The notes beneath the pieces were generated by a model, which was not told where the DNA came from, made no database searches, and saw only the letters and a program-made list of their open reading frames with translations. Below, piece by piece: positions 1-64,000 of a stretch of DNA of 64,000 nucleotides. The stretch is from Edaphobacter sp. (GTDB lineage Bacteria; Acidobacteriota; Terriglobia; Terriglobales; Acidobacteriaceae). Within the stretch, counting starts at the first letter, position 1. Every line of letters starts with the position of its first letter. The stretch lies in contig NZ_DASUBE010000083.1 of assembly GCF_035763405.1 (NCBI RefSeq), forward strand, positions 4,109 through 68,108, given 5' to 3'. Both the position numbers and the translations under genes were made by a program.

Positions 1-193
1 TCCATATCTGCCGGATCGGCGTATTGGGCGTGATGACGAATTTGCTGGACCCGTTCTCGAAGACGATGTTCATCACGCCGTTATTGTCTTCAAACTCGAA
101 ACCGGGGCCGTCGTCTTCGGCGGCAATCAGCGACTGCTTGAGCGATTCGAGGGCGTCGTCGGAGACGCGGCGGAAGGTGGCTTCGTCAATCAT
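1..193 (-). CDS. cyaY: Frataxin-like iron donor protein CyaY (partial; 3' end runs off the window)
   Basis: Minus-strand translation from the ATG at 193-191 reads MIDEATFRRVSDDALESLKQSLIAAEDDGPGFEFEDNNGVMNIVFENGSSKFVITPNTPIRQIW. This fits the CyaY pattern of an N-terminal helix followed by an acidic patch and G.L.I.F.NGS..I....P..QIW. It is absent from the ORF track because the window edge truncates it. Confidence 0.7.
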   Translation of the reverse strand, partial: MIDEATFRRVSDDALESLKQSLIAAEDDGPGFEFEDNNGVMNIVFENGSSKFVITPNTPIRQIW

Positions 194-250
194 GCCTCCA
201 GTTTATCCGGTTGGATTTAGTCGCGCACTATGCCGCGATGTTGCAAAGGC

Positions 251-286
251 AAAAAAAGGGGCCGCCCTGAGTGAGAGGGGCGGCCA
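251..286 (-). terminator. Rho-independent terminator downstream of the 307..2061 gene
   Basis: On the minus strand a GC-rich stem (GGCCGCCCC / GGGGCGGCC, about 258-267 and 278-285) is followed by a T7 run (plus-strand A7 at 251-257). Confidence 0.7.
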
Positions 287-306
287 GAGGTAGGACGTCG
301 AAAAAC

Positions 307-2061
307 TTATTGCACGTTGAGGGAGACGGTTGTGCTCTGCGTGATGGAGCCTGACGTGGCGGAGATGGTGATCCGCGACATCGTGCCAGGGGGAGTGCCT
401 TGGTTGTTCTGCGTGGACGGCGCCATGTACGAGGAGCACCCCACTACAGCTCCCGTGGAGGCGATCAGAAGAAACAGAACACCAAGCAGCCGAGGGTAGT
501 TGCCATACCCCTTTCGCTTCCGCAAAAGGGCCAGAACGGAGCCGAAGGGAAGAAGGAACGCCAAGTCGATGATCGCCTTTAACCTGCCGTTATGGGCTGG
601 CGGAGTCAGCGCGGCGTGCGCCGAGGTCTGGATCGTGACCGTGCTCGTGGCACTGGCCGTGGGCGACACCGAAAGCTGGCTGGGCGAGAAGGAGCAGGTC
701 GCGCCGGTGGGCAGCCCGCTGCAACTCAGGCTGACGTTGCCGCTGAAGCCGTTTGTCGGCGCTGCGCTGACGACAAGCTGCGTTGCGCTTCCCGCCGTCA
801 CGGTGGCCACCTGCGTGGAGGTGCTAAAGCCGAACGCCGCCGCGCCGCCTGCCGAAGCATTGTTGGCGATCGCGCCGAAGAGCCCGTGGGCTGCGTTGCT
901 CAGTCCGGCAGCAAAATAGAGCGTGTTCACGTCACCTGAGCCTGAGGTGCCGTCGCCGAAGATGAGTTCCCAGAGCGCCGGGTAGACCATCGTCTTGCCT
1001 GTGCCGTCTGCGATCTGGCCGCGGAAGGCGAAGGTTTGGGCGTCGTAGGCATTGATGATGCCGTCGCCGAAGTTGCCGACAAGCAGGTCGCCGCCGAAGA
1101 CACCGAATGCCGGTGGAGCGATGGCCAACCCCCAGGGCGCGTTCAGGTTGCCGCCCGTGACGGCGCGCGCGACAAAGTTGCCGTTGTTGTCAAAGACATC
1201 GACGAGGCCGTTTCCTGCGCCGAGAGACGCAGCATAGGAGACCGCGCGGGGTGACGGAGTCGCGCCGTCGATGGCGTACGGGGAGGGCGTACCTCCGCCG
1301 CCACCGCTGCCGCCGCTCGCGTTGGCGCGCAGCGCATAAGTCACAAAGACTTTGCTGCCGATGGCGTGGACGGAATAAGGCGCATAGCCGGACGGCAGGT
1401 TGGGGTCCGTGAAGCTGCCTGCCAATCTGGCTGGCGCGAACTTGTTGTCGTAGACCTCGATGTCCGATCCCTGACCGAAGTTGGCAGCGAGGATGAAAGC
1501 GCCGTTGGAGTTGTTCACAATCGCCATGTCGGTGTATGAGGCGTTGTTGACGCTGTTGTTCACAACGACCTGCGTGATGCTGTTGTTGGTGCCGAGTTTG
1601 CTGTTCCACCCGGTAATCAGCCCATCGAGCGTGCAGAACAGGAACGAGGCGCGCGACCCGTTGGAGAGAACAAAGTCTGTCGCAACGGGGTTGAAGACCG
1701 TGCCCGTCGGTGTTCCCGTTCCGCTGCCGGTCGCCGTGGGAATGATGACCTTGAAGGGTATGTTTCCCGTCGGTGTGGCGAGATAGTCGAAGCCGGTTGC
1801 GTTGGTGTTGATCCAGAAGACCTGACCGGGAGCGTCGGAGATGCCCCAGGGGTTGACGAAGTTGGGATCGGCGGCCGCAGCGGGGACGGAACCGTCCGAG
1901 ATGATGTTGGTGGCCTGGTAGGCTCCGGCCGTCTGTGCCGTTGCGAGACCGCATGAGATCGCCGCGCCCAGAAGAAGGGCGACCGCTGCTTTGAGGGCGG
2001 TCTTGATCCGGACGAATGGTTCGGGATTCAGTTTGGGGAGGGTTGCTGACTCGTTCCGCAT
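307..2061 (-). CDS. Secreted TIGR03118-like beta-propeller protein with C-terminal Ig-like segments
   Basis: The 584 aa ORF has a signal peptide (ALLLGAAISCGLATAQT). The motif DPNFVNPWGISDAPGQVFWINTNATG is typical of the TIGR03118/NHL-like family as I recall it. The C-terminus is Ser/Thr-rich and Ig-like, with an internal hydrophobic segment followed by RKRKG. Confidence 0.6.
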   Translation of the reverse strand: MRNESATLPKLNPEPFVRIKTALKAAVALLLGAAISCGLATAQTAGAYQATNIISDGSVPAAAADPNFVNPWGISDAPGQVFWINTNATGFDYLATPTGNIPFKVIIPTATGSGTGTPTGTVFNPVATDFVLSNGSRASFLFCTLDGLITGWNSKLGTNNSITQVVVNNSVNNASYTDMAIVNNSNGAFILAANFGQGSDIEVYDNKFAPARLAGSFTDPNLPSGYAPYSVHAIGSKVFVTYALRANASGGSGGGGGTPSPYAIDGATPSPRAVSYAASLGAGNGLVDVFDNNGNFVARAVTGGNLNAPWGLAIAPPAFGVFGGDLLVGNFGDGIINAYDAQTFAFRGQIADGTGKTMVYPALWELIFGDGTSGSGDVNTLYFAAGLSNAAHGLFGAIANNASAGGAAAFGFSTSTQVATVTAGSATQLVVSAAPTNGFSGNVSLSCSGLPTGATCSFSPSQLSVSPTASATSTVTIQTSAHAALTPPAHNGRLKAIIDLAFLLPFGSVLALLRKRKGYGNYPRLLGVLFLLIASTGAVVGCSSYMAPSTQNNQGTPPGTMSRITISATSGSITQSTTVSLNVQ

Positions 2062-2205
2062 GGTACCTCACGTTTCTCTGTCGTTGCCGGTTGAAGAACT
2101 CGTCCGGACAAGTTGGAGATTAGTGAGTCTGCAAATGGGAGTTGTCAGGGACTTGTCAGCAATCGGTCATTGGATTGCTTTTCTTGTCCCACGCAAAAAG
2201 AAGAA

Positions 2206-2236
2206 GGCCCAACGCAGCGATTTGCGGCGTTGGGCC
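2206..2236 (-). terminator. Rho-independent terminator downstream of ssb
   Basis: A perfect 10 bp stem (GGCCCAACGC at 2206-2215 pairs with GCGTTGGGCC at 2227-2236) is followed on the minus strand by CTTCTTCTTTTTGCG. Confidence 0.7.
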
Positions 2237-2252
2237 TCGGGTTCAGGCAGAG

Positions 2253-2705
2253 TTAGAAGGGAATATCGTCGTCGGTGATGCCAGGGTCTGCATGTTGTGC
2301 CTCGCTGGCTGGCGTGCGCTGGTCGAAACCGGCAGTGTTGGACTTGGAGTAGCCGCCTTCGCCGCCGCCGGGCTTCCCGAGCAGAGTCAGTTCGTTGACG
2401 ATGATCTCGGTGCGGTACTTCTTCTGACCAGACTCTTTATCGTCCCAGGAACGGGTCTGAATTTTGCCCTCAATATAAAGCTGCGAACCTTTCTTGACGT
2501 AGTCGCGAATGATCTCCGCAGTGCGGCTGAAGGCGACGAGATTGTGCCATTCCGTCTTGTCCTGCCAGTTGCCCTGCTGATCTTTCTGACGGTCGGCCGT
2601 TGCGAGCGAAAAGCTGGCGACAATGGTGCCGCCGGTCGTGGAACGGATCTCGGGGTCTTTGCCTACATTGCCGAGAAGAAGGACTTTGTTGACGCCTTTT
2701 GCCAT
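2253..2705 (-). CDS. ssb: Single-stranded DNA-binding protein
   Basis: The N-terminus MAKGVNKVLLLGNVGKDPEIR..TEWHNLVAF is an OB fold, followed by a Gly-rich linker and the canonical acidic tail DDDIPF. Confidence 0.95.
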   Translation of the reverse strand: MAKGVNKVLLLGNVGKDPEIRSTTGGTIVASFSLATADRQKDQQGNWQDKTEWHNLVAFSRTAEIIRDYVKKGSQLYIEGKIQTRSWDDKESGQKKYRTEIIVNELTLLGKPGGGEGGYSKSNTAGFDQRTPASEAQHADPGITDDDIPF

Positions 2706-2768
2706 GATCGAAACTCCATTGTGCGGTGTTGAACGTTGAGGATAGCAGATTCCCGATTGTGGACGCGG

Positions 2769-2993
2769 CTACCGGCGCGCGTCGCCAATGAGCTTGAAGA
2801 CGGCCAGCAACAGGGTCAAAAAGCCAGTCGGCAGGCAGCCTATGGCCAGTATCAGGGCCAGCCAGCCGGAGTTGGTATGCGGTCCCTGGTGGCTGATTCC
2901 GCCGAAGACCGTAAACATCAGCAACGCGGCAACAATGCCTGTGCCGAAGATGTAGATGCCCGAGCGGAGAAGTGTGCGTGTGTCTGGTCGCAT
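2769..2993 (-). CDS. Small two-TM membrane protein (hypothetical)
   Basis: The ATG at 2993 lies 1 nt after the stop of the upstream DUF420 gene (2995-2997), and the product has two hydrophobic helices. The ORF track extends it to 3026, but that overlap looks spurious. Confidence 0.5.
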   Translation of the reverse strand: MRPDTRTLLRSGIYIFGTGIVAALLMFTVFGGISHQGPHTNSGWLALILAIGCLPTGFLTLLLAVFKLIGDARR

Positions 2994-2994
2994 G

Positions 2995-3552
2995 TCAGTG
3001 AATGGCCGCCTGCATGATGTAAACAATGACTCCCGTTACGGAGACGTAGAGCCAGATGGGAAACGTGTAGCGCGCCAGCTTTTTGTGCGCCGGAAAGCGC
3101 CCCGTCAGCGAGAGAAAGAACGTAATCAGAATCATCGGCAGCGCGAAGACCGACAGCACAATGTGCGAGGCCAGCAGCTTCCAGTAGAAGGGCCACCACG
3201 CGCTCAGACGGTTGAAGCGCGTCTCGCCGTGCAATGTGAAGTTCGTCAGGTACGAGACCAGAAAGATGGTCGAAAACACAAACGCCGTAAACATTGCCGC
3301 CCGATGCTGCGCAATGCGGCCGGTGCGGATAAAGCGATAGCCGAACAGCAGCGCCGTGGTGCAGCACCCGTTCAGCACCGCGTTCAGCAGCGGCAGCGAG
3401 CGCAGATGCGTGCCCGAGACATCCGTCGGCGCGTGGAAGTAGACCAGGTAGCAGATCAGCGCGCTGGCCGCGAGGCTGAACAGAATGATGGCCGCAATCA
3501 CACCCGGAGGCGTGCGGACCGAATTGCTGGTTTGGGGCGGTGCCGTCGTCAT
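2995..3552 (-). CDS. DUF420 family membrane protein (cytochrome oxidase assembly-associated)
   Basis: The multi-TM sequence LNAVLNGCCTTALLFGYRFIRTGRIAQHRAAM...HKKLARYTFPIWLYVSVTGVIVY resembles DUF420. The start MTTAPPQ at 3552 overlaps the stop of the upstream gene in an ATGA. The longer track ORF (to 3768) is Arg/Gly/Ala-rich and implausible. Confidence 0.7.
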   Translation of the reverse strand: MTTAPPQTSNSVRTPPGVIAAIILFSLAASALICYLVYFHAPTDVSGTHLRSLPLLNAVLNGCCTTALLFGYRFIRTGRIAQHRAAMFTAFVFSTIFLVSYLTNFTLHGETRFNRLSAWWPFYWKLLASHIVLSVFALPMILITFFLSLTGRFPAHKKLARYTFPIWLYVSVTGVIVYIMQAAIH

Positions 3553-4520
3553 CAGAAGAAGAGGCGTCCTTTGGCATCGAGCATCATGGCGGCCATCAGC
3601 AGCGGCAGATACAGCACCGACGCTCGAAGCAGGTCGCGTGCCACCAGCCGCGAGTCCGCCGACTCCGGGTTGCGCGTAATGCGCGCGAACCGGATTGTGT
3701 ACCACAGGTAGCCCAGCCCCAGCCCCAGCGCCACCGCTCCATAGACGTAGCCGGTCGTATGCAGCCACACCAGCGACAGGCTCACCGGAATCATCAGCAC
3801 GGCGTAGAAGAGCGACTGAATCACGGTGCTCTGCGCGGCGTACTGCGTATTGGCCAGGTTAGGCGTCAGTCGAATCCCTGCGCGCGCGTAGTCGTCGCGG
3901 TACATCCAGCCAATCGCCATAAAGTGAGGAAACTGCCAGACAAAGAGGATCGCAAACAGCGCCACGCCGGGCCACTCGATCACGCCGCGTGCGGCGGTCC
4001 AGCCGATGAGCGGCGGCAGCGCCCCGGGAAATGCGCCGATAAACGTGTTGATCGTTGTCACGCGCTTGAGCGGCGTATAAATCGCCACGTAGCCGATGGC
4101 CGTCAGCAGCGTCAGCGTCCCGGTCAGCAGGTTCGTCGTCAGCGCCAGATAGAGCGAGCCCAGAAAGACAGCCGCAAAGCCCAGCAGAAGCCCATGCGTC
4201 AGCGAGATGCGCCCCGCAGCCATGGGACGGTTCGACGTGCGGCGCATCAGAGAGTCAGTGCGCCGTTCGAGCGCCTGATTGAGCGCCGCCGAGCCGCACG
4301 TGACCACCGCGATGCCACCCAGCGCATCGATCAGCCCTGCGTGAAACGGGCTGATGCCACTGCGCAGGCTGCCCAGGTAGAACCCCGCTCCCGCCGTGAT
4401 GATAACCATCGCCGAGACCCGCACCTTGAACAGCGTGGCGTAGTCGGCCAGCAGCGAGCGCGGCTTGGGACACGCCTCTGCCGGGGCCAGCACGTGGTCA
4501 GTTGTCGCGGAGGTTGCCAC
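3552..4520 (-). CDS. ctaB: Protoheme IX farnesyltransferase (heme O synthase)
   Basis: The 322 aa polytopic UbiA-type prenyltransferase has NQALERRTDSLMRRTSNRP and FVWQFPHFMAIGWMYRDDY motifs typical of CyoE/CtaB. Confidence 0.9.
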   Translation of the reverse strand: MATSATTDHVLAPAEACPKPRSLLADYATLFKVRVSAMVIITAGAGFYLGSLRSGISPFHAGLIDALGGIAVVTCGSAALNQALERRTDSLMRRTSNRPMAAGRISLTHGLLLGFAAVFLGSLYLALTTNLLTGTLTLLTAIGYVAIYTPLKRVTTINTFIGAFPGALPPLIGWTAARGVIEWPGVALFAILFVWQFPHFMAIGWMYRDDYARAGIRLTPNLANTQYAAQSTVIQSLFYAVLMIPVSLSLVWLHTTGYVYGAVALGLGLGYLWYTIRFARITRNPESADSRLVARDLLRASVLYLPLLMAAMMLDAKGRLFF

Positions 4521-4571
4521 CCTCTAAGGATACCGCTTTTGTCCGCCCTGCGTGGCCTCTCAGGACGAAAC

Positions 4572-6353
4572 TCACGGCCTCGGTCGCAGCTCCTTCAGAA
4601 ACGTCTTCGCCGTCGCCCGCGTATTCAACACGTCCGCCGCAGTCAGCCACGCTCGGCGCAACTGCGTGATTCCGTAGCGCATCTGGTCCAGTTCGCCCGT
4701 CGCGTGGGCATCGGTATCGACCACGATCTTGCAGCCAAGCTCCTTCGCCAGCCGCAGGTTCAGGTCGTTCAAATCGGAGCGGGCAGGCGCGGCATTGTGC
4801 TCCATCGCAACCCCCAGTTCCGCCGCCCGCCTGAGCACCTGATCGAGATGAATTTGAAACGCCTCGCGCTTCAGCACCAGGCGCCCCGTAGGATGCCCCA
4901 GAATGCGCACGTACGGGTTCTCAATCGCGCGCAGCACGCGGGCGGTCATCTCCTCGATGGGCTGGTTGAAATGCGAGTGCACGCTGGCCACCACAATGTC
5001 CATCTCGGCCAGCGTCTTGTCGGCCAGGTCCAGCGAGCCATCGGCAAGAATGTCCACCTCGATGCCCGCAAGCACGCGCATCTTCCCCTTGTGCTCCTTC
5101 TGTAACTCCGCGTCCACCTCGCGGATGCGCTTGATGTGAGCCATCGCGCGCTTGTCGTCCAGCCCGTTCGTCATGGCCAGATTTTTACTGTGGTCGGTGA
5201 TGGCGATGTAGGCCAGCCCGCGCGCCATCGCCGCCTCGGCCATCTCGCGGATGGTGTTGCGACCGTCGGTGGCCTCGGTGTGCATGTGCAGGTCGCCGCG
5301 AATGTCGGCCAGCGTGATGAGCTTAGGCAGTGTGTGCGCGGCGGCAGCCTCAATCTCGCCCGAGTTCTCACGCAGCTCCGGCGGAATGTAGTCAAGATCG
5401 AGTGCGCGGTAAATATCTTCCTCTGTCCGTGCAGCGACGATGGCGTTGTCGTCCAGCCGCGCCAGCGCATACTCGTTCAACGTCAGCCCGCGTTTGATGG
5501 CCCGCTGCCGCAACGCGACATTGTGCATCTTTGAGCCGGTGAAGTACTGCAACGCCGCGCCGTAGCTGGCACGCGGCAACAGCCGCACGTCTACCTGGAG
5601 ATTGTTGCGCAGCGTAAAGCTCACCTTGTTCTGCCCCTTGGCCAGCAGCTTGTCGATCAGCGGCAACCCGGCCACATGCTCGACGGCTGCCGCGACCACA
5701 CCCGGCTCGCACGCAGGCCCCGTCACCAGCAGGTCGAGATCGCCCACCGTCTCGCGCCCGCGCCGCAGCGAGCCGGCCGGAGTAATCTCGTCAATCCCCG
5801 GAAACGCGCGGATGAGCGCGGAGATCTTCTCGGCATACTCGTGCGCATCGTCGATGCGGAAGCGGCTCGAATTGCGCCGGTAGTCCTCGATCCCCTTCAG
5901 CAGCTTATCGGTAAACTTCTGCCCCATGCGCGGCAGGTCGGCCAACTTACCCTCTTTCGCCGCCGCTTCCAATGCATCGATGTCGGAGACGCCAAGCGCC
6001 GACCACACCAGCGCAACCGTCTTCGGCCCCATGCCCGGCAGGCGCAGCAACTCCAGCATCGTCGGCTTGTATTTTGCGAGTAGCTCTTCGCGCAGCGGCA
6101 TCGTGCCGGTCGAGACCATCTCGACGATGTTCGCGGCCATGCCTTTGCCGATGCCCGGAATGGCGAGCAGTTGTTTCAGGTCGCCTACCAGAGTCGAGAC
6201 TTGCGTCGTCTGCTGTTCGATGGCCTCGGCGGCGCGGCGGTACGAGCGGATGCGAAACGGATCGCCTGCATCGATTTCCAGCAGCGATGCAGTCTCGTCG
6301 AGCAGGCGGGCGATGGCGATATTGTCCATAGGAGGCTGTTCAGCGCGCAGCAC
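4572..6353 (-). CDS. polX: DNA polymerase X family protein with C-terminal PHP phosphoesterase domain
   Basis: It has N-terminal HhH/Pol beta-like regions (GIGKGMAANI, GMGPKTV, GSLRRGRETVGDLDLLV) and a C-terminal PHP domain (GDLHMHTEATDG...ITDHS...DTDAH). The start is uncertain, with an alternative ATG at 6329 (MDNIAIARLL). Confidence 0.9.
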   Translation of the reverse strand: MLRAEQPPMDNIAIARLLDETASLLEIDAGDPFRIRSYRRAAEAIEQQTTQVSTLVGDLKQLLAIPGIGKGMAANIVEMVSTGTMPLREELLAKYKPTMLELLRLPGMGPKTVALVWSALGVSDIDALEAAAKEGKLADLPRMGQKFTDKLLKGIEDYRRNSSRFRIDDAHEYAEKISALIRAFPGIDEITPAGSLRRGRETVGDLDLLVTGPACEPGVVAAAVEHVAGLPLIDKLLAKGQNKVSFTLRNNLQVDVRLLPRASYGAALQYFTGSKMHNVALRQRAIKRGLTLNEYALARLDDNAIVAARTEEDIYRALDLDYIPPELRENSGEIEAAAAHTLPKLITLADIRGDLHMHTEATDGRNTIREMAEAAMARGLAYIAITDHSKNLAMTNGLDDKRAMAHIKRIREVDAELQKEHKGKMRVLAGIEVDILADGSLDLADKTLAEMDIVVASVHSHFNQPIEEMTARVLRAIENPYVRILGHPTGRLVLKREAFQIHLDQVLRRAAELGVAMEHNAAPARSDLNDLNLRLAKELGCKIVVDTDAHATGELDQMRYGITQLRRAWLTAADVLNTRATAKTFLKELRPRP

Positions 6354-6462
6354 CCTCTGCTGCGCCTGTCTGGCCAGTATGCACCATGGAGCTGTTTCAA
6401 GGCAGGGAGCAATGCAGCAAAGCGGGCGCGCTCTCGGGGGCGCGCGTTAGGGAGGGCAAAGT

Positions 6463-6684
6463 CTATCCGGCGACTTCCTTCAGTCGGGCCACCTGGTCGG
6501 CCTGCGGGCCTTTTGCACCTTCGATGATGTCGAACTCTACCTGGTCGCCTTCCTTCAGACTCTTATAGCCCTCGCGCAGGATCGAGCTGTAGTGAACGAA
6601 CACGTCTGCCCCGCCGTCGCGGCCGAGGAAGCCATATCCCTTCGCATTGTTGAACCACTTAACGATGCCTTTGTACTGTGCCAA
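6463..6684 (-). CDS. Cold-shock protein (CspA family)
   Basis: [29 protein letters not shown] carries the RNP1/RNP2 motifs. I prefer the TTG start at 6684, preceded by AAGGGAG 9 nt upstream. The track ORF extends to 6726. Confidence 0.85.
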
Positions 6685-7030
6685 TGGAGCGAACTCCCTT
6701 ATCTTCAGGTTCGAGCCGAGACGCAACGCCGAAGGGCTACAGCGCGGCTCAACTGACTCTGACGCAGAAGATAGGGCGAGGGGTTTTCTGCAAAGTTCTA
6801 GCTTTTTTTTGATGGAAAGGTACGCGTACCCTGCGAAGCACTTCAGAAAATCACCACAAATATCGGATGAAACATGCAGTTGTGTGACCCGTGTCGAGAT
6901 TAACTTTCACCCGTACGCAAAGTTTTCATCTACCGCAAACGATCCTTTGGCCGGACACACGAAACGCCCCGGCGCACCGGAGCGTAATCCGTAATCGTAG
7001 ATGCACTACGAACGATTCCACCGACGCCGT

Positions 7031-7654
7031 CTAGAACCGCCCCGCCCTGCGTGCAGCATCGTAAAAGAGGACGCCGATCAGTGTCTTACCGTCGTGAACT
7101 TTATCTGCGGCAATCATCGCAAGCACCTCGGAGAGCCGCATCCGCACAACCTCAATCTGCTCATCGGCCTCGGGGTCGGCCGCGCCCTGCCGGATGTCGC
7201 GTGCCAGATAGATGTTCATCGACTCGCCCAGAAAGCCGGGGCTGGCGTAGTACTTCGTCAGGTGCGTCCACCGCCTGGCGCGATAGCCGGTCTCTTCAAT
7301 CATCTCGCGCTTGGCGGCAGCCAGCGGAGCCTCGCCCGGCTCGATGCGCCCGGCGGGAAGCTCCAGTAGAATCTGTCCGGCTGCGTGACGATACTGCCGC
7401 TCCAGAATAATCTCCGGGTCGCTCGCGTCCTTCGACTCGTCCACGGCCAGAATCACAATCGAGCCGTTGTGCCGGATCACGTCGCGCGTATTTACAAAGC
7501 CGCCCGGCTCCTGCACCTTGTCTGTGTACACCGAGAAAACCTTGCCCTTGTAGGCGACTTTGGACGAGATCAGCTTCACCCTGGCTGCGGCTTTCTTCTT
7601 ACCTGCTGCGGGCCTGGGCGTGGCACTGGGGGCTTTGTTCGTCTTTGCTGGCAT
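7031..7654 (-). CDS. NUDIX hydrolase (ADP-ribose pyrophosphatase-like)
   Basis: The Nudix box GRIEPGEAPLAAAKREMIEETGY is present. The start MPAKTNK is at 7654. The 378 aa track ORF upstream of that point is Arg-rich antisense noise over bshC. Confidence 0.85.
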   Translation of the reverse strand: MPAKTNKAPSATPRPAAGKKKAAARVKLISSKVAYKGKVFSVYTDKVQEPGGFVNTRDVIRHNGSIVILAVDESKDASDPEIILERQYRHAAGQILLELPAGRIEPGEAPLAAAKREMIEETGYRARRWTHLTKYYASPGFLGESMNIYLARDIRQGAADPEADEQIEVVRMRLSEVLAMIAADKVHDGKTLIGVLFYDAARRAGRF

Positions 7655-7762
7655 AAGCCTACGGTAACATCCTGCATCGCGGATTGGGCACCGAACATCC
7701 AACGGAATGCGCAACCATGTAAGGTTAAAAGTGCCGGCGAAGCCGGAAGGGACGAGTCTCGA

Positions 7763-9388
7763 ATGAGCATTGAGTGTTACCCCATGACGGTGTTGCCGGG
7801 CGTATCGCCCCTGTTCCGCGACTATCTCGCCATGGGTGTGGAGTCTCCGCTGCACAACTGGTACGGGGCCGCTCCCTTCTCGATGGGCTGGATGGACCCC
7901 GCGCCTCGCCGCGATCACTCTGATGCGCTGGCGGATCTTCTTGAGCAACAGAACCGCGCATTCGGCGCGGGTGTCGCTGCCTCTGAAAACATCCGCAAGC
8001 TCCGCGCCGGAGCGCGGGCAGTCGTCACAGGCCAGCAGGTGGTCCTCTTCGGCGGACCGCTCTTGACGCTCCTCAAAGCCGCAACCGCCATCGCGCGCGC
8101 GAAGACCGCGACCACCGCGACCGGCGTCGAGCACGTCCCGGTCTTCTGGATGGCGACCGAAGACCACGATCTCGCCGAAGTCGATCAGGTCGCACTCTTA
8201 ACCAAGACCTCCATCGAGACGCTACACGCAGGACTGCAATCGAACTCCGCTCCGGTCGGCGGCGTCGTCCCCGGGCCGGAGCTTGACACCGTGCTTGAGC
8301 GCACTGCCGAACTGCTCGGCCACGCTCCCGTCAGCGAGTGGCTGCGCGAGTGTTATCGCTCCACCAGCGGCGAGCAGGCAACGCTCGCGCTCGCTTTCGG
8401 CCGCCTGATGGCTCGTATCTTCAGCGAGCAGGGTCTGGTCATCATGGACGCCTCCACGCGCGAATTCCACGCCCTCGGCGCAAAGACGCTCCGGTACGCC
8501 ATTGAACACGCCGAGGATCTGCAGCAGGTGCTCATCGCTCGCAGCGACCAGCTTGTCCTGGCGGGCTATCACGCGCAGGTGCTGGTTACAGAAGGCTCAT
8601 CGCTGCTCTTCCTCATCAACGAAGCAACCGGCGAGCGCCAGGCCCTGAAGCGTCAGTCCGATGCTCCGCCCGAAGCCGCGTGGAAGGCCAACGGACGCAC
8701 CTATTCGACCGCCGAGCTGCTGGCGATACTCGACACCGCGCCCGAGCGCATCAGCCCCAACGCACTGCTGCGTCCCGTCTTTCAGGACACCATCCTGCCG
8801 ACCACGGCTTACGTCGGCGGTCCTGCTGAAGTGGCTTATTTCGCCCAGAGTTCTGCTGTTTATCAGGCAATTCTTGGCCGCGTCACCCCCATCCTTCCGC
8901 GCCTCAGCGCCACGCTCATCGAGCCTGCTGTCGCCGCCGTCATGGACAAGGACGAAGTCGCGCTTCCCGCCGCATTCACCACCGCCGACGAACTGGCGCA
9001 GCAACTCGGCGAGCGAGCGATGCCCGTCGAAGCCAAGCGCAGAATCGAAGCCGCAGGCGACGCCTTCGACCGTGAGCTTACCGCTCTGACCGACTATCTC
9101 AAGGCCGTCGATACGGCGCTCGGCCAGTCCGCCGAGGCGTCCGGCTCGAAGATGCTCTACCAGATGAACCGCCTGCGCCGCATGGCCTCGACCTTCGAGC
9201 TTCAGAAAAACGCCAGCCTGCGCAAGCACGCGGACACGCTCACGCTCAATCTCTTTCCCGACGGACACCCGCAGGAGCGCGTCATCGCCGGCGTATGGTT
9301 CATGGCCCGCTACGGCGACGGCCTGGTGGAGCGGCTGGTCGAGGTGGCGGCGAACCAGTGTCCCAGCCATGTTGCCGTGCGCCTGTAA
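7763..9388 (+). CDS. bshC: Bacillithiol biosynthesis cysteine-adding enzyme BshC
   Basis: The start is MSIECYPMTVLPGVSPLFRDYL, and VVTGQQVVLFGGPLLTLLKAATAI...VPVFWMATEDHDLAEVD matches the conserved BshC N-terminal core (GGQQ...FW.A.EDHD). The length of 541 aa is appropriate. Confidence 0.85.
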   Translation: MSIECYPMTVLPGVSPLFRDYLAMGVESPLHNWYGAAPFSMGWMDPAPRRDHSDALADLLEQQNRAFGAGVAASENIRKLRAGARAVVTGQQVVLFGGPLLTLLKAATAIARAKTATTATGVEHVPVFWMATEDHDLAEVDQVALLTKTSIETLHAGLQSNSAPVGGVVPGPELDTVLERTAELLGHAPVSEWLRECYRSTSGEQATLALAFGRLMARIFSEQGLVIMDASTREFHALGAKTLRYAIEHAEDLQQVLIARSDQLVLAGYHAQVLVTEGSSLLFLINEATGERQALKRQSDAPPEAAWKANGRTYSTAELLAILDTAPERISPNALLRPVFQDTILPTTAYVGGPAEVAYFAQSSAVYQAILGRVTPILPRLSATLIEPAVAAVMDKDEVALPAAFTTADELAQQLGERAMPVEAKRRIEAAGDAFDRELTALTDYLKAVDTALGQSAEASGSKMLYQMNRLRRMASTFELQKNASLRKHADTLTLNLFPDGHPQERVIAGVWFMARYGDGLVERLVEVAANQCPSHVAVRL

Positions 9389-9417
9389 GCCGTAAAATGG
9401 AAGCCGAGAGGTGTTCC

Positions 9418-9726
9418 ATGGGACTGAGCGACCAGCCATTCGAGGTCATGTGTCCGGACTGCGGCGGGATGTTGAAGATCGACCCGGTGACGCGCGCCAT
9501 CATCTCCCACAAGTCCGCTCCGAAGAAGAAGATGTTCGAGGACTTCGGCGAGGCCGCCAAGGCGCTCCGCGAGGCGGATGCCCGCCGCGACTCCATCTTT
9601 CAGCAGAGCGTCGATGCCCAGAAGAACAAGGACGACGTGCTGGCAAAGAAGTTCGCTGAGGCGGTGAAGAAGGCAAAGGAGACGCCGCTCGGCGAGCGCC
9701 CCCTCCGGGACTTCGACCTCGACTAG
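9418..9726 (+). CDS. Small zinc-ribbon protein (hypothetical)
   Basis: A GAGAGG ribosome-binding site sits 6 nt upstream of the ATG. The product has a CPDCGG motif followed by a Lys/Ala/Asp-rich helical tail, and third-position GC looks coding. Confidence 0.6.
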   Translation: MGLSDQPFEVMCPDCGGMLKIDPVTRAIISHKSAPKKKMFEDFGEAAKALREADARRDSIFQQSVDAQKNKDDVLAKKFAEAVKKAKETPLGERPLRDFDLD

Positions 9727-9733
9727 TCGAGGC

Positions 9734-10246
9734 CTATTTCGGCGACCACTGCTCGTCGGCGGAGGGGCCGTAGAGCGCGGGCACCGGGATGTCGTTCAGC
9801 CGCAGATAGACACCTAACTGCGCTGTATGGTGAACCAGGTGGTTGAAGAACATCTGCCGGAACGCAACCGTGCGCGAACCGTTGGAGATGACTTGCTCTC
9901 CCCAGGTGAAGGGCCAAACCTTCTGAAGGTGTTCGTCACTGGCTGCGGCCAGCGCGGAGCGGCAGCGGGACGCGGACTCGTCAAGCTGCTTGAGGGCATT
10001 TTCGCGCGTGGTGAAGTCGAGCGGAAGGTGCGGCCGCCTGGGAGCGGCGAGGTCCATGCCCTCGTCTTCGATGATGTAGTAGCCGAACTGCGGCAGCGTG
10101 GCGCAGTGCATAGCCAGCCTGCCCAGCGCCATGGACTTCTCGTGACACTTCCAGTCGTTCTTGCCTTCGGGAACACGCTCGAGTGTGCGGCGCGTGTGTG
10201 AGATCTCAACGTCGTAGTCCTGAAGAAGCAGTTCAGCGATCGTCAT
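9734..10246 (-). CDS. DinB family protein
   Basis: The 170 aa product shows a four-helix DinB-like pattern with conserved His residues (HCATLPQFG, FNHLVHHTAQLGVYLR). Confidence 0.75.
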   Translation of the reverse strand: MTIAELLLQDYDVEISHTRRTLERVPEGKNDWKCHEKSMALGRLAMHCATLPQFGYYIIEDEGMDLAAPRRPHLPLDFTTRENALKQLDESASRCRSALAAASDEHLQKVWPFTWGEQVISNGSRTVAFRQMFFNHLVHHTAQLGVYLRLNDIPVPALYGPSADEQWSPK

Positions 10247-10262
10247 GGAATCCTTTCGGTTA

Positions 10263-10305
10263 CGCGGTCCTTCGAATGAGATGGGCTCCTGCGGTTTCAG
10301 GATGA
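10263..10305 (-). repeat. REP-A family copy (degenerate)
   Basis: CGCGGTCCTTCGA...TTTCAGGATGAAG shares both termini (GGTCCTTCGA and TCAGGATGA) with the copies at 11215 and 13153. Confidence 0.45.
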
Positions 10306-10313
10306 AGAATAGT

Positions 10314-10347
10314 TGAGCCCTGCTGACAGCATGGTGTCAGCAGGGCT
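10314..10347 (-). terminator. Stem-loop downstream of fabI
   Basis: A perfect 13 bp stem (GAGCCCTGCTGAC pairs with GTCAGCAGGGCTC) encloses an 8 nt loop, 19 nt after the fabI stop. The tail is only moderately T-rich. Confidence 0.6.
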
Positions 10348-10365
10348 CGTTCGCGGCTGAGATTT

Positions 10366-11133
10366 CTAGAGTCCGGTGACGTTGTATCCGCAGTCCACGT
10401 AGGTGACTTCGCCGGTGATGGCGCTGGCCATCGAGCTCGACAGGAACAGGGCGGTGTTGCCGACTTCGAGCTGGTCTACATTGCGGTGCAGCGGGGCGCG
10501 CTGCTCGACGGCTTCGAGGATTTTGGTGAAGTCGCCGATGCCGCGGGCGGCCAGCGTCTTGATGGGGCCGGCCGAGATGGCGTTGACGCGGATGTTTTTG
10601 CTGCCGAGCGACGCGGCCAGATACCGCACGGTGGCTTCCAGCGCGGCCTTGGCCACGCCCATTACGTTGTAGTTGGGGAAGACCTTCATTGAGCCGTAGT
10701 AGGTGAGGGTCAGAATGGAGCCGCCTTCGGTCATGAGCGGGACGGCGGCGCGGCTGACGGCGATCAGCGAGTAGACGCTGACATCGTGAGCGATGCGGAA
10801 GCCCTCGCGGCTGGTGAGCAGGAAGTCGTTCTTGATCTCGTCGGGGGGAGCGAAGGCGACGGCGTGGACGAGGATGTGGATGGTGCCGTAGTTCGCCTTG
10901 AGCTGGGTGAAGAGGGTGTCGATCTCGGCGTCGGAGCTGACGTCGCACTGGTAGGCTCGGGCGTCCTTCAACTCGGGGATGAGGGTGTCGGCTTCCCTTT
11001 TGAGACGCTCGTTCTGATAGCAGATGGCAAGGGTGGCTCCGGCTTCGGAGAGCTTCTGGGCGATGCCCCATGCGATGCTGCGCTTGTTGGCGAGGCCGAA
11101 GACGACGGCGACTTTGCCTTTGAGATCGATCAT
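10366..11133 (-). CDS. fabI: Enoyl-[acyl-carrier-protein] reductase (NADH) FabI
   Basis: MIDLKGKVAVVFGLANKRSIAWGIA is the glycine-rich NAD site. The Y..M..AK catalytic region (YNVMGVAKAALEA) and SAGPIKTLAA are also present. Confidence 0.95.
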   Translation of the reverse strand: MIDLKGKVAVVFGLANKRSIAWGIAQKLSEAGATLAICYQNERLKREADTLIPELKDARAYQCDVSSDAEIDTLFTQLKANYGTIHILVHAVAFAPPDEIKNDFLLTSREGFRIAHDVSVYSLIAVSRAAVPLMTEGGSILTLTYYGSMKVFPNYNVMGVAKAALEATVRYLAASLGSKNIRVNAISAGPIKTLAARGIGDFTKILEAVEQRAPLHRNVDQLEVGNTALFLSSSMASAITGEVTYVDCGYNVTGL

Positions 11134-11214
11134 TGCGGGTGAGTGCTCCTGTTCGAGTTTCCGTTGGTAAGAATAGCAGTGTGTGGGATATGAGTCATGC
11201 GGGACGTGCCAAAA

Positions 11215-11265
11215 CTGCAGGTCCTTCGACTACGGCTCCCACGATAAGACTTCGCTCAGGATGAC
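11215..11265 (-). repeat. REP-A family copy
   Basis: The reverse complement reads GTCATCCTGAGCGAAG-(variable core)-GTAGTCGAAGGACCTGCAG. The same termini occur at 13153, 48952 and 50404. Confidence 0.8.
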
Positions 11266-11289
11266 GATTTCACTCTGACGGACAATCGT

Positions 11290-11667
11290 TCAGGCGAGGA
11301 GCCAGTCGTACTGCGCGTCTGTCAACGGGACGACGGAGAGGCGGAACTGGCGGAAGAGCAGCGAGTCCTTGAAGACTCCGGCCTGGCGGATCTCGTCGAG
11401 CGACTTCTCTTTCTTGAGGCGCTTGACCGGCTTGATGCGGACGTTGGGGTTCTTCGGGTCGGCGGCATCGACTGAGACGACCTTCGCGGTGCCGACGGCG
11501 GCCTTGCCGACCATCGAGTGGTAGATGACCAGCTTTTCGCCGGGCTTCATGTTGCGGAGGTAGAGCAGGGCCTGGTTGTTGGTGATGCCATCCCAGGTGG
11601 TTTCGCCGTCCTTCAGGAGATCGTCGTAGGAGTACTTGTCGGGCTCGGTCTTTAAGAGAAAGGGCAT
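11290..11667 (-). CDS. EVE (PUA-like) domain protein
   Basis: MPFLLKTEPDKYSYDDLLKDGETTWDGITNNQALLYLRNMKPGEKLVIYHS is the typical EVE/thymocyte nuclear protein 1-like N-terminus. The start at 11667 is preferred over the track start at 11763. Confidence 0.8.
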   Translation of the reverse strand: MPFLLKTEPDKYSYDDLLKDGETTWDGITNNQALLYLRNMKPGEKLVIYHSMVGKAAVGTAKVVSVDAADPKNPNVRIKPVKRLKKEKSLDEIRQAGVFKDSLLFRQFRLSVVPLTDAQYDWLLA

Positions 11668-11751
11668 CGTTGCTCCGTTGGGTCGGGAAGTAGTGTAGGG
11701 CATCCGGTGGCGCGGAGGACAGGGTCCCCCCCCATACTTTAATGTGCAAAT

Positions 11752-11800
11752 TCCTTTAAACAAAGGACTTATCGGTAAAATCCTTTAAACAAAGGGGTTA
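11752..11800 (+). repeat. AT-rich REP-D motif, two direct copies 29 bp apart
   Basis: TCCTTTAAACAAAGGACTTA (11752-11771) and TCCTTTAAACAAAGGGGTTA (11781-11800) each contain a CCTTT/AAAGG mini-palindrome. A related copy lies at 57472-57491. Confidence 0.7.
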
Positions 11801-11983
11801 CGGCTAAAGTACTTCAAATAAAGGATTTAAGTTCAGGCGGTTCGACTCAGTCCGTCTTTTTGTCCCTATTTCTATTGTAGCGATTTGCGCCGGGATTCCC
11901 CGCCAAGTGCTTCCTGTTTGTTTTCAGTTGGATAAGCGATTTGGGGCTTGACACGCGATTTTGCGGCGGAAAGGGGGAAAGCG

Positions 11984-12052
11984 GATTCCTCCCCCTTCGA
12001 CTTCGCTCAGGGTACGGAATGGAAATGCAAAAACTGCGGAATGGAAATGCAA
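11984..12052 (+). repeat. REP-C composite element (downstream flank of murI)
   Basis: GATTCCTCCCCCTTCGACTTCGCTCAGGGTACGGAATGGAAATGCAAAAACTGCGGAATGGAAATGCAA is nearly identical to 13012-13084 in the same orientation. It shares the GCGGAATGGAAAT unit with the 45421 array. Confidence 0.85.
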
Positions 12053-12075
12053 CGGGGGTGCGGCATGGACGGGTG

Positions 12076-12966
12076 TCAGCCGCCGAGGTCGAGCAGGTTC
12101 ACCTTGGCCAGCGGACGGCCGAGGAAGGCGGAGCCGAGGCGCTGGAACTTCTCGATGGAGTCGGTGGCGTAGAAGGTGCACGCAGGCTCCGCGACGGGGC
12201 TGAGGTCCGGGAAGTGGGTGGCAACCGCCCTGGCGGTGGCGCGGGCGGTTGCATGGGCGGAGTCGATGATGGTGAGCGGATGGCCGAGCGCGGTCAGCAC
12301 ACGACGGAGGGCTGGTTCGAGCAGCGGATAGTGCGTGCAGCCGAGCAACAGGGTGCGCGCCGCCGGAGCCTCGGCGAGTGCCTCGGTCAGGTAGATTTTG
12401 AGCACCTCGTCGGTGACAGGATGGTTCGTCCAGCCCTCTTCGACCAGCGGCACGAGCAGCGGACAGGCCTTCTCGGTCGCGTCAAGCCCGAGCGCGTGGA
12501 GGGCGTGCGCGTAGGCGTGAGACTGGATGGTGGCGTGGGTGGCGAGGACGAGGACGTGGCTTTCGGTTGAGGCTTGTGGCGCTTCGCCCACCTTAGCGAC
12601 GATGCTGCCGTCGCAAAGGTGGGGCACCCAATTCTTATGATTGGCATGGAGGGCGGCTTCGGCTCCCGGCTGGATGACGCCGATGACCGGGATGGTCAGC
12701 GCCTGCTCGATGTCTTCGAGCGCGAGCGCAGTTGCCGTGTTGCAGGCGACGACGAGCAGGTCCGCTCCCTGCTCGTGCAGGTAGCGCGCGCTGGAGACTG
12801 CGTAGCGGGCGATTGTCTCGCGCGACTTGGAGCCGTAGGGCAGGCGGGCCGTGTCGCCGAGATAGATGTAGCGCGAGGCCGGAAGCAACGGGAGCAGTTC
12901 GCGCAGGACGGTAAGGCCGCCGAAGCCAGAGTCGAAGACGCCGATGGTGAGTTGGTCTGAAGGCAT
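12076..12966 (-). CDS. murI: Glutamate racemase
   Basis: MPSDQLTIGVFDSGFGGLTVLREL, LGDTARLPYGSKS, VVACNTA and LLGCTHYPLL are the MurI signature regions with both catalytic Cys. The track ORF N-terminal extension (MHFHSAAPLHFHS) is translated repeat DNA. Confidence 0.9.
   Translation of the reverse strand: MPSDQLTIGVFDSGFGGLTVLRELLPLLPASRYIYLGDTARLPYGSKSRETIARYAVSSARYLHEQGADLLVVACNTATALALEDIEQALTIPVIGVIQPGAEAALHANHKNWVPHLCDGSIVAKVGEAPQASTESHVLVLATHATIQSHAYAHALHALGLDATEKACPLLVPLVEEGWTNHPVTDEVLKIYLTEALAEAPAARTLLLGCTHYPLLEPALRRVLTALGHPLTIIDSAHATARATARAVATHFPDLSPVAEPACTFYATDSIEKFQRLGSAFLGRPLAKVNLLDLGG
12585..12628 (-). repeat. REP-B hairpin element inserted in frame inside murI
   Basis: On the minus strand GGTGCCCCACCTTTGCGACGGCAGCATCGTCGCTAAGGTGGGCG has stems CCCACCTT.GCGACG / CGTCGC.AAGGTGGG. 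It translates as VPHLCDGSIVAKVGE within a MurI segment that is longer than in typical homologues. Confidence 0.75.
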
Positions 12967-13011
12967 GTGGTCGCTGTTCTCAATGTAGCCGCAGTGGAAG
13001 AGGAACAGCAG

Positions 13012-13084
13012 TTCCTCCCCCTTCGACTTCGCACAGGGTACGGAATGGAAATGCAAAGGGGCTGCGGAATGGAAATGCAAAAAA
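13012..13084 (+). repeat. REP-C composite element (upstream flank of murI)
   Basis: TTCCTCCCCCTTCGACTTCGCACAGGGTACGGAATGGAAATGCAAAGGGGCTGCGGAATGGAAATGCAAAAAA is a direct repeat of 11984-12052. Confidence 0.85.
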
Positions 13085-13152
13085 TGTTATCGATGATGTG
13101 TCTGCACTAGTGTGGTGTCTCTAAAGTTCTTAGCATAAATTGGAATCGCAAA

Positions 13153-13209
13153 CCGCAGGTCCTTCGACTCCGTTTGGGGTAAAAACCGCCAAACTCCCCT
13201 CAGGATGAC
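13153..13209 (-). repeat. REP-A family copy
   Basis: The reverse complement reads GTCATCCTGAGGGGAG-(core with hairpin)-GGAGTCGAAGGACCTGCGG. Confidence 0.8.
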
Positions 13210-13245
13210 AACTTGAATGATGTTGCGAACTTCAGGGACAGGACA

Positions 13246-13872
13246 CTAATTGCCGGCTGTTGGTTGCTGGTTCTCTGTCGTGGCGGAGTAGGTGCGAGTG
13301 AGATCAGCGTGGCCGGCGAGGGTCTCGCGGGGCTGGCCATCGACCAGGAAGCGGACCGCGGTGACGCGCGGGAAGTCGGCGTGGAGCGTCTGGACGATAG
13401 ACCGGATGGTGAGCGTCTCGACCAGGATGCCTGAGGGGTGCCGGTCGCAGAAGGTGCTGGTCAGGTTGACGATGGCAGTCTCGGTCTTGTCGGTGGAGTG
13501 CGTGTCCGTCGAAGGCGTGTTGGGAACGAGGAAGACATCTTCGACGGCTGGGCCGCTCTGGAGCGGGTGCGCGGAGCCAGGCTGCGCGTAGCTGCTGAGC
13601 AGGTGGTCAAGCAGGGTGCGGGCGCGCGAGGTGGGATCGTCGGGCAGGGCGAGCGAAGCCTGCGACGGAGCCACGGTGCCGTCCGCGTCGTTGGCCAGGT
13701 AGAGGGTCACGTCCTGCGTGCTGGTCGCGCCTGGCGCAGCGATCGGCGTCTCATCCGCCGGGGCGGCAAGGCGCCGCAGCGTCTGTCGGTGCGCGTGGAA
13801 GAGAAACGCAGCAACCAGGACGATGGCGGCGGCGAGCGACCAGAAGAGAATGCGTTGGTAGCGAGGAATCAT
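13246..13872 (-). CDS. GerMN domain-containing protein
   Basis: An N-terminal TM anchor is followed by VTLYLANDADG...LLDHLL...VRFLVDGQPRETLAGHADLTRTY, which is GerM-like. It overlaps the upstream amidase gene by 4 nt, a common amidase-GerMN pairing. Confidence 0.7.
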   Translation of the reverse strand: MIPRYQRILFWSLAAAIVLVAAFLFHAHRQTLRRLAAPADETPIAAPGATSTQDVTLYLANDADGTVAPSQASLALPDDPTSRARTLLDHLLSSYAQPGSAHPLQSGPAVEDVFLVPNTPSTDTHSTDKTETAIVNLTSTFCDRHPSGILVETLTIRSIVQTLHADFPRVTAVRFLVDGQPRETLAGHADLTRTYSATTENQQPTAGN

Positions 13873-14585
13873 GGTGCTGCTCCGGTGGATGGCGTGGCTG
13901 GCGATGCGGGCTGTGGCGCGGGGGGCGGTGCGGGCTGGGCGCGCCAGGCGGTGAGCGCCCTGGCGATGGCCTCGGCTGCCTGCTGCTGGTAGGCAGGGTC
14001 CGTGACTGGTGTGGGACTGCCGCCGGGGTTGTCGAGCGGGGCAAGCTCAATCGCGATGGCAGGGCAGGTCAGGTTGTCGAGTGGCCGGAGATGCGCGCGG
14101 AGCAGCAGTGCCGGAATCCGCGCGCGGACGAAGGCGGCGTCGATCTGAATGGCGAGCGCGAGGCTTTGGGGGATCGATGCGGCTTGTGCGGTGTCCCAGG
14201 GGATGGTGCGCTGTGATGCGCCGGCGGTGAGCGCGGAGGCGACCAGGTGGACGCCGTTGCCGCTGTCGGTGGCGTGCAGCACGAGACAGGCGGCGGGCCG
14301 GGCGTGGTTGGCGATGCCTGCTCGCTGGTCGGGAGGCATGGCGGCGGCAGGGTCGGCATCGCGCGTGGTCAGGACGGCGAAGTTCGCTCCGCCGAGCGCA
14401 GCGCGGAGCCGGGCAGCGAAGGCGAGCGTCACGTCCTTTTCAAGGACGTTGTTGGCAAGGTGGGCCCCGGCGTCGGGGCCTCCGTGCGCGGGGTCAAGCA
14501 GGATGGTCGCGCGGGGTTGCTGCGCCGCCGCGGCAGTTGCCAGCAGGAAGAGGGTCGCGACGATGGAACGGCGGAGCGGAAGCAA
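13869..14585 (-). CDS. N-acetylmuramoyl-L-alanine amidase (Amidase_3 family)
   Basis: A signal peptide is followed by ILLDPAHGGPDAGA...EKDVTL...LTTRD...RAGIAN...LVLHA, which are Amidase_3 zinc-ligand blocks. Confidence 0.8.
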   Translation of the reverse strand: MLPLRRSIVATLFLLATAAAAQQPRATILLDPAHGGPDAGAHLANNVLEKDVTLAFAARLRAALGGANFAVLTTRDADPAAAMPPDQRAGIANHARPAACLVLHATDSGNGVHLVASALTAGASQRTIPWDTAQAASIPQSLALAIQIDAAFVRARIPALLLRAHLRPLDNLTCPAIAIELAPLDNPGGSPTPVTDPAYQQQAAEAIARALTAWRAQPAPPPAPQPASPATPSTGAAP

Positions 14586-14684
14586 GGTTGTGATGATTGT
14601 AAATTGGCCGCAGGTAGAGAGACGACAAAGGCTGGAGGTGAATGCGTGCCATCGCTGCTGCGGTCGGATGCCCTGGCAGCATCC

Positions 14685-15296
14685 CTAAATTGTTTCGCCG
14701 GCCAGCCCTAGTTCCTCGGCCCGGGCCTGCATGGCGCGCAGGCAGTTCCCCACATGCTCGTCCACGCTCAGCCCCAGCAGCGCGGCCCCGTCCGTAATGT
14801 CCTCCCGCTTTACCGCGCGCGCGAATGCTTTGTCCTTCATCTTCTTCTTCACGCCCGCTACTTCAACATCCTTAATAGACCGCGAAGGCTTCACCAGCGC
14901 GCAGGCCGTCAGAAATCCCGCCAGTTCGTCGGAGGCGAACAGCGCCTTATCCAGATGCGACTCGCGCGCGACGCCCGAGTAGTCCGCGTGGGCCAGCACG
15001 GCGTGTAACACAGGCTCTGGCCAGCCAAGCTCGCGCAGTCTGGCGACGCCGACAAACGGATGCTCCTCCGCCGTCGGATGCTTCTCGTAGTCCATGTCGT
15101 GCACCAGACCGGCGCAGGCGTACATCTCGACAAACTTTGCAGCCTCATCGCCGCCCAGCCCAAGCCGCGCGGCCTCCATTGCGCCATACGCCTCCGTACA
15201 GGCCGACACCGCCATGCCATGTTTCCGGAGGGACTCACCCGCCGTCCACTCACGCAACAAAGCCAGCGCCGCGTCACGCGAAAATCCATCAGCCAT
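14685..15296 (-). CDS. HD/HDIG domain phosphohydrolase
   Basis: LRKHGMAVSACTEAYG...AGLVHDMDYEKHPTAEEHP is the HD motif of the small HDIG family. The start could instead be the upstream ATG at 15389. Confidence 0.7.
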   Translation of the reverse strand: MADGFSRDAALALLREWTAGESLRKHGMAVSACTEAYGAMEAARLGLGGDEAAKFVEMYACAGLVHDMDYEKHPTAEEHPFVGVARLRELGWPEPVLHAVLAHADYSGVARESHLDKALFASDELAGFLTACALVKPSRSIKDVEVAGVKKKMKDKAFARAVKREDITDGAALLGLSVDEHVGNCLRAMQARAEELGLAGETI

Positions 15297-15517
15297 AGTC
15301 CCTCGCTTTCCAATCCCAGACCCAGCAACCCCAGTCCGGCCCTCAAAACAAGTTACTACCTTGATTCCCTCTTCGGGTTTTTCAGGCATTCTACCTTGAA
15401 TTCTCGGCTTTCCTCTTGACTCCGGAGGAACCCGGTGTCACTCTAGGCACATCGCGTGCTCCGTTATCGGACATGTGCTGCGGTCCTTGCTCTGGGTCCG
15501 CCCGCATTAGACAACTT

Positions 15518-16051
15518 ATGGCAACCATGATGGCACCCGTTGAACAGCGTGAGGTACTGCGCTGCGACCATTGCAGCCTGGTGCAGTTCCGCACGTCGAA
15601 CTCACTTTGCCGCCGCTGCCACCAATGTCTCGAGGTTGAAGTCCCCGAGCCCGCGTCGGCCCCGCTTGCCGTCGTTCCCCCACCCCCCGCATCGTCAGAC
15701 GGCCTGCAAGTGGCCAATGCTGTGCGCGATCTGCGCCATGTGCGCAATCTCTCGCAGCGTCAGCTTGCGGCGCGGATGAACGTGCCCCGCACTTACATCT
15801 CGAAGATCGAGAACGGCAAGGCGATGCCGACGCTCTCGTCGCTCGACCGGCTGGCCAGGGCGCTCCAGGTGGACATCTCGACCTTGCTGCGCGACTCGAA
15901 CACCCGCCGCCAGGACGAAACTGCTGTGCTGATGGCCGACCCGTTCCTTGCCGAGATTGCGATGTACGCTTCGCAGCTTGACGAGCTACAACGGTCAATC
16001 TTCCTGAACCACGTCCGTGAGCTTGCTCAGGGACGCCGCCGCTCGGCCTAA
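15518..16051 (+). CDS. XRE-family HTH transcriptional regulator with N-terminal zinc ribbon
   Basis: It has CDHC...CRRCHQC followed by LRHVRNLSQRQLAARMNVPRTYISKIENGKAMPTLSSLDRLARAL (HTH_3). The start MATMMAPV was chosen, and the track ORF begins at 15416. Confidence 0.75.
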   Translation: MATMMAPVEQREVLRCDHCSLVQFRTSNSLCRRCHQCLEVEVPEPASAPLAVVPPPPASSDGLQVANAVRDLRHVRNLSQRQLAARMNVPRTYISKIENGKAMPTLSSLDRLARALQVDISTLLRDSNTRRQDETAVLMADPFLAEIAMYASQLDELQRSIFLNHVRELAQGRRRSA

Positions 16052-16170
16052 CCGCTCGGCATCAGGTTGCGCAAGACCTCCCGGGAGAGCGCCTCGATGG
16101 CGCGGCGCTCTCCTCTCCGCTCCAATCGGACACTGCTGCGTCCATTAACCTCCTTGCCGACAAGACTTCA

Positions 16171-17178
16171 TTGCACACCCCTACCCAGTGTGCTAGCGTC
16201 AAAGATTGCGAGGTTGCTTTGGCGTTTACTCCCCCATCCTTCCCCAGCCGCATTCACGAACTTTCCCCCGAGGAGCAGTCTGTTTATCGCCAGCTTGACT
16301 CGGCGCGGATGCCGCAGCACATCGCCATCATTATGGATGGCAACGGCCGCTGGGCAGGCAAACGTGCGCTCAAACGCTTTCTCGGCCACCAGAAGGGAGC
16401 AGAGTCCGTCCAGTATGTCGTCGAGACCGCCTCGCGCATCAACCTTCCCTGGCTGACGCTCTACGCCTTTTCGCTCGAAAACAACCTTCGCCGCCCCAAG
16501 GCCGAGGTCAGCTTTCTGATGAAGCTGTTGAAGTCCTACCTGATCGGCAACGTGAAGCGGATGAACGACAACAACGTGCGCATGGCTTATATTGGCCGCA
16601 CGCACGACCTCCCGCAGGAGGTGCAGGACACGATGCAGTGGGCGATGGAGTCCACCGCGAAGAACACCGGCACCACGCTGACGCTTGCGCTCAACTACGG
16701 GGCGCGCACCGAGATCGTCGATGCGGTCCGTTCGATCCTCACCAATCTGGCCACCGAGGCGCACACGCGCGGCTGCTCGATCGACGACCTGCTCGGCGCA
16801 GGGGCGCTCGAATCGCTCGACGAAGCCAGCATCGCCCGGGCGCTGTACACGCGCGAGATGCCGGACCCTGACCTGGTCATCCGCACCTCGGGTGAACAGC
16901 GCATCTCGAACTTTCTGCTCTGGCAGATCGCCTACTCGGAGATCTTCATCACCGACCGTCTCTGGCCCGACTTCCGCGGCATCCATCTGCTCGAAGCCAT
17001 CCAGGCTTATCAGCGCCGCGAGCGCCGCTTCGGTGGGCTCGGCGAGAATTTGACCGATGAAAACCTCAGCACGCTCGAACCTGCCGATGAGGTTGCCGAA
17101 GAGATCAAGGACCACCTGCTGCCCGAATCCGAATCGCGGTCAGAGTCGAAAGCGGACCACGCGCTGCCCCGCCGCTAA
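16171..17178 (+). CDS. uppS: Isoprenyl transferase (undecaprenyl diphosphate synthase)
   Basis: HIAIIMDGNGRWA, RINLPWLTLYAFSLENNLRRP, RTSGEQRISNFLLWQIAYSE and RRFG are the UppS signature. The start is uncertain (TTG at 16171, or TTG at 16219 after GAGG). It carries an acidic C-terminal extension. Confidence 0.9.
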   Translation: MHTPTQCASVKDCEVALAFTPPSFPSRIHELSPEEQSVYRQLDSARMPQHIAIIMDGNGRWAGKRALKRFLGHQKGAESVQYVVETASRINLPWLTLYAFSLENNLRRPKAEVSFLMKLLKSYLIGNVKRMNDNNVRMAYIGRTHDLPQEVQDTMQWAMESTAKNTGTTLTLALNYGARTEIVDAVRSILTNLATEAHTRGCSIDDLLGAGALESLDEASIARALYTREMPDPDLVIRTSGEQRISNFLLWQIAYSEIFITDRLWPDFRGIHLLEAIQAYQRRERRFGGLGENLTDENLSTLEPADEVAEEIKDHLLPESESRSESKADHALPRR

Positions 17179-17316
17179 GCGTAACCGCTAACCTGCCGGG
17201 CAAGGATGCTCTCCGGCGCGCCTGGTGGTATTTAAACGATTTTATTCGTATAACTTATCGCATCTTTCCTGCCCTCTCCCGCGTCCCCATGGCAGCAGTA
17301 CTAAGGAGAGTGCATC

Positions 17317-18021
17317 ATGCACACTACTATTCGTAAGCTGCTTTGCTTCTCTCTCACCCTCGCGTTTCTCAATACCACCACCCTCGTCCTGGCGCAGAGC
17401 ACCGCGTCCACCGCGTCCACCCTGGTTCCTCCGCAGATCGCCTCCGCCCACACGATCTTTATCTCGAACGCCGGCGGCAGCAACTACTTCAACATGTTCA
17501 CCGGCGGACCGGACCGAGGCTACACTCAGCTTCTCAACGATCTCGAAAAGTGGAACCGCTTCCGGATCATCCAGTCCCCTTCGGCGGCCGACCTCATCTT
17601 CGAGATACAAGCCATCGCTCTGACCACGGCCAGCCTGGGCAACGACGCGCCCGGCGGCTACGATCCTCAACTCGTCCTTCGCATCCGCGATCCTAAAACC
17701 AACGCGATTCTCTGGACCACGACCGCCAACGTTCGGGCGGCGGGCAGGCAGAAGTCGCGCGATAAGGGCTTCGACAAGTCGGTGGCCGTCCTCGTCGATC
17801 ATGTCCGTCAACTGACCGGCGAACAGCTTACCGCTGAGCAGACAAAGGCGGCTCGCGACAACACACGCGCGCCAAACTCCGAAAAAATACTGTTCGGCAC
17901 GCTCATTGGAGTCGGCGTGGGCATGATGGGCTTCGGCATTTACAAGGTGACTCACATGAGCCAGCCCAAGCTTCCGACGCCTCCTACGAGTCCTTGCGGC
18001 ACACCCTTCTGCCCCATCTGA
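17317..18021 (+). CDS. Hypothetical secreted protein with C-terminal TM anchor
   Basis: It has a signal peptide (LLCFSLTLAFLNTTTLVLAQS) and a C-terminal helix (LFGTLIGVGVGMMGFGIY). I recognise no family. Confidence 0.55.
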   Translation: MHTTIRKLLCFSLTLAFLNTTTLVLAQSTASTASTLVPPQIASAHTIFISNAGGSNYFNMFTGGPDRGYTQLLNDLEKWNRFRIIQSPSAADLIFEIQAIALTTASLGNDAPGGYDPQLVLRIRDPKTNAILWTTTANVRAAGRQKSRDKGFDKSVAVLVDHVRQLTGEQLTAEQTKAARDNTRAPNSEKILFGTLIGVGVGMMGFGIYKVTHMSQPKLPTPPTSPCGTPFCPI

Positions 18022-18050
18022 GGATGGTCTGATTGAAGCTGTCGTTTGGT

Positions 18051-18090
18051 GCGGGCAGATGCGAAGCCCAGATTCCCTTCGGGAATGACA
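18051..18090 (-). repeat. REP-A-like variant
   Basis: The reverse complement reads GTCATTCCCGAAGGGAATCTGGGCTTCGCATCTGCCCGC. It shares the GTCAT terminus and overall architecture with REP-A, but the match is weaker. Confidence 0.35.
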
Positions 18091-18100
18091 ACAACTCAAT

Positions 18101-18141
18101 CACGGCCACTGCCGTCTCACGTGAGATGAGCAGTGGCCGTG
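18101..18141 (+). terminator. Long stem-loop downstream of the 17317..18021 gene
   Basis: CACGGCCACTGC pairs with GCAGTGGCCGTG as a perfect 12 bp outer stem. An inner TCTCAC/GTGAGA stem is also present. There is no strong T tract. Confidence 0.5.
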
Positions 18142-18193
18142 GAGTTTGTTGACCCTGTGCCTTGATCCCTGATCCCTGTATTCTTGCAACTGA

Positions 18194-19057
18194 ATGAAAC
18201 GAGTCCTGACCGCTCTTGTCCTCATCGCAGCCGTGCTTGCGCTGGTCTTCTTCGGCAAGCTCTGGATGCTCACGCTCTTTGCCGCCATTGTTGCCGAGCT
18301 GGCCGTTTATGAGTACCTCCAGCTCGCCGCCGTCGGGGCTGAGACGCATGGCGCGAAGCTCCGCATTCCGTTCTGGTGGATGGTGGCCGCGACCGCCACC
18401 GCCTTTGTCGTCACGCTGCCCAACTTCCCCGTCGAAGATCAGCTTCCTGTGCTGAGCGCCCTGACGCTCGTACTCTTTGCGTGGAACGCCTTCCGCTCGC
18501 CGCTGATCCAGATTCTGCCCGACACGGCGCAGGGACTCTTCGGACTGATCTATATTGCGTACCCGCTCACGCTCATTCCGCTGCTGTGGAGCAAGGAGAA
18601 CGGCCCGACGCTCGTCCTCTTCCTGATGCTCTCGGTCTGGGTGGGCGACACGGCCGCGCTTTACGTGGGACGCGCATTCGGCAAGCGGAAGCTCGCGCCG
18701 CGCCTGAGCCCGGGCAAGACGTGGGCTGGATCGATTGCGTCGATCGCCGGCAGTGTGCTGATCGCGCTCGCGCTGGCAGAGACCGCCAACGCCCTGACCG
18801 CGCGCGGCAACATGCTGCTGCATATCTCGGAGCCGCTGTGGCAGACGCTCGTGCTGGCTGCGATCCTCAATATCGCCGCGCAGGTTGGCGACCTGCTCGA
18901 ATCGTCCATCAAACGCGGAGCGGGCGTTAAAGACTCCGGTACGATGCTGCCTGGACATGGCGGCATCCTCGACCGCATTGACGCCCTGCTGCTTGCCGCG
19001 CCCGTCCTCTGGTACGCGCTCTTGCTAAAGGACTATTTCGGTCTGGGACGGTTCTGA
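18194..19057 (+). CDS. cdsA: Phosphatidate cytidylyltransferase
   Basis: The polytopic protein has the C-terminal signature SSIKRGAGVKDSGTMLPGHGGILDRIDALL. Confidence 0.9.
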   Translation: MKRVLTALVLIAAVLALVFFGKLWMLTLFAAIVAELAVYEYLQLAAVGAETHGAKLRIPFWWMVAATATAFVVTLPNFPVEDQLPVLSALTLVLFAWNAFRSPLIQILPDTAQGLFGLIYIAYPLTLIPLLWSKENGPTLVLFLMLSVWVGDTAALYVGRAFGKRKLAPRLSPGKTWAGSIASIAGSVLIALALAETANALTARGNMLLHISEPLWQTLVLAAILNIAAQVGDLLESSIKRGAGVKDSGTMLPGHGGILDRIDALLLAAPVLWYALLLKDYFGLGRF

Positions 19058-20422
19058 AGAAGGCGAGAACAGCGCCCCTGCCCAGACGACGAGGCATGGG
19101 AAGAACTCCAGCGTGTAGCGCGGCTCGGAGTTGTCCATGGTCAGCAGCAGTGCCAGGCGGAGCAGCACGTAGCCCATCATGGCCCAGGCGAGCGGCGCGT
19201 TGCCGTCCCATCCTCGCGCGCGCCAGCGCCACAGACCCAGCAGGCCCACGACCAGGTAGGCGAGGTTCAGCGCGGCGAACGCGAGCGAGAAGGCGCTTTC
19301 GCGCGGATGCTTGCTCCACTTCCACCAGTCGAGTGCGATCGGTAGCAGCTCAGTTCGCGGCCGCAGCACCATGTTGACCACGCGGGCCACCGGCAGCGCC
19401 ACGTAGTATCGGATGGGATTGTCCTCGATCCGCTCGCGGGCGAGGGCGGCGAACTGCACGTCGTACTCCGGCTTCGCGTCGCAGGTCTGGTTGTACTCGG
19501 TCAGCAGAGCTTCGGTGCGGGCATACTGCTGGTCCGAATCGAATGCGCGCGTCGGCAGGTCGGCAATGGCAATCTCCGCGGCGTTGTAGTTCCAGTAGAC
19601 GGCGTCGGTTGAGGTGAAGTCGATGGCCCAGGTCCTGTACCAGCGGTTGAACCCGTTGGGCACAGGCTCTCCCGGGTCTGCGGCCGAGCGCGGCGCAAGC
19701 GGTTCGAAGACGTGAAATGTGTGCCAGTTGCGCGCCGCCCAAGGGATGAGCGGAAGCACTACGCAGATCGCTGCTGCCACGATGGGAAGCGTCTTCCGCA
19801 CGACGTCCCCGCCGCCTGCGCGCCACGCAATCCACAGCATAGCCGGAACGACGGCCGCGGCCAGCAAGCCTTGCTCGGGCCGCAACAGAAGCGAATAAGA
19901 CAGTGCGGCAGCGGTGATCCAGAGCCAGCGGTTCCATCCGGCTCCGGCGGCGCGCCAGCATTCCATGCCATAAAACGCCAGCGCAATCGTAGCCAGTGTG
20001 GGAACTTCCGTCAGCGGAGCCGCGACGTAGTTTGCCGTGAACGGGCAGAGCGCCGCAAGCCAGAGCGCCGCGAGACCGGCCCTCTTTCCGAAGAGTCTTC
20101 CCGCCAGCGCAGCCACCAGCAGGCAGGTGGCAAGATCGACCATGCACTGCACGTACATGACGGCTGTGTAGTGTTCGATGCCGAATACACGGAAGCACGC
20201 GGCCAGAAAGAGGGGGTATCCGGGCAGGCGAATCAGTGTTGGCTGGCCGGAGGCGGCAAAGCCATAGACGCCCCGGGTCATCCAGCTTTTTGCAATGTCG
20301 CCGTAGAGCAGTGTGTCGCCCGCGATGGTGCCCGCATGGGCGATAAACCACAGCCGCAGGATGGCTCCGGCCACCAGCGCGGCGGCTGCGGAGATCACTA
20401 GATTGAGGCGGCTGCGGGTCAT
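19025..20422 (-). CDS. Glycosyltransferase family 39 / ArnT-like membrane protein
   Basis: The polytopic product has GDTLLYGDIAKSWMTRGVYGF...LIRLPGYPLFLAACF, typical of PMT_2/ArnT-like enzymes. The start MTRSRL at 20422 is preferred. Confidence 0.7.
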   Translation of the reverse strand: MTRSRLNLVISAAAALVAGAILRLWFIAHAGTIAGDTLLYGDIAKSWMTRGVYGFAASGQPTLIRLPGYPLFLAACFRVFGIEHYTAVMYVQCMVDLATCLLVAALAGRLFGKRAGLAALWLAALCPFTANYVAAPLTEVPTLATIALAFYGMECWRAAGAGWNRWLWITAAALSYSLLLRPEQGLLAAAVVPAMLWIAWRAGGGDVVRKTLPIVAAAICVVLPLIPWAARNWHTFHVFEPLAPRSAADPGEPVPNGFNRWYRTWAIDFTSTDAVYWNYNAAEIAIADLPTRAFDSDQQYARTEALLTEYNQTCDAKPEYDVQFAALARERIEDNPIRYYVALPVARVVNMVLRPRTELLPIALDWWKWSKHPRESAFSLAFAALNLAYLVVGLLGLWRWRARGWDGNAPLAWAMMGYVLLRLALLLTMDNSEPRYTLEFFPCLVVWAGALFSPSSEPSQTEIVL

Positions 20423-20652
20423 CCTTTGTGCATCATATCTGGTTGCGCAACACCTTCCGCGGGGTTGCGTTGACGCGGAAGGTTTCGCTGCATACGATTG
20501 CACTTAGGGGGGCTTGCCAGGTTCCGGGAAGACCGGCCGGGGCCATGCCCCATGTGGAGATGTGAGATGAGCGGCGTGACCTGGTTCACGCGCTTTCCAG
20601 GCAATACTGATTCCGAGTTTCCCCAGCATAGGCAGGCCGCCAGCTTCATTCG

Positions 20653-23600
20653 ATGAACAGACAAGTCTTTTACGATCCGCAACGCAAGCGATGGAAGCGG
20701 CTACGCCGAATCTTCGACATCCTCGCCCTGCTGGGCGTGCTGCTGGGCACGCTGTTCATCATTAATCTGCTACGGATGAAGCCGCTTCCTGAGCTTCTGC
20801 TGACGACGCCTAAGCGCAACTACCGGGCGCTTGCCAACCCACCGGCGCTCAAGCCCGGGCAAAAGCTGCGCAGGCCGGCCCATCGCAAGACCGACAAGAA
20901 GCCCTCCGAGGTGCAGCTGAACTCGGGCGAAGGGCTGCGCGCGGCCTACTATGTGGTGGACGATCCGGCCAGCTACTCGTCGCTCAAGCAGCACATCAAC
21001 CAGATTGATCTGCTCTTTCCCGAGTGGCTGCATGTCGTCTCGCCGGACGGCACGCTGACCGGCTACTCGGAGGACAACAGCCCGTTTGCCGTGGTCGATT
21101 CCGCAGGCGTGCACCGCGTGGACCGCGAGCGTCAGGTCGCCAATACGATCGCGAAGAATCGCGCCAACACCGAAGTCTTTCCGCTGGTCAACAACTATGA
21201 CCCCACCAAGGGCTACTTCCAGCCGTCGGTCGGCGACTTCCTCAACAACGAACAGTCGCGCGCGCACTTCATTAAGCAGATCGACGCCTTTCTGGCGGGG
21301 AACCCCAGCTATCACGGCATCTCGCTCGATTTCGAGGAGATCCCGACCGATGCGCAACCGGGACTGAACTCGCTGATCGAGGCACTGTACAACGACTTTC
21401 ATCCGCGTAACCTGCGCCTCTACGTCAACGCGCCCGTCGGTGACGACGATTTCGACCTGACGTTTCTGGCGAACCACTCCGACGGTTTGCTGATCATGAA
21501 CTACGACCAGCACCAGATCGACAGCGAACCCGGGCCGATTGCCGCGCAGGACTGGTTCATCGACAACCTGAAGACCGTGCTGAAGACCGTTCCCAAGAAC
21601 AAGATCATCTGCTCGGTGGGCAGCTATGGGTACGACTGGACCACGACCATGCCGGAGCCGCCAGGGCGTGGCAAAAGAAAGAAGCCAGCGCCCGAGAAGG
21701 TGCTTGGGTCGCGCGATCTTTCCACGCAGGAAGCCTGGCAGGAGGCCTACGACTCCGAAGCTGAGGTGGAGCTGGACTCCGATTCCCTGAACCCGCACTT
21801 CGCCTACGACGATGAAGACGCGCATGTGCGGCATCAGGTCTGGTTCCTCGATGCGGTCACGGTGCTCAACGAGATGCGGGCCGCGCGCGCGCTGGGCATT
21901 GAGACGTTCGCGCTCTGGCAACTGGGTTCGGAAGACAATTCGCTGTGGAAGATATGGGACTCTCCGCAGAAGACCGACCCGGTCAAGGCACTCGCGACGA
22001 TTCCACCGGGCTATGACGTCGATACCGAAGGCGACGGCGACATCCTGCGCATCACGCGCCGTCCGCAGAACGGCAAGCGCACCATCACAATGGACGACGA
22101 CGACTCGGTGCCCGTGGGCTATCGCACCATCACCGAGGAGTCGATGGTCTCCTATCCGCTCTCCTACACGGTCGAGCAGTACGGATACCACCCCAACAAG
22201 GTGGCCCTGACCTTTGACGATGGACCCGATCCGGAGTGGACCCCGAAGATCCTCGACATCCTGAAGAAGTACAACGTCAAGGCCACGTTCCTGATGATCG
22301 GCGAGAACGCCGAAAAGAACGTGGGCATGATGCAGCGGGTGTATCGGGAAGGCCACGAGATCGGCAACCACACCTTCACGCATCCGGACGTCAGCGATAT
22401 TTCAAATGCGCAGGTCGACATTCAGCTCAACCTGACGGAGCGTCTCTTCGCGGCGAAGCTGGGCGTCCAGCCGCTGTTCTTCCGCCCACCCTACTCCATC
22501 GATCAGGAGCCGGATACCAACGATCAGGCTGCGCCCATCGACCGCATCCAGGGCATGGGCTACGTCATCCTGGGCAACAAGATCGACACCAACGACTGGG
22601 ACGAGCATCCGCGCAAGACGCCGAAGGAGATTATCGACAGCGTCTTTGCGCAGATCGCCGGCATGAAGGACCGCCCGTGGACGAAGGGCTCGATCATCCT
22701 GCTGCACGACAGCGGCGGCGACCGCTCGGCCACTGTGGCCGCGCTGCCCTTGCTGATCACCAGCCTGCGTGCGCATGGCTACCAGATCGTTCCGGTCTCG
22801 GACCTGCTGGGCAAGACCCGCGCCCAGGTGATGCCGCCTCTGACATCACACCAGCGATGGCAGGCGCGCGTCGATTCGCTGACGTTCTTCTTCATCGGCT
22901 TCTTCCAGAATTTCGTCGTGGCGCTGTTCTTCGTCGGCGACATTCTGATGACCGCGCGGCTGATTATCATCGGCATCTGCGCGGTCATCGACCGCTTCCG
23001 CAAGCGGACCAGCTATGCGGGTTCAGGCTACGCGCCGCGCGTCGCTGTGCTGATTCCTGCTTACAACGAGGAGAAGGTCATCGTGCGGACGATCCGCTCG
23101 GTGATGATGTCCACCTACAAGAACCTGCGCATCATCGTCATCGACGACGGCTCGACCGACGCCACCTACGAAGTGGCGAAGGCCGCGTATCCGAAAGAGA
23201 TCGCCTCCGGACGCCTGACCGTGCTGACCAAGCCGAACGCCGGCAAGGCCGAGGCGCTGAACTACGCTCTCGAACACTTCGACGAAGAGATCTATGTCGG
23301 CATTGATGCCGACACGGTGATTGCGCACGACGCCATCGGCAGGTTGGTTGCGCTGTTTGCCGACCCGAAGGTCGGAGCCGTCGCGGGCAATGCCAAGGTA
23401 GGCAACCGCGTGAACCTGTGGACACGCTGGCAGGCGCTTGAATACATCACCAGCCAGAACTTCGAACGGCGCGCGCTCGATCTATTCGACGTGGTTCCGG
23501 TTGTGCCCGGCGCGATCGGCGCGTGGCGCACCGCAGCGGTGAAGGCAGGTGGAGGCTACCACTCCAACACCGTGGCCGAAGATGCCGACCTGACCATGAA

Positions 23601-24189
23601 CCTGCTCGAACAGGGCTACAAGGCCATCTACGAAGACCAGGCGCTCGCCTTCACTGAGGCCCCGATCAACGCCGACGGCCTCATCCGGCAGCGGTTCCGG
23701 TGGTCGTTTGGCAGCCTGCAGGCAGTGTGGAAGCACCGCGGCGCCATCACCACCAACCTCGCCATGGGCTTGTTTGCGCTGCCCAACATCGTCATCTTCC
23801 AGATTATTCTGCCGCTGGTCTCGCCGCTGATCGACCTGATGTTTGTCGCGGGCATCATCCACTACTTCATCGACAAACACTTCCACCCGGTGGCCACGTC
23901 GCCCGCCAGCTTCTACAAGCTGCTGGCCTTCTTCATGGTCTTCCTGGTGATTGACTTCATCACGTCCGTGCTCGCGTTCATGCTCGAACGCAAACACCCG
24001 GCGAGCAAGGGCGATGCATGGCTGCTGTTCCACATCTGGATCCAGCGGTTCACCTATCGGCAGCTCTTTGCGCTGGTTTTGTTCAAGACGGTGAAGCGTG
24101 CCATCGACGGCAAACCCTTCAGTTGGGACAAGCTCGACCGCACGGCCAAGATGTCGAAGGAGACCGACAAGCTGACCGAGATGCGCTAG
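20653..24189 (+). CDS. Multidomain exopolysaccharide protein: TM + GH18-like + polysaccharide deacetylase (CE4/NodB) + family 2 glycosyltransferase
   Basis: The 1178 aa product has a GH18-like block (YHGISLDFEEI). The NodB block is VALTFDDGPDPEWTPKILDILKKYNVKATFLMIG...GNHTFTHPD. The GT2 block is VAVLIPAYNEEKVI...IVIDDGSTDAT...GIDADT...QRFRWSFGSLQ, followed by C-terminal TM helices. Confidence 0.85.
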   Translation: MNRQVFYDPQRKRWKRLRRIFDILALLGVLLGTLFIINLLRMKPLPELLLTTPKRNYRALANPPALKPGQKLRRPAHRKTDKKPSEVQLNSGEGLRAAYYVVDDPASYSSLKQHINQIDLLFPEWLHVVSPDGTLTGYSEDNSPFAVVDSAGVHRVDRERQVANTIAKNRANTEVFPLVNNYDPTKGYFQPSVGDFLNNEQSRAHFIKQIDAFLAGNPSYHGISLDFEEIPTDAQPGLNSLIEALYNDFHPRNLRLYVNAPVGDDDFDLTFLANHSDGLLIMNYDQHQIDSEPGPIAAQDWFIDNLKTVLKTVPKNKIICSVGSYGYDWTTTMPEPPGRGKRKKPAPEKVLGSRDLSTQEAWQEAYDSEAEVELDSDSLNPHFAYDDEDAHVRHQVWFLDAVTVLNEMRAARALGIETFALWQLGSEDNSLWKIWDSPQKTDPVKALATIPPGYDVDTEGDGDILRITRRPQNGKRTITMDDDDSVPVGYRTITEESMVSYPLSYTVEQYGYHPNKVALTFDDGPDPEWTPKILDILKKYNVKATFLMIGENAEKNVGMMQRVYREGHEIGNHTFTHPDVSDISNAQVDIQLNLTERLFAAKLGVQPLFFRPPYSIDQEPDTNDQAAPIDRIQGMGYVILGNKIDTNDWDEHPRKTPKEIIDSVFAQIAGMKDRPWTKGSIILLHDSGGDRSATVAALPLLITSLRAHGYQIVPVSDLLGKTRAQVMPPLTSHQRWQARVDSLTFFFIGFFQNFVVALFFVGDILMTARLIIIGICAVIDRFRKRTSYAGSGYAPRVAVLIPAYNEEKVIVRTIRSVMMSTYKNLRIIVIDDGSTDATYEVAKAAYPKEIASGRLTVLTKPNAGKAEALNYALEHFDEEIYVGIDADTVIAHDAIGRLVALFADPKVGAVAGNAKVGNRVNLWTRWQALEYITSQNFERRALDLFDVVPVVPGAIGAWRTAAVKAGGGYHSNTVAEDADLTMNLLEQGYKAIYEDQALAFTEAPINADGLIRQRFRWSFGSLQAVWKHRGAITTNLAMGLFALPNIVIFQIILPLVSPLIDLMFVAGIIHYFIDKHFHPVATSPASFYKLLAFFMVFLVIDFITSVLAFMLERKHPASKGDAWLLFHIWIQRFTYRQLFALVLFKTVKRAIDGKPFSWDKLDRTAKMSKETDKLTEMR

Positions 24190-24251
24190 TCGAAAATCGG
24201 TGACGAGCCGGGGCGACGAGACTCTTTCGCTCGCGCTAGAATCTAACCCTT

Positions 24252-25847
24252 ATGGCTACCGTAGACCTTTCCCCCGCGACCGCGTACACGACCACGCTGC
24301 ATCCGTTTGCCAATGAGCCTTTTGTCGACTTCTCCACCGCTGAAAACAAGCGCGCCATGGAGACGGCGCTGGCCGAGGTGGCCACGCAACTGGGCCGCGA
24401 GTACGACCTGGTCATCGGCGGCAAGCGGCTGCGGACGACGAAAAAGATCATTTCGACGAACCCGGCGCGGCCTGCGCAGGTTGTCGGCATTCACCAGCAT
24501 GCCGGGCTTGAGCATGTAGAAGACGCCATGCGCGCGGCGCAGACCGCGTTCCAGAGCTGGAGCCGCGTGCCGGTTGCCGAGCGAGCCGGTCTGCTGTTTC
24601 GCGCGGCGGAGATGATTCGCCTGCGCAAGTTTGAGTTCCATGCCTGGCTGGTCTATGAGACAGGCAAGAACTGGGCCGAGGCTGACGCCGACGTGGGCGA
24701 GACCATCGACTTCCTCGAATTCTACGGACGCGAGGCGCTCAGGCTCGATGCCGTGAAGACGCCCATCCAGTATCCCGGTGAGCGGAACCGACTGCGCTAT
24801 ATTCCGCTCGGCGTGGGCGCGGTGATCTCACCGTGGAACTTTCCGTTCGCCATTATGGCCGGTATGACGGCGGCTTCGATTGTGTGCGGCAATACCGTCA
24901 TTCTGAAGCCTTCGGTCGATGCGCCCACCATTGCGGCACGCTTTATGAATCTGCTGATCGAAGCCGGACTGCCCGACGGCGTGGTGAACTTCTGCCCCGG
25001 CGAGGGACCGGAGTTCGGCAGCGCCATCGTCGCGCATCCGCAGACGCGCTTCATCGCATTTACCGGATCGAAGGCCGTGGGCCTGGATATTCACGAGCGC
25101 GCCGCCGTAACGCTGCCTGGGCAGAAGTTCATCAAGCGGACCATCCTCGAGATGGGCGGCAAGGACTCGATCATCGTCGATGCCGATTGCGACATCAACG
25201 CCGCCGTCGAGGGCGTCGTCGCCAGCGCCTTCGGCTTCAACGGACAGAAGTGCTCGGCCTGCTCGCGCGCGATTGTGGACGCGGCGATCTACGACAGCTT
25301 CTGCGACCGTCTGCGCGCACGGGTCGAATCCATTCAAACCGGTGACCCGGTAAAGAATATTTACACCGGCCCGGTCATCAGCGAGAAGGCGTATCGCAAA
25401 ATTTTGAACTATATCGAGATCGGCAAGGGCGAGGGCAGACTGCTGAATGGCGGTAAGGCGATTGATACGCCCGAAAAGGGCTACTACATCGCCCCCACTG
25501 TCATTGCGGATGTTGCGCCCACGGCTCGCATCGCACAGGAGGAGATCTTCGGCCCGGTGCTCGCAGTCATCAAATCGCACAGCTTCGACGAAGCCCTGGC
25601 GATTGCCAACAACACCGAATATGGCCTGACAGGCTCGGTGTACTCGAATTCGCGCGAGAAGCTGGAGCGCGCCGGAGAAGAGTTCCACGTGGGCAATCTC
25701 TACTTCAACCGCAAATCCACGGGCGCGATGGTCGGCGCGCATCCTTTCGGCGGATTCAACATGAGCGGCACCGACTCGAAGGCAGGCGGACCCGATTATC
25801 TGCTGCTGTTCACGCAGGCAAAGAGTATTGGGGAGAAAGTGAAGTAA
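24252..25847 (+). CDS. pruA: L-glutamate gamma-semialdehyde (1-pyrroline-5-carboxylate) dehydrogenase
   Basis: This aldehyde dehydrogenase fold has ILEMGGKDS and FGFNGQKCSACSR catalytic blocks and a PruA/RocA-type N-terminus (FANEPFVDFS). Confidence 0.85.
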   Translation: MATVDLSPATAYTTTLHPFANEPFVDFSTAENKRAMETALAEVATQLGREYDLVIGGKRLRTTKKIISTNPARPAQVVGIHQHAGLEHVEDAMRAAQTAFQSWSRVPVAERAGLLFRAAEMIRLRKFEFHAWLVYETGKNWAEADADVGETIDFLEFYGREALRLDAVKTPIQYPGERNRLRYIPLGVGAVISPWNFPFAIMAGMTAASIVCGNTVILKPSVDAPTIAARFMNLLIEAGLPDGVVNFCPGEGPEFGSAIVAHPQTRFIAFTGSKAVGLDIHERAAVTLPGQKFIKRTILEMGGKDSIIVDADCDINAAVEGVVASAFGFNGQKCSACSRAIVDAAIYDSFCDRLRARVESIQTGDPVKNIYTGPVISEKAYRKILNYIEIGKGEGRLLNGGKAIDTPEKGYYIAPTVIADVAPTARIAQEEIFGPVLAVIKSHSFDEALAIANNTEYGLTGSVYSNSREKLERAGEEFHVGNLYFNRKSTGAMVGAHPFGGFNMSGTDSKAGGPDYLLLFTQAKSIGEKVK

Positions 25848-25903
25848 GCCTCTATCTTCCGGCTTGTAGCTCAAGGCTGAAAGCTAGAGGCTAATAGCTG
25901 TCT

Positions 25904-26560
25904 TTACGCCGTCTTCATCTGGATGAGGTTGCCGGCTTTTGCCGCAGCCTCGGCCAGCACGCGATGATGAATCGTGAACAGCGCCAGTTCGAGACGGTCG
26001 GAGACGCCGGTCTTGTCGTAAATGCTGCGCAGATAGTTTTTGATGACCTGCTCCTTGGTGCCGAGCTGGTGGGCAATCTCTTTGTTCTTGCAGCCCTGCA
26101 CGATCAGCGAGACAATCTGCATCTCTTTGGGCGTCAGGCGATCGCGGACGCGCGCGCCGACGTTATCTGCCGCGTGCATGGTGGTGACGTTCGAGTGCTG
26201 AAGATAGCGCTGGCCGCGCGCAACACGGCGCACGCAGTCCACCAGGTCGGGTCCCGGGACATTGCGGCTCACGATGCCATCGAAGAGTTGCGCGATTTCC
26301 TCGGCAACATGCTCCGCATTTTCCGTTACGAGGATGACGCGGCTGCCAAGCGGCTGCGTGTGCGACACAAGCGCGGCAACGTCGAGGTTCAGACTCGTCG
26401 AGACGAGCGCAACCGAGCCACGGAAGCTGTCGATTGCGGAGAAGAGTTTCGCCGCATCTTCGCACTGGGCGACGATGCGCATGTCGTCCTCAAGCGCGAG
26501 CACACGCGCGGCTCCGGCTCGGAAGATCGCCTGGTTGTCAGCGAGGATGAGTCGATTCAT
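25904..26560 (-). CDS. LuxR/NarL-family regulator with atypical receiver domain
   Basis: The C-terminal HTH is LTPKEMQIVSLIVQGCKNKEIAHQLGTKEQVIKNYLRSIYDKTGVSDRLELA. The N-terminal receiver-like fold has Ser/Thr where the phospho-Asp is expected (ALVSTSLN). Confidence 0.8.
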   Translation of the reverse strand: MNRLILADNQAIFRAGAARVLALEDDMRIVAQCEDAAKLFSAIDSFRGSVALVSTSLNLDVAALVSHTQPLGSRVILVTENAEHVAEEIAQLFDGIVSRNVPGPDLVDCVRRVARGQRYLQHSNVTTMHAADNVGARVRDRLTPKEMQIVSLIVQGCKNKEIAHQLGTKEQVIKNYLRSIYDKTGVSDRLELALFTIHHRVLAEAAAKAGNLIQMKTA

Positions 26561-26803
26561 CGGTATGTTCGTCTCCTGCCGGGCCGTATGCCCCGTTCTT
26601 TCTCTCCATCGGCTGAAGGCGGGCGGAGCGGGAAAAATGTCTGCAATTCGGACATCAGGCGGTCTGCACCAACGGGCGCTTGTTGACTGAACTTACAATA
26701 GCCCATGTTTTTGAACCCCGGAGGCGCCGGGGGGAATCCAAAGATGAGGCGCCGCCGGTTTACCGGCTTCAACTCAGGGGCACCGGCGAAGTATAACAAG
26801 AGT

Positions 26804-28450
26804 ATGCCTAAGCCAATTCTGCTCGCCATCGATGACGACACCAGTGTGCTGGAAGCTGTGGTACAGGACCTGCGCCGCCACTACGGGCAGCATTACCGCA
26901 TCGTCCGCGCGGCCTCGGGCGCGGCTGCGCTCGACATCTGCCGCCAGTTGCAGGAGCGCAAGGACATCGTCGCGCTGTTCCTGTCGGACCAGCGGATGCC
27001 GGGCATGACCGGAGTTGATTTTCTGCAGCAGGCGCTCACCATCTATCCCGACGCCAAGCGCGTGCTGCTGACCGCTTACGCGGATACCGAAGCAGCTATC
27101 CGCGCCATCAATTCGGCAAAAATTCACTATTACCTGAACAAGCCCTGGGACCCGCCGGAAGAGAAACTCTATCCGGTGCTCGACGACCTGCTTGAAGCAT
27201 GGAAGCAGGGATATAAGCCGCCGTTCGAGGGCATCCGCGTGGTGGGCACGCGCTGGTCGCCTAAGGACCACGCGATCCGCGACTTTCTCTCGCGCAACCG
27301 CATTCCGTATCAATGGCTGACGCCGGAGCAGAACCCCGAGGCCATCGATCTGCTGAAGGAAAAAGGTCTCGATGACGCGAAGCTGCCGGTGGTGCTCTTC
27401 GGCGACGGCACGGCGCTCGTGCAGCCTACTTCCATAGAAGTAGCGAACAAAGTAGGCATCTCGACGCAGGCGCAGCAGCAGTTCTACGACCTGGTCGTCG
27501 TTGGGGCTGGGCCTGCCGGTCTCGCTGCAGGAGTGTACGGCGCGTCCGAGGGTTTGAAGACGCTCATCGTCGAGCCGAATGCCGCGGGCGGGCAGGCTGG
27601 ATCAAGCTCCCGCATCGAAAACTATCTCGGCTTTCCGCAGGGAGTAAGCGGCGAGGAATTGGCCAAACGGGCATTTCTGCAAGCAGGAAGGCTGGGCGCG
27701 GAGTTTCTGCTGCAAAAGGTCACTGGTATCCGGCAGGAGAACCAGTACCTGATCGTCGGCATGAAGGACGGGCGCGAGGTGACGTGCCACGTCTGCCTGC
27801 TCGCCACAGGCGTGTCGTATTGCAAGCTCGACATTCCGGGCGCAGACAAGTTCAGCGGTGCCGGGATATATTACGGGGCGGCGCTGACGGAGGCGATGTC
27901 CTGTGCCAATGAAGAGGTCTATATCGTAGGCGGCGCCAACTCGGCAGGCCAGGCAGCGATGCACTTCGCGCGCTACGCCGCCAAAGTGCGCATGATCGTC
28001 CGTGCCGACTCGCTGAGCAAGAGCATGTCGAAGTACCTGATCGACCAGATCGAGGCGACGCCGAACATCATCGTCGAGACGCGCACCGAGGTGGTCTCCG
28101 CCTCGGGCAACGAGCATCTCGAATGCCTGACGCTCAAGACGCCGAACGGCGAAGAGGCCCGCCACACCAGCTCGCTGTTCATCTTCATCGGCGCGGAGCC
28201 GAAGACGGACTGGCTGCCTGCGGGGCTTCTGCGCGACAAGCGTGGCTTTGTGCTCTCCGGCCCGGATCTTAAGGCGAAGTGTCCGCAGTCGTGGAAGCTG
28301 GACCGCGAGCCGTACCTGCTCGAAACCAGTATGCCCGGCGTGTTTGTCGCGGGCGACGTGCGATTCAATTCTATAAAACGATGCGCTTCGGCAGTCGGCG
28401 AAGGCTCAATCGCAATTCAGTTTGTACACCAGTATCTGGCAACGCTTTGA
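26804..28450 (+). CDS. Fused response regulator / thioredoxin-reductase-like FAD oxidoreductase
   Basis: The receiver is ILLAIDDD...LFLSDQRMPGMTG...LTAYAD...YLNKPW. The FAD/NAD folds are VVVGAGPAGLAAGVYGASEG and YIVGGANSAGQAAMHFA, with the C-terminal GVFVAGDVR. The start is MPKPILL at 26804. Confidence 0.85.
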   Translation: MPKPILLAIDDDTSVLEAVVQDLRRHYGQHYRIVRAASGAAALDICRQLQERKDIVALFLSDQRMPGMTGVDFLQQALTIYPDAKRVLLTAYADTEAAIRAINSAKIHYYLNKPWDPPEEKLYPVLDDLLEAWKQGYKPPFEGIRVVGTRWSPKDHAIRDFLSRNRIPYQWLTPEQNPEAIDLLKEKGLDDAKLPVVLFGDGTALVQPTSIEVANKVGISTQAQQQFYDLVVVGAGPAGLAAGVYGASEGLKTLIVEPNAAGGQAGSSSRIENYLGFPQGVSGEELAKRAFLQAGRLGAEFLLQKVTGIRQENQYLIVGMKDGREVTCHVCLLATGVSYCKLDIPGADKFSGAGIYYGAALTEAMSCANEEVYIVGGANSAGQAAMHFARYAAKVRMIVRADSLSKSMSKYLIDQIEATPNIIVETRTEVVSASGNEHLECLTLKTPNGEEARHTSSLFIFIGAEPKTDWLPAGLLRDKRGFVLSGPDLKAKCPQSWKLDREPYLLETSMPGVFVAGDVRFNSIKRCASAVGEGSIAIQFVHQYLATL

Positions 28451-28473
28451 AAGGCGGTAGTTTTCGTAAGACC

Positions 28474-29934
28474 ATGAGTGAGCAAACCCAGGCAGTCGGA
28501 AAGAACGAAACCATGAGCGCGGAGATGATTCGCAAGCTGCGCTCGGCGCCTATTCTGTCGTCGCTGAAGGACGACGAGCTGCGCTGCCTGGAGGGCGTCG
28601 AAGAAGTCCACTTGCCCAAGGGCGCAACACTGGTGCGCCAGAGCGAGATGGTCCACAACTTCTGGATCCTGGTGGAAGGCGAAGTGGAGATCTTCTGGGT
28701 CTATCCCGATGGCCGCGAGACCTCCGTCGCCTGCATGTCCAAGGGCTCCGCCTTCGGTGAGCTGCCTTTGCTGGCCAACATTCCAAGCGTCGTCAACGCA
28801 CGAACCGGCAGCGACAGCACGCTGTTGCAGTTGAGCGAAGAAGGCTTCTGGAAGCTGATGACCACCTGCCCCGGAGTACGCAAGGCGATCCTCTCGAACA
28901 TGGCTGACCGTGTGCAAAAGATGCAGAGCGTCACCGTGCAGCAGGAGAAGATGGCCTCGCTGGGCACGCTGGCCGCGGGCCTGATGCACGAGTTGAATAA
29001 CCCGGGCGCCGCTGCGCGCCGTGCCGCTTCGCAACTCCGGCAAAACCTGCTGCGGCTGCACCAGATCTCGCTCAAGTTCAAACAGTGCGATCTGACCTCA
29101 GAGCAGAAGAAGTGCATGTTTGACCTGCAGGACCACGCGCTTGCCGATCAACGTCCGCACACGATGAACTCGCTTGAACAGAGCGATGCGGAGGAGAGGC
29201 TGGCCGAGTGGCTCGAGTCGGCCAATGTGGAGAATGCCTGGAAGCTGGCCCCCACGCTGGTTTCCGTCGGCATGGACGAACATGAACTGATGTGCGCGCG
29301 CGATGAGTTCCAGGGCGACATGTTTTCCGACGCGCTGAGTTGGCTGGACGCACTGGTTTCGAGCATGCAACTGGTAGGCACTATCGAAGAAAGCATTGGC
29401 CGCGTGACCGATCTGGTCCACGCGGTCAAATCGTATGCATACGAGGGCAAAGGCAAAAAACAATCCCTCGACGTGAACGAGAGCATCCGCGCAACGCTCG
29501 TGATTCTGGCCCACAAGATGCGCGAAAAAGAGATCGTCGTCGAGAAAACCTTTGCCCAGGACCTGCCTGCGCTTGAAAGCGAAGCCTTCGGCCTGAACCA
29601 GATATGGACCAACCTGCTCGACAACGCCATCGACGCCGTATCGGCAAAGGGAAAGATCCGCGTCCGCACATGGGCTGAGACCGCGCAGTTGAACAACGGC
29701 AACTCGCGCAAGGAGATCTGCGTCATGGTGGCCGATGACGGCGGCGGCATCCCGCTCGATGTCCAACCGCAGATCTTCGACCCGTTCTATACGACCAAGC
29801 CTGTCGGCGTGGGCACAGGCATTGGGCTGGGCATCGTGCAGCGCATCGTGGACCAGTACGGCGGCAGCATCCACTTCTCCTCCGTGCCGGGCAACACGGA
29901 GTTCGTCGTGCGCATCCCCGCCGCGCGCCAGTAG
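28474..29934 (+). CDS. Cyclic-nucleotide-binding domain histidine kinase
   Basis: A cNMP-binding fold (FGELPLLANIPSVVNARTG) is followed by the H-box MASLGTLAAGLMHELNNP and the N, G1 and G2 boxes (NLLDNAIDA, DDGGGIP, GTGIGLGIV). The start MSEQTQ lies 24 nt after the upstream stop. Confidence 0.85.
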   Translation: MSEQTQAVGKNETMSAEMIRKLRSAPILSSLKDDELRCLEGVEEVHLPKGATLVRQSEMVHNFWILVEGEVEIFWVYPDGRETSVACMSKGSAFGELPLLANIPSVVNARTGSDSTLLQLSEEGFWKLMTTCPGVRKAILSNMADRVQKMQSVTVQQEKMASLGTLAAGLMHELNNPGAAARRAASQLRQNLLRLHQISLKFKQCDLTSEQKKCMFDLQDHALADQRPHTMNSLEQSDAEERLAEWLESANVENAWKLAPTLVSVGMDEHELMCARDEFQGDMFSDALSWLDALVSSMQLVGTIEESIGRVTDLVHAVKSYAYEGKGKKQSLDVNESIRATLVILAHKMREKEIVVEKTFAQDLPALESEAFGLNQIWTNLLDNAIDAVSAKGKIRVRTWAETAQLNNGNSRKEICVMVADDGGGIPLDVQPQIFDPFYTTKPVGVGTGIGLGIVQRIVDQYGGSIHFSSVPGNTEFVVRIPAARQ

Positions 29935-30035
29935 CACCTTCAGGGCATATCCTTTGCGGCAACATTTCTGTGTAATGTGCGTTTGTAGCTTCAGAACGCG
30001 CAAGCTCACCTGCGCGACTGGAGCGCGAGGACACC

Positions 30036-30371
30036 ATGAAGCTCTCTCGACTTGCCGTACCTCTCATCGCGGCGGGCATTCTGTTGACCGCAGGCTGTTC
30101 TCACCAGACGTACTATGTCTCGGCCCCTCCGCCTCCGCCGGTGAACGAAGTTCCACCCATGATCGCCCACGCGCGGCATGAGGGCTACCGCGCCGGACAG
30201 GACGATGCCGCACGCGACCTGTACAACCGCTCAGGCTACCATCCGCGCAACAACTGGAAGTACCGCGACACGCCCGGCTTCCAACCAGGCATGGGACCGT
30301 TCGCGGATTACCAGAATACATTTCGTCTCGCCTACCTGAGCGGATACGAAGCGGCCTTCCGCCAGCAGTGA
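30036..30371 (+). CDS. Hypothetical lipoprotein
   Basis: A signal peptide with lipobox LLTAGC is present in this 111 aa product. Confidence 0.6.
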   Translation: MKLSRLAVPLIAAGILLTAGCSHQTYYVSAPPPPPVNEVPPMIAHARHEGYRAGQDDAARDLYNRSGYHPRNNWKYRDTPGFQPGMGPFADYQNTFRLAYLSGYEAAFRQQ

Positions 30372-30460
30372 TTCAAAACGATGTTCGTGCTGCTCCTGGC
30401 ACTCAATCGCGCGCTGCCATCGTAAGATGAGTGCCGTAAGATGAGTGTCAGGAGCGCATC

Positions 30461-30880
30461 GTGACCCTCACCCCATTTCATATTGCCTTTCCTGTCGATG
30501 ACCTCGCAGCCGCACGCGCCTTCTACGGCGGCACGCTGGGCTGCGAAGAAGGCCGCAGCTCCGCGCAGTGGATCGACTTCAACCTCTTCGGCCACCAGAT
30601 TGTCGCGCACCTCAAGCCTGGCCCCGCTACGAAGCGACATCACAATCCCGTCGATGGCCACGATGTCCCTGTGCCGCACTTCGGAGTTGTGCTCCCGATG
30701 GATGCATGGGAGGCGCTTGCGGCCAGACTGCGCAGCGCCGGCATCGCGTTCATCATCGAGCCGTATATCCGCTTCAAGGGCGAAGTCGGCGAACAGGCCA
30801 CGATGTTCTTCCTCGACCCGGCAGGCAACGCTCTTGAATTCAAGGCGTTCGCCGACCCCGGGCAGCTCTTTGCCAAATGA
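30461..30880 (+). CDS. VOC (glyoxalase/bleomycin resistance/dioxygenase) family protein
   Basis: It uses a GTG start. [22 protein letters not shown]...HFGVVL...[12 protein letters not shown] shows the typical VOC beta-alpha-beta modules. Confidence 0.8.
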
Positions 30881-31071
30881 CTGGACTGACCAGTTGACCA
30901 TGAAGACAAACCTTTGTCTTCGGGGTATTTGAAAAATAATTTGCTTACACCCTTACCTATATCGATTTAGTTGAGTTAGACTCTGAAGCAACCAGCAAGG
31001 CGGTGTTTCAGCGGTTCGGGCAGAACGGCGGAAAGCTGCGTTCTGAATCTGTCTGGACTGAAGGAGCACCG

Positions 31072-33318
31072 ATGCACTCTCCCGAGAAACATCGAGGATG
31101 GAAGTCTGTCACTGCGCTGATGGCGTTATCGCTCACGATGACGCTTGGGGCTGGAACTGCGCTTGCCCAGAAACATCCTGACCTCTCCGCCATGCCGTGG
31201 ATGAACGAGGCGCTCAGCCCCGATCAGCGCGCCGACATGGTCGTCCAGCAGATGACGCTCGACGAGAAGATCCAGATGGTCCACGGCGACGGATGGGGTG
31301 TGCTGCGTCCGGGTGCGCCGGTTGATCCGCGCTCGAACTTCGGCGCTGGTTTCGTGCATGGCATCGACCGGCTCGGTATTCCCGACATCAACCTCACCGA
31401 CTCCGCCGTCGGCATTCGCATGGCCGCCTATGCCGGCCGCTACGCTACGCTGCTGCCCTCCACGCTGGGCGCGGCGTCGAGCTGGGACACGGACGCCGCC
31501 TACCTCTACGGCTCCGTCATCGGCCGCGAGTTGTGGGACGAGGGCTACAACATGACCATCGGCGGCGGTGTGGACCTCATGCGCGAGCCGCGCAACGGAC
31601 GCAACTTCGAATACGCCGGCGAAGACCCCGTGCTTGCCGGAACGATGGACGGCTACGTCGAGAAAGGCGTGATCGCCCAGCACGTCATGAGCGACATCAA
31701 GCACTACGCGCTTAATGATCAGGAGACGGTGCGCAACGAGGTCAACGTCGAGATCGACAAAAAGGCGATGCGCGAGTCGGACCTGCTCGCGTTTGAGGTC
31801 GCCATCGGCATCGCTAAACCGTCGGCGGTGATGTGCTCCTACAACCTGGTCAACGGCGACTACGCCTGCGAGAACGACTACCTGCTCAACCAGGTGCTTA
31901 AGCAAGACTTCGGCTTCAAGGGCTTTGTGCTCTCCGACTGGGGCGGGACGCACACTACCGTCAAGGCCGCACTGAACGGGCTCGATCAGGAGATGCCCGG
32001 CGACGATGGCTTCTTCGCCGCTCCGCTCAAGCAGGCCGTTCAGGACGGGAAGGTGCCGATGCCGCGCCTCAACGACATGGTGCATCGCATCCTGCGCAGC
32101 ATGTTCGCCGCCGGCGTTGTGGACCATCCTCCCATCCACACCGTGGTCGATCCCTTCCAGGGACGCGACGACGCCAGGCACATCGAAGAAGAGAGCATCG
32201 TGCTGCTCAAAAATGAAGACGGCATCCTTCCGCTTAAAGCCGCGCCCTCAGAGTCGATTGCGCTCATCGGCGGACACGCCGATCTCGCCGTGCTCTCCGG
32301 CGGCGGCTCCGCGCAGGTGGACGCCCCGAACGGCGACGCCGTGCATCCGCACCCGGGCGGCTCGCGCTGGGGCGTGCCGGTCTACTTCCCTTCCTCGCCG
32401 CTCAAGTACATCCGCGAAAAATCGCCTGCAGCGACTGTCAGCTACAACGATGGCTCGAACCCGGCGGCGGCCGCTGCGTTTGCGAAGAAGGCGAACGTAG
32501 CCGTCGTCTTCGTCACGCAGTGGATGAGCGAAGGCCACGATGCGCATACGCTCTCGCTGCCCGACAATCAGGACGCGCTGGTCGATGCCGTTGTTGCTGC
32601 AAATCCAAACACCATCGTCGTGCTCGAAACCGGCGGTCCGGTCTCGATGCCGTGGGCGGGCAAGGTGAAGGGCATCGTCGAAGCGTGGTATCCAGGCATC
32701 GGCGGGGCGCAGGCGCTGGCGAACGTTTTGTTCGGCGATGTGAATCCCTCCGGCAAGCTCCCCGCAACCTTTCCGAAAGACATCGCGCAGTTGCCGCATC
32801 CGGAGATCGTTGGCATGGACCGGAGCAAAGACAAGGGCGCAGTCTATGTCGATGGCAAGGGCCGCAAGATCCAGACCTGGAACCTGAGCTACACCGAAGG
32901 CGCGAAGGTCGGCTACAAGTGGTTTGAGGCCACACACCAGCAGCCACTTTTCCCCTTCGGCTTCGGCCTGTCGTACACCACCTATGCCTACTCCGGCCTG
33001 AGCGTGGACGACGCCGCGCGCACCGTTCACTTCACCGTGAAGAATACAGGAACGCGCAAAGGTACGGAGATCGCCGAGGTCTACACGAAGCTGCCCGCAT
33101 CTGCGCACGAGAACTACAAGCGACTGGTTGCGTGGCAGCGCGTGACGCTCGCGCCGGGCGAATCGAAGGACGTGACGCTCACGCTCAACCCGCTCTACCT
33201 CTCGGTCTTCGACACCGCGAAAGACGGATGGCAGCTTCTTTCCGGCGACTATACGGTGATGGCAGGCGAATCCTCAGCCTCGACTCCGCTCACAGCAACC
33301 CTGCACGTCGCGGAATAG
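31072..33318 (+). CDS. Glycoside hydrolase family 3 beta-glucosidase-like enzyme
   Basis: AAGGAG sits 5 nt upstream of the ATG and a signal peptide is present. GFKGFVLSDWGG is the nucleophile block, and a C-terminal fibronectin-like domain follows. Confidence 0.9.
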   Translation: MHSPEKHRGWKSVTALMALSLTMTLGAGTALAQKHPDLSAMPWMNEALSPDQRADMVVQQMTLDEKIQMVHGDGWGVLRPGAPVDPRSNFGAGFVHGIDRLGIPDINLTDSAVGIRMAAYAGRYATLLPSTLGAASSWDTDAAYLYGSVIGRELWDEGYNMTIGGGVDLMREPRNGRNFEYAGEDPVLAGTMDGYVEKGVIAQHVMSDIKHYALNDQETVRNEVNVEIDKKAMRESDLLAFEVAIGIAKPSAVMCSYNLVNGDYACENDYLLNQVLKQDFGFKGFVLSDWGGTHTTVKAALNGLDQEMPGDDGFFAAPLKQAVQDGKVPMPRLNDMVHRILRSMFAAGVVDHPPIHTVVDPFQGRDDARHIEEESIVLLKNEDGILPLKAAPSESIALIGGHADLAVLSGGGSAQVDAPNGDAVHPHPGGSRWGVPVYFPSSPLKYIREKSPAATVSYNDGSNPAAAAAFAKKANVAVVFVTQWMSEGHDAHTLSLPDNQDALVDAVVAANPNTIVVLETGGPVSMPWAGKVKGIVEAWYPGIGGAQALANVLFGDVNPSGKLPATFPKDIAQLPHPEIVGMDRSKDKGAVYVDGKGRKIQTWNLSYTEGAKVGYKWFEATHQQPLFPFGFGLSYTTYAYSGLSVDDAARTVHFTVKNTGTRKGTEIAEVYTKLPASAHENYKRLVAWQRVTLAPGESKDVTLTLNPLYLSVFDTAKDGWQLLSGDYTVMAGESSASTPLTATLHVAE

Positions 33319-33324
33319 TCGCCG

Positions 33325-33360
33325 CCTCGGCTTCGTCAGCAGACCTGACTGAAGCCGAGG
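33325..33360. terminator. Bidirectional stem-loop between convergent GH3 and isomerase genes
   Basis: CCTCGGCTTC (33325-33334) pairs with GAAGCCGAGG (33351-33360). The stem-loop overlaps the last codons of the minus-strand gene. Confidence 0.5.
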
Positions 33361-34772
33361 TCCAGCAGGTCCGCAATCCTGGCCAACTGCGACGCGATGT
33401 GTCCCAGGCCGATAGCGCAATGATGCGCGGGGCCATGGGCGTTCCACTGCTCAACAAAGCCGCGCGCGCCTGGCGCAAAACGATACCGGCTGTTGGTGTT
33501 GCCAATCTCGAGAATCGGTCCGGCAACGCTCTCGCCCTCCGCAACCAACAGCTTGAATCCGCGCTCTCTGTCCTCGACGACGGAGAGCAGCGTGACCGGT
33601 CCATGCTTCACCTGCATTTCGACCGAAAGCCCCCTGCCCACTTTGCCGTGATACACCTGCAATGGCCGCACCTTGATCCTGTCTTCGGCAATGCCGATGT
33701 GGCCCGGCCCATCGTGCCCCAGCAACACCAGATCGTCGGCGAAGTCGATTGCGTAGTACTCGCTGAACGATCCGCCCGCGCCGAGCAGGTCCATCATCTT
33801 CATCGCGATGACATTCTTCACCTCATACTCGCCAGCCACGGGAATACCTCGCCCTGTCAGCATCGACGTGCCGAGAATGATCGAGCTCATGGTGTCCTCG
33901 TTCTCCGCAACGCCCGTCCCCTTGTAGTAGTAAGCAAGCAGATTCAGCTCGTTTTTCTCGACCAGCCGATCCAGCGCAACGGCGGTGCGCGCCGCGCGGG
34001 CAAGCTCCGCCTCTGTGCAATCCTTCCCTATCTCAAAGAACTCGCGGAAAGCTCCTAACTTTTTCTCAAGAGCATCGCCGCCAACTTCCCTGCGCAAGCT
34101 GCTCAATTCATCCACTTCAAGCTGCTCGATGTGCATGCCGAACCTGCCGCTCACCTGCGCCAGATCGGTAGCGATGTCGAGCATCCCGCTGTAATAGTGC
34201 CCCATCAGCCCGAGCCTGCTGTGCGACAGTGTATGCACTACCTCAGCAGCACGAAGCCACTCGTCTACTTCTCGCCAGCAGGCCGGATCGTTGCGCAGCA
34301 TCCCAGTCACCTGGTGAAAGGGCACGCCAAGTCGGCCGAGTACATTGGCAATCTCCGGCATGGGACAGGCACTGCACCATGCCAGCCATTCTCCGGTCAT
34401 CGCCGTTCTGTCGGTCATGCGATTGAACTTTTCGTAGTCAATCGCATCGCCCGGCTGCAGGTTCAGCAGCAGCGCCGGCACCTTCGCGCGCTGAATCACA
34501 GGCAGCACCGTCGCGGAGAGCGCATACGTGGTCACGTAGACCAGCAGAATGTCGATGTCGCTCTGACGGCATCGATGCCCCACCTCAACCGCCTTCTGCG
34601 CGGTATCCACGAGACCGAAGTTCAGGGTCACACGATCCGGCGAGGCGATCTTCTGCTCGACCTCAGTGAGATAGCCGAGCAATCGCCGTTCCAGCCCTTC
34701 AAACTGCTCCCAGTATGCCGAGAGCCCAAGGCCGATCAATCCAACGCGCACTTGTTGATAGCTTGAATTCAT
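33336..34772 (-). CDS. L-arabinose/L-fucose isomerase family protein
   Basis: The 478 aa product starts at MNSSYQQVRVGLIGLG. Its overall pattern (Rossmann-like N-terminus, LLNLQP, C-terminal HHCAIGLGH) resembles the AraA/FucI-like family. The specific substrate is unknown. Confidence 0.7.
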   Translation of the reverse strand: MNSSYQQVRVGLIGLGLSAYWEQFEGLERRLLGYLTEVEQKIASPDRVTLNFGLVDTAQKAVEVGHRCRQSDIDILLVYVTTYALSATVLPVIQRAKVPALLLNLQPGDAIDYEKFNRMTDRTAMTGEWLAWCSACPMPEIANVLGRLGVPFHQVTGMLRNDPACWREVDEWLRAAEVVHTLSHSRLGLMGHYYSGMLDIATDLAQVSGRFGMHIEQLEVDELSSLRREVGGDALEKKLGAFREFFEIGKDCTEAELARAARTAVALDRLVEKNELNLLAYYYKGTGVAENEDTMSSIILGTSMLTGRGIPVAGEYEVKNVIAMKMMDLLGAGGSFSEYYAIDFADDLVLLGHDGPGHIGIAEDRIKVRPLQVYHGKVGRGLSVEMQVKHGPVTLLSVVEDRERGFKLLVAEGESVAGPILEIGNTNSRYRFAPGARGFVEQWNAHGPAHHCAIGLGHIASQLARIADLLDLGFSQVC

Positions 34773-34875
34773 GCTTTCAGAGTAAGGGTGCGACGCCGAA
34801 GAGTGCGAGATAATGATTGAAATTATTTCCACCAATAAACGAGTCTGGAAAACAGCACGCTGGAAAGGCATTGGA

Positions 34876-36537
34876 ATGCGCTCATTCGTGATAGCTCTGC
34901 TTTGCGCCGCGACCCTGCAGATGGCGGCACAGACTCCTGTTTCCATCAAAGTCGATCTCTCCAAACCTGAAGGACCGTACACGCCCATCTATCGCTGGTT
35001 TGGCTATGACGAAGCGAACTACACAACGATGCCGCACGGACGGCAACTTCTCGGTGAGCTGCACGACCTGAGCCCCGTGCCCGTCTACATTCGCGCGCAC
35101 CATCTGCTGACCTCCGGCAACGGCGTGCCGGAACTGAAGTGGAGTTCCACGAACGTCTTCTCGCTCGACGCCAACGGCAAACCCGTCTACAACTTCAAAA
35201 TCCTTGACGGCATCTTTGATGCCTACAAGGCCGCCGGCGTTCGCCCGTATGTCGAGCTGGGCTTTATGCCGCGCGATCTCGCCGTCAACCCCGACCCCTA
35301 CCAAGTCCACTATCCACACGACACCATCTCCGGTGGATCGCAGAATCCGCCGAAGGACTACGCCATGTGGGGCGAACTCGTCCGCAAAGTCACCGAGCAT
35401 CTGGTCGCGCGCTATGGCCGCAACGAAGTGCTTCAGTGGTACTTCGAAGTGTGGAACGAGCCCGACATTCCTTACTGGCACTCCACTCCTGAGAACTACT
35501 ACAAGCTCTATGACTACGCCGCAGCAGGCGTGCGCAAAGCTCTGCCCGGCGCGCGCGTCGGCGGACCCGCCTCCACAGGGCCGGGATCGCCGAGGGCCGC
35601 AAAGTTCCTCGAAGGCTTTCTGAACCACGTTGAGAACGGCAGGAGCGCAGCCACTGGAGGCCCTGTGCCGCTCGACTTTATCTCATTCCACGCCAAAGGC
35701 CATCCGAAGGTGATCGGCACGTATGTCCAGATGGGCCTGAGCAACGAATTGAACGACGTCGATCAGGGATTCGCCATCATCGCAAAGCACCCGAAGCTCC
35801 AGCATCTGCCTGTCATCATCAGCGAGGCTGACCCCGAAGGCTGCGCGGCCTGCTCGGCCAAAGTGAACCCGGCGAACAACTATCGCAACGGAACGCTCTA
35901 TCCGGTCTATACCGCTGCTGCAATCAAGAATCTCTTTGCACTGAAAGACCGCCATCACACGAACCTGATCGCCATGCTCAGTTGGTCGTTCGAGTTCGAG
36001 AACAAGGACTACTTCGAGGGCTTCCGCTCGCTCGCAACCAACGGCATCGACAAGCCTGTCCTGAATGTCTTCCGCATGGCCGGGCTCATGTCCGGCGAGC
36101 GCGTCAGCACAACCAGCAGCGGCGAGATCCCGCTCGACGCGATTCTGAAATCAGGCGTGCGGCAGTCGCCGGACATCGACGCCCTGGCCACAACATCGAC
36201 GCGCAATGCCGCCGTGATGCTTTGGAACTATCACGACGATGACCTGCCCGCGCCCGGCACGCAGGTTCAGGTCGTCGTCTCAGGCATCCCAGCCAATGTG
36301 CATCGCGTCCTGTTGCAGCACTACCGCATCGACGAGCATCACAGCAACGCCTACACCGTATGGAAAGCGATGGGATCTCCGCAGCAGCCGACGCCGGAGC
36401 AGTACGCGAAGCTGAAAGCAGCCGGCCAGCTTCAACTTCTCGATTCTCCGCGATGGCTCGACGTCAAAGACGGCAACGTGATGCTTGAGACAGAACTGCC
36501 TCGGCAGGCAACATCGTTGCTACGTCTGGAGTGGTAA
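34876..36537 (+). CDS. Glycoside hydrolase family 39 (beta-xylosidase-like)
   Basis: A signal peptide is present. YFEVWNEPD is the GH39 acid/base block, and a later ISEAD segment is the nucleophile region. Confidence 0.8.
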   Translation: MRSFVIALLCAATLQMAAQTPVSIKVDLSKPEGPYTPIYRWFGYDEANYTTMPHGRQLLGELHDLSPVPVYIRAHHLLTSGNGVPELKWSSTNVFSLDANGKPVYNFKILDGIFDAYKAAGVRPYVELGFMPRDLAVNPDPYQVHYPHDTISGGSQNPPKDYAMWGELVRKVTEHLVARYGRNEVLQWYFEVWNEPDIPYWHSTPENYYKLYDYAAAGVRKALPGARVGGPASTGPGSPRAAKFLEGFLNHVENGRSAATGGPVPLDFISFHAKGHPKVIGTYVQMGLSNELNDVDQGFAIIAKHPKLQHLPVIISEADPEGCAACSAKVNPANNYRNGTLYPVYTAAAIKNLFALKDRHHTNLIAMLSWSFEFENKDYFEGFRSLATNGIDKPVLNVFRMAGLMSGERVSTTSSGEIPLDAILKSGVRQSPDIDALATTSTRNAAVMLWNYHDDDLPAPGTQVQVVVSGIPANVHRVLLQHYRIDEHHSNAYTVWKAMGSPQQPTPEQYAKLKAAGQLQLLDSPRWLDVKDGNVMLETELPRQATSLLRLEW

Positions 36538-36668
36538 GGATCGCTGCGAGCGTAAGGGACAGATTGAGATGCATCTTTCTTGGAATATTTATCGTTCCAA
36601 TAGCTTCCAAACATCAAATAATAGCGATTTCACCAATGAGAACACGTGTACATTCGTTTTATCGCATT

Positions 36669-36685
36669 CGGGAAACGGTTTCCCG
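36669..36685. promoter_or_regulatory. Perfect 17 bp palindrome, candidate LacI-type operator
   Basis: CGGGAAAC-G-GTTTCCCG lies in the AT-rich spacer between the GH39 and LacI genes. Its function is inferred only from symmetry and location. Confidence 0.3.
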
Positions 36686-36899
36686 CGCCGCTGCTAAGAC
36701 ATTCGCCTCAACACGCCGCGAAGTATCCAGTTTCACCAGATATCCAGCATTTTCGGCGTAATTTGGGCCTGGCTCCTCCTGGGGCAATCGATTCCGCATT
36801 GTGGAGCACTCTGGAAATGCGGGGCCAGGTGGATGACGATCTGAACACGTGAACAAGAATCGGTCAACTTCCGTCCTGCCTTATTATTATTCTTACCGC

Positions 36900-37931
36900 A
36901 TGAACACAACGAAAGCGCCGCAGCACCAGTTCGCCCAGAATATGAAGACCGTTGCGCGGCTGGCCGGAGTCTCACACGCAACCGTATCGCGGGTCATCAA
37001 CGGCACCGGTCTTGTACTCCCTGCTACGGCGGAGCGTGTGCGCAAGGCCATCGAGCAGCTCGGCTTCATTCCGAATCCTTCAGGCACCACACTGCGTTAC
37101 GGACGCAGCAAGGTCTTCGGCTTGATCCTGCCCGATCTCACCAACCCTTTTTATCCCGAGTTCTTGCTGAATTTTGAACGCGCGCTTGTTGCGACCGAAC
37201 ACGAGGTCATGCTGGCGACCACCCAGGTCAGCTCGCCGGAGTTGGCGCGCTCGGTCCGCAGGATGCTCATGCGCAGAGTAGACGGCGTTGTTCTAATGGC
37301 CTCCGAGTTCGACACCCGCTCCATTGAACCCCTTCTCAGTCACCGCGTGCCCATTGTTACGATCGATCGTCGCATCACCCAAAAGGGCGCAGCCGACGTC
37401 GCAATCGACTTCGAGACCGGATACTTGCAGGCCGCCATTCACCTGAAGAAACTGGGGCACAGAAGAATAGGCTTCATTGGAGGCAGTGAGGGACTGGTGA
37501 CGTCGAAGGTACGGCTCAAAGCATTTCAGACGGCGCTCGAAGATGTCGGTCTCAACTATGACGAGAAGCTGACGCGCATGGGCGACTACCGTGTTACGGG
37601 CGGAAGGTCCGCAATGCAATCTCTGCTCGCCCTTCGTAAGCGACCCACTGCAGTGATGACAGTGAACGACCTGACTGCCTTTGGCGCATTGCGAGCCTTG
37701 CACGATGCAAAGATCAGCGTTCCCGATGAGATCTCGATCGTGGGCTGCGATGGCAGTCTCCTCGGCGAGGTCTTTCCTCCGGGCCTCACCAGCATCGCCG
37801 TCTCCTTCGAGGAGATGTCACGCAAATGCCTTGGAGCGCTCCACAGCGTCAAGGCGAATATCGAGAGCAAAGGCCCATTGCTCGTGGTGCCCAGCACCCT
37901 CGTCATCCGGGGATCAACAGGTCCGGCATAG
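36900..37931 (+). CDS. LacI family transcriptional regulator
   Basis: MKTVARLAGVSHATVSRVINGTG is the HTH, followed by a periplasmic-binding-protein-like core. An alternative start lies at 36942. Confidence 0.9.
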   Translation: MNTTKAPQHQFAQNMKTVARLAGVSHATVSRVINGTGLVLPATAERVRKAIEQLGFIPNPSGTTLRYGRSKVFGLILPDLTNPFYPEFLLNFERALVATEHEVMLATTQVSSPELARSVRRMLMRRVDGVVLMASEFDTRSIEPLLSHRVPIVTIDRRITQKGAADVAIDFETGYLQAAIHLKKLGHRRIGFIGGSEGLVTSKVRLKAFQTALEDVGLNYDEKLTRMGDYRVTGGRSAMQSLLALRKRPTAVMTVNDLTAFGALRALHDAKISVPDEISIVGCDGSLLGEVFPPGLTSIAVSFEEMSRKCLGALHSVKANIESKGPLLVVPSTLVIRGSTGPA

Positions 37932-38155
37932 CCCGCACCGATTCCGTTAGTTTTCAAACTCCGCTCCCGGTTCAGGCAGCACGTCCCTTTCCCGTGCGAT
38001 CCAGACATGGGGCGTAGGCAGCAGGAAGATACTCATCACCAGGCCATGATGAGGCCGCCGAGATGCAGAAACATCCGCATTGCTGGTGACTACACGAACA
38101 ACGACACAGAAATGTCGGTGCCGTAGATACCCCAACCGCATGTCATTGATTTTTT

Positions 38156-38231
38156 TGGTGGAGCTGAGCGGGATCGAACCGCTGACCTCCTCGTTGCGAA
38201 CGAGGCGCTCTCCCAGCTGAGCTACAGCCCC
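38156..38231 (-). tRNA. tRNA-Ala (anticodon CGC)
   Basis: The reverse complement is GGGGCTGTAGCTCAGCTGGGAGAGCGCCTCGTTCGCAACGAGGAGGTCAGCGGTTCGATCCCGCTCAGCTCCACCA. It folds as a cloverleaf with the G3:U70 Ala identity pair, anticodon loop TTCGCAA, T-loop GGTTCGATCC and an encoded CCA. Confidence 0.95.
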
Positions 38232-38286
38232 CCACCGGACGCGCATGGCAGAAGACACATGCTGTCCAACGACATCTTCGAGTGTA

Positions 38287-38598
38287 TCAGCAAGCGCCGC
38301 TCGACTCAAACTGGACACGGCCCACGCGCCCCGTCACAGCCGTGCCCGCCGCCAGAGGCTTTTCCATCACGTGCCACACCTCGCCCGCCGCATCCACCAC
38401 CACTCCAAGCACCGGCACCACCAGCCGTGCGCCTCTGGGCGTCACCGCTTCCACCACACCCAAATCTCTGCCCGGTTCAACGCTGAACTCGGTTCGGTCC
38501 AGCGCCACATGCCATCGCTGCCGCCCCGAGGCTCGCGACTCTTCGCGGATGTCCGCCACCACTGCCTGAAATTCATTCACCCGACACCGCCGGTACAC
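38287..38598 (-). CDS. Hypothetical protein (possibly PilZ-like)
   Basis: Third-position GC is high in this frame. GRQRWHVAL...[14 protein letters not shown] loosely resembles the PilZ RxxxR ... D/NxSxxG layout, so the family call is weak. Confidence 0.35.
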
Positions 38599-38731
38599 AC
38601 ACGTGCTGCTTCATCTCTCAATTTTACGTGCCGCGACAGGCCTGCGAACCATCCAACTTCCCATACACACACTCTAAGTCGATAATGTCTCCGTTCATCG
38701 AACCAACCAACGCAACATCGCTGGAGCGCCA

Positions 38732-40795
38732 TTGACCATGACCAACCTTACCCGTGCGGCCTTCCCCATTCTCCTGTGCGCCGTCCTTGCTCTTCCCTCG
38801 CCCGCGCAGACCTCTGCCCCGACACACGGCATCTCCATCGCCAACATGGACACCACCGTCCACCCCGGCGACAACTTCTATCTCTATGCCAACGGCGGCT
38901 ACGTGGCCCGCACCAAGTTGCCGCCGGACCGCGCCGTGCTCAGCGTCTTCTCCATGCTGGACGACCTCAGCTCCAAACGTGTCGCCGGCATCATCGAAGA
39001 CGCGGCGAAGTCCAACGCGCCTGCAGGTTCCGACCAGCGCAAGATCGCCGACCTCTACCACTCCTACATGGACGAGACAGCCATCGAATCGCACGGCCTC
39101 GCCGCGCTCAAGCCGCGCCTCGACGCCATCGCGGCCATCAAGACGCCACGTGAACTCGCACACGCTCTCGGCCTCTCGCTGCGCGCCGACGTAGACGCGC
39201 TCAACAACACCAACTACCACACTGCGAACATCTTCGGCCTCTGGGTCGCGCCCAGCTTCAACGATCCCGACCACTACGCGACATACCTGCTCCAGGGCGG
39301 CCTCGAAATGCCCGACCGCGACTACTACCTCTCCGACTCAGCGCACATGAAAGACGTTCGCGCCAAATACCAGGCGCACATCGCCGCCATGTTCCGGCTT
39401 GCGGGAGTGCCCGACGGCGAAGCCCGCGCGGCCCGCGTCCTCGCGCTCGAAACCGCCATTGCCCACGTGCAGACCTCGCTGGCCGACAGCGAAAATATCG
39501 AGCACGCTAACAATCCCTGGAACGTCGCCGACTTCAAGACCAAAGCTCCGGGCCTCGACTGGGCCGAGTTCTTCCGCGCTGCCGGTCTCGACCAACAACA
39601 AACCTTCATTGTCTGGCAACCAGGCGCGTTCACCGGCGAAGCCGCGCTGGTCGCCTCGCAGCCTCTTGACGCATGGAAAGACCTGCTCGCCTATCACACC
39701 ATCGAAGACTACGCCGTCGGCATATCGAAGGCGCTCGCCGACGAGAGCTTCGCCTTCTTCGGCCAGACGCTCAACGGCACCCCCGCGCAGCGTCCGCGCA
39801 ACATCCGCGGCGTCCGCTTCGTCTCCGCCGTGCTGGGCGATGCCGTCGGCAAACTCTACGCCGAGCGATATTTTTCTCCGGAGGCCAAAGCACAGGCCCA
39901 GGCGCTCGTCTCGAATCTCCTCGCCGCCTTTCATCAGCGCCTCGAAAGCGTCACGTGGATGGCCCCGGCCACCAAAGCCGAAGCGCTCGCCAAACTCGGC
40001 ACGCTCCAGGTGAGCGTCGGTTATCCCGACCATTGGCGCAGCTATGCCGACTACAACGTCTCGCCCGACAACCTCTTTGAAAACATCTGGCGCTCGAACC
40101 TCTTCGAGTATCACTACTCGCTCAGCCGCATCGGCCAGCCGGTCGATCGCAAGGAGTGGTGCATGACGCCCCAGACCGTCAACGCCGTCAACCTGCCTCT
40201 CGACAACGGACTCAACTTCCCCGCGGCCATTCTGCAGCCGCCCTTCTTCGACCCCAAGGCCCCGGCCGCCGCGAACTACGGAGCCATCGGCACCATCATC
40301 GGCCACGAGATCAGCCACACCTTCGACTCGGAAGGCGCGGCGTTCGACTCCAAAGGCCGCGTTCGCAACTGGTGGACACCTGAAGACCTCGACCACTTCG
40401 AGGCCGCAACCTCCGCGCTCGCCGCACAATACAGCACCTACAAGCCCTTCCCCGATCTCGCCGTCAATGGCAAACAAACGCTCGGCGAAGACATCGCCGA
40501 CGTGGCCGGCCTCACCGCCGCATACGACGGTTTCCACGCTTCGCTTCACGGCAAAGAAGCGCCCAAAGTTCACAACTTTACCGGCGATCAGCAGTTCTTC
40601 ATTGCCTTCGCCCAGAACTGGGGCTCAGTCATCCGCGACGCGACCCTGCGCAAACAGGTCCTCACCGACCCGCACGCACCCGGACGTTACCGCGCCGAAA
40701 CCGTCCGCAACAACGACGCCTGGTACGCCGCCTTCGGCATCAAGCCCGGCGACAAGCTCTACCTCACGCCCAAGGAGCGCATCCACATCTGGTAG
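38732..40795 (+). CDS. M13 family metallopeptidase (PepO / endothelin-converting-enzyme-like)
   Basis: A signal peptide is present. The zinc motif is IIGHEISHTFD, followed by the downstream GEDIADVAGL (ExxxD) block and a C-terminal W. Confidence 0.9.
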   Translation: MTMTNLTRAAFPILLCAVLALPSPAQTSAPTHGISIANMDTTVHPGDNFYLYANGGYVARTKLPPDRAVLSVFSMLDDLSSKRVAGIIEDAAKSNAPAGSDQRKIADLYHSYMDETAIESHGLAALKPRLDAIAAIKTPRELAHALGLSLRADVDALNNTNYHTANIFGLWVAPSFNDPDHYATYLLQGGLEMPDRDYYLSDSAHMKDVRAKYQAHIAAMFRLAGVPDGEARAARVLALETAIAHVQTSLADSENIEHANNPWNVADFKTKAPGLDWAEFFRAAGLDQQQTFIVWQPGAFTGEAALVASQPLDAWKDLLAYHTIEDYAVGISKALADESFAFFGQTLNGTPAQRPRNIRGVRFVSAVLGDAVGKLYAERYFSPEAKAQAQALVSNLLAAFHQRLESVTWMAPATKAEALAKLGTLQVSVGYPDHWRSYADYNVSPDNLFENIWRSNLFEYHYSLSRIGQPVDRKEWCMTPQTVNAVNLPLDNGLNFPAAILQPPFFDPKAPAAANYGAIGTIIGHEISHTFDSEGAAFDSKGRVRNWWTPEDLDHFEAATSALAAQYSTYKPFPDLAVNGKQTLGEDIADVAGLTAAYDGFHASLHGKEAPKVHNFTGDQQFFIAFAQNWGSVIRDATLRKQVLTDPHAPGRYRAETVRNNDAWYAAFGIKPGDKLYLTPKERIHIW

Positions 40796-40861
40796 TTCGT
40801 GATCTGGTCATGGCAACGGGCGCATCTGTCCGATGCGCCCGCCTGCCGTTATCCTTGCTAC

Positions 40862-41536
40862 ATGGACCAGAAACTCTTCACTGAAGTTGACAGCTACCTT
40901 GCAGACAAACTCCTCGCAGAAGATGCACCGCTCCGCGAAGCCCTCAAGGCAAACGCAATAGCGGACCTGCCATCGATCGACGTCAGCCCCACACAGGGCA
41001 AACTGCTCTATCTGCTCGCTCGCATGGCAGGGGCCAAGCGCATCCTCGAAGTGGGCACGCTTGGCGGCTATAGCACCATCTGGCTTGCCCGTGCGCTGCC
41101 CAACGACGGCGTGCTGGTCACGCTCGAACTCAACCCAAAGCACGCTGAAGTCGCCGCTGCGAACATTCACCGTGCCGGACTCAGCCACCTTGTCGATCTG
41201 CGCGTAGGCCCTGCCGTCGAATCGCTCGCGCGTCTTCACGCCGAAAATACCGCGCGGTTCGACTTCATCTTTCTCGACGCCGACAAGCCCAACAACCCCA
41301 TCTATCTGGACTGGGCGATTAAGCTCTCGCATCCCGGAACCATCATCATCGGCGACAACGTCATCCGCGAAGGCGCAATCATCGACGCGAACGATACCGA
41401 CCCAAGCGTCGCAGGAACGCGCCTCTTTCTCGAAAAGCTGGGCAGCTATCCGCAGCTCGATGCCACCGCAATCCAGACCGTCGGCAGCAAAGGCCACGAC
41501 GGCTTCGCGCTCGCCATCGTCAACGAGAAAAGTTAG
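40862..41536 (+). CDS. Class I SAM-dependent O-methyltransferase (caffeoyl-CoA OMT-like)
   Basis: ILEVGTLGGYSTIWLA and FDFIFLDADK are SAM-binding motifs of the Methyltransf_3 type. The start is MDQKLF at 40862. Confidence 0.8.
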   Translation: MDQKLFTEVDSYLADKLLAEDAPLREALKANAIADLPSIDVSPTQGKLLYLLARMAGAKRILEVGTLGGYSTIWLARALPNDGVLVTLELNPKHAEVAAANIHRAGLSHLVDLRVGPAVESLARLHAENTARFDFIFLDADKPNNPIYLDWAIKLSHPGTIIIGDNVIREGAIIDANDTDPSVAGTRLFLEKLGSYPQLDATAIQTVGSKGHDGFALAIVNEKS

Positions 41537-42144
41537 GTCAGATCATCCGGGTTGAATGACGGCCGTTTCCGCCCCAGCGCCGAGACGTCATGCGCGCCGC
41601 CCACCAGGCCTTTCACTACCTGGTCGATCTCATCCTCAACATCAGCCGTCGCCACCATCCGCACCGGAGGGTCGGCCAGCTTGATGCTTTCGAGCAGCAC
41701 CGTCGCGTGCGCCACAGCAACGCCGTCCTGATTCAATCCCTCCGGAGTCTTCGCCTTGATGCCGACATCGCCCGGCTTCAGGCCCAGCAGTTCCGCCACG
41801 CGCTCGCGCATCTCGCCCGCAATCGGCACAATCTTCGGCTTCGTCATCACCAGCACCGTATCGACGTTGACGATCTTGTACCCTGCCATCGCCACCTCTT
41901 CCAGCGCCGTCTTCAGAAACACCCGCGAATCCACACCCTTCCATCGCGGATCGCTGGGCGGAAAGAACGTGCCAATGTCGCCCGCCGAGACCGCCCCCAG
42001 CAGCGCGTCCGTCAGCGCATGGAGCAGCACATCGCCATCCGAGTGGCCCGCCAGACCCTCCGGATGCTGAATCGCCAGCCCGCCAATCACCAGCGGCACG
42101 CCGGCCTTAAACGCATGTGAATCAAACCCGTAGCCAATTCTCAT
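41533..42144 (-). CDS. ispF: 2-C-methyl-D-erythritol 2,4-cyclodiphosphate synthase
   Basis: MRIGYGFDSHAF...GLAGHSDGDVLLHALTDALLGA...DIGTFFP is the IspF signature. It carries a C-terminal extension of about 45 aa. Confidence 0.9.
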   Translation of the reverse strand: MRIGYGFDSHAFKAGVPLVIGGLAIQHPEGLAGHSDGDVLLHALTDALLGAVSAGDIGTFFPPSDPRWKGVDSRVFLKTALEEVAMAGYKIVNVDTVLVMTKPKIVPIAGEMRERVAELLGLKPGDVGIKAKTPEGLNQDGVAVAHATVLLESIKLADPPVRMVATADVEDEIDQVVKGLVGGAHDVSALGRKRPSFNPDDLT

Positions 42145-42605
42145 TCCCATACACAATTCCTCAATGCATCGACCGCGGATTCACACGGATGAACACGGAT
42201 TTTTTTCTTTTCATTCTCCAGTATGAACCGTTTGAACTGAGCTCTGGGGCCGAAGTTTAAGAGCAATCCAACTTCCAGGTTCGTTTCACGGAGATAGTTC
42301 AACACCTGACTTTCGTGTGACCGATCAAAAGCCGACACGGCCTTCAACTCCACAACCACACAGCCATTGACCATCAAGTCCGCTCGAAAGTTCCCTATAA
42401 CCTGACCTCGAAAATGCACTGGAACTGGGACCTCCGAGTCAACGTTAAGACCGGCCTGTCGCAAGGCGATCTTCAAAGCTTGTTGATACACGCTCTCAAG
42501 AAACCCGCCTCCAAGTTCGTTGTAAACCTCGAAGAATGCGCCGATTACCTTCTCTGAAGTCTCCGAATGCAATCCATTAAAAGCAGTTCTTTGCTTTAAA
42601 TCCAT
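42141..42605 (-). CDS. GxxExxY family protein (PD-(D/E)XK nuclease fold)
   Basis: VIGAFFEVYNELGGGFLESVYQQAL contains G-x-x-E-x-x-Y. The ...DLMVNGCVVVELK... stretch gives the D...ELK nuclease-like core. The gene is about 50% GC by hand count on one 60 nt line, and its last 10 or so codons are encoded by the left inverted repeat. Confidence 0.8.
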   Translation of the reverse strand: MDLKQRTAFNGLHSETSEKVIGAFFEVYNELGGGFLESVYQQALKIALRQAGLNVDSEVPVPVHFRGQVIGNFRADLMVNGCVVVELKAVSAFDRSHESQVLNYLRETNLEVGLLLNFGPRAQFKRFILENEKKKIRVHPCESAVDALRNCVWE

Positions 42606-42647
42606 ATCTGTCTTTCATCCGCGTTCATCCGCGTGAATCCGTGGTCG
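42170..42647. mobile_element. 478 bp cassette bounded by 31 bp imperfect inverted repeats, carrying only the GxxExxY gene
   Basis: The left repeat is CGACCGCGGATTCACACGGATGAACACGGAT (42170-42200). The reverse complement of the right repeat (42617-42647) is CGACCACGGATTCACGCGGATGAACGCGGAT, so 28 of 31 positions are identical. No transposase is present. Confidence 0.6.
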
Positions 42648-43353
42648 ATCTTCTCAGGTAAAACTCCGCCAACTCAATGTCTCCCGGCTGCGTAATCTTG
42701 AAGTTCCGCGCCGACCCCGGCACCACGGCCACTTCAATCCCCGCGCGCTCCAGCAAACTCGCCTCGTCTGTCCCGGCAAAACCGTCGGCCTCAGCCTCGG
42801 CAAAGGCGCGGCGCATCAGTTTGCACAACGCGCCCTGCGGCGTCTGCGCATGAATGATCAGCTCGCGCGGAATCGTCGCCGTCACAATCGCGCCTTCGGC
42901 CGTGCGCTCCACCTGCTTGATCGTATCCACCGCAGGCAGACCCACAATCGCCGCGCCATGTTTGGCCACCGCGTCAATCGTTCGCTCAATCGTCGCGGGG
43001 TCAATCAGCGGACGCACCGCATCATGCACCAGCACCACATCATCGGGATGGCACTCGAGCGCAGCCAACGCATTGCCCACCGACTCCTGCCTATGGTCGC
43101 CGCCCTCCACCATGTGGACACGCGGCCCCAGCTTATGCGCCGTCACATGCGCCTCCACGCGCGCCCGCTCCGGTCCGCGCACCGCGATGCATACCGCGTC
43201 CACGCGCTTCACCGCAAGAAACGCCTTCACCGACCGGATCAGCACCGGCACGCCATCAATCTCCAGAAACTGCTTCGGCACAGCCGTGTGCGTGCCGCCC
43301 GCGGCCATCCGCGTTCCAATCCCTGCTGCCGGAAGAATCACAAATACTTGCAT
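42625..43353 (-). CDS. ispD: 2-C-methyl-D-erythritol 4-phosphate cytidylyltransferase
   Basis: MQVFVILPAAGIGTRM...PKQFLEI and VLVHDAVRP are IspD signature blocks. The last 7 codons and the TGA stop lie inside the right inverted repeat of the cassette. Confidence 0.9.
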   Translation of the reverse strand: MQVFVILPAAGIGTRMAAGGTHTAVPKQFLEIDGVPVLIRSVKAFLAVKRVDAVCIAVRGPERARVEAHVTAHKLGPRVHMVEGGDHRQESVGNALAALECHPDDVVLVHDAVRPLIDPATIERTIDAVAKHGAAIVGLPAVDTIKQVERTAEGAIVTATIPRELIIHAQTPQGALCKLMRRAFAEAEADGFAGTDEASLLERAGIEVAVVPGSARNFKITQPGDIELAEFYLRRSTTDSRG

Positions 43354-43421
43354 AAATACCCAGCGAAGTATAACAAGTCCGCGAACGTAGCCGCTCACGG
43401 GCCGCAGGCGATAATAGCCAT

Positions 43422-45239
43422 GTGTCCATCGCCGCCACGCCGTCGCCCGCAGAAGAGTACCGCCAGCACCAGCAGGCACGCCAGACGCTCGCCGCGCGCT
43501 TCGAGAAGACGCACATCCGCCTCGGCAACCTGCGCCTCGTCATCTTCCTCGCAGCCGCCATCATGGCGTGGTTCTCACTCGACCACGACACATTCTCCAC
43601 ATGGTGGCTTCTTGCGCCAGTCGCGCTCTTCGCAACTATAGCCGTCTTTCACGCACACATCCTCTACAAGCGCGAGCGTGCCGAACGCGCCGCAGACCAC
43701 TATGCCAAAGGCATCGCCCGCATCGAAGACCGCTGGACAGGCAATGGTCAACAGACGCAGCGGCCCGAGACCGCCAACCACGTCTATGCCGCCGATCTTG
43801 ACCTCTTCGGCCCGGCCAGCCTCTTCGAGCTGCTCTCACAAGCCCGCACGCGCATGGGCGAAGATACACTCGCCCACTGGCTGCTTGCTCCATCACCTAT
43901 CGCGTCACTCCGCCAGCGCCACGCCGCCATCGACGAGCTGCGCCCGCGTCTCGATCTCCGCGAAGACATCGCCGTTCTCGAAGGCAGCTCCCGCAAAGAC
44001 ATCAAAACCGGAGTCCATCCCGAGGCCCTCATCGGCTGGGCCGAAGCACCCGCACAATTAGTCCATCCGAATGTCCGCTGGCTTGCGCGCCTGCTCGCCC
44101 TCGCCGCCATCGCAACGGCCATCCTCTGGATCGAGTCCGGCACGAAAACGCCATTCTTCTCCGTTCTTATCATCGAAGCCGCCATCGCTGCGCTGCTGCA
44201 CAAACGCACCACCGAAGTCCTGCACGCAACCGCGCACGCCTTCGACGACCTCAAGCTCCTCTCCGCGCTCGTAGCCCGCATCGAGCGCGAATCCTTCACC
44301 ACGTCGCAGCTCCAAAACATCCGCAAAAGCCTCGTCTCGAAGCAACTCCCTGCATCGAAAGCCATCGCCCGTCTCGCCACCATCGCCGGCTACATCGACT
44401 CGCTCGAAAACCCCATCGTCCACTTCCTGGACATCCCGCTGCTCTACTCCGTCCAGACCGCCTACGCCGCCGAGGCCTGGCGGCGGGTCCACGGCAGCGC
44501 CGTCCGCCGCTGGCTCGAAGCCATCGGCGAAGCCGAAGCCCTGCTCTCCATCAGCGCCTACAGCTACGAACACCCCGCCGACTCCTTCCCCGACCTCATC
44601 GAAGACGGCCAGCCTCTGTTCGACGCAACACAACTCGGCCACCCGCTCATCCCCGCAGCAAAATGTATCCGCAACAACGTAAGCATTGGTGGAGTAGACG
44701 CAGCGCAGGCGCTGCTCATCAGCGGCTCCAACATGTCCGGCAAAAGCACCCTGCTGCGCGCCATCGGCATCAACACCGTGCTCGCCATGGCAGGCGCGCC
44801 GGTCCGTGCCGAGTCGCTGCGGCTCACCGCACTCCACGTCGGCGCCAGCATCCTCATCAACGACTCGCTCCAGCAAGGCAGCTCGCGCTTCTACGCCGAG
44901 ATCATCCGCCTCCGCCGCATCGCGGACCTGGCCGAAAAATCCCCGCCGCTGCTCTTCCTCCTCGACGAACTCCTGCAAGGCACCAACTCCAAAGACCGCC
45001 TCACCGGAGCCGCAGGCGTCGTCCGCGCACTGCTCGACGCCGGAGCCATCGGCCTCATCAGCACCCACGACCTCGCCCTCACCCACATCGGCAGCAACAA
45101 CGACCACCGCCTCCACAACGTCCACTTCCAGGACGAGATCGAAGACGGCCGCATGAAGTTCGACTACACCCTCCGCGACGGTGTCGTCACCCACAGCAAC
45201 GGCATCGAACTGATGCGCCTCATCGGCCTCAAAGTCTAA
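43422..45239 (+). CDS. MutS-related ATPase with N-terminal transmembrane region (no mismatch-binding domain)
   Basis: It uses a GTG start and has about 4 predicted TM helices in the first 260 or so aa. The C-terminal MutS domain V has Walker A GSNMSGKSTLLRAIG, then FLLDELLQGTN and STHD. Confidence 0.8.
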   Translation: MSIAATPSPAEEYRQHQQARQTLAARFEKTHIRLGNLRLVIFLAAAIMAWFSLDHDTFSTWWLLAPVALFATIAVFHAHILYKRERAERAADHYAKGIARIEDRWTGNGQQTQRPETANHVYAADLDLFGPASLFELLSQARTRMGEDTLAHWLLAPSPIASLRQRHAAIDELRPRLDLREDIAVLEGSSRKDIKTGVHPEALIGWAEAPAQLVHPNVRWLARLLALAAIATAILWIESGTKTPFFSVLIIEAAIAALLHKRTTEVLHATAHAFDDLKLLSALVARIERESFTTSQLQNIRKSLVSKQLPASKAIARLATIAGYIDSLENPIVHFLDIPLLYSVQTAYAAEAWRRVHGSAVRRWLEAIGEAEALLSISAYSYEHPADSFPDLIEDGQPLFDATQLGHPLIPAAKCIRNNVSIGGVDAAQALLISGSNMSGKSTLLRAIGINTVLAMAGAPVRAESLRLTALHVGASILINDSLQQGSSRFYAEIIRLRRIADLAEKSPPLLFLLDELLQGTNSKDRLTGAAGVVRALLDAGAIGLISTHDLALTHIGSNNDHRLHNVHFQDEIEDGRMKFDYTLRDGVVTHSNGIELMRLIGLKV

Positions 45240-45271
45240 GCGATGGTCAGGTGCCGCTGCCGCCACACCAC

Positions 45272-45322
45272 GTCATCTCGACCGAAGGCGGCGCTTTTGC
45301 CGCCGCAGTGGAGAGACCCCTG
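45272..45322 (+). repeat. REP-A family variant
   Basis: GTCATCTCGACCGAAGGCGGCGCTTTTGCCGCCGCAGTGGAGAGACCCCTG has the same architecture as REP-A: a GTCATC..GA.CGAAG terminus followed by an internal hairpin. Confidence 0.55.
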
Positions 45323-45350
45323 TATTTCTCCCACTTCAGCACAACCGCTC

Positions 45351-45393
45351 GGGTGCTCCATCCATGACAGCTTCATCGTCATGGGTGGGAGAG
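45351..45393 (+). repeat. REP-B hairpin element
   Basis: GGGTGCTCCATCCATGACAGCTTCATCGTCATGGGTGGGAGAG has stems CCATCCATGAC / GTCATGGGTGG. Its termini match the murI and holA copies. Confidence 0.75.
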
Positions 45394-45420
45394 CACGATG
45401 CCAAACCCATCACCCTCTTT

Positions 45421-45509
45421 GCATTTCCATTCCGCAGCTTTTTTGTATTTCCATTCCGCAGCTTTTTTATATTTCCATTCCGCAGATCTTTTGTATTTCC
45501 ATTCCGCAG
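45421..45509 (+). repeat. Tandem array of four 24 bp REP-C units
   Basis: The unit [GA]TATTTCCATTCCGCAG.TTTT.. occurs at 45421, 45445, 45469 and 45493. It is in reverse orientation relative to the units flanking murI. Confidence 0.9.
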
Positions 45510-45580
45510 CGAAGCGAAGGAATCTGTTTTTTGACCTTGTAGCTGCAATTGTCCAGTCCCCAAAATTCACCCGCAGTAAG

Positions 45581-46708
45581 ATGAGGCTCATGGCACCTGT
45601 TCCGAGCCTTCCCTTCGACCGGACCAACATCCGCCCCGGCGACCGCATCTGCGTCGCCGTCTCCGGCGGAGCCGATTCAGTTGCCCTCCTGCTCACGCTC
45701 CACGCCGCGAACACCGCGAAGCACGACGCGCTCGGCGTCGGCCTCTCCGCCGTCCACGTCCAGCACGGCATCCGCAGTGCCGAAGAGTCCGCCGCCGACC
45801 TCGACTTCGTCCGCGACCTCTGCGCCTCGCTCGAAGTCCCGCTGCACATTCACCACGCCGACGTCCCCGCCCGCGCCGCCCGCACCGGCGAGACCATCGA
45901 AGAGGCGGCCCGCGCCGTCCGCTACGAGTTCTTCTCGACTCTCATCACCTCCGGCCACGCCGACTCCATCCTCACCGCCCACACACTCGACGACCAGGCC
46001 GAAACCGTCCTCATGAAAATCCTGCGCGGAGCCTGGACCGAGGGCCTCAGCGCCATCCATCCGGTAGTCCTCGTGAATTCGACCCCGCAAAACTCAGCCC
46101 AGCGCCCCGGAAAGATCCTCCGCCCCTTCCTCCACACCCGCCGCGTCGAAATCGAATCCTTCCTCAAACAGCGCAATCAGCCCTGGCGCGAAGACTCCAC
46201 CAATACCGACACCGCCTACACCCGCAACCGCATCCGCCATCAGCTTCTGCCGCTGCTCCGCGAGTACAACCCCAGCCTCGACCAGACGCTGGCCAACCTC
46301 GCCGAGCTCGCCCGCGAAGAAGAGTCCCGCTGGCAGGCAGAACTCACGCGCATCCTCCCGCAACTCCTGCTCCCCGGCAAACCCGTTCGCGGAGGCGGCC
46401 GCGCCGTCTCGACCGCCCCCGGTGAATCCCAATCCACAGTCGCCATCGAGCTCGACCGCCTCAAATCCCTCGACCCCGCGCTCCGCCGCCGCGTCATCCG
46501 CGCCGCAGCCCGCCAGCTTGGCGCGCGGCTCAGCTTCGACGAGACCGCCCGCATCCTCGCCCTCTGCGGCTTCGGCCCTTATCCACCGGTCGGCGCATCC
46601 ACCGTCGCCGCCCGCGCCGGAGCCTCGCTCACCCTTGCCAACGGCCTCCGCGCCGAGCGATCCGCCCGCGAACTCCGTCTTCTCCGCTCTCCCGCAACCA
46701 TTACCTAA
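45581..46708 (+). CDS. tilS: tRNA(Ile)-lysidine synthetase
   Basis: The PP-loop CVAVSGGADSVALL is present, and the gene lies directly upstream of ftsH. The track ORF N-terminal extension is translated repeat DNA. Confidence 0.85.
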   Translation: MRLMAPVPSLPFDRTNIRPGDRICVAVSGGADSVALLLTLHAANTAKHDALGVGLSAVHVQHGIRSAEESAADLDFVRDLCASLEVPLHIHHADVPARAARTGETIEEAARAVRYEFFSTLITSGHADSILTAHTLDDQAETVLMKILRGAWTEGLSAIHPVVLVNSTPQNSAQRPGKILRPFLHTRRVEIESFLKQRNQPWREDSTNTDTAYTRNRIRHQLLPLLREYNPSLDQTLANLAELAREEESRWQAELTRILPQLLLPGKPVRGGGRAVSTAPGESQSTVAIELDRLKSLDPALRRRVIRAAARQLGARLSFDETARILALCGFGPYPPVGASTVAARAGASLTLANGLRAERSARELRLLRSPATIT

Positions 46709-46972
46709 CCGTATCCTCCATCACTCTTTAGTCACATTACGATTCCCAATTCATCCCCCTGAATCCCCCGCCCGAAGAGTAGAATCAAATCACGTAGCGG
46801 CTGTCGCCGCCAGAGGAGATTCCGGCAGTTTGCAGCCGGAACCTTCATCTATAGATAGCGTCTAACGTAGTAGGGCTTCCGGAGACCAGTTGGCATCCGG
46901 CAGCCGAGTCTGACCAGCCGCCAGATGCGATGTCCCGAGGCAGCTTCAGACCAGAAAAATGAGGAATTCGCT

Positions 46973-48880
<1,908 letters not shown>

Positions 48881-48903
48881 AATTCAACCAACCATCGACA
48901 GCG

Positions 48904-48935
48904 AGGCGGCCATCATGGCCGCCTTCGTCATTCTT
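48904..48935 (+). terminator. Rho-independent terminator downstream of ftsH
   Basis: Stem AGGCGGCC / GGCCGCCT with loop ATCAT is followed by TCGTCATTCTTCGC. Confidence 0.6.
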
Positions 48936-48951
48936 CGCATCACATAAGATT

Positions 48952-48993
48952 GTCATCCTGAGCGAAGGCGAAGCCGAGTCGAAGGACCTGCGG
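48952..48993 (+). repeat. REP-A family copy
   Basis: The sequence is GTCATCCTGAGCGAAGGCGAAGCCGAGTCGAAGGACCTGCGG. Confidence 0.85.
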
Positions 48994-49033
48994 TTGCCTC
49001 CCGTCATGCCACCCAAAACAACAAAATAAAATT

Positions 49034-49099
49034 GTCATCCTTCCGCGAACGGCGTCCCCGGCCAGCTTGCTGGCTGGGGTGGGAAGCGGGAGGACCTGC
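49034..49099 (+). repeat. REP-A family variant with internal hairpin
   Basis: GTCATCCTTCCGCGAACGGCGTCCCCGGCCAGCTTGCTGGCTGGGGTGGGAAGCGGGAGGACCTGC has an internal stem CCCCGGCCAGC / GCTGGCTGGGG. Confidence 0.6.
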
Positions 49100-49157
49100 T
49101 TTCGTCTTTGAACAACGACCACTGTCCACCCTCAATGCGACAATAAAAGCACGACGC

Positions 49158-49673
49158 ATGAAGTACCTCTCGCTCATCCTCCTCCTTCTCATGCCCCTCA
49201 CCGGCTGCGGCTACCACCAGGCCGGCTCCGCGACGCACATTCCCGCGAACGTTCGCACGCTCGCCGTGCCCATCTTCACCACGCACGCCCAGGCCTTCCA
49301 CACCGAGATGGCCTTCACCCAGGCCGTCATCCGCGAACTGAACACCCGCACCCGCTACCGCATCCTCAACTCCGACACCCCCAATGCCGACGCCACCCTC
49401 ACCGGCACCATCCTCTCCCAGACCGTCGCCCCGCTCACTTACGACGCCGCCACCGGCCAGTCCTCCAGCTACCTGCTCAGCATCACCGCCAAAGTCGTCC
49501 TCACTGCGCACGATGGCCGCGTCCTCTACCGCAACGACCGCATCCTCTACCGCGAGCAGTACCAGTCCACCCAGGACCTCAACGGCTTCATCCAGGAAGA
49601 TAACGCCGCCGTCAACCGTGTCGCAAAAGACTTCGCCCAGACCGTCGTCAGCGATATGCTGGAGTCGTTCTGA
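49158..49673 (+). CDS. lptE: LPS-assembly lipoprotein LptE-like
   Basis: The lipobox is PLTGCGY, and the 171 aa product has a beta-rich pattern. Its stop overlaps the holA start in an ATGA, matching the conserved lptE-holA arrangement. Confidence 0.65.
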   Translation: MKYLSLILLLLMPLTGCGYHQAGSATHIPANVRTLAVPIFTTHAQAFHTEMAFTQAVIRELNTRTRYRILNSDTPNADATLTGTILSQTVAPLTYDAATGQSSSYLLSITAKVVLTAHDGRVLYRNDRILYREQYQSTQDLNGFIQEDNAAVNRVAKDFAQTVVSDMLESF

Positions 49674-51046
49674 TGACCACGTCCCTCAAATCCTTCGCCT
49701 CCACCGACCGATTCATCGCGGAGATCAGTTCGCCCGCCACCCCGGCGATCCGTCCCGGCTACGTCCTCCTCGGCGACGAAATCTTCCTCTACGACCGCTG
49801 CCGAAAAGCGATCCTCAGCACACTCGTCCCCGAAGACGCCCGCGACTTCTCGCTCCACGACCTCGACCTCGCCGAGACCAGCATCTTCGAGATCCTCGAC
49901 CGCGCCCAGACCCCATCGCTGATGGCTCCATTCCAGGTCCTCTTCGTCCGCAACCTCAAGCAGCTCTACACACGCGGCAGCAAGAAGGAAGAATTCGCCG
50001 CCATCGACAGCTACTTCCGCTCGCCCAACCCGCAAGCCGTCATCCTCTTCGTCGCGGACCACCTCCGCATCCCCACCGACTTGCGCAAGATGGACTACCA
50101 GGACAAGGAACGTTACGAAAAAATCCGCGAGACCCTCGGCGACTGGTGCGGCCTCGTTGAACTCGCCCGCGTCGACGAAAACGACGCCGTCAAATGGGTG
50201 ACGACGACTGCCGAATCTCGCAACATCCGCTTCGACCCCGACGCCGCCCGCGAGCTGGTCGACGCCCTCGGCGCCGACATGATGCTCATCGCCTCCGAGT
50301 TCGAAAAACTCCTCCTCTACGTCTCCGCCCCGCCACTAGACCGGGTGCCCCAGGTCCCGCCTTTGGGACCTGGGATCGAAGCGCCACAAATCCAAAATGA
50401 AGGTGTCATCCTGAGCGAAGAGCGCAGCCCGGAGTCGAAGGACCTGCGGTTGTCTTCCTCCGCGCCAGCCACCCAATCCCGGGTGCCCCATCCTTCGCAG
50501 TCTCACCGCGAGGGGTGGGATGAGACAAAGCCCGCCCCTCCCGCATTAGCCCGCAACCGAGTCACCCTCGGCGACGTCGAAACCATGGTCCTCGCGGCCA
50601 AGCAGCGCAGCCTCTACGAACTCACCGACGCCATCAGCGCAAAAGACCGTCCCCGCGCGCTCCAGCTCCTGCATGGCCTGCTCAATGCCTCCGACGGAGG
50701 AGAAGACGCGGCCATCGGCCACCTGTACATGCTGGCCCGAACCTTCCGCCAGATGCTCATCATCCAGGAGAAAAACGTCCGCGACTCACGCGCCATCTGG
50801 CAGGCCTTATGGCAAGGCTTCCGGATGCCCCCCTTCGCCGCCGAAGACCTCATCCGCCAGGCCCGCCGCTACAAATCCCGCCGCGACCTCACCCGCGCCA
50901 TCCGCCTGGTAGCCCGCGCCGACCTCGAACTCCGCTCCAGCCCCGCCAACAAACTCCTCGTCCTCGAACGCCTCATCCTCGACCTATCCACCGAACCCAA
51001 ACCCAACACCTACGACCCCACCCACCAGTTCGCCATGGAGCTGTAG
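49673..51046 (+). CDS. holA: DNA polymerase III subunit delta, with an in-frame repeat-derived insertion of about 75 aa
   Basis: YVLLGDEIFL, then domain I-III patterns, then EFEKLLLY...VTLGDVETMV...SLYELTDAI fit HolA. The 457 aa length exceeds the usual roughly 330-350 aa. Confidence 0.8.
   Translation: MTTSLKSFASTDRFIAEISSPATPAIRPGYVLLGDEIFLYDRCRKAILSTLVPEDARDFSLHDLDLAETSIFEILDRAQTPSLMAPFQVLFVRNLKQLYTRGSKKEEFAAIDSYFRSPNPQAVILFVADHLRIPTDLRKMDYQDKERYEKIRETLGDWCGLVELARVDENDAVKWVTTTAESRNIRFDPDAARELVDALGADMMLIASEFEKLLLYVSAPPLDRVPQVPPLGPGIEAPQIQNEGVILSEERSPESKDLRLSSSAPATQSRVPHPSQSHREGWDETKPAPPALARNRVTLGDVETMVLAAKQRSLYELTDAISAKDRPRALQLLHGLLNASDGGEDAAIGHLYMLARTFRQMLIIQEKNVRDSRAIWQALWQGFRMPPFAAEDLIRQARRYKSRRDLTRAIRLVARADLELRSSPANKLLVLERLILDLSTEPKPNTYDPTHQFAMEL
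50343..50524 (+). repeat. REP-B / REP-A / REP-B composite inside holA
   Basis: The composite has three parts. The first is 50343-50378, GGGTGCCCCAGGTCCCGCCTTTGGGACCTGGGATCG. The second is 50404-50449, GTCATCCTGAGCGAAGAGCGCAGCCCGGAGTCGAAGGACCTGCGG. The third is 50481-50524, GGGTGCCCCATCCTTCGCAGTCTCACCGCGAGGGGTGGGATGAG. Confidence 0.8.
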
Positions 51047-51084
51047 ACAATTTGGAGGGTGTAGATTTGTCCACGGGAGCCTAC

Positions 51085-52149
51085 ATGCAAGAAATTGATA
51101 CTTGGGACATAGACAAGACGGAAGAATCAGAAGAAGACGAGCAAGATCTGCAAGCTTTCCGCATCTCCTATTATCCTGCCGATTTAACCCTCAGAGGATA
51201 CCTAGATAAATGGAATGCCAAACAACTCATCATCCCTAAGTTTCAACGTTCTTATGTTTGGGATCAGGTGAAGGCGAGCAAGTTAATAGAATCTTTTCTT
51301 CTGGGCTTGCCGGTACCCGGCGTCTTTCTCTACAAGGAACGGAACACCAATAAGCTGCAAGTTGTGGACGGCCAACAACGTATTTTGACAGCCGTCCGTT
51401 TTTTTGCGAACGAATTCGACGAGAAGATATTCAGACTTAAGGGAGTCTTGCCTAAATGGAATGGCAAGACCTATCAAGAGCTTCCCGAATCTGATCGACT
51501 TCAACTCGATGACACGGTGTTGCGTGCCACCGTCATTCAACAGCTCGATCCCGAGGACGACTCAAGTATTTTTCATATCTTTGAACGTTTGAATACTGGC
51601 GGAATTAATTTGAACCCGATGGAAATCAGGAAGTGCGTGTACAGTGGCGTTTTTTTTGATCTTCTTGATGCTTTGAACTCCGCGCCAGAATGGCGAAAAC
51701 TTATCGGCCAGCCGAAGCTCGACAAGCGAATTCGTGACAGTGAGCTCCTCCTTCGCGTACTCGCACTCAGTCGGGAGTGGTCAACTTACCAAAAACCGAT
51801 GAAACGTTTTTTGAGTTCGTTTTTAGCGAAGGCTAACAAACGCTTCAAAGTTGAAGGTGATCCGGCACTCCGGGCTGAGCAGACGAAGTGGACCGAAACG
51901 CTCCACTTTGCGCTCGCGCAACTGGGGGAGAAGCCTTTTCACCTACGTGGAAGGCTCAATTATGCGGCTCTGGACTCAACGCTAATCGCGGCACATTTAG
52001 CACAAGATCGAAATGTCACTAATTTCGGCGAAAGATATGCCGAGCTCATCAGGCAGGAAGATTATCTTCATTGGGTCACGCAGGATACAAGTGACGATAA
52101 AGTAATTAAGAGCCGAATAGGCAAAGCAATTTCTTGGTTATCAGAGTAA
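51085..52149 (+). CDS. DUF262 (ParB/Srx-like nuclease-fold) domain protein
   Basis: IIPKFQRSYVWDQVKASKLIESFLLGLPVPGVFLY...LQVVDGQQRILTAVRFF is the DUF262 signature including DGQQR. No DUF1524/His-Me C-terminal half is evident. An alternative TTG start lies at 51067. Confidence 0.8.
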   Translation: MQEIDTWDIDKTEESEEDEQDLQAFRISYYPADLTLRGYLDKWNAKQLIIPKFQRSYVWDQVKASKLIESFLLGLPVPGVFLYKERNTNKLQVVDGQQRILTAVRFFANEFDEKIFRLKGVLPKWNGKTYQELPESDRLQLDDTVLRATVIQQLDPEDDSSIFHIFERLNTGGINLNPMEIRKCVYSGVFFDLLDALNSAPEWRKLIGQPKLDKRIRDSELLLRVLALSREWSTYQKPMKRFLSSFLAKANKRFKVEGDPALRAEQTKWTETLHFALAQLGEKPFHLRGRLNYAALDSTLIAAHLAQDRNVTNFGERYAELIRQEDYLHWVTQDTSDDKVIKSRIGKAISWLSE

Positions 52150-52152
52150 AAG

Positions 52153-52620
52153 ATGGGCTCAGCTTTAATTCGATCTAAAGCTCAGTTGGAAGACTGCGAA
52201 AAACATCTCGCCGATACAGCCTGTGAGGGCTCTCCAATCGAAGCATACCTCACCCAATACCTCGTGGTTATTCTGTGTGCGGATATTCAACAAGAGATTT
52301 ATAGACTCGTCGCCTTGCGTACAAGCACTCTCGCCGACGAGGGAGTCAAGGCATACATAGCAGCAAGCGTCGTGCGTATTGTCAGAAGTGTCGGTAAATC
52401 AGACATCTCCAAGCTACTAGCGATGTTTGGTGATGAGACCAAGAACAATTTCAACGATCAACTAGATGACAAGGACGTTAGCCTGTATAGCAATGCTGTA
52501 GGTGACAGACACGACGTTGCCCATAAGCAGGGTTCTCAAATAACTCTTAGGGAACTGCAAGACGCAATTGGTGCTGCTGAAAGAATACTTATGGCGGTCG
52601 AAGTGGCTTTATTAAGTTGA
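52153..52620 (+). CDS. HEPN-like small helical protein (RiboL-PSP-HEPN-like)
   Basis: The 155 aa product starts 3 nt after the DUF262 stop and has an all-helical heptad-like composition. An R-x4-H motif, GDRHDVAH, covers residues 119-124 (nt 52507-52524) in the C-terminal third. The family call is from memory of the HEPN layout. Confidence 0.6.
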   Translation: MGSALIRSKAQLEDCEKHLADTACEGSPIEAYLTQYLVVILCADIQQEIYRLVALRTSTLADEGVKAYIAASVVRIVRSVGKSDISKLLAMFGDETKNNFNDQLDDKDVSLYSNAVGDRHDVAHKQGSQITLRELQDAIGAAERILMAVEVALLS

Positions 52621-52639
52621 TGTAATCAACCGCTTTGCC

Positions 52640-52675
52640 GGGTGCCCATACATCGATTCTGATGTGTGGGCATCG
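52640..52675 (+). repeat. REP-B-like hairpin at the right end of the DUF262/HEPN segment
   Basis: GGGTGCCCATACATCGATTCTGATGTGTGGGCATCG has stems GCCCATACATC / GATGTGTGGGC. Confidence 0.6.
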
Positions 52676-52708
52676 TCCGAAGGACGACTCCACTCTAACG
52701 GCCACAGG

Positions 52709-52761
52709 CACCCAAACCGCCCCCCTACGACCCCACCCACCAGTTCGCCATGGAACTCTGA
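52709..52761 (+). repeat. Duplicate of the holA 3' end (copy 2)
   Basis: The 30 bp core CTACGACCCCACCCACCAGTTCGCCATGGA (52725-52754) is identical to 51010-51039. It encodes PYDPTHQFAMEL and then TGA, with synonymous differences from holA. Confidence 0.85.
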
Positions 52762-52915
52762 TCGCATGGAAACAATCGTCCGCCACTGACTCATCGCGGC
52801 CAGCTGGCATCCAGCGAAAGCGGATTGCCTCCGATTCATCCCTTCCGCATGGCATCTCACCCGGTGCATATCGGCATCAACTGTTAAAGGACTCGTTGAT
52901 TCGGAGGAATCAGAA

Positions 52916-53389
52916 ATGAAACATATTCTTTCATCCGTCTGCTGCATGACTCTCTGCTTGACGCCTGCCTTGGCTCAAGCGAAGACCGCAAAAGGGCCGG
53001 CAATGAGCGACCAGAAATTTGTCGATCTCGCCGCGCAAACTGACATGGTAGAAGCCAATCTTGGGCAGTTGGCGCAATCCGCAGCCTCCTCGCAGTCAGT
53101 AAAGGATTATGCCCAGACGCTGGTCACCGATCACACCAAAGACTTCAACCAGCTATACGATGTCGCACATCAGGCCAGCCTCAACAGGCCCGACGCGATC
53201 GACGCCGCGCACAATAAAGCGATGATCGCTCCTTTTCAAAAGTTGAAAGGCGCTGCCTTCGATCGCCGTTATATCCATGAGATGGTTGCCGGCCATACCC
53301 AGGCAATCGCCATCTACAAAAAGGAAGCGTCAGACGCAGAAAACGCGGCCCTGAAATCCTATGCAGAAGAGGCTTTGCCCGTCCTGTAG
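52916..53389 (+). CDS. DUF4142 domain protein (secreted), truncated by an in-frame TAG
   Basis: A signal peptide is followed by FVDLAAQTDMVEANLGQLA...DHTKDF...FDRRYIHEMVAGHTQAI...YAEEALPVL. The reading frame continues after the TAG as KHLDDAKALEKAK up to TAA at 53429-53431. Confidence 0.7.
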   Translation: MKHILSSVCCMTLCLTPALAQAKTAKGPAMSDQKFVDLAAQTDMVEANLGQLAQSAASSQSVKDYAQTLVTDHTKDFNQLYDVAHQASLNRPDAIDAAHNKAMIAPFQKLKGAAFDRRYIHEMVAGHTQAIAIYKKEASDAENAALKSYAEEALPVL

Positions 53390-53765
53390 AAGCATCTCGA
53401 TGACGCCAAGGCTCTGGAGAAAGCGAAGTAACCAACCGGATGCCCCCTCATTGCCCGCCCTCAAAGCGGACAAGTGCGTCCATCCATGCAAACGCTCGGA
53501 CGCTTCGCCAAAGCCACAGACTCCCGATTGCTGATCCGCTTTGAAGGCCATCCCGCAAAACGGGCAGTAAGTTAGGGCTGTTCTCTCGAAGGTGCAGAAG
53601 CACAACCTTCAAGGTCCGAAGGACCGGACCATACCGGCCAAGGGCGCAGCCCTGGGGTTTGAAGCCAGTTGAATACGAAAAGGCTGAAAGCCCGCTCTAT
53701 AACTTTGAGTGATGCTGTAGAGTCTTTTCGACGCAGCGAAGGTGCGGCCATCGCTACGCTACCTC

Positions 53766-53863
53766 GGCAAACAAGCTCCTGGTCCTTGAACCTCTTATCC
53801 TCGACCTCTCCACCGAACCCAAACCCGCCGCTTATGAACCACCAGTTCGCCACGGAACTGTAA
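53766..53863 (+). repeat. Degenerate duplicate of the last ~100 nt of holA (copy 3)
   Basis: GGCAAACAAGCTCCTGGTCCTTGAACCTCTTATCCTCGACCTCTCCACCGAACCCAAACCC...CACCAGTTCGCCACGGAACTGTAA aligns with 50945-51046. It carries an internal indel of about 4 nt and ends in TAA. Confidence 0.8.
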
Positions 53864-53880
53864 CCTTTTACCAAGAATCG

Positions 53881-54864
53881 TTATCGGGTATTTCCGGAAA
53901 CATGAGGCCCCAGGAACTTGTCCCCGTTAAAGTGGATGAGATGATCGGGAGATTCGGCAATCCATACCTCAGTCTCCCATGCAATCTCACGCGCAAATTT
54001 CCTAAATGCGGCACGAGACAGGAATGCGCTGACATAGATAATGTCAGCACTGCATTCTTTCGTGAGTTGCTCCAAGACCCTCTTTCTCAGCTCGGTAATT
54101 GGGTTGGCGGAATGAACGGCCTCGATCAAGAACAACCAGTTCTTGCTGCCGGAATAAGCTAAGACATCCGGCAATTTGTTGTGAGAAAGCTCAAAGAAAC
54201 CCAGTCCCATCAACCGATTCGCCTGGACGAAAAGAAGCTTTTCTTCTGTATCGCCAACATACAAAACCTCTGCCACATATCCAAAACGCGGAAGAAAATC
54301 CTCGATAATAGCCTTTTGCAGTTCATTGTGCTCGCCCGGCCCAAACCGTAACACGCTCGACCCTACAGTAATAGGAATGAGCCCCTGTAGTCGTGTCTTC
54401 TTCAACTGGTCGGCCAGCTTCTCCTTCCCCGCAAGAAACTGAGCCAACCGCACGTCCCAATCCGGCGATCGATAGGACCGGAGCAACGTCGCCGCTTCCG
54501 AACTGAGGGCGTAGCGTCTCGTTCCATCGTTCGTTGCGGCTCCTACTTTGCCGGCGCTCTTCAAGACGATACCCGCTTCGACGGGAAGCAGAAGGTCTTT
54601 CCTCCGGATATCGTCGTATGATCCGGAAGAGATCTCTTCTCCCAGATATTGATTCATCCAGCGGATTACATCTCGCGAGCGCAGCCTATTGTCAGCACTG
54701 GCTTCGGACCAATCCATCCCCGGTTTCATTCCGGCAACTGAGAGAAAGGCCTTTGCCATCCGGACCCGGCGGCGTTCTGTCACACCATCCAGAGGTATCC
54801 CAATCGCGGCCAAAGCACACAGGGCATCCCTTACCAATGTTTCCAGCCTGCTTCTTCGCGTCAA
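53881..54864 (-). CDS. Type II restriction endonuclease, BsuBI/PstI family-like
   Basis: The C-terminal block GPGEHNELQKAIIEDFLPRFGYVAEVLYVGDT...KLPDVLAY...NWLFLIEAV...AWETEVWIAESPDHLIHFNGDKFLGP matches my memory of the BsuBI_PstI_RE domain. The TTG start at 54864 has AGGAG 5 nt upstream and lies 8 nt after the methyltransferase stop. The track ORF starts at the ATG at 54939. Confidence 0.7.
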   Translation of the reverse strand: MTRRSRLETLVRDALCALAAIGIPLDGVTERRRVRMAKAFLSVAGMKPGMDWSEASADNRLRSRDVIRWMNQYLGEEISSGSYDDIRRKDLLLPVEAGIVLKSAGKVGAATNDGTRRYALSSEAATLLRSYRSPDWDVRLAQFLAGKEKLADQLKKTRLQGLIPITVGSSVLRFGPGEHNELQKAIIEDFLPRFGYVAEVLYVGDTEEKLLFVQANRLMGLGFFELSHNKLPDVLAYSGSKNWLFLIEAVHSANPITELRKRVLEQLTKECSADIIYVSAFLSRAAFRKFAREIAWETEVWIAESPDHLIHFNGDKFLGPHVSGNTR

Positions 54865-54872
54865 AATTTCTC

Positions 54873-55943
54873 CTAAATAAGTTCCAACGATGCTTGAACA
54901 GGCGACCAGCACTCTCGTATGGATTCGTCGTTGAGCCATTGAGATTGGTCGAGATATGCTCTGACGCTCTTTGCTAGAGCAAAGGCAAACATTGGCGGGA
55001 CAGCATTGCCCACCTGATTGAACTGGCTGCTCTCGCCACCGCAGAATTCGAACCAGTCCGGAAAACTCTGGAGTCGCGCACCCTCACGGACTGTCAAGCG
55101 TCTACGCCTTCCACTCGGCAGCTTTATTCTTTGCATGTCGCCCGTAGCGCCGCCGAGGTTCCTGCAAGTTATGGTGCGCGATGGACGATTCGGATCAAGA
55201 TCCCGAGGATTGATGCACTTGGAGGCCCTCTCATACTTGGCCACATAATCGTCCATACTTTGTGTCAGATACTTTCCTTCGGCAGGTTCGGAAAACAAGA
55301 ATCCGCCGAGGGCCCGTCCCACTGTAATAACCTCGGAACTCTTCTCCGGGAACTTAAAGCCTCCTTTGTGTCCGACAACGATGAGACGTTCACGGCTCTG
55401 CGGCACCAAATAGTGAGAAGCATTCAGCAACTTCGCGTCGACCACGTATCCAAAGCGCTCAAGCCTCTGAATGATCTGGTCCAGATACCAGCGATTCTTG
55501 TAGAGAAGCCCTCGCACATTTTCAAACATCCATAACTTCGGCTGTAGCCGTTCCACAGCTGCAATAAACGCAGGGAATCCATCCCTGGAGTCCTCAAGGC
55601 CTAGTTGATGACCTCCAACGCTGAATGGCTGGCAAGGCGGCCCACCGATCACGATGTCGGCAACGGGGAATTCCGTCTCCACTGTGATGAATTGCTCCGC
55701 ACAACTCCCATGCAGATTCGCACGATAGGTCGCGCAACAGTCAGCATTCGCCTCATACCCAATCGTGTCGAATCCAGCCGCCTCGAAACCCAGAGCAAAG
55801 CCACCGCATCCCGCAAACAAGTCTAAGACTGTTTCCTTTCGCCAGATCGCGGGGCAAAGCAAATTGTCCACTGTTTGCGGGTAGTCTGCACCGCTCTTAG
55901 AAGACAGAAGTTGATGATTCGTGCCGTGCATAACGCCTCTCAT
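54873..55943 (-). CDS. dcm: DNA (cytosine-5)-methyltransferase
   Basis: It has motif I LDLFAGCGGF, motif IV GGPPCQPFS, motif VI ENVRGL, motif VIII QSRERL and motif X GNAVPP. Confidence 0.95.
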   Translation of the reverse strand: MRGVMHGTNHQLLSSKSGADYPQTVDNLLCPAIWRKETVLDLFAGCGGFALGFEAAGFDTIGYEANADCCATYRANLHGSCAEQFITVETEFPVADIVIGGPPCQPFSVGGHQLGLEDSRDGFPAFIAAVERLQPKLWMFENVRGLLYKNRWYLDQIIQRLERFGYVVDAKLLNASHYLVPQSRERLIVVGHKGGFKFPEKSSEVITVGRALGGFLFSEPAEGKYLTQSMDDYVAKYERASKCINPRDLDPNRPSRTITCRNLGGATGDMQRIKLPSGRRRRLTVREGARLQSFPDWFEFCGGESSQFNQVGNAVPPMFAFALAKSVRAYLDQSQWLNDESIRECWSPVQASLELI

Positions 55944-56163
55944 AGAGTCATCGACGCATCGAAATCCGGAGCAATATAAGTAATCCCAAGCAGGTTCTGG
56001 CCGCCGACTCGCCTCGCTGGCGTCGGCTCCTTAGCAACAACCGGTACCAGCTTCATCGCCGGATGTCCCTTCCGCTCAATCACAATCTCTTCCCCACGCT
56101 CGGCACGGTCCAGCAACTCCCCAGATGCTCCTGCGCTTCCCTCATTGCAACGGAACTCGCCAT
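55940..56163 (-). pseudogene. Phd/YefM-type antitoxin remnant (frameshifted, probably 3'-truncated)
   Basis: GGAGG sits 6 nt upstream of the ATG at 56163, which gives MASSVAMREAQEHLG. The family-typical continuation ELLDRAERGEEIVIERKGHPAMKLVPV...APDFDA is in the adjacent frame. The switch occurs at a G4 run (plus-strand CCCC at 56119-56122). Confidence 0.6.
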
Positions 56164-56293
56164 CGCGCACCTCCACTTAAAACCAGTATAGCGGGCGTCT
56201 ATATCTCGTAAATCTCCGGCTTTCGACGGGCACCACACCAGCCCCAAATCCATATACCCTAACCAGAGCACTTCGCGCCACGGAGCAGGCACC

Positions 56294-57367
56294 ATGCCCA
56301 GCATCTCGTCCAGCACGCACGCCGAGCCGCCCTGGAAGCGCATCACCCTCTTCCTCCTCACCCTTGGTGTACTCGTCGTCGTTGCGCTTCTGCTCCAGCC
56401 CTTCTACACGGCCATCATCGGAGCCATCGTGTTGGCCGTCATCGCCCAGCGCCCGTACAACTGGCTCGCATCCAGGATCAGGCAGCCGTCCACCTGCGCC
56501 GCGGTCGCAGTCCTGCTTGTTGTGCTCGCCCTCATTGTTCCCAGCTTCTTTCCGGTGCAGAGCCTTGGCCGCCAGGCCCTCTCCGCCGTCGATGCCATGC
56601 GCAATCCGGCCACCCAACAGAAAGTCGCCAGCTTCATCGCCAACCATGCATCGCTCGCCGACGCTATCCAGACCGTCTCCTCGTCCATCGACCCCGGCCG
56701 CGCCGCCCAGACCGCCGCTTCCTACATCGGCACCCGCCTCGGCGGCGTTCTCGGCAACTCCTTCCGCGCCGTCACCCAGATCGTCGTCATGCTCTTCCTC
56801 CTCTTCTTTCTGTTCCGCGACCGCGACCCCGCGCTCTCCAGCCTCCGAGCCATCCTTCCACTCCACAACCACGAAGCCGACGAGCTGCTCACCCGCACTG
56901 GCGACACCATCTACGCCACCGCCCTCGGCCGCCTTGCCATCGCCTGCGTTCAAGGCCTGCTCGCCGGCCTCGCCTTCTGGGCGCTCGGCGTGCCCGCGCC
57001 CGTGCTCTGGGGCTTCACCACCGTCGCCCTCGCCATCATCCCGGCCTTCGGCTCCTTCCTCGTCTGGGCGCCGATCGCCATCTACCTCGGACTTAGCGGC
57101 CACTGGGGTAAAGCCGCCCTGCTCGCCGTCTGGGGAGGCCTCGTCGTCAGCACCATCGACAACATCCTCTACCCCATCCTGGTCGGCACGCGCCTTCGCG
57201 CCCACACCGCCATCATCCTGCTCGCTATCCTGGGAGGCATTGCCCTGTTCGGCGTCGTTGGCATCATCCTCGGCCCGGTCGTCTTCACCATCGCCGCCAC
57301 CCTGCTCGACATCTGGACCGCCCGCACTGCGACGGCCGATCGAGTTGGACATACTCAAAACTCTTGA
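56294..57367 (+). CDS. AI-2E family transporter (PerM/UPF0118)
   Basis: The 357 aa polytopic protein has a layout and C-terminal region (ILGGIALFGVVGIILGPVVF) typical of the family. Confidence 0.8.
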   Translation: MPSISSSTHAEPPWKRITLFLLTLGVLVVVALLLQPFYTAIIGAIVLAVIAQRPYNWLASRIRQPSTCAAVAVLLVVLALIVPSFFPVQSLGRQALSAVDAMRNPATQQKVASFIANHASLADAIQTVSSSIDPGRAAQTAASYIGTRLGGVLGNSFRAVTQIVVMLFLLFFLFRDRDPALSSLRAILPLHNHEADELLTRTGDTIYATALGRLAIACVQGLLAGLAFWALGVPAPVLWGFTTVALAIIPAFGSFLVWAPIAIYLGLSGHWGKAALLAVWGGLVVSTIDNILYPILVGTRLRAHTAIILLAILGGIALFGVVGIILGPVVFTIAATLLDIWTARTATADRVGHTQNS

Positions 57368-57401
57368 CACGCCTGCTAGACTTAAATCAAGAGAAGAGAG
57401 C

Positions 57402-57432
57402 AGCCCGGCCGAGTGCCGGGCTTTCTGCTTTC
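57402..57432 (+). terminator. Rho-independent terminator downstream of the transporter gene
   Basis: Stem AGCCCGGC / GCCGGGCT with loop CGAGT is followed by TTCTGCTTTC. Confidence 0.7.
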
Positions 57433-57471
57433 ACCCGCTTTGGCAACCAACGTGCGCCGGTAGTCCGGACT

Positions 57472-57491
57472 TAAGTCTTTTGTTCAAAGGA
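57472..57491 (-). repeat. REP-D motif copy
   Basis: The reverse complement TCCTTTGAACAAAAGACTTA matches the 11752 copy at 18 of 20 positions. Confidence 0.6.
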
Positions 57492-57526
57492 CTTTAGAAC
57501 TAAAGTAGGGGGAGGGGGACCAGACC

Positions 57527-58678
57527 ATGCATTGTCTGCTCAGCGCCGCGAAACCATCGAATCCTGCTGTCAGACAACGCCTCCCACACATCGCCGGAAA
57601 GATGTTTTTAGTAGCCGCAGCGACCATCCTCCTCACCGCCGCAGCCAAACCAGGCTGGCAGATCGGCCCCTTCGCCCGACCCGTCGCTGCCCCGGTGATC
57701 ACCCCGAACAAAGCGAGCCTCTTCCACGACCCCATTGCCCAAAAACCCATCCACTGGGAGGCGCTCCACACCTTCAACCCCGCCGCCATCGTCCACGACG
57801 GCAAAGTCTACGTCCTCTACCGTGCCGAAGACGACACCGGCAAGATGCAGATCGGCGAGCACACCTCCCGCCTCGGCCTCGCCGTCAGCGACGACGGCAT
57901 CCATTTCACCCGCCAGCCCGAACCCGTCTTCTACCCCGACAACGACTCGCAGAAATCCCGCGAGTGGCCCGGCGGAGTCGAAGACCCGCGCATCGTCGAA
58001 GCGCCCGACCACACCTACGTCCTGACCTACACCCAGTGGAACCGCATCACCCACTCCATCGGCATCGCCACCTCACCCGACCTCGCCCACTGGACCAGGC
58101 ACGGCCCAGCCTTCCTTGGCTCCGCCCACGGCAAGTACGACACACTCAAATACAAGTCCGGAGGCATCGTCACCCGGCTCGACGGCGACCAGCTCATAGC
58201 CGCAAAGATCAACGGCAAGTACTGGATGTACTGGGGCGAAGGAGCCATCCACCTCGCCACCTCACCCGACCTCATCCACTGGACACCCGTTGAAGATGCC
58301 CACGGCAGCCCCGTCGAAATCCTGACCAAACGCCCCGGCCACTTCGACTCCGGCTTCCCCGAGACCGGCCCGCCGCCCGTCCTCACCGGCCGCGGCATCG
58401 TCGTCCTCTACAACGGCAAAAACGATCCCACCCGCGGCGACCCTGCACTCGGAGCAAACGCCTACGCCGCCGGCGAAGCCCTCTTCGACCCGCACAACCC
58501 TGCTCACATGCTCGCCCGCACTGAAGCTCCGGTTCTGAAACCCCAGGAGCCCTGGGAAAAGACCGGCCAGTACGTCGCCGGAACCACCTTCGCCGAAGGC
58601 CTCGTCCACTTCCACAACCAATGGTTCCTCTACTACGGCTGCGCCGATTCCGACGTAGGAGTCGTTACCGCTCCATAG
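57527..58678 (+). CDS. Glycoside hydrolase family 130-like protein (beta-mannoside phosphorylase/hydrolase fold)
   Basis: FNPAAIVHDGKVYVLYRAED...SRLGLAVSDDGIHF...GGVEDPRIV...YVLTYT fits GH130/DUF377-type five-bladed propellers. An alternative start at 57602 (MFLVAAATILL) would give a cleaner signal peptide. Confidence 0.7.
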   Translation: MHCLLSAAKPSNPAVRQRLPHIAGKMFLVAAATILLTAAAKPGWQIGPFARPVAAPVITPNKASLFHDPIAQKPIHWEALHTFNPAAIVHDGKVYVLYRAEDDTGKMQIGEHTSRLGLAVSDDGIHFTRQPEPVFYPDNDSQKSREWPGGVEDPRIVEAPDHTYVLTYTQWNRITHSIGIATSPDLAHWTRHGPAFLGSAHGKYDTLKYKSGGIVTRLDGDQLIAAKINGKYWMYWGEGAIHLATSPDLIHWTPVEDAHGSPVEILTKRPGHFDSGFPETGPPPVLTGRGIVVLYNGKNDPTRGDPALGANAYAAGEALFDPHNPAHMLARTEAPVLKPQEPWEKTGQYVAGTTFAEGLVHFHNQWFLYYGCADSDVGVVTAP

Positions 58679-58716
58679 CGCATGGTGCATAATTGGTACG
58701 ACCACCAAGGAGCCTC

Positions 58717-60081
58717 ATGCGCCGCTTTCTCGTTCTCCTCTGCCTCGCCGCACCGCTCGTTGCACCACTCCATGCTCAAGACACCCGCACCATCACCGAG
58801 CCCGTCATCCCACCCGCCTGCATCACGCTGAAAGCAGAGCTGCACACCATCAGCGAAGCAGACGAACAGAAGCTCGACACCGCCCGCATCCAGCAGGCAC
58901 TCGACCGCTGCGCCAAAGGCCACGCCGTAGAACTCGCCGCTGATGGAGCCAGCGACGCCTTCCTCAGCGGCCCGCTCGAACTCCGCGCAGGCGTCACGCT
59001 CGTCCTCGACAAAGGCGTCACGCTCTATGCCTCGCGCGACCCGAAGCAGTACGAAACCTCGCCCGGAAGCTGCGGCATCGTCAGCAAAGAGCGCGGAGGC
59101 TGCAAGCCGCTCATCTCCGCCGACCACATCTCCGGCGCAGGCATCATGGGAGAAGGCACCATCGATGGGCGCGGCGGCTCGAAGCTCCTCGGCCAGAACG
59201 TGACATGGTGGGACCTTGCCGAACAGGCGCGCAAGCCCGGCATCGGAGGCCAGAAGGTCCCGCGCATCCTCGTCGCCAACTACGCCGACAACTTCACCCT
59301 CTATCGCATCACACTTCGTAACTCGCCCAATTTCCACGTCGTCTACAACCACGGCAACGGCTTCACCGTCTGGGGTGTCCGCATCAACACGCCCAAGCGC
59401 CTCGCCCGCAACACCGACGGCATCGACCCTGGCTCCGGCTCCAGGAACATCACCATCACCCACAGCTATATCCGCACCGGCGACGACAACGTCGCCATCA
59501 AGGGCGGCCCCGGCGGCGTGACAAACATGAGCGTCATCCACAACCACTTCTACTGGGGTCACGGCATGTCCATCGGCTCGGAGACCAACGGCGGCGTCAG
59601 CAAGCTTCGCGTCACCGACCTCTCGCTCGACGGCCCAGACTCCGGCATCCGCATCAAGTCCATGGGCACGCGCGGCGGTCTCGTGCATGACGTCGCCTAT
59701 GACGACATCTGCATCCGCAACTCACCGCGTCCCATCGACCTCTCCGCAGCCTACGCAGCCAACGGCCCGGTGGAAGGCAACTCGCCCCCAACGTTCGAGG
59801 ACATCACGCTCCACAACGTGCGCGTCTCCGGCGGAGGAAAGATTCTCTTCGACGGCTACGATCACACGCATCGCGTCGGTGTCCGGCTCGACGATGTGCT
59901 GCTCACAGACGCAGCCTCGGCCAGGTACAGCTACACCGTCAATCACACCGACATCACGCTCGGCCCCGGCCCGGTCAATCTCGACATCCCCGCCGGAACC
60001 GACTCGACACTCACCGGCAAGCCCGCGAACGGCAAGCCTGAATCGTGCAAGGATAAGTTCGTGCCGTTTCCTGCGGAATAG
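58717..60081 (+). CDS. Glycoside hydrolase family 28 (polygalacturonase-like)
   Basis: AAGGAG lies upstream and a signal peptide is present. The GH28 blocks NTDGIDP, GDDNVAIK, GHGMSIGSE and IRIKS are all found. Confidence 0.9.
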   Translation: MRRFLVLLCLAAPLVAPLHAQDTRTITEPVIPPACITLKAELHTISEADEQKLDTARIQQALDRCAKGHAVELAADGASDAFLSGPLELRAGVTLVLDKGVTLYASRDPKQYETSPGSCGIVSKERGGCKPLISADHISGAGIMGEGTIDGRGGSKLLGQNVTWWDLAEQARKPGIGGQKVPRILVANYADNFTLYRITLRNSPNFHVVYNHGNGFTVWGVRINTPKRLARNTDGIDPGSGSRNITITHSYIRTGDDNVAIKGGPGGVTNMSVIHNHFYWGHGMSIGSETNGGVSKLRVTDLSLDGPDSGIRIKSMGTRGGLVHDVAYDDICIRNSPRPIDLSAAYAANGPVEGNSPPTFEDITLHNVRVSGGGKILFDGYDHTHRVGVRLDDVLLTDAASARYSYTVNHTDITLGPGPVNLDIPAGTDSTLTGKPANGKPESCKDKFVPFPAE

Positions 60082-60087
60082 GCATCT

Positions 60088-61578
60088 TCACTTCGTCACA
60101 GCAACTTTCGGTTCGCCGACGATGTCCGGCCCCAGCTCCACCTGCGTCCGCACGAGCGTATCGGCGACCATGCGACCGAAGACAGCCTGTCCGTGCGCAT
60201 TCAGGTGCGTCCGGTCGAGCTTCACTGAGCCGTGGTTCTCGGCCTTCGCATCGGGATGCCCTGTTGCATCGAACTGGTCCGCCTCGGCCTGCGTCATCCC
60301 TTCGAGCAGCTTCACCGACATTGCGTTCAGGTCGATGACCGTCACGTCCTCCTCCGCACCCACGTGCTTCGTGGCGTCCGCATACGCAGTCAGATCGAGC
60401 ACCAGTTTGCCGTCGCGGTAGTTGCGCCGCGAGAGCGACGTGACCAGCACCGGCACGCCGCCCATCGCGCGCACGTCCGCAATGTAGCGGCGCAGATTCG
60501 CTGCATACGTCGTATCGGGATCAGTATGCCGCTTCGCGTCCGGCTTCTGGTCATTGTGTCCGAATTGGATCAGGTAGTAGTCACCCTTGTCGGCCAACGC
60601 TCTCGCCCATGCACCTTCGTCGATGAAGCTCTTCGAGCTGCGGCCGTTAAGCGCCTCGTTGATGCAGGTCACGTTCGGCGTCACGATAGCGCAGAAGCCC
60701 TTGCCCCAGCCGCCTTCCGCGTTCACGGTCGAGTCGCCCACAAGCACAATCTTCACCGGCGCGCCGTTGATGATCGCCATCGCCTTCACACCTTCAGGCG
60801 GCAGCGCGACAGCCTGCGGCTGAACGTACTTCGACAGCGCAGGAACAGCTTTGCCCAGATCGACCGCAACGATTCTGCCGAAGATATACGAACCCTTCCA
60901 GTTCAGGTGTGTCTTGTCGAAGACTGTCTTGCCCTCATCGTTCTTCTTCGTAATCGCCAGTGCATCGCCTGCCTTTTCACCGACCTGGTCGAGATATGCA
61001 ATGCTGTCCGCCTGCAAATCGATCAACGGCACATGCATCTCGGCAGCGACGCGCCGCATCGTCTCCGAGTGCGCGGCGAGGTCGGAGTGTATCTTGCCAT
61101 CCGCACCGAAGTAGCGCCGTGTGAGCGGAGTTACCAGCACCGGCTTGATGCCCGCCGCACGCGCCTCTTCGACGAAACGCCGCAGATTGGCTTCATATTC
61201 GGCCATCGTCGTCTGGCGCGGCAGCGGCGGCTTCGACGCCTCATCATTGTGGCCGAACTGAATCAGCATGTAGTCGGGCCTGGTCTCAAGCGCGCGCTGC
61301 CACAACCCGTCGGCACGATACGTCTTCGTGCTCGCGCCGCCCTTGGCCATGTTCACGCAATCGACCACTGCGGTGAGGTTCGCGCAGAAGCCTCGACCAT
61401 AGCCTGCGTTGTTCGTCTGCGTCGAATCGCCTATCAGGTCGATGCGCACCACTGTTCCCGGCTTGCGCACTGCAGCAGTCGCAGCATCGAATGCACGCGC
61501 CGGATCGCCCTGCGCCATCGCCATCGTCCCTGCCAGCGCGCACACTGCAACTGCCAGTTTGGTCCAACCAATATTCAT
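60088..61578 (-). CDS. Tandem SGNH/GDSL esterase (rhamnogalacturonan acetylesterase-like, two CE12-type domains)
   Basis: A signal peptide is present. Two repeats each carry GDST (IDLIGDSTQ and IVLVGDSTV), a G block and FGHND. Confidence 0.8.
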   Translation of the reverse strand: MNIGWTKLAVAVCALAGTMAMAQGDPARAFDAATAAVRKPGTVVRIDLIGDSTQTNNAGYGRGFCANLTAVVDCVNMAKGGASTKTYRADGLWQRALETRPDYMLIQFGHNDEASKPPLPRQTTMAEYEANLRRFVEEARAAGIKPVLVTPLTRRYFGADGKIHSDLAAHSETMRRVAAEMHVPLIDLQADSIAYLDQVGEKAGDALAITKKNDEGKTVFDKTHLNWKGSYIFGRIVAVDLGKAVPALSKYVQPQAVALPPEGVKAMAIINGAPVKIVLVGDSTVNAEGGWGKGFCAIVTPNVTCINEALNGRSSKSFIDEGAWARALADKGDYYLIQFGHNDQKPDAKRHTDPDTTYAANLRRYIADVRAMGGVPVLVTSLSRRNYRDGKLVLDLTAYADATKHVGAEEDVTVIDLNAMSVKLLEGMTQAEADQFDATGHPDAKAENHGSVKLDRTHLNAHGQAVFGRMVADTLVRTQVELGPDIVGEPKVAVTK

Positions 61579-61684
61579 CGAAATTTCCCTCGAACGCAGT
61601 TTATATGACCGAGAGATAAATCCTTATTCATGGTCGAACGGTAAACGCACAGACGATTGACACCTGTATTGCGACGAGTGAAGT

Positions 61685-63532
61685 ATGACATCCAACCATA
61701 AGGAGCCTATGAAGAATTCGACCCACACCATTGCCCCGCCGACGACGAACAAACACCTCATCCGCTGGGTCGAAAAGATGGCAGAGCTGACTCAGCCTGA
61801 GCACATCCACTGGGTCGATGGCTCCGAGGCCGAGTATGACTTTCTCTGCGACCAGCTCGTCAAAGCAGGAACCTTCACCAGACTGAACCAGAAGCTCTGG
61901 CCCAACTGCTACCTTGCGCGTTCGAGCCCCAACGACGTGGCGCGCGTGGAAGACCGCACTTTCATCTGCTCGCTCTCCAAGGACAACGCCGGGCCGACGA
62001 ACAACTGGGAAGACCCCTACGTGATGCGCCGACGCCTGAAGCAGCTCTTCCGCGGAAGCATGAAGGGGCGCACGATGTATGTGCTTCCCTTCTCGATGGG
62101 CCACACCGGTTCGCCGATGTCGCGCATCGGCGTGCAGTTGACTGACTCTGCCTACGCGGTCGTGAACATGCGCATCATGGCGCGCATCGGTCTGCCGGTC
62201 TTTGCCGAGATCGATAAAGACGAGAAGCGCGTGGTGCCATGTATGCATACGGTCGGCGCGCCGCTGGCTCCGGGCGAAAAAGACGTCCCCTGGCCCTGCA
62301 ACGAGACCAAATACATCGTCCACTTCCCTGAGTCGCGCGAGATCTGGAGCTACGGCTCGGGCTACGGCGGCAACGCTCTCTTGGGCAAGAAGTGCTTCGC
62401 CTTGCGCATCGCGTCCAACATCGCGCGCGACGAAGGCTGGATGGCGGAGCACATGCTCATCCTCGGCGTCGAGTCGCCCACACGTGAGAAGACCTATGTC
62501 GCCGCTGCGTTTCCTTCGGCCTGCGGCAAGACGAACTTCGCCATGATGATTCCGCCCAAGGGCTTCGACGGCTGGAAGGTCTGGACGGTCGGCGACGATA
62601 TTGCGTGGATCAAGCCTGACGCCGACGGCCAACTCCACGCCATCAATCCGGAAGCCGGATTCTTCGGCGTCGCGCCGGGCACCAGCGCGAAGACCAATCC
62701 GAACGCGATGGCGACGCTCGCGCGCAATACCATCTTCACCAACGTCGCGCTAACGCCGGAAGGCGGCGTGTGGTGGGAGGGCATGACCGACGAGCCGCCC
62801 GCCGAGTGCATCGACTGGCGCGGCGAAAAGTGGACGCCCGCCATCGGCAAAAAAACCGGCAAGCCCGCCGCGCATCCGAATGGACGCTTCACAGCGCCAG
62901 CCAGCCAGTGCCCCACCATCGACCCCGCGTGGGAAGACCCCGACGGCGTGCCTATCTCGGCCATCATCTTCGGCGGCCGCCGCGCCGGGACCATGCCGCT
63001 GATCTACCAGGCATTCAATTGGTCGGGCGGCGTCTACGCGGGAGCCACGATGGGCTCGGAGACCACGGCAGCCGCAGGCGGCGCTCTGGGCAAGGTCCGG
63101 CGCGACCCCATGGCCATGCTGCCCTTCTGCGGCTACCACATGGGCGACTACTTCCGTCACTGGCTCAGGATGCAGCGCAACCTCTCGGCCACGCCGCGTA
63201 TCTTCCACGTCAACTGGTTCCGCAAGGACGCCGACGGTAAGTTCCTCTGGCCGGGCTTCAGCGAAAACATGCGCGTGCTCAAGTGGATTGTGGACCGCGT
63301 GCGCGGACGCGCCATCGGCAAAGAGTCGCCCATCGGCTGGGTGCCGCACTACGAGGACATCAACTGGAAGGGGCTGGACTTTTCGCGCGAGGCGTTCGAC
63401 GAGCTTCAGCGCGTGGACCGTACCCAGTGGCGCCGCGAGGTCATGGATCACGAGGAACTCTTCCTGCTGGTCCACGACCACCTGCCGCCGGAGATGGTCT
63501 ACGAGCGCGAACTGTTGATCTGCCGCCTTTAA
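61685..63532 (+). CDS. pckG: Phosphoenolpyruvate carboxykinase (GTP)
   Basis: FPSACGKTN (kinase-1a), GDDIAW and FHVNWFRKD fit the enzyme, and the length of about 610 aa is appropriate. An alternative in-frame ATG lies at 61709. Confidence 0.95.
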
Positions 63533-63607
63533 GCGTTCCATCGAGCCTTTGTCCGGGTGTACGATTGTGTTCCGCAGCCCATCCCACTTCAAGCAGAGGA
63601 CTCAGCA

Positions 63608-63976
63608 ATGGCAGTGAAATTCGACCAGATCGGCGCAGTCAATATGGCGCTGGTGCTCGCACTCAAAAACGGCGAAGACCACGCCGCCGGTTATCCCATC
63701 TCCGATTACCTGCACGACAAGGCGTACAACTATGACCTCAGCTACGGCCTGCAGGCCATCATGACCAAACGACTGCTGCCAGGCACCTACGTCGGGAAAA
63801 AATACTATTGCTACGACCGCAACGGAATCGACATGAAGAAGCGAATCGTTCATATCTACGACTCGCAAAACGCGGGGGCTGCGCAGACCTTTTACCGGCT
63901 TATCCACACGGCGGGAGCACCCGGCTTGCGGGACAACTCCTACAGCAACTGCGACTTGATTACGGACATTCCCTGA
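63608..63976 (+). CDS. Hypothetical protein
   Basis: The 122 aa ORF has coding-like composition, but I recognise no family. Confidence 0.45.
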   Translation: MAVKFDQIGAVNMALVLALKNGEDHAAGYPISDYLHDKAYNYDLSYGLQAIMTKRLLPGTYVGKKYYCYDRNGIDMKKRIVHIYDSQNAGAAQTFYRLIHTAGAPGLRDNSYSNCDLITDIP

Positions 63977-64000
63977 GCGGGAAGATGCCCCGAAATCCCC

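Follow-up and report, generated by a model that had tools for sequence, protein, structure and literature searches.

A GxxExxY nuclease gene between inverted repeat arrays at the ispD-ispF junction of Acidobacteriaceae, a possible counterpart of REPIN/RAYT systems

Two described kinds of element come closest to the one reported here. REPIN/RAYT systems combine REP doublets with REP-associated tyrosine transposases (PMC3116915, PMC3337134, bioRxiv 10.1101/2022.05.22.493013). The other kind is the intervening sequence of 23S rRNA, which in Coxiella burnetii is 428 nt long, is closed by a 28-bp terminal stem that RNase III cleaves and contains one small, decaying ORF with three tandem GACAGAT heptamers ahead of its start codon (PMC4990558). 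Further features are shared with homing endonucleases and with MITEs or small palindromic repeats. The cassette that we analyzed separates ispD from ispF in the window, by which we mean the whole 64 kb stretch of Edaphobacter sp. DNA under study, and it encodes a nuclease of the GxxExxY family, whose function was listed as unknown in a 2012 survey of PD-(D/E)XK proteins (PMC3424549). Few of the papers covered name this family, and no description of inverted arms was found in their passages. The pairing of GxxExxY nucleases with hairpin repeats is widespread and apparently undescribed.

The features of the junction are given in Table 1. A sequence-only reading of this DNA had recognized inverted repeats of 31 bp matching at 28 positions; they are real and slightly longer, forming arms of 33 nt that are complementary at 30 positions (91%) and are 416 nt apart. 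A 28-nt arm pattern allowing up to 3 mismatches occurs in the window only at these two arms and in none of 100 shuffles. Each arm consists of three tandem 10-nt units with the core CGGAT, and the unit pattern was counted 4 times against an expectation of 0.04. The cassette had also been described as about 10 GC points below its flanks: it is indeed lower, but the measured drop is about 15 points (0.46-0.52, or about 47%, versus 0.60-0.68, or about 62%). As had been proposed, the nuclease gene is the only credible ORF within the repeats, and no transposase of a known class was found in the cassette.

Table 1. Features of the ispD-ispF junction, with positions in the window.
Feature	Position	Strand	Sequence or basis
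ispD (2-C-methyl-D-erythritol 4-phosphate cytidylyltransferase)	42625..43353	-	TIGR00453 E 1.5e-63, PF01128 E 1.2e-60
5' arm	42617..42649	-	ATCGACC-ACGGAT-TCACG-CGGAT-GAACG-CGGAT; cores 42641-37, 42631-27, 42621-17
Mini-ORF, 10 codons	42596..42628	-	MNADERQIWI, then stop; sequence and N-termini of homologs
GxxExxY / PDDEXK_3 nuclease gene, 154 aa	42141..42605	-	PF13366 E 2.5e-40, TIGR04256 E 1.1e-39
3' arm	42168..42200	-	ATCCG-TGTTC-ATCCG-TGTGA-ATCCG-CGGTCGAT; codes for nuclease tail
Likely ispF ribosome-binding site	42157..42162	-	GAGGAA; putative, from its place 6 nt before ATG 42150-42148
ispF (MEcPP synthase)	41533..42150	-	TIGR00151 E 1.1e-52; start region overlaps nuclease gene end

The three genes are on the same strand, and the arms reach into coding sequence at both ends. 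The 5' arm supplies the last seven codons of ispD together with its TGA (42627-42625), so that the frame ends in ..STTDSRG, while the 3' arm encodes the nuclease residues IRVHPCESAV, a tail that is kept in homologs. Both arrangements had been read correctly beforehand, as had the overlap of the nuclease stop (42143-42141) with one ispF ATG (42144-42142). The ATG at 42150-42148 is a better-placed ispF start; the stretch equivalent to the GAGGAA region (..TTGAGGAAT..) is conserved among cassette-bearing relatives, and the MxMRIG start of ispF is conserved in relatives. At the other end, the ATG of a mini-ORF overlaps the ispD TGA (ATGA), and the mini-ORF stops just beyond the nuclease ATG. Comparison with homologs, whose proteins begin with MNADE.., identifies it as a remnant of the ancestral N-terminus of the nuclease, now out of frame, and it may contribute to translational coupling. 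Neither a sigma-70-like promoter nor an intrinsic terminator was found between ispD and ispF, and assembled metatranscriptome contigs cross both the ispD/nuclease and the nuclease/ispF junctions. Its expression probably depends on read-through along the ispDF transcript, in which a stop/start relay would lead the ribosomes from ispD through the 10-codon remnant ORF to the nuclease and on to ispF. When the region 41000-44000 and ten hairpin loci were searched against Rfam with an E-value threshold, only sub-threshold microRNA-like hairpins were returned.

The nuclease scored 137.9 bits with PF13366 (cut-off 22) and 135.3 bits with TIGR04256 (cut-off 35). Its residues G34-E37-Y40, D76, E86-L87-K88 and Q100 are intact and are invariant, or nearly so, across 33 cassettes spanning more than 10 phyla. 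An AlphaFold2 model (pLDDT 81) has a PD-(D/E)XK-type topology with the catalytic residues on helix 37-50 and strands 68-79 and 83-88, and the best Foldseek matches in the PDB were PD-(D/E)XK nucleases (Cas4 4ic1, alkaline exonuclease 3syy and MGME1), all of them weak and generic (TM 0.4-0.5). No match was obtained in a sequence search of the PDB, with the PADLOC and PHROGs models, or by tblastn against 50,697 phage records, and matches in plasmids were rare (8 of 72,556 records). The family itself is large, with 16,906 clusters at 50% identity for E up to 0.001 and 4,985 for E up to 1e-10, and its phylogeny crosses phyla. In nearly every lineage the GxxExxY gene is AT-richer than its host. AT-richness is usual in selfish genes. 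The family is lastingly low in GC, and this feature is not a sign of recent arrival by horizontal transfer.

All Acidobacteriaceae contexts that we examined for the closest homologs of the gene are ispD-ispF junctions (filled in L001-L006, L017, L020, L022, L035 and L037-L048), and in L043-L048 ispD, the nuclease gene and ispF overlap by 4 nt. L017, L020 and L022 contain frameshifts, but these could stem from assembly errors, and a reading of the three genes as pseudogenes was set aside. An insertion into the junction that leaves both genes translatable had been suspected from the window and is supported, and a search among relatives for empty sites and target duplications had been suggested. 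Empty sites do exist: in Edaphobacter modestus (L036, GCA_004217555.1) and E. aggregans GCA_000745965.1 (L173) the two genes meet without interruption, the TGA of ispD overlapping the ATG of ispF (E. modestus-type sequence ..GCAGGTGCGCGATGAGCATGAGGATCGG..), while E. aggregans GCA_003945235.1 is filled by a CCGAT cassette. The empty-junction class forms a single block in the ispD tree. Three further relatives have gene-less junction spacers of 45-63 nt that look like deletion remnants, and in some relatives ispF is followed by a third arm. No target-site duplication was seen at the ispD-ispF cassettes.

The nuclease gave dN/dS estimates of 0.07-0.19, compared with 0.03-0.26 in ispD and ispF, pairs with the L004 nuclease being left out owing to an extraction artefact, and these values point to purifying selection on the nuclease comparable to that on its essential neighbors. 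A reading as a recent or self-contained mobile cassette did not hold up: the cassette is old and mostly vertically inherited. Two cassette lineages, one with CGGAT and one with CCGAT units, are nevertheless present at the junction and are discordant with the host genes. Indeed, ispD and ispF of L035 and L001 are 92 and 95% identical, whereas their nucleases are only 63% identical; the nuclease of Granulicella rosea (L006) is closer to the one in L035, at 78% identity, and the two cassettes share CCGAT units in all six positions. Unit type, as judged from these comparisons, tracks the cassette and not the host. The cassette could have entered the junction in the ancestor of an Acidobacteriaceae subgroup and would thereafter have been inherited mainly vertically, with occasional loss by deletion and at least one exchange of one cassette lineage for another.

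Inverted arrays are not peculiar to this family of bacteria. Arrays scoring at least 36 were present at 25 of 29 GxxExxY loci from Acidobacteria, Gemmatimonadota, Chloroflexi, Xanthomonadales, Verrucomicrobia, Planctomycetes, Cyanobacteria and Chlamydiae, versus 1 of 164 control positions (Mann-Whitney p 8e-16). In Sphingomonas, Treponema, Prevotella and Gemmatirosa, too, the gene has arrays at its flanks or next to it. Because this link between gene and arm holds across phyla, the GxxExxY gene is not a random neighbor of the repeats. The unit type tends to match the nuclease lineage, the unit consensus from 141 arrays is (A/C)C(A/G)CGGAT, and the units hold sequence information beyond what pairing needs. 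Their period ranges from 7 to 11 nt depending on the lineage, a spread that does not fit a simple model in which protein units all line up along the same side of the helix. GxxExxY cassettes occur at transcribed operon junctions, including those of the essential operons ispDF and fabD-fabG, where they extend or overlap the adjacent coding regions.

The arms are members of a family of repeat-array hairpins, most of which have no gene. Among the first 120 metagenome array matches listed, none lay beside a GxxExxY gene; 29 were hairpins with loops of up to 100 nt and 9 were pairs around non-coding inserts. Arrays occur at the starts or stops of pyrH, frr, tsaB, tsaE and a transaldolase-like gene (all identified from translations only), and one gene-less metagenome contig could be placed in Terriglobales via its pyrH homologs. 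Contigs in which arm-like stretches of 32-42 nt stand in other contexts have depths that follow that of the window's contig in 3-4 metagenome runs. Relative to the latter, depths were 15.5/14.2, 9.86/10.2, 13.7/12.4 and 8.59/9.19 for context A and 14.6/14.2, 9.39/10.2 and 12.7/12.4 for context B, but in run X5 the ratio was 1.6. Some gene-less hairpins are thus probably located elsewhere in this genome, as contig depth alone would place them. There is no gene-less hairpin within the window, and in 218 kb of Acidobacteriaceae DNA the sole additional three-unit arrays adjoin ispF, so that gene-less copies seem sparse in Acidobacteriaceae.

Elsewhere, gene-less hairpins of matching unit type adjoin the GxxExxY gene in L013, L019, L050 and L177, and a Prevotella replicon has hairpins at 5 places, apparently all beside a GxxExxY gene. 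We found no target-site duplication at 10 of the 17 hairpins examined, the rest showing matches of 1-3 nt at chance level, and no filled and empty site pair was found for any gene-less hairpin. A search between arms for other protein cargo, such as S23p, yielded only GxxExxY genes, non-coding inserts and a single IS200/RAYT-like gene, which is unrelated and has repeats of its own. The sequence-only reading had stated that its proposal would fail if the repeats were copies of a general REP next to unrelated genes. They do belong to a general hairpin family that is mostly gene-less, yet the association of nuclease and arms persists across phyla.

This organization resembles REPIN/RAYT systems in several respects. 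In both, inverted copies of a short repeat flank a gene, and the repeat occurs, here probably also within the same genome, as gene-less inverted doublets that form hairpins at intergenic or operon-junction positions. The gene occupies one locus among the family contexts examined and seems to have been inherited mostly vertically for a long time, with one discordant cassette lineage here; the repeat sequence varies with the lineage of the associated gene, and target sites are not duplicated. The differences are that the protein here is a PD-(D/E)XK nuclease of about 120-150 aa instead of an HUH (Y1) IS200-like transposase, that units of 7-11 nt are repeated in tandem within each arm in place of a single imperfect palindrome, and that gene-less copies look sparse in Acidobacteriaceae. 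Because its protein is of the PD-(D/E)XK kind, we do not class the cassette as a RAYT system but only as RAYT-like in its working. Like MITEs and small palindromic repeats (Correia/NEMIS, ERIC, BIME), the gene-less hairpins described here, which are 75-120 nt long and have terminal inverted repeats, lie at intergenic or operon sites, where they are likely co-transcribed. Unlike those repeats, the present elements show no TA or other target duplication and no evident DDE transposase partner, and their arms are internally tandem-repetitive.

Our preferred reading, to which we assign a probability of about 0.45, is that the nuclease and its arms may form a PD-(D/E)XK-based counterpart of REPIN/RAYT. 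The gene would be a low-copy, perhaps single-copy, arm-flanked and vertically inherited gene whose product recognizes and cuts arrays of the units, and such cutting would maintain or spread the gene-less hairpins. Against this reading, a PD-(D/E)XK nuclease is not known to perform transposition by itself, hairpin ends show no target-site duplication, gene-less copies are sparse in Acidobacteriaceae, the Prevotella hairpins apparently occur only next to the gene, and the unit period varies. A broader proposal, which we find possible but doubtful, is that PD-(D/E)XK nucleases maintaining or spreading gene-less hairpins could constitute a second, mechanistically distinct system of the REPIN/RAYT kind in more than 10 phyla, and that 23S intervening sequences with S23p ORFs might belong to the same array-armed class with another protein.

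Of the other explanations, an RNA element of the 23S intervening sequence kind survives best, even if we consider it unlikely. The arms would pair as a 33-bp stem in the ispD-ispF transcript, RNase III would separate the cistrons or remove the insert, and the ORF would be a mere passenger that does nothing for the spread of the element. In the minimum-energy fold of a 516-nt transcript, as in the centroid fold, the arms are predicted to pair into a single long stem (z -5.2; 0 of 100 shuffles as stable), and the cassettes are located at transcribed junctions. The Coxiella element is of the same design (PMC4990558): 23S intervening sequences that carry an S23p ORF (four-helix-bundle, PF05635) are also inserts of 400-500 nt in an essential transcribed region, with one small ORF, terminal inverted repeats that are expected to pair over about 30 bp, and short tandem repeats by the start codon. 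Moreover, a gene of the IVS-protein family (four-helix-bundle) is found between gmk and nadD in Flavobacterium (PMC5524665).

However, the insertion site is an mRNA operon junction here and helix 25 or 45 of 23S rRNA there, and an intact PF13366 nuclease under strong purifying selection fits poorly with a passenger, the S23p ORF of Coxiella being in decay. Neither wobble nor covariation favored an RNA stem: in the sense strand, G.U mismatches (49 overall, 33 without the ispDF loci) showed no excess over A.C mismatches (41 and 33, respectively), and covariation in ten orthologous arm pairs was at the level of shuffles except at one position. In addition, the last codons of ispD lie within the stem, so ribosomes would melt it, and cleavage would leave the ispD mRNA without a stop codon. 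The common core of the tandem units, finally, is not required by pairing alone.

A free-standing homing endonuclease seems to us somewhat less likely still. The nuclease would then cut the uninterrupted ispD-ispF junction that some relatives have, and the cassette would spread when the break is repaired from a filled copy. I-Ssp6803I is a known homing enzyme of the PD-(D/E)XK type, and, as with it and the phage seg/mob genes, a small nuclease gene with an intact active site lies between conserved essential genes, at the one junction seen in all Acidobacteriaceae contexts examined among its closest homologs. This precise site is variably filled (the window, L001-L006, L035) or empty (L036, L173) among close relatives, and the two cassette lineages give a phylogeny that partly conflicts with that of the host. 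Homing, however, needs no inverted arms, whereas array arms are constant here and accompany the gene in every phylum, at many unrelated junctions. Homing genes typically cycle from invasion to decay, in contrast to the long, mostly vertical retention without decay and the dN/dS found here. The empty junctions belong to one clade, a pattern that one ancient gain or loss would account for, and in four metagenomes containing the organism we found no contig joining ispD straight to ispF without the cassette. Least probable of all is a domesticated host gene whose protein, with no mobility, binds the arrays as operators that tune ispD/ispF and other operons or resolves long-palindrome structures, since the long conservation of a single locus under purifying selection, the arrays at housekeeping gene starts and stops and the third arm after ispF, which would suit it, are opposed by the patchy presence of the gene among close relatives, its phylogeny across phyla, its AT-richness relative to the host and the nested non-coding inserts between arms.

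For genome annotation, the arms are a source of spurious protein tails and spurious ORFs, and the low GC of GxxExxY genes offers no basis for calling recent horizontal transfer. Returning to the nuclease as a PD-(D/E)XK-based counterpart of the RAYT transposases, if it acts on the arms, a very common gene of unknown function would acquire a role. Such an action would also provide a route to the question, about 30 years old, of where 23S intervening sequences originate, and it would represent a second, independent way by which short repeats persist over the long term in bacterial genomes.

The reading made from the sequence alone had placed a single GxxExxY gene in an inverted-repeat cassette between ispD and ispF, and this anatomy is sound. 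When as many as three mismatches are allowed, only the two arms in the 64 kb window match a 28-nt pattern of the arm, and 100 shuffles gave no match; between the arms the nuclease gene is the single credible ORF. As had been described, the right arm (the 5′ arm, the genes being on the minus strand) holds the 3′ end of ispD (..STTDSRG, TGA 42627-42625), the left or 3′ arm encodes the nuclease tail IRVHPCESAV, and the nuclease TGA (42143-42141) overlaps an ispF ATG. Beyond that description, each arm consists of three tandem 10-nt units with the core CGGAT, and a better ispF start, at 42150, is preceded at a distance of 6 nt by a GAGGAA (42162-42157). The GC content is 0.46-0.52 within the cassette, against 0.60-0.68 in the flanks. 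A 10-codon ORF (MNADERQIWI and a stop codon, 42596-42628, minus strand) ends just past the present nuclease start at 42605, and the frameshifted ancestral start together with this new one suggests a relay of coupled translation. ORFs in 38732-41536 and 43422-45239 give the surroundings a gene order resembling that of relatives, from whose Pfam tables the names are taken: on one side they stand in the positions of an M13-peptidase gene and an O-methyltransferase gene, and on the other one resembles the MutS-domain-V gene that adjoins ispD in Edaphobacter modestus. The wider gene order thus appears undisturbed by the cassette insertion.

Features of the cassette at the ispD-ispF junction (window coordinates, except for the third arm, which is given by locus)
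Feature	Position	Strand	Remarks
Inverted repeat	42168-42200 and 42617-42649		33 nt, 30/33 complementary; 416 nt between arms
GxxExxY nuclease ORF, 154 aa	42141-42605	minus	PF13366 PDDEXK_3 E 2.5e-40; TIGR04256 E 1.1e-39
ispD	42625-43353	minus	upstream, same strand as nuclease
ispF	41533-42150	minus	downstream, same strand as nuclease
Ancestral nuclease start	ATG 42628-42626	minus	ATGA overlap with ispD stop; MNADE.. as in homologs; out of frame in window
Third arm, after ispF	L003 5097-5121; L004 5042-5056; L037 3578-3602 (and L038-L042); L022 about 5065-5100		L022 degenerate

Arms of this kind accompany the nuclease far outside the Acidobacteria. Flanking inverted repeats scored at least 36 at 25 of 29 GxxExxY loci (from Acidobacteria, Gemmatimonadota, Chloroflexi, Xanthomonadales, Verrucomicrobia, Planctomycetes, Cyanobacteria and Chlamydiae) versus 1 of 164 control positions taken from the same loci (p 8e-16). 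In the loci examined they invariably consist of short units in tandem, with a period of about 8 to 11 nt, and the unit core depends on the lineage (CGGAT, CCGAT, CAGGAT, CACAGAT, CGAAG/CGCGAAG or CAAATC). The unit type partly tracks the nuclease tree across phyla; one CAGGAT cassette from Verrucomicrobia and one from Chloroflexi, for example, are sisters. As a rule a cassette lies between two genes of the same direction, separated by a few bases from the stop codon before it and from the start codon after it, and all four annotated plasmid or chromid cassettes are co-oriented with their neighbours. In Sphingomonas parapaucimobilis (NZ_CP155749.1, L052 1971-2399), where the order is fabD, nuclease, fabG, acpP, fabF and the arms have CGCGAAG units, the cassette is a second insertion into an essential operon, that of fatty-acid synthesis. 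Several relatives of the window carry a third arm directly 3′ of the ispF stop, oriented as the 5′ arm and nearly equal to it in sequence, so that ispF is bracketed by an inverted arm pair; it is absent from the window and from loci L001, L002 and L005. The function of the GxxExxY family is listed as unknown (PMC3424549), and arms are not mentioned in the passages on the family that we consulted.

As to the arms, the reading made from the sequence alone needs correcting. They are not confined to the cassette and belong to a general repeat family, with gene-less arrays among the metagenome matches listed. The pattern RCGGAT(N4)RCGGAT(N4)RCGGAT occurred at 120 metagenome loci at least, and among the 120 matches listed no array had a GxxExxY gene beside it; 82 were single arms, 29 were hairpins (GCCACGGAT x3, a loop of 10-100 nt, x3 ATCCGTGGC) and nine were arm pairs around non-coding inserts, with nested palindromes in some cases. 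For the unit the consensus is (A/C)C(A/G)CGGAT with two free bases in addition, and it is informative also at positions that the search pattern had left open. One hairpin lies just after pyrH on a Terriglobales contig and others just upstream of frr, tsaB, tsaE and a transaldolase-like gene (named from translated sequences); the gene-less hairpins matched no Rfam family, and no target-site duplication was seen at them. Two further loci have features of their own: L142 (1510-2059), on a contig that also has a CGGAT array, bears an IS200/RAYT-like ORF (HVHIL motif) with its own inverted repeat, unrelated to the nuclease, and at L149 (9117-9161) five perfect tandem copies of CGGATCACTA lie directly beside the 3′ half of an apparent tRNA gene (GGTTCGAATCC).

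Gene-less hairpins of matching unit type also adjoin the nuclease gene itself at Anaerolineales, Chloroflexales, Prevotella and Gemmatirosa loci. In Prevotella nigrescens (NZ_CP082843.1, L050 2398-2780) three tandem 120-nt modules, each with a CAAATC-unit hairpin, follow the nuclease 3′, and the 'hypothetical protein' annotated over them (L050 2392-2823) is probably a spurious ORF. On the Gemmatirosa kalamazoonensis plasmid NZ_CP007129.1, which has a second GxxExxY copy, a CGCGGAT hairpin (L177 about 1880-1975) lies some 20 nt past the stop of a nuclease gene that is not enclosed by arms. Soil metagenomes containing the window's organism yielded contigs that carry arm-like stretches of 32-42 nt in different surroundings, among them two hairpins without a gene. 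Depths of the arm-like and window contigs were 15.5/14.2, 9.86/10.2, 13.7/12.4 and 8.59/9.19 in one context and 14.6/14.2, 9.39/10.2 and 12.7/12.4 in another; since they track each other, the source genome probably holds a few gene-less copies, none of which lies inside the 64 kb window. A contig recurring in three soil runs (X1, X3 and X4) matches 42617-42648 with other flanks; in it a CGGAT-type arm runs straight into ATCGG-type units (..|ATCGGACTTTATCGGTGCAGATCGGTGTTA), so the two unit types do occur next to each other somewhere in these soils.

The best explanation, to which we give a probability of roughly 0.45, is a partnership between repeats and a gene as in REPIN/RAYT systems, with a PD-(D/E)XK nuclease as its basis. 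In REPIN/RAYT systems, the closest working analogy, a single-copy, vertically inherited gene is flanked by inverted repeats, and these are found across the genome as hairpin doublets without the gene as well (PMC3116915, PMC3337134, bioRxiv 10.1101/2022.05.22.493013). However, the cassette is not a member, since neither the defining enzyme, an HUH transposase, nor the repeat form is matched.

The main rival, which we consider unlikely, reads the cassette at the RNA level, in the manner of the intervening sequences of 23S rRNA that carry an S23p ORF. These are the closest structural analogy: the 428-nt Coxiella element, of unknown origin, contains one small ORF with three tandem GACAGAT heptamers ahead of its start codon, and RNase III cleaves its terminal stem of 28 bp (PMC4990558). 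The cassette differs from them in location and ORF family. Its arms are predicted to pair in the transcript as a 33-bp stem (z -5.2), and co-transcription of ispD, nuclease and ispF is likely, because no sigma-70-like promoter or intrinsic terminator was found between ispD and ispF and metatranscriptome contigs span both junctions. The arms nevertheless show no evident selection for an RNA stem. Arm mismatches in the sense RNA showed no excess of G.U over A.C (49 vs 41); across 10 orthologous arm pairs, pairing holds in 85.5% of the cells, but covariation equals that of shuffles, with one compensated position. Both arms are conserved simply as sequence, the core is common to all tandem units, and all six cores switched together between the CGGAT and CCGAT lineages. 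Taken together, these points speak more for a factor that the cassette encodes and that recognises the units than for pairing alone. They are not proof, since tandem arrays may also turn uniform through unequal exchange between units.

The history of the junction bears on the claim that the cassette is a precise insertion into an essential operon. The operon is indeed preserved and empty sites exist, but the insertion is neither recent nor self-contained. In a scan of one genome per species nine further Acidobacteriaceae/Terriglobales genomes had the nuclease gene between ispD and ispF, and context look-ups added Edaphobacter aggregans GCA_003945235.1 (L035) and two metagenomic populations, in one of which ispD, nuclease and ispF overlap by 4 nt each. 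The 27 closest aligned homologs share N-termini (MNADE/MSTDE..) and tails (IRVxPxESAV), both arm-encoded. When the 120 closest ispD proteins were sorted by C-terminal tail, 25 ran into a CGGAT arm, 54 ended in ..KA or similar and 41 in ..AGVR or ..AGAR. The last class, a single block in the ispD tree, is the empty junction, for which relatives had been the proposed place to look; its members E. modestus and E. aggregans GCA_000745965.1 have an overlap between the TGA of ispD and the ATG of ispF. The ..KA-type class is mixed, with filled loci (L035 and that of protein P0142) and three gene-less junctions whose 45-63 nt spacers look like deletion remnants, because they retain arm-end pieces or one unit; one of these (L033) belongs to the window's closest relative (ispD 89%, ispF 93% identical). 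Cassettes at this site are mostly of CGGAT type, with CCGAT in all six units of L035 and of Granulicella rosea (L006). The host genes of L035 are nearest those of L001 (92% and 95% for ispD and ispF), and its nuclease is 63% identical to that of L001 versus 78% to that of G. rosea. In the cassette-protein tree all ispDF cassettes form one clade, the CCGAT pair being sister to the rest. Junction classes, identities and tree together argue for an old, mostly vertical insertion, in which cassettes were lost through deletion and cassette lineages were exchanged between hosts at least once.

The nuclease is under purifying selection, as its essential neighbours are (dN/dS 0.07-0.19 vs 0.03-0.26 in ispD/ispF). 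Its GC3 is 0.43-0.57, against 0.61-0.85 in the neighbours, in every ortholog (window, L001-L006, L035, L037 and L043), although synonymous divergence between orthologs runs from about 0.9 to more than 2; base composition has not drifted toward the host despite the long residence. In nearly all phyla the gene has a higher AT content than its host, and low GC is thus a standing property of the gene and not a mark of recent arrival. A free-standing homing endonuclease gene at ispD|ispF would fit the pattern of presence and absence at that site, but it is improbable, leaving both the universal arms and the long retention under purifying selection unexplained. Identity with a DDE-type insertion sequence or MITE was ruled out, there being no target duplication and no transposase.

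As for the nuclease on which the proposed partnership would be built, the catalytic residues E37, D76, E86-x-K88 and Q100 show little or no variation across 33 diverse cassettes. The layout of an AlphaFold2 model (pLDDT 81) is of PD-(D/E)XK type; the solved structures nearest to it, Cas4, an alkaline exonuclease and MGME1, are all only weakly similar. Some members of the family, 250-280 aa in length (P0381, P0382, P0384, P0385, P0387 and others), have two tandem GxxExxY domains. Since the family comprises 16,906 clusters at 50% identity (E up to 0.001), establishing the role of the nuclease would matter far beyond the ispD|ispF locus.
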